9,177 nucleotides of DNA from Vitrella brassicaformis CCMP3155 (taxonomy: Eukaryota; Protista; Chromerida), in the NCBI GenBank assembly GCA_001179505.1, contig CDMY01000944.1, positions 1 to 9,177 on the forward strand, in the 5' to 3' direction. This document shows positions 1 through 9,177 of the stretch, one piece after another. Every line of letters begins with the position of its first letter. Position 1 is the stretch's first letter. The notes under the pieces were generated by a model. The model made no database searches and had not been told where the DNA came from. It saw only the letters and a program-made list of their open reading frames with translations. Made by a program: the position numbers and the translations under genes.

Positions 1-460
1 GCAGACCTGTCTCTCTATTTCGTGCTTTTCCGGTGACCGTTGGCAGCTCTCGTGCGTGTCTTGCTTGGCGGGCTGGCCATGCCCATGATGGACTCGTGCG
101 TTGCGTGCCTTGCGTAAAGGCTTGTACGGCAGAGATTGATCCTTCTGACCACGGTGTGTGTTCGGCACACAGCAACTTCAACACCCCATACGTGACGTGA
201 CGTGTGTCGGTCGATCGATCGAGTGCAGCTAGCTGCGTACACACCAGGCCCGGCTCCCCTTCATACAATGAATGAAGCGACCCACCCAACCCAGTCCACC
301 GAATCACCCACGCCACGAAACAAACGGTTCAAAAAGGCGGGCGTGTTTCTCTCCCTCTCCCCCTTGTAAGTAAGCGTGTGTGAAACAACAGTACAGACAT
401 CTAAGCAAATGCCTGGCTGGGGGTCCGGTCCGCCCGAAAGGTGTGCAATGGGCCTAGGCA

Positions 461-800
461 CATTGCCAGCAATAGAGGTCAGGTACCCGCAATAGACCTC
501 CATTGCCAGCAATGAGGATCTATTGCCAGCAATAGGGCTCTGTTGCCAGCAATAGGCCTCTGTTGCCAGCAATAGGCCTCTGTTGCCAGCAATAGGCCTC
601 TGTTGCCAGCAATAGGGCTCTGTTGCCAGCAATAGGGCTCTGTTGCCAGCAATAGGGCTCTGTTGGCAGCAATAGGGCTCTGTTGGCAGCAATAGGCCTC
701 TGTTGCCAGCAATGGAGGTCTATTGCCAGGAATGGAGGTCAGTTGCCAGCAATGAAGGTTCACCGACGGCAAAGGGGGTCCATTGCCAGCAATGGACATT
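461..800. repeat. 20-bp minisatellite, 17 units, consensus TGTTGCCAGCAATAGG(G/C)CTC
   Basis: Exact 20-nt periodicity from 461 to 800. Central units (521-700) are nearly identical and edge units are degenerate. Most units contain the dyad (A/G)TTGC-CA-GCAAT. Confidence 0.97.
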
Positions 801-831
801 CATTGTGCGTGTATTGAAAGTCTATCTTCAG

Positions 832-1095
832 TGTCAGCTCAATCACGATGGGGTCCTCAGATTCAACAAGCAACTCCCAGTGTTGTCAGCCGACAAAGAG
901 GATATAGATAGGGCTGTTGACATGGCTGTTGAGTCTAGGGCGTGGGCACGGGAGCAGGTGCCTTCTCTAAAGCTGGCCGCTCAGGCAGTGGAAGAACAGG
1001 CCATGTCGAAAGTGAAGAATGATGAGTGTGTGGCTATGCGTACGAGGGTGGGGAAGAAGAGGAAAAGGGAGCCGTTGCCCGAAAAGGACGATTAG
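832..1095 (+). CDS. Candidate terminal exon or gene fragment, 87 aa (CQLNHDGVLRFNKQ...VGKKRKREPLPEKDD*), with a C-terminal KKRKR NLS-like motif; product unknown
   Basis: Acceptor-like gtctatcttcag ends at 831. The frame is open with helical-looking composition to TAG at 1093-1095. No in-frame upstream coding exon was found; the ORF-track start at 703 lies in the minisatellite. Confidence 0.4.
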   Translation, partial: CQLNHDGVLRFNKQLPVLSADKEDIDRAVDMAVESRAWAREQVPSLKLAAQAVEEQAMSKVKNDECVAMRTRVGKKRKREPLPEKDD

Positions 1096-1103
1096 TCATT
1101 GAA

Positions 1104-1128
1104 TTGTAACAAAATGTATATACACTGA
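1104..1128 (-). mobile_element. 5' terminus of a second Helitron-like element (TCAGTGTATATACATTTTGTTACAA) reading leftward; 3' end not securely located
   Basis: Matches 2090-2113 except for one extra A. It starts with TC immediately after the CTAG end of the element at 1129-2113. Confidence 0.55.
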
Positions 1129-1175
1129 CTAGCGGTAGCCCGTGCTTCGCGCGGGGAGCATTAGATAAATCACAG

Positions 1176-1645
1176 GCAGACCCAAAGAGCTGAGCGACAG
1201 ATCAGAGACGACTGTTGTTTGTGCGCCAAAAATGGAGACACACGAACAAGATGTGTTGGCATTGAAGATCACATACACAATCCCATACACAGAAAACAGC
1301 CAAGGATCGGAAGCCCATATATACACAATGACAACAGGCAGCGATAGAGCCACAGAAGTCTTCGCATTAGCAGAGACACGTGAGAGACACGCGTTTGAAA
1401 CAGCACTGCTTCTGTCAAAGGCCAGATATATTAGATGTAGGAAGCTCAGGAAAACAACGGCAAAAGGCTTTCGTTGAGAAGCCTCGTGTGGGGCGCTCTC
1501 TGCTGGCAGCCATGTGATGGGCTTCACTCGACCGCAGCTCAGGGCGAACCACGCACAGTCATGTTGGAGAGCACCGACACACATCCCCCCCCTCCCGGCA
1601 GGCGTCAGTGAGGAATGCCGTCAGATGAAGGACTTTGAGGCTTGA
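1176..1645 (+). pseudogene. Probable captured gene fragment inside the Helitron: exon 1176-1436 plus exon 1602-1645 (or unspliced frame to 1477); weakly PH-like fold
   Basis: The frame is open from 1169 to 1477 with a cacag acceptor at 1175. A phase-1 donor (gtagga, 1437) joins in frame to the acceptor ccccccctcccggcag (1601), giving ...SKARYIRCVSEECRQMKDFEA*. HIYTMTT/TEVFAL/ETRERHAFETALL resembles a strand-strand-helix PH C-terminus (by eye). Confidence 0.35.
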
Positions 1646-1871
1646 TCTCTGACCCATTCGCTTGGCTGACTGGTGGTCTGTCGTTGGGGCTGCTCGTGCT
1701 GGCCCAACGGAGATGACCGATAAACAAAACGACCCGCTGCGGTCACCACAGAACAATCACTGCGCCGACCAGCAAAGTAGACACGCCTCTCATCGCCGTC
1801 GCTTCTGTTGCTTGATGTGAAGAGGCCGTCGCTCTTTGTCAAACTGCTCTTACAGGGTGCGTGAGGAAATG

Positions 1872-1984
1872 CACACGCACACACATAAACACAGAGACAC
1901 AGAGACACACAGACACACAGACACACAGACACACAGACACACACACACACAGACACACACAGACAGAGAGAGAGAGAGAGAGAC
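1872..1984. repeat. Compound microsatellite (CA)n / (GACACACA)n / (GA)n inside the Helitron
   Basis: Directly visible in the sequence. Confidence 0.95.
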
Positions 1985-2366
1985 CGTGCGACTTTGATGA
2001 GACTGTGCGACTTTGATCTCTAGCCTTGTTCGCTGCTCTCACCCAGCTGAGCCGTCAGTAGCTGCTCTCACCCAAGCGGACGACGACCGTTGTAACAAAT
2101 GTATATACACTGATTGAAAGATTCTCGTCGATGATCTTCTGAGACGTCATTCATTCAATGTTTTCCCCACATCTACAGATAGGCTTCGTTGCCTTCAAAT
2201 GCCTCATCGGGGAGATGTTCTCTCCACTGACACGTTGCATCATGAATGGCTACAGACGTCGACGCGTCACCTCCGGTTCGCTCCGTAGGTGAAAATAGAA
2301 GAGCCGAACATCATACACTAGTCTTCGGGGTAGATGGATGTCGTCCGAGAGAGAGGCGAACACCTA

Positions 2367-2666
2367 NNNNNNNNNNNNNNNNNNNNNNNNNNNNNNNNNN
2401 NNNNNNNNNNNNNNNNNNNNNNNNNNNNNNNNNNNNNNNNNNNNNNNNNNNNNNNNNNNNNNNNNNNNNNNNNNNNNNNNNNNNNNNNNNNNNNNNNNNN
2501 NNNNNNNNNNNNNNNNNNNNNNNNNNNNNNNNNNNNNNNNNNNNNNNNNNNNNNNNNNNNNNNNNNNNNNNNNNNNNNNNNNNNNNNNNNNNNNNNNNNN
2601 NNNNNNNNNNNNNNNNNNNNNNNNNNNNNNNNNNNNNNNNNNNNNNNNNNNNNNNNNNNNNNNNNN
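2367..2666. other. Assembly gap (300 N)
   Basis: Run of N. The four ORF-track entries spanning it are artefacts. Confidence 0.99.
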
Positions 2667-2750
2667 GTCGGTGGTCGTCTGCTGCCGTATGGATGGACAA
2701 ATCAGTCATGTCTCGGGCGATGTCCTCATGCAATGAACTCGCCGACGCAT

Positions 2751-3036
2751 CTATTGACCCTTCCCTGGGGAGTTTTTTGGTGTCTTTTTTTTCGTCCCGT
2801 TTGCCTTGTCCCGGTGCGTCCCGTTTGCGGTGCTCACGGAGATCGGATAAAAATGCAACTGGGCCAGAAGTTTTTGCTGTGGCTCGCCCAGTGGGCAAGA
2901 AGCGTCCGATCGGGGTTCGTTACTATCCGTTTTTTCTCTGTTCGCTAAGGGATGTAGCTTGACACACTGAAGCAAGGCGAGTCAGTGAGGTTGGTTGGGA
3001 GAGATTCTCTTCCGTAGAAGCGCTCACCGCGCCCAT
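2751..3036 (-). CDS. Tentative small spliced gene: exon 3036-3028 (MGA), intron 3027-2967, exon 2966-2751 (CVKLHPLANREKTD...); ~74 aa, 3' structure uncertain
   Basis: A 61-nt intron with GTGAGC donor, CTGAC branch, pyrimidine tract and CAG acceptor. The ATG has an upstream in-frame stop. A second GTGAGC at 2837 could change the C-terminus. Confidence 0.3.
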
Positions 3037-3438
3037 TGGCTTTACTCAGTGACGTGCTGACTCTGACTGCCTCGTGAAGGATGGTTGGGAGCGTGCTTGA
3101 GATCGGAACGGCCACCTCGAGATCTGCTGGAGCACACGCAACGTGACGGCAAGTGACGTCTTGACGTGTTCAAGCGAACAATCAGAAAGGTTTAACTGCA
3201 CCCCCCCAATTTACGAGGGCGTTGCGGCCTTTCAGCAAAGCTTTCGGCTTCCTTTTTTCACCCAAAGGCTTACTAAGATCTTCGCGGGGCTCCATCCGCC
3301 GCACCTTCACTCCACGCCAGGTCCGCCCATCCGTCCCTTCTACGGTCTAGCCACATCTCCCCCCGTTTCTCCCTCTTGTGCTGTCTATGTGCGTGTGTGT
3401 TCCTGTTGTCCTTTTGTTGTTGTCGGCGCGGCAGGCCA

Positions 3439-4195
3439 ATGCATCCCGGCGTGCCCAGATCACTGGTCCTCCTCGGCCTCGTCCTCATACTAGGCTTCTC
3501 GTCGGCGGCAGTCGTTGTCTCCCGACCAAACAACACCAGCCGCCCACGCCCATCCCGTTCCTACGGCGCAGGTGTGTCCCTGCTGACTTCAAATGCCCTG
3601 GATATTTCCTCGCGAAAGAGTGGGCTCACCTCCGCGACAGATGGCGATCAGCTAGGAGCAAATGATGGCAAAACTTCTTCACTTAGCCAGTTCGTTCTCG
3701 GTCCATCTCGCCCGACCATGGAGCCTGAACCAGGCATGCAGGCGTACATGGACCCGTATCCCAAGTACAAGAAGTATCGACACCGCAGGGGCGGGGATGA
3801 CTATGACGAGCATGATGATGACGACGAGTATTCCAAGTACAAGAAGTATCGACACCGCAAGGGCGGGGATGACTATGACGAGCATGATGATGACGACGAC
3901 GAGTATTCCAAGTACAAGAAGTATCGACACCGCAAGGGCGGGGATGACGATGACGAGCATGATGATGACGACGACGAGTATTCCAAGTACAAGAAGTATC
4001 GACACCGCAAGGGCGGGGATGACGATGACGAGCATGATGATGACGAGTACTCCAAGTACAAGTATCGAAACAAAGCCAAGCACCGCGCCATTCACGAGGT
4101 TTCTAGAAAGACATTCGACTGTTCGTCAAATTACGGTCTTCGACTGCTGCGATCAGGTATACAAGAAGCATCTCCGCGCGTCATTCCTTGCATAG
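3439..4195 (+). CDS. Secreted repeat protein: signal peptide plus 4 x (KYKKYRHRKGGDD(Y/D)DEHDDDDDEYS); preferred model 3439-4098 joined to 4157-4195 (232 aa), unspliced alternative ends at 4302
   Basis: ATG 3439 follows a cag acceptor at 3434 and starts MHPGVPRSLVLLGLVLILGFSSAAVVVS (hydrophobic signal). In-frame tandem repeats follow. A 58-nt GT-AG intron (4099-4156) gives the ending HEVYKKHLRASFLA*, which echoes the repeat motif. Confidence 0.85.
3761..4068 (+). repeat. Coding tandem repeat, units of 72, 75, 75 and 69 nt plus a partial fifth
   Basis: Units start at 3761, 3833, 3908, 3983 and 4052 (CCAAGTACAAG). Length differences are whole GAT/GAC codons, so the frame is preserved. Confidence 0.97.
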
Positions 4196-4842
4196 TGGAC
4201 GATCCGCATTTGTCTTATGCAAGCTGGCGAACCAAGATTTGGGTCACTCCACCCGCACGAGACATAGTGTATGTGTCGACTGACGTGCCGATAAGAACTT
4301 AGAGTAGGGAAGCAATGATGGAACGCTTCGATGTGTCACTTACACGACAAATCCTTTGTTAAGATATCCCGAACGATCCATGCCGAAATACGGACACTTC
4401 ACGATGTCGAGGGCCGATAATATCATAAATGAGAAGTCCCACACACAACAAACAAAACAACATCACACGCCGTCAAATCTACCCATCTACAATGGGGTGG
4501 GTTCGTGCTCGTCTGTCTGTTGCGTTGGCGCGGAGTGCGAGTATGTGTGTGCGTGGTGGGCGGCGCCGCTGGGAGATACGACAGGCGGGCGCTGAGGATG
4601 GTGCTGGCATGTTTGTCGCATGATTGAGGGTTGGTCGATGTTGACGCAGTTCGTTTCATGAGAGAGCGACAGACTCCGCCTGCCGTTGCGCTATGAGTTA
4701 ACGTATGTCACACCCATCTACAATCCATGCGTACTGTCTACCCTGGCTGTTCATAGATTGTACGTTGACGAGCGCTGGCTAAACGTCTGTGCGCATGACA
4801 TGTGTTGATAAAATGTACAGAAGTGAAATGTATGAATACATA

Positions 4843-5437
4843 TTAGACACTACGTTGACGGATGCATGGTCTTGAATGGTCGGGAAGGAGAGACACTCGA
4901 AGCGTGGATCGACTGGAGGACCTTCGCATCAAAGCAGTGCTCACCTGTTCGACTTGGTTGAATTGCGCAATCCACATTCAAGCTGCATCAAACAATTAGG
5001 AAGCCCCAAATCGCGAGAGAGTGAATCAATGGCTTGTTCTAGATGAGACATGAAAAGACGCTCACATGACATCAAATCATGGTTCACAATCACGGGAATC
5101 ATGAGAATGAATCGAAAGTTTTGTTGCACAAGATACAAAATCAGCATTGATTGAAAAGTTTGTTCGTTCTTGTTCTACTACACGCATAGGGAGACACGTG
5201 CACAGAATGAGGCATTTGAAGGCCACGTGAGTATCCAGGATGGCTCTGCAGACTTCCCTGAGACGCCCTGGCTGGTTTCCAGGTGTGGATCATCAGTTGT
5301 TCTTGTCGAGAGACAATCTGCATTAACCGTAAGACTCGTCTGTGTGTCCGTGACACTCGGCTTTTGGACTGTCTGTATCTATCATTTCATTCGGATCTCA
5401 CACCACCCCGTGCAAGCCTCCTCCCCTGATCGCACAT
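4843..5437 (-). CDS. Tentative 5-exon hypothetical protein, 110 aa (exons 5437-5402, 5317-5227, 5177-5094, 5038-4945, 4870-4843)
   Basis: Phases are consistent across four GT-AG introns (84, 49, 55 and 74 nt), but two donors are weak (gtggcc, gtgatt). No motif is recognisable, and strong + strand donors (5227, 5329) compete with this model. Confidence 0.22.
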
Positions 5438-5444
5438 TTTTTAA

Positions 5445-5590
5445 AACGTCTCAAAGGTGTCAAAACAATATTTAGAAACCGGGAAACCGCAGAAAAATAT
5501 TTAAAACAACGCAAAAAATAAAAAATTGAGGAGAAAAACCCGCCAAACAAGGGACACATTTAAAAGCCGCAAAAAAGGAAGGAGAAAACT
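5445..5590. promoter_or_regulatory. A-tract-rich intergenic patch, possible promoter or nucleosome-depleted region
   Basis: Dense A-runs interrupted by CG-containing cores, unlike the flanks. Similar patches occur near 315-345, 3230-3290 and 6365-6440. Function is inferred only. Confidence 0.3.
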
Positions 5591-5692
5591 ACGAATCTGG
5601 TTTGCCTGCCTCTTCTCCCTCCATCCCCCTCTCCCTCCCTCCCTGCCTTCACACCTCATTTGTCTGTGGTGGGCGTGGCCGTCTGTGTGTGG

Positions 5693-5722
5693 TGGATGGA
5701 TGGATGGATGGATGGATGGATG
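5693..5722. repeat. (TGGA)n tetranucleotide microsatellite, ~7 copies
   Basis: Directly visible in the sequence. Confidence 0.95.
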
Positions 5723-6025
5723 CTGCACACTTCTGCCTGCTTGCCTCCCTTCTGTCCGTGGTATGTGCGCGCGTATGTGTCTTGGTCGATGCATGGAAAC
5801 TTATGTCCAGACGCCTGTGTGAGAACAACTGCATATCTGTGAACACACAATTTGAATCACGTACAGCTTCCTGTCTTCTCTCGCAAACCAATGTGCTTCA
5901 CACATCGAAGTGGAGGACACTCGTTTGTATTGACCGCACAGTCCATTTGCCTTCATGCTTACACACACACACGCACGGCGCATTTCATGAGTTCAACCTT
6001 TTCTGCTAGAGAAGTTGTTTCTCCA

Positions 6026-6316
6026 TCAGAAAAACTCAAACAGATTCTTAGGTACATCCCCCTCCCTCCCCCACGCAGACAGCTTCGTGCACGTGCCGCG
6101 CTTGCAGTTGACACAGTCAGTGCAGAGGCGCTTCTTTTTCCGGCAGTCACATGCTCGGCTGCATGTGGACAGCGCAGACTTCCCATTCGCGTTGCATGCG
6201 CGGCAGGGGAGCGCGCTGCCGTCTCGCGGGATGAGGGTCGCTGGAGGTGGCTGAGTGTAGTCCGACACAAGCTCCCCTCTCCGAAAAGGAGGAGAAGCAG
6301 CCGAGAAATCACCGCC
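6026..6316 (-). CDS. Exon or partial CDS encoding a 9-Cys CXC-like (MSL2/tesmin-type) zinc-cluster domain; N-terminus unresolved
   Basis: 6205-6089 translates to CRACNANGKSALSTCSRACDCRKKKRLCTDCVNCKRGTC, spacing C-x2-C-x10-C-x3-C-x-C-x6-C-x2-C-x2-C-x4-C with a basic patch. There is no in-frame ATG after the upstream TGA (6319-6317), so an upstream exon is required. Confidence 0.6.
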   Translation of the reverse strand, partial: GGDFSAASPPFRRGELVSDYTQPPPATLIPRDGSALPCRACNANGKSALSTCSRACDCRKKKRLCTDCVNCKRGTCTKLSAWGREGDVPKNLFEFF

Positions 6317-7190
6317 TCAATAACAAAGAGATAGCAATCACTCAATCAATCGATCTACCAATGAATAATCAACGATTTTCCCCGATTTTTCCTGTGTCTC
6401 GGAACCAAGAATACCCATTTTCCGCGGGCGAAAACCCAAGGGCCGTCGCCCCCCCACAGCCCCCCATCGTTCTACAAGGCAGCCAGTGCTCTCTGTTGCA
6501 ATCTGTCTGTCCGCCGGTGCCAGTGTAGGAGGGGTAGACAGGCCGCGTGCATGCTCTGCATGTACATGGTGCCAGTTTAGTGCGTGAGACAGGATCCCTC
6601 CGGGGTTACAGACACGAGTCTCGTTAAACACAATCAAGCAACCAACCAACCAACCAGGCATCTCAGTAGCCGCTACTTCTGCTGCGGCTTTGGCTGTCTT
6701 CGGAAGCAATGTTGTCAAGACATTGAAGGAGTAATTTTCTTTAATTCGCGAAAAACAGGGAGTTAATCTGAACATTGTCGTTCGCAGCGCATTGCATATC
6801 CTCCTGTTTGCTGTCTGCCCTCTGCGTGCTGCGTGTTGCGTGTTAGGGTGCGTGTATTCATGTTGACCAACAGGGGACTTGGCCGTCAGGCCGCCTAGGG
6901 TGCTGCCTGAAACCGCTGCTGCGGATCTAAACATTGCAAATCCAGGAAGGAGCCTTGGACGGGGATTGTATCCCGTTTGTAATACAGACTTAATGCGAAC
7001 ACAGTGACATTCCACGTTGCAAATGAATGCACGTGACCACACCTCAGTCCCCCATTACTACGCACCTCGCCGTCAAGCAATCGGCGAGCTTGCCCCCACG
7101 ATCCATGAACTCCCAAGTGTGGTAAGAGCGACCTGCGGTGCCTCGGCCAGCCCACGTCAACGCATACAGCAGTGTGCTCCTGACTGAGGA

Positions 7191-9078
7191 ATGGCGTCAG
7201 TTTTGGCGCTCATCGTTGCCGTCTTGTGAGGCTAACAACGAAGCGTCCTGGAACAACAAAAAGGATCAGAACCTGCGTTGTGCGCATCAGTGTTGGCGGC
7301 CGGGACATGTGTCACTTTCAGTCCTCGTTCTCGCAAGATTTCACGTGAGGAACGGCCGGCCTTTCTCGTTTTCTACCTGATTCCTGCACACTTCTGTGCC
7401 AGATGCAGCCTTGATAGCCGTTACGAGGTGTTCAATCTGACCGTGGAAACCAGACCGCCTGCAGTCATATCGCAATTAGCGCGAGATGGATACGATGTGA
7501 GGAAAGGCTTTCTGGAGCCAAAGACGAAAAGCCTTTGACGTCATTTTCTTTCCTCCAGGTTCTTGACCGTGATGACCTTGCCGGACAGCTACACAAAGGA
7601 GAACAGACTATTTTCAAGATAGTCTTATCAGATGATACGGGAAATGATATTCGATACACGCTGATCGTGCGACGCAAAAGTAACCTGACAAAAGCGATGG
7701 GCAAATGATGATGAATGATCATTCAATGATCGGGATGCAGTGGGCGATTCGCTAGAGCTTCGGTCAGTGACAATCGAGAGCGGGCGGCTCACACGACCAT
7801 ACCACAAAGGGGAATTGCAGGAGGCGATCCAGGCGATTCAGGTCCACTCATAAATGCAGGAGCTTCCGTTGATAATGGCCTGCGGCCTTCCTCCAGGATC
7901 CTTTAAGTGACATGGCGAAACTCACCGTCGTCAAGGATGATATCGATCAGAAAGTAGGAATGAGATATGGATGGAGGCACATATCTGCATTTTGTATCAC
8001 AACGTTCCAGGTCCGTTGTTCCATCATGACTAATCAAGACAAATGGCAGCCAGGATACAGTCCGGACACCAAACAGCTGGAAGCCCATCCAGGTCAGTCG
8101 CCAAAGGGTGGGTCGTTGTTTGTTGTTCAAAAGGCTTGCGTTCTGGTAGACAAATATGTGTCTCCACTGGAAATCACGACCGCTGTGACGAGCACCGACG
8201 CCGTTGATCACTTGCGTAGAAAGAAACCAAGGCTTCGTCCATGCATTCAATTGTTTTGTTCTCTTCACAGAGCACACGTGTCTGGCTCCCATCGACACGT
8301 ACAGAGCTCGTATCATACGATTCGAGGTACCAACTCAGATGCTCAATGTCAAATGCTGTGGGGGGAGTATTCTTCAGATAACGAGTGCTGACAAAAAGCA
8401 GTCGCGTCATCTCGATGTTCGGGTTGCGAGAAATGGATGCAAAGAAGGGCTGCTATTCTGGCGAGGGATCTGTCGACCCGACTGCCCCACCTATACCTAT
8501 AGTCAGCCTTGGAATCGGCGATGTGGAAGTAAGACAAAGAATTGATTCGTACACACCGCATCGCTCCCGGTCTATGCGTGTCGCGATCAATGTGTATCAC
8601 CGAGCAGCCTGCAACCAACACTGCGAGCTGTGCACTGACTTTTACCACTGTCAAGCCTGTCAACCTCCTGACACGCTCAATGGGTTATCCTTCATTCTCA
8701 GCCAGGACGGCGGATGTGTTGTCACAGGTGCCCCCCATCGATACCCACGAGTCGCAGGAATTCCACCATGTTTGTGTGTGTGTGTGTGTGTGTGTGTACC
8801 TTCTACGTGTACGTGCGTGTTTCCACAGGTGCTGCCCGTCGGTACGTCCGAATTGTAGTAGCTTTGGCAATCATTGTCTTATTTATCGGTACCCGCTCGT
8901 ATCGCGCTCACATATCTATACACATGTGTGTACACGTATCCACCAGGTTTCTTGTTGGTTTCTTGTCGGGTCAAAAATGCACACAGTAAGCACCCGACAA
9001 GCTGTAGGAGTTATAAGTTTGCTATGCCGTTTGCTTTTAGGCGTGCTTGCTATGCCGAGAAAGCCAATGGGCGGATAA
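7191..9078 (+). CDS. 14-exon type I membrane protein (~357 aa): signal peptide, two cadherin-like beta-sandwich-like repeats, furin-like Cys-rich repeat, TM helix, short tail
   Basis: Exons 7191-7225, 7291-7344, 7403-7496, 7559-7679, 7741-7841, 7897-7953, 8011-8092, 8150-8215, 8271-8326, 8378-8528, 8608-8727, 8829-8888, 8947-8985, 9041-9078. All 13 introns are GT-AG (51-101 nt), phases match and there is no internal stop. Key segments: MASVLALIVAVFVGG; TIFKIVLSDDTGNDIRYTLIVRR; LELRSVTIESGRLTRPY; CKEG..CRPDCPTYTY..RCGTCNQHCELC..CQAC; IVVALAIIVLFIGFLLVSC-RVK. The last exon is less certain. Confidence 0.85.
8773..8797. repeat. (TG)12 microsatellite inside intron 11 (8728-8828) of the membrane-protein gene
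   Basis: Directly visible. It accounts for this intron being the longest (101 nt). Confidence 0.95.
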
Positions 9079-9177
9079 TTTAGATGGAAGTAAGCACGCC
9101 GCTGTATCCACAGATTTTAAATGATGGCATGACATCGGTCCGTCAGACAGCAAGTACTTGAAGGAGACCGTGTTTAC

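Follow-up and report, generated by a model that had tools for sequence, protein, structure and literature searches.

The question raised by this locus is whether a repeat of 24–25 nt that begins with TC, and that stands both at the apparent start of a Helitron and directly after its terminal CTAG, is a transposon terminus or a piece of the DNA into which the transposon was inserted. The stretch analyzed, here called the window, is the whole scaffold C944 (9,177 bp) of Vitrella brassicaformis CCMP3155, the genome of which comprises 72,700,666 bp in 1,064 scaffolds and was assembled from short reads (PMC4501334). Read on the minus strand, the locus has the form CTTTCAA|TCAGTGTATATACATTTGTTACAA ... 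985 nt ... CCCGCGCGAAGCACGGGCTACCGCTAG|TCAGTGTATATACATTTTGTTACAATTC, the bars enclosing positions 2113 to 1129; with its parts separated it reads CTTTCAA|TCAGTGTATATACATTTGTTACAA-CGGTCGTCG ... CCCGCGCGAAGCACGGG-CTACCG-CTAG|TCAGTGTATATACATTTTGTTACAA-TTCAATGAC. In a preliminary description the stretch between the bars had been taken for a complete TC...hairpin...CTAG element, the CTAG of which abuts a second, near-identical 5′ terminus belonging to another Helitron arranged head to tail.

The direct repeat, named X, is present as X1 at 1104–1128 and as X2 at 2090–2113, the two copies agreeing over 24/25 nt with one indel in a T-run. Two occurrences of an exact 17-mer of X were found in the window, against none in any of 200 dinucleotide-preserving shuffles. 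The edges of the repeat were sharp: alignment of the 100-nt flanks of X1 and X2 did not rise above the shuffled background, 84/2000 and 1098/2000 shuffles reaching the score, and no wider homology between the surroundings of X1 and X2 was found by local alignment, which bears out the earlier remark that the two interiors are unrelated beyond 25 bp. Genome-wide, the 17-mer gave three matches with up to one mismatch, the two in the window and one at C590:26661-26677, and a search with the 25-mer allowing up to three mismatches added only C836:15305-15329, so that X occupies four places in 72.7 Mb. Its 14-mer variants (22 matches, as against 42 for the reversed control) were no commoner than the control. 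Since the T-run is TTTT in X1 and in C836 and TTT in X2 and C590, X1 seems to be the original and X2 to have arisen at insertion.

The opposite end of the element gave a different picture. A search with the 27-nt 3′ end allowing up to three mismatches recovered five genomic copies, located in the window and on C541, C40, C534 and C366, and none with reversed-pattern controls; the exact pattern was unique to the window copy. In all five copies CTAG was followed by T and then by unrelated flank. Thus, of the termini expected from the preliminary description to recur across the genome, the 3′ end did so, and X (start TCAGTGTATATAC) was found as an end nowhere else, no other Helitron in the 72.7-Mb genome search having it alongside. 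The four copies outside the window contain a fully paired stem of 7 bp closed by a GAA loop (CCCGCGC-GAA-GCGCGGG), a 6-nt spacer and CTAG. In the window this terminus occupies 1129–1160 on the minus strand and consists of a degraded hairpin (1155 to 1139), the spacer CTACCG (1138 to 1133) and CTAG (1132 to 1129), followed by T. The hairpin-N6-CTAG arrangement described earlier is therefore shared with four other copies, but the stem in the window is mismatched by one G>A change and is not the minimum-energy fold (−4.6 kcal/mol, z 0.16). A reading with no Helitron at this place, which drew on the three matches of the 17-mer, the uniqueness of the exact 3′ pattern and the collinearity of C590 past 2113, was overturned by the 3-mismatch search for the 3′ end.

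The 5′ boundary of the family was located by comparison of the C366 and C534 copies, and a pattern search then found A|TCTAYTCTAAATAGGACAAT(S)GT in four copies. The sequence TCTAYTCTAAATAGGACAAT starts the copies on C345, C534, C40 and C366, and their upstream flanks are mutually unrelated; the family thus possesses a conserved 5′ terminus starting with TC. In agreement with insertion between A and T, which the alignment of flanks confirmed as had been anticipated, 4/4 of the 5′ flanks end in A and 5/5 of the 3′ flanks begin with T. The repeat abutting CTAG in the window is real over 24/25 nt, but the 5′ terminus of the family is TCTAYTCTAAATAGGACAAT and not X. The copy at C366:88748-95292 is 6,545 bp long, has the canonical family ends, and encodes Rep together with part of a Pif1-like helicase: an 801-aa ORF, which is the genome's best match to Helitron_like_N (E 3.8e-52) and lies on the same strand 3.7 kb upstream of the C366 3′ end, is followed downstream by a Pif1_2B domain, the element having been read in two pieces 671 nt apart. 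The partner predicted for the window element, a Rep-helicase element with the same ends, was consequently found in so far as C366 shares the 3′ end; its 5′ end is TCTAYTCTAAATAGGACAAT, not X. A 301-aa ORF further upstream in the C366 element gave no Pfam match, and this element was inserted into a (TACA)n-like tract. Also present are short derivatives, on C534 (1,687 bp) and on C40 (1,788 bp), and the copy counts of the family are lower bounds, at least the numbers given. Judged from these sequences, C366:88748-95292 is a candidate autonomous copy, and the family is best classified as a canonical Helitron family with both ends and a RepHel partner. It appears to be undescribed beyond a tally in the genome paper, the architecture itself being well known: Supplementary file 2 of that paper assigns 18,147 bp in Vitrella to "Rolling circle / Helitron", as a tally without families (PMC4501334), and literature searches turned up nothing on Vitrella Helitrons other than a tally.

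Comparison with this family showed what the window copy has kept and what it has lost. With element positions counted from 2113, the first Helitron-derived bases lie at 2074–2093 on the minus strand (ACAACGGTCGTCGTCCGCTT, element positions 21–40), which correspond to family positions 16–35 and agree with C366 in 18/20. From family position 16 on (ACAA CGGTCGTCGTCC) the window copy follows the family, and before that point stands X. The first 15 nt of the family, TCTAYTCTAAATAGG, are absent, a loss of about 15–19 nt, and the first 20 nt of the 5′ end that replaces them are identical to the DNA after the element's own CTAG. The four bases ACAA at the junction (2093 to 2090) are common to the end of X and to family positions 16–19 and constitute a microhomology. 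A family-homologous 5′ body follows on the minus strand at 1758–2066, interrupted by a microsatellite at 1872–1987; element positions 48–208 and 293–356 are 72–81% identical to C534 and 87% to the autonomous C366 copy, and positions 101–151 are 94–96% identical to the 3′-subterminal part of the C40 and C534 copies. Further in, 1291–1523 on the minus strand (element positions 591–823) is an inverted, 74%-identical copy of C370:57886-58122, a region in which no Helitron homology was found; by this likeness the segment is probably a captured fragment, and the earlier characterization of a non-autonomous element with swapped cargo was a fair one.

From family position 16 on, through the internal blocks and as far as its 3′ terminus (element positions 954–985), the window copy is thus collinear with the family. 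Its 3′ end is present, its 5′ end is lost, and it is accompanied by a duplication of 21–25 bp, so that it does not show the two family termini without target duplication. As for the claim of completeness, the element is a Helitron, its 3′ terminus being found in four other copies, but it is not complete, its first 15 nt being replaced by X. The stretch from 2093 to 1129 is a defective family member by descent and not an intact element. Since the 5′ end (LTS) was required for transposition in the Helraiser experiments (PMC4778049), the window copy, having lost this end, should be immobile. A repeat between the 3′ flank and the 5′ junction was seen at the window copy only: in the four other copies a search over at most 1.5 kb before the 3′ end gave none, that stretch reaching the 5′ junction only in C534. 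Inspection of the C534 and C366 copies, in which the 5′ part was covered, showed that their 5′ and 3′ flanks differ, with the C40, C541 and C345 copies outside this comparison.

The DNA past X1 is not a second Helitron. It contains the end of a plus-strand gene, the last coding stretch of which (823–1095, 90 aa, stop codon TAG at 1093–1095) lies outside the transposon and is the insertion target, followed by the 3′ flank of this gene, and no Helitron homology was detected there; the head-to-tail tandem of the preliminary description was thereby lost. X1 starts 9 nt past the stop codon and covers the 9–33 nt beyond it, adjoining the Helitron CTAG, and the Helitron stands 33 nt downstream of the stop. 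Within X1, 1108–1128 is certainly target, TTGT at 1104–1107 being the microhomology. X2, of 24 nt and with one T fewer, is the second target copy and occupies the place of the Helitron 5′ terminus.

The last 90 amino acids of the gene were found at 12 or more genomic loci with 46–71% amino acid identity, counted within the Vitrella assembly only, including a 447-aa ORF at C588 (1285–2625 of the fetched piece, minus strand). Searches of Pfam and of PDB sequences with this gene family gave no match, and in the ESM Atlas only AP2 leads were obtained, at 0.77–0.79. Two repeated modules, AP2-like by eye (F.VLSA..D.DRAIEMAVEYREW), can be recognized, and the family was left unnamed. The idea that this neighboring gene family is Helitron-borne was rejected for want of similarity to Helitron loci, no tblastn match below E = 2 being obtained with 16 of them. 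At 461–805, immediately upstream of the exon of this gene family, lies a 20-bp minisatellite of about 17 units (consensus TTGCCAGCAATAGGGCTCTG), which either truncates the gene copy or is intronic.

One assembled strain was available, and the pre-insertion site was therefore judged from a paralog on C836 and not from a true empty allele. This paralog is 78% identical to the window over 256 nt and carries 22/25 nt of X at the same distance from the stop codon, with no adjoining Helitron; the homology between C836 and the window stops at the outer edge of X, and X at C836:15305-15329 begins with TT, not TC. Beside X, the C836 sequence matches the X2-side flank over 4 nt (TCAA; equaled by 33/3000 null sequences) and does not match the Helitron side, and a further 9-mer match is suggestive (equaled by 53/2000 shuffles). 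These matches lend weak support to the reconstructed pre-insertion site (p about 0.01–0.03). Because X is rare in the genome, native to the 3′ flank of the gene and present at the same spot in the C836 paralog without a Helitron, it is to be read from these comparisons as duplicated target DNA and not as a Helitron terminus.

On the far side of the insertion, 2114–2366 is shared with C590, with 98% identity across the junction, and would represent the original downstream DNA of the gene. The collinearity is more extensive: C590:26513-31797 corresponds to window 1949–5668 with 91–100% identity, straight across 2113, its left limit lying inside the microsatellite 1872–1987 and the segment (about 3.7–5.3 kb) containing an extra insert of 1.2 kb in C590. 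The X2-Helitron junction is present in this duplicate locus as well, at C590:26654-26677. The duplication may be segmental, or it may reflect a haplotig or redundancy in the assembly. A scaffold gap of 300 N begins 253 nt past the insertion (2367–2666), where comparison with C590 indicates that about 465 bp are missing. The remainder of the window contains two dispersed repeats, one of about 328 bp at 2852–3179 (more than 25 copies, 87–95% identity, sometimes paired about 900 bp apart) and one of about 225 bp at 4492–4716 (more than 20 copies, 93–98% identity), as well as a 75-bp coding tandem repeat of 3.9 units at 3756–4046 in the ORF 3376–4302, rich in Tyr, Lys, His and Asp. No Rfam match was obtained in the window.

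The locus is probably occupied by one 5′-truncated non-autonomous Helitron with a canonical CTAG|T 3′ junction, a 5′ end joined through ACAA and a target duplication of 21–25 bp, as judged from a single locus (n = 1). A true target-site duplication had been named beforehand as the finding that would speak for a non-LTR insertion; the target duplication proved nearer the truth, the insert being a Helitron and not a non-LTR element. Canonical Helitron insertion produces no target duplication. A mechanism that could account for one is that Rep transferred the transposon's 3′ end to an A|T target (CAA|TCAG) that had been nicked, CTAG being placed exactly by the target T, that the normal attachment of the 5′ end then failed, and that a break arose in the opposite target strand at a distance of about 25 nt. 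As the staggered ends were filled in, X would have been copied to both sides, and host end-joining would have attached the shortened 5′ end at the 4-nt ACAA microhomology. The hairpin base pair would have been lost later, and a portion of the locus, running outward from the microsatellite inside the element, would subsequently have been duplicated to C590. It is conceivable, and proposed here tentatively, that the locus records an uncoupled Helitron integration in which the transposase joined the 3′ end only and host repair completed the 5′ side.

The same final sequence would also result from two steps, in which a complete Helitron was inserted at CAA|TCAG and its 5′ end was later broken, perhaps through an abortive Rep nick, mended by the copying of about 20 nt of X1 and rejoined at ACAA, with loss of the true 5′ terminus. 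Nothing in the sequence separates this course from the one-step event; the left flank ending in A and the right flank starting with T are those of a canonical insertion, and the ACAA microhomology suits a repair junction. It is nevertheless unlikely, two events being needed where one suffices, and under it X would still be derived from the target and the Helitron would still be one. The proposal of two head-to-tail non-autonomous Helitrons sharing X as a 24–25-nt 5′ terminus, the second reading from 1128 with other cargo, differs on both points. It has to its credit that X starts with TC, that X2 follows A and X1 follows CTAG, and that head-to-tail Helitron insertions are documented (PMC4778049). 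It is very improbable, however, for the family that owns the 3′ end has a different conserved 5′ terminus in 4/4 copies, X adjoins no other Helitron, and the diverged X of C836 begins with TT; moreover, directly after X the window element matches family positions 16–35, and past X1 come the stop codon and coding sequence of a gene, with neither family homology nor a Helitron 3′ end.

An assembly artefact is equally hard to credit. Scaffold C944 would then be chimeric at the microsatellite 1872–1987, a piece containing the gene, X1 and the Helitron 3′ end having been joined to a C590-like piece with the Helitron 5′ part and X2, and such an error might be expected of a 9.2-kb scaffold with a 300-N gap in a short-read assembly (PMC4501334), the more so as the C590 homology ends inside the microsatellite. 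Yet the two halves are Helitron sequence from a single family, correctly ordered and oriented, and the same very rare 25-mer bounds each of them, a pattern expected only for the two ends of one insertion, and the X2-Helitron junction was assembled independently in C590. Retroposition, by which a LINE enzyme would have reverse-transcribed a Helitron transcript into the site, is the remaining alternative. Truncation at the 5′ end, microhomology and a long target duplication are hallmarks of LINEs (Zingler et al. 2005, as cited in PMC4224331), and Class I elements are the dominant transposon content of Vitrella. Against it, neither end of the insert has a poly(A) or simple-repeat tail, and the insert stops exactly at CTAG next to T, which is the transposase's own junction; this origin is accordingly extremely doubtful. 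The single truncated Helitron with duplicated target therefore remains the preferred reading.

The family agrees with canonical Helitrons of the Kapitonov and Jurka type and with Helraiser/Helibat (PMC4778049) in its 5′ TC, its 3′ CTAG, its insertion between A and T and the GC-rich hairpin ending 10 nt before the 3′ end, as well as in having an autonomous partner with Rep and a Pif1-like helicase and short non-autonomous derivatives with foreign interior. The window copy departs from them: canonical Helitrons show no target duplication, whereas this copy has no 5′ terminus and a target duplication of 21–25 bp. No report of Helitrons with target duplication was found in literature searches. In bats, 5′-truncated Helitrons and abutting pairs, which can mimic new termini, are likewise known (PMC4778049, Supplementary Fig. 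4); here, unlike in the abutting pairs, the 3′ neighbor is host gene DNA and not a Helitron, and the truncated end bears the copy of that DNA. The window copy resembles LINE-1 junctions in that one end is precisely placed by an enzyme and the other is truncated and joined through microhomology, the target being duplicated over a long stretch (7–20+ bp in LINE-1), but it lacks a reverse transcriptase signature and poly(A) and has an exact DNA-transposon 3′ terminus. The likeness to LINE-1 would concern the resolution of the second junction by the host and not family membership.

A small canonical Helitron family of V. brassicaformis is thus defined by both of its ends and an autonomous partner, and the locus illustrates that a TC-starting repeat abutting CTAG can pass for a shared terminus and yet be duplicated target. 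What is unusual is that a Helitron copy has a microhomology junction at its truncated 5′ end together with a long target duplication; as a single case this is an anecdote. Recurrence of the pattern would bear on how Helitron integration is completed and how truncated copies form. Should 5′-truncated Helitrons often carry such duplications, the origin of truncated copies would be explained, and annotation pipelines that assume "no target duplication" would be misreading them.
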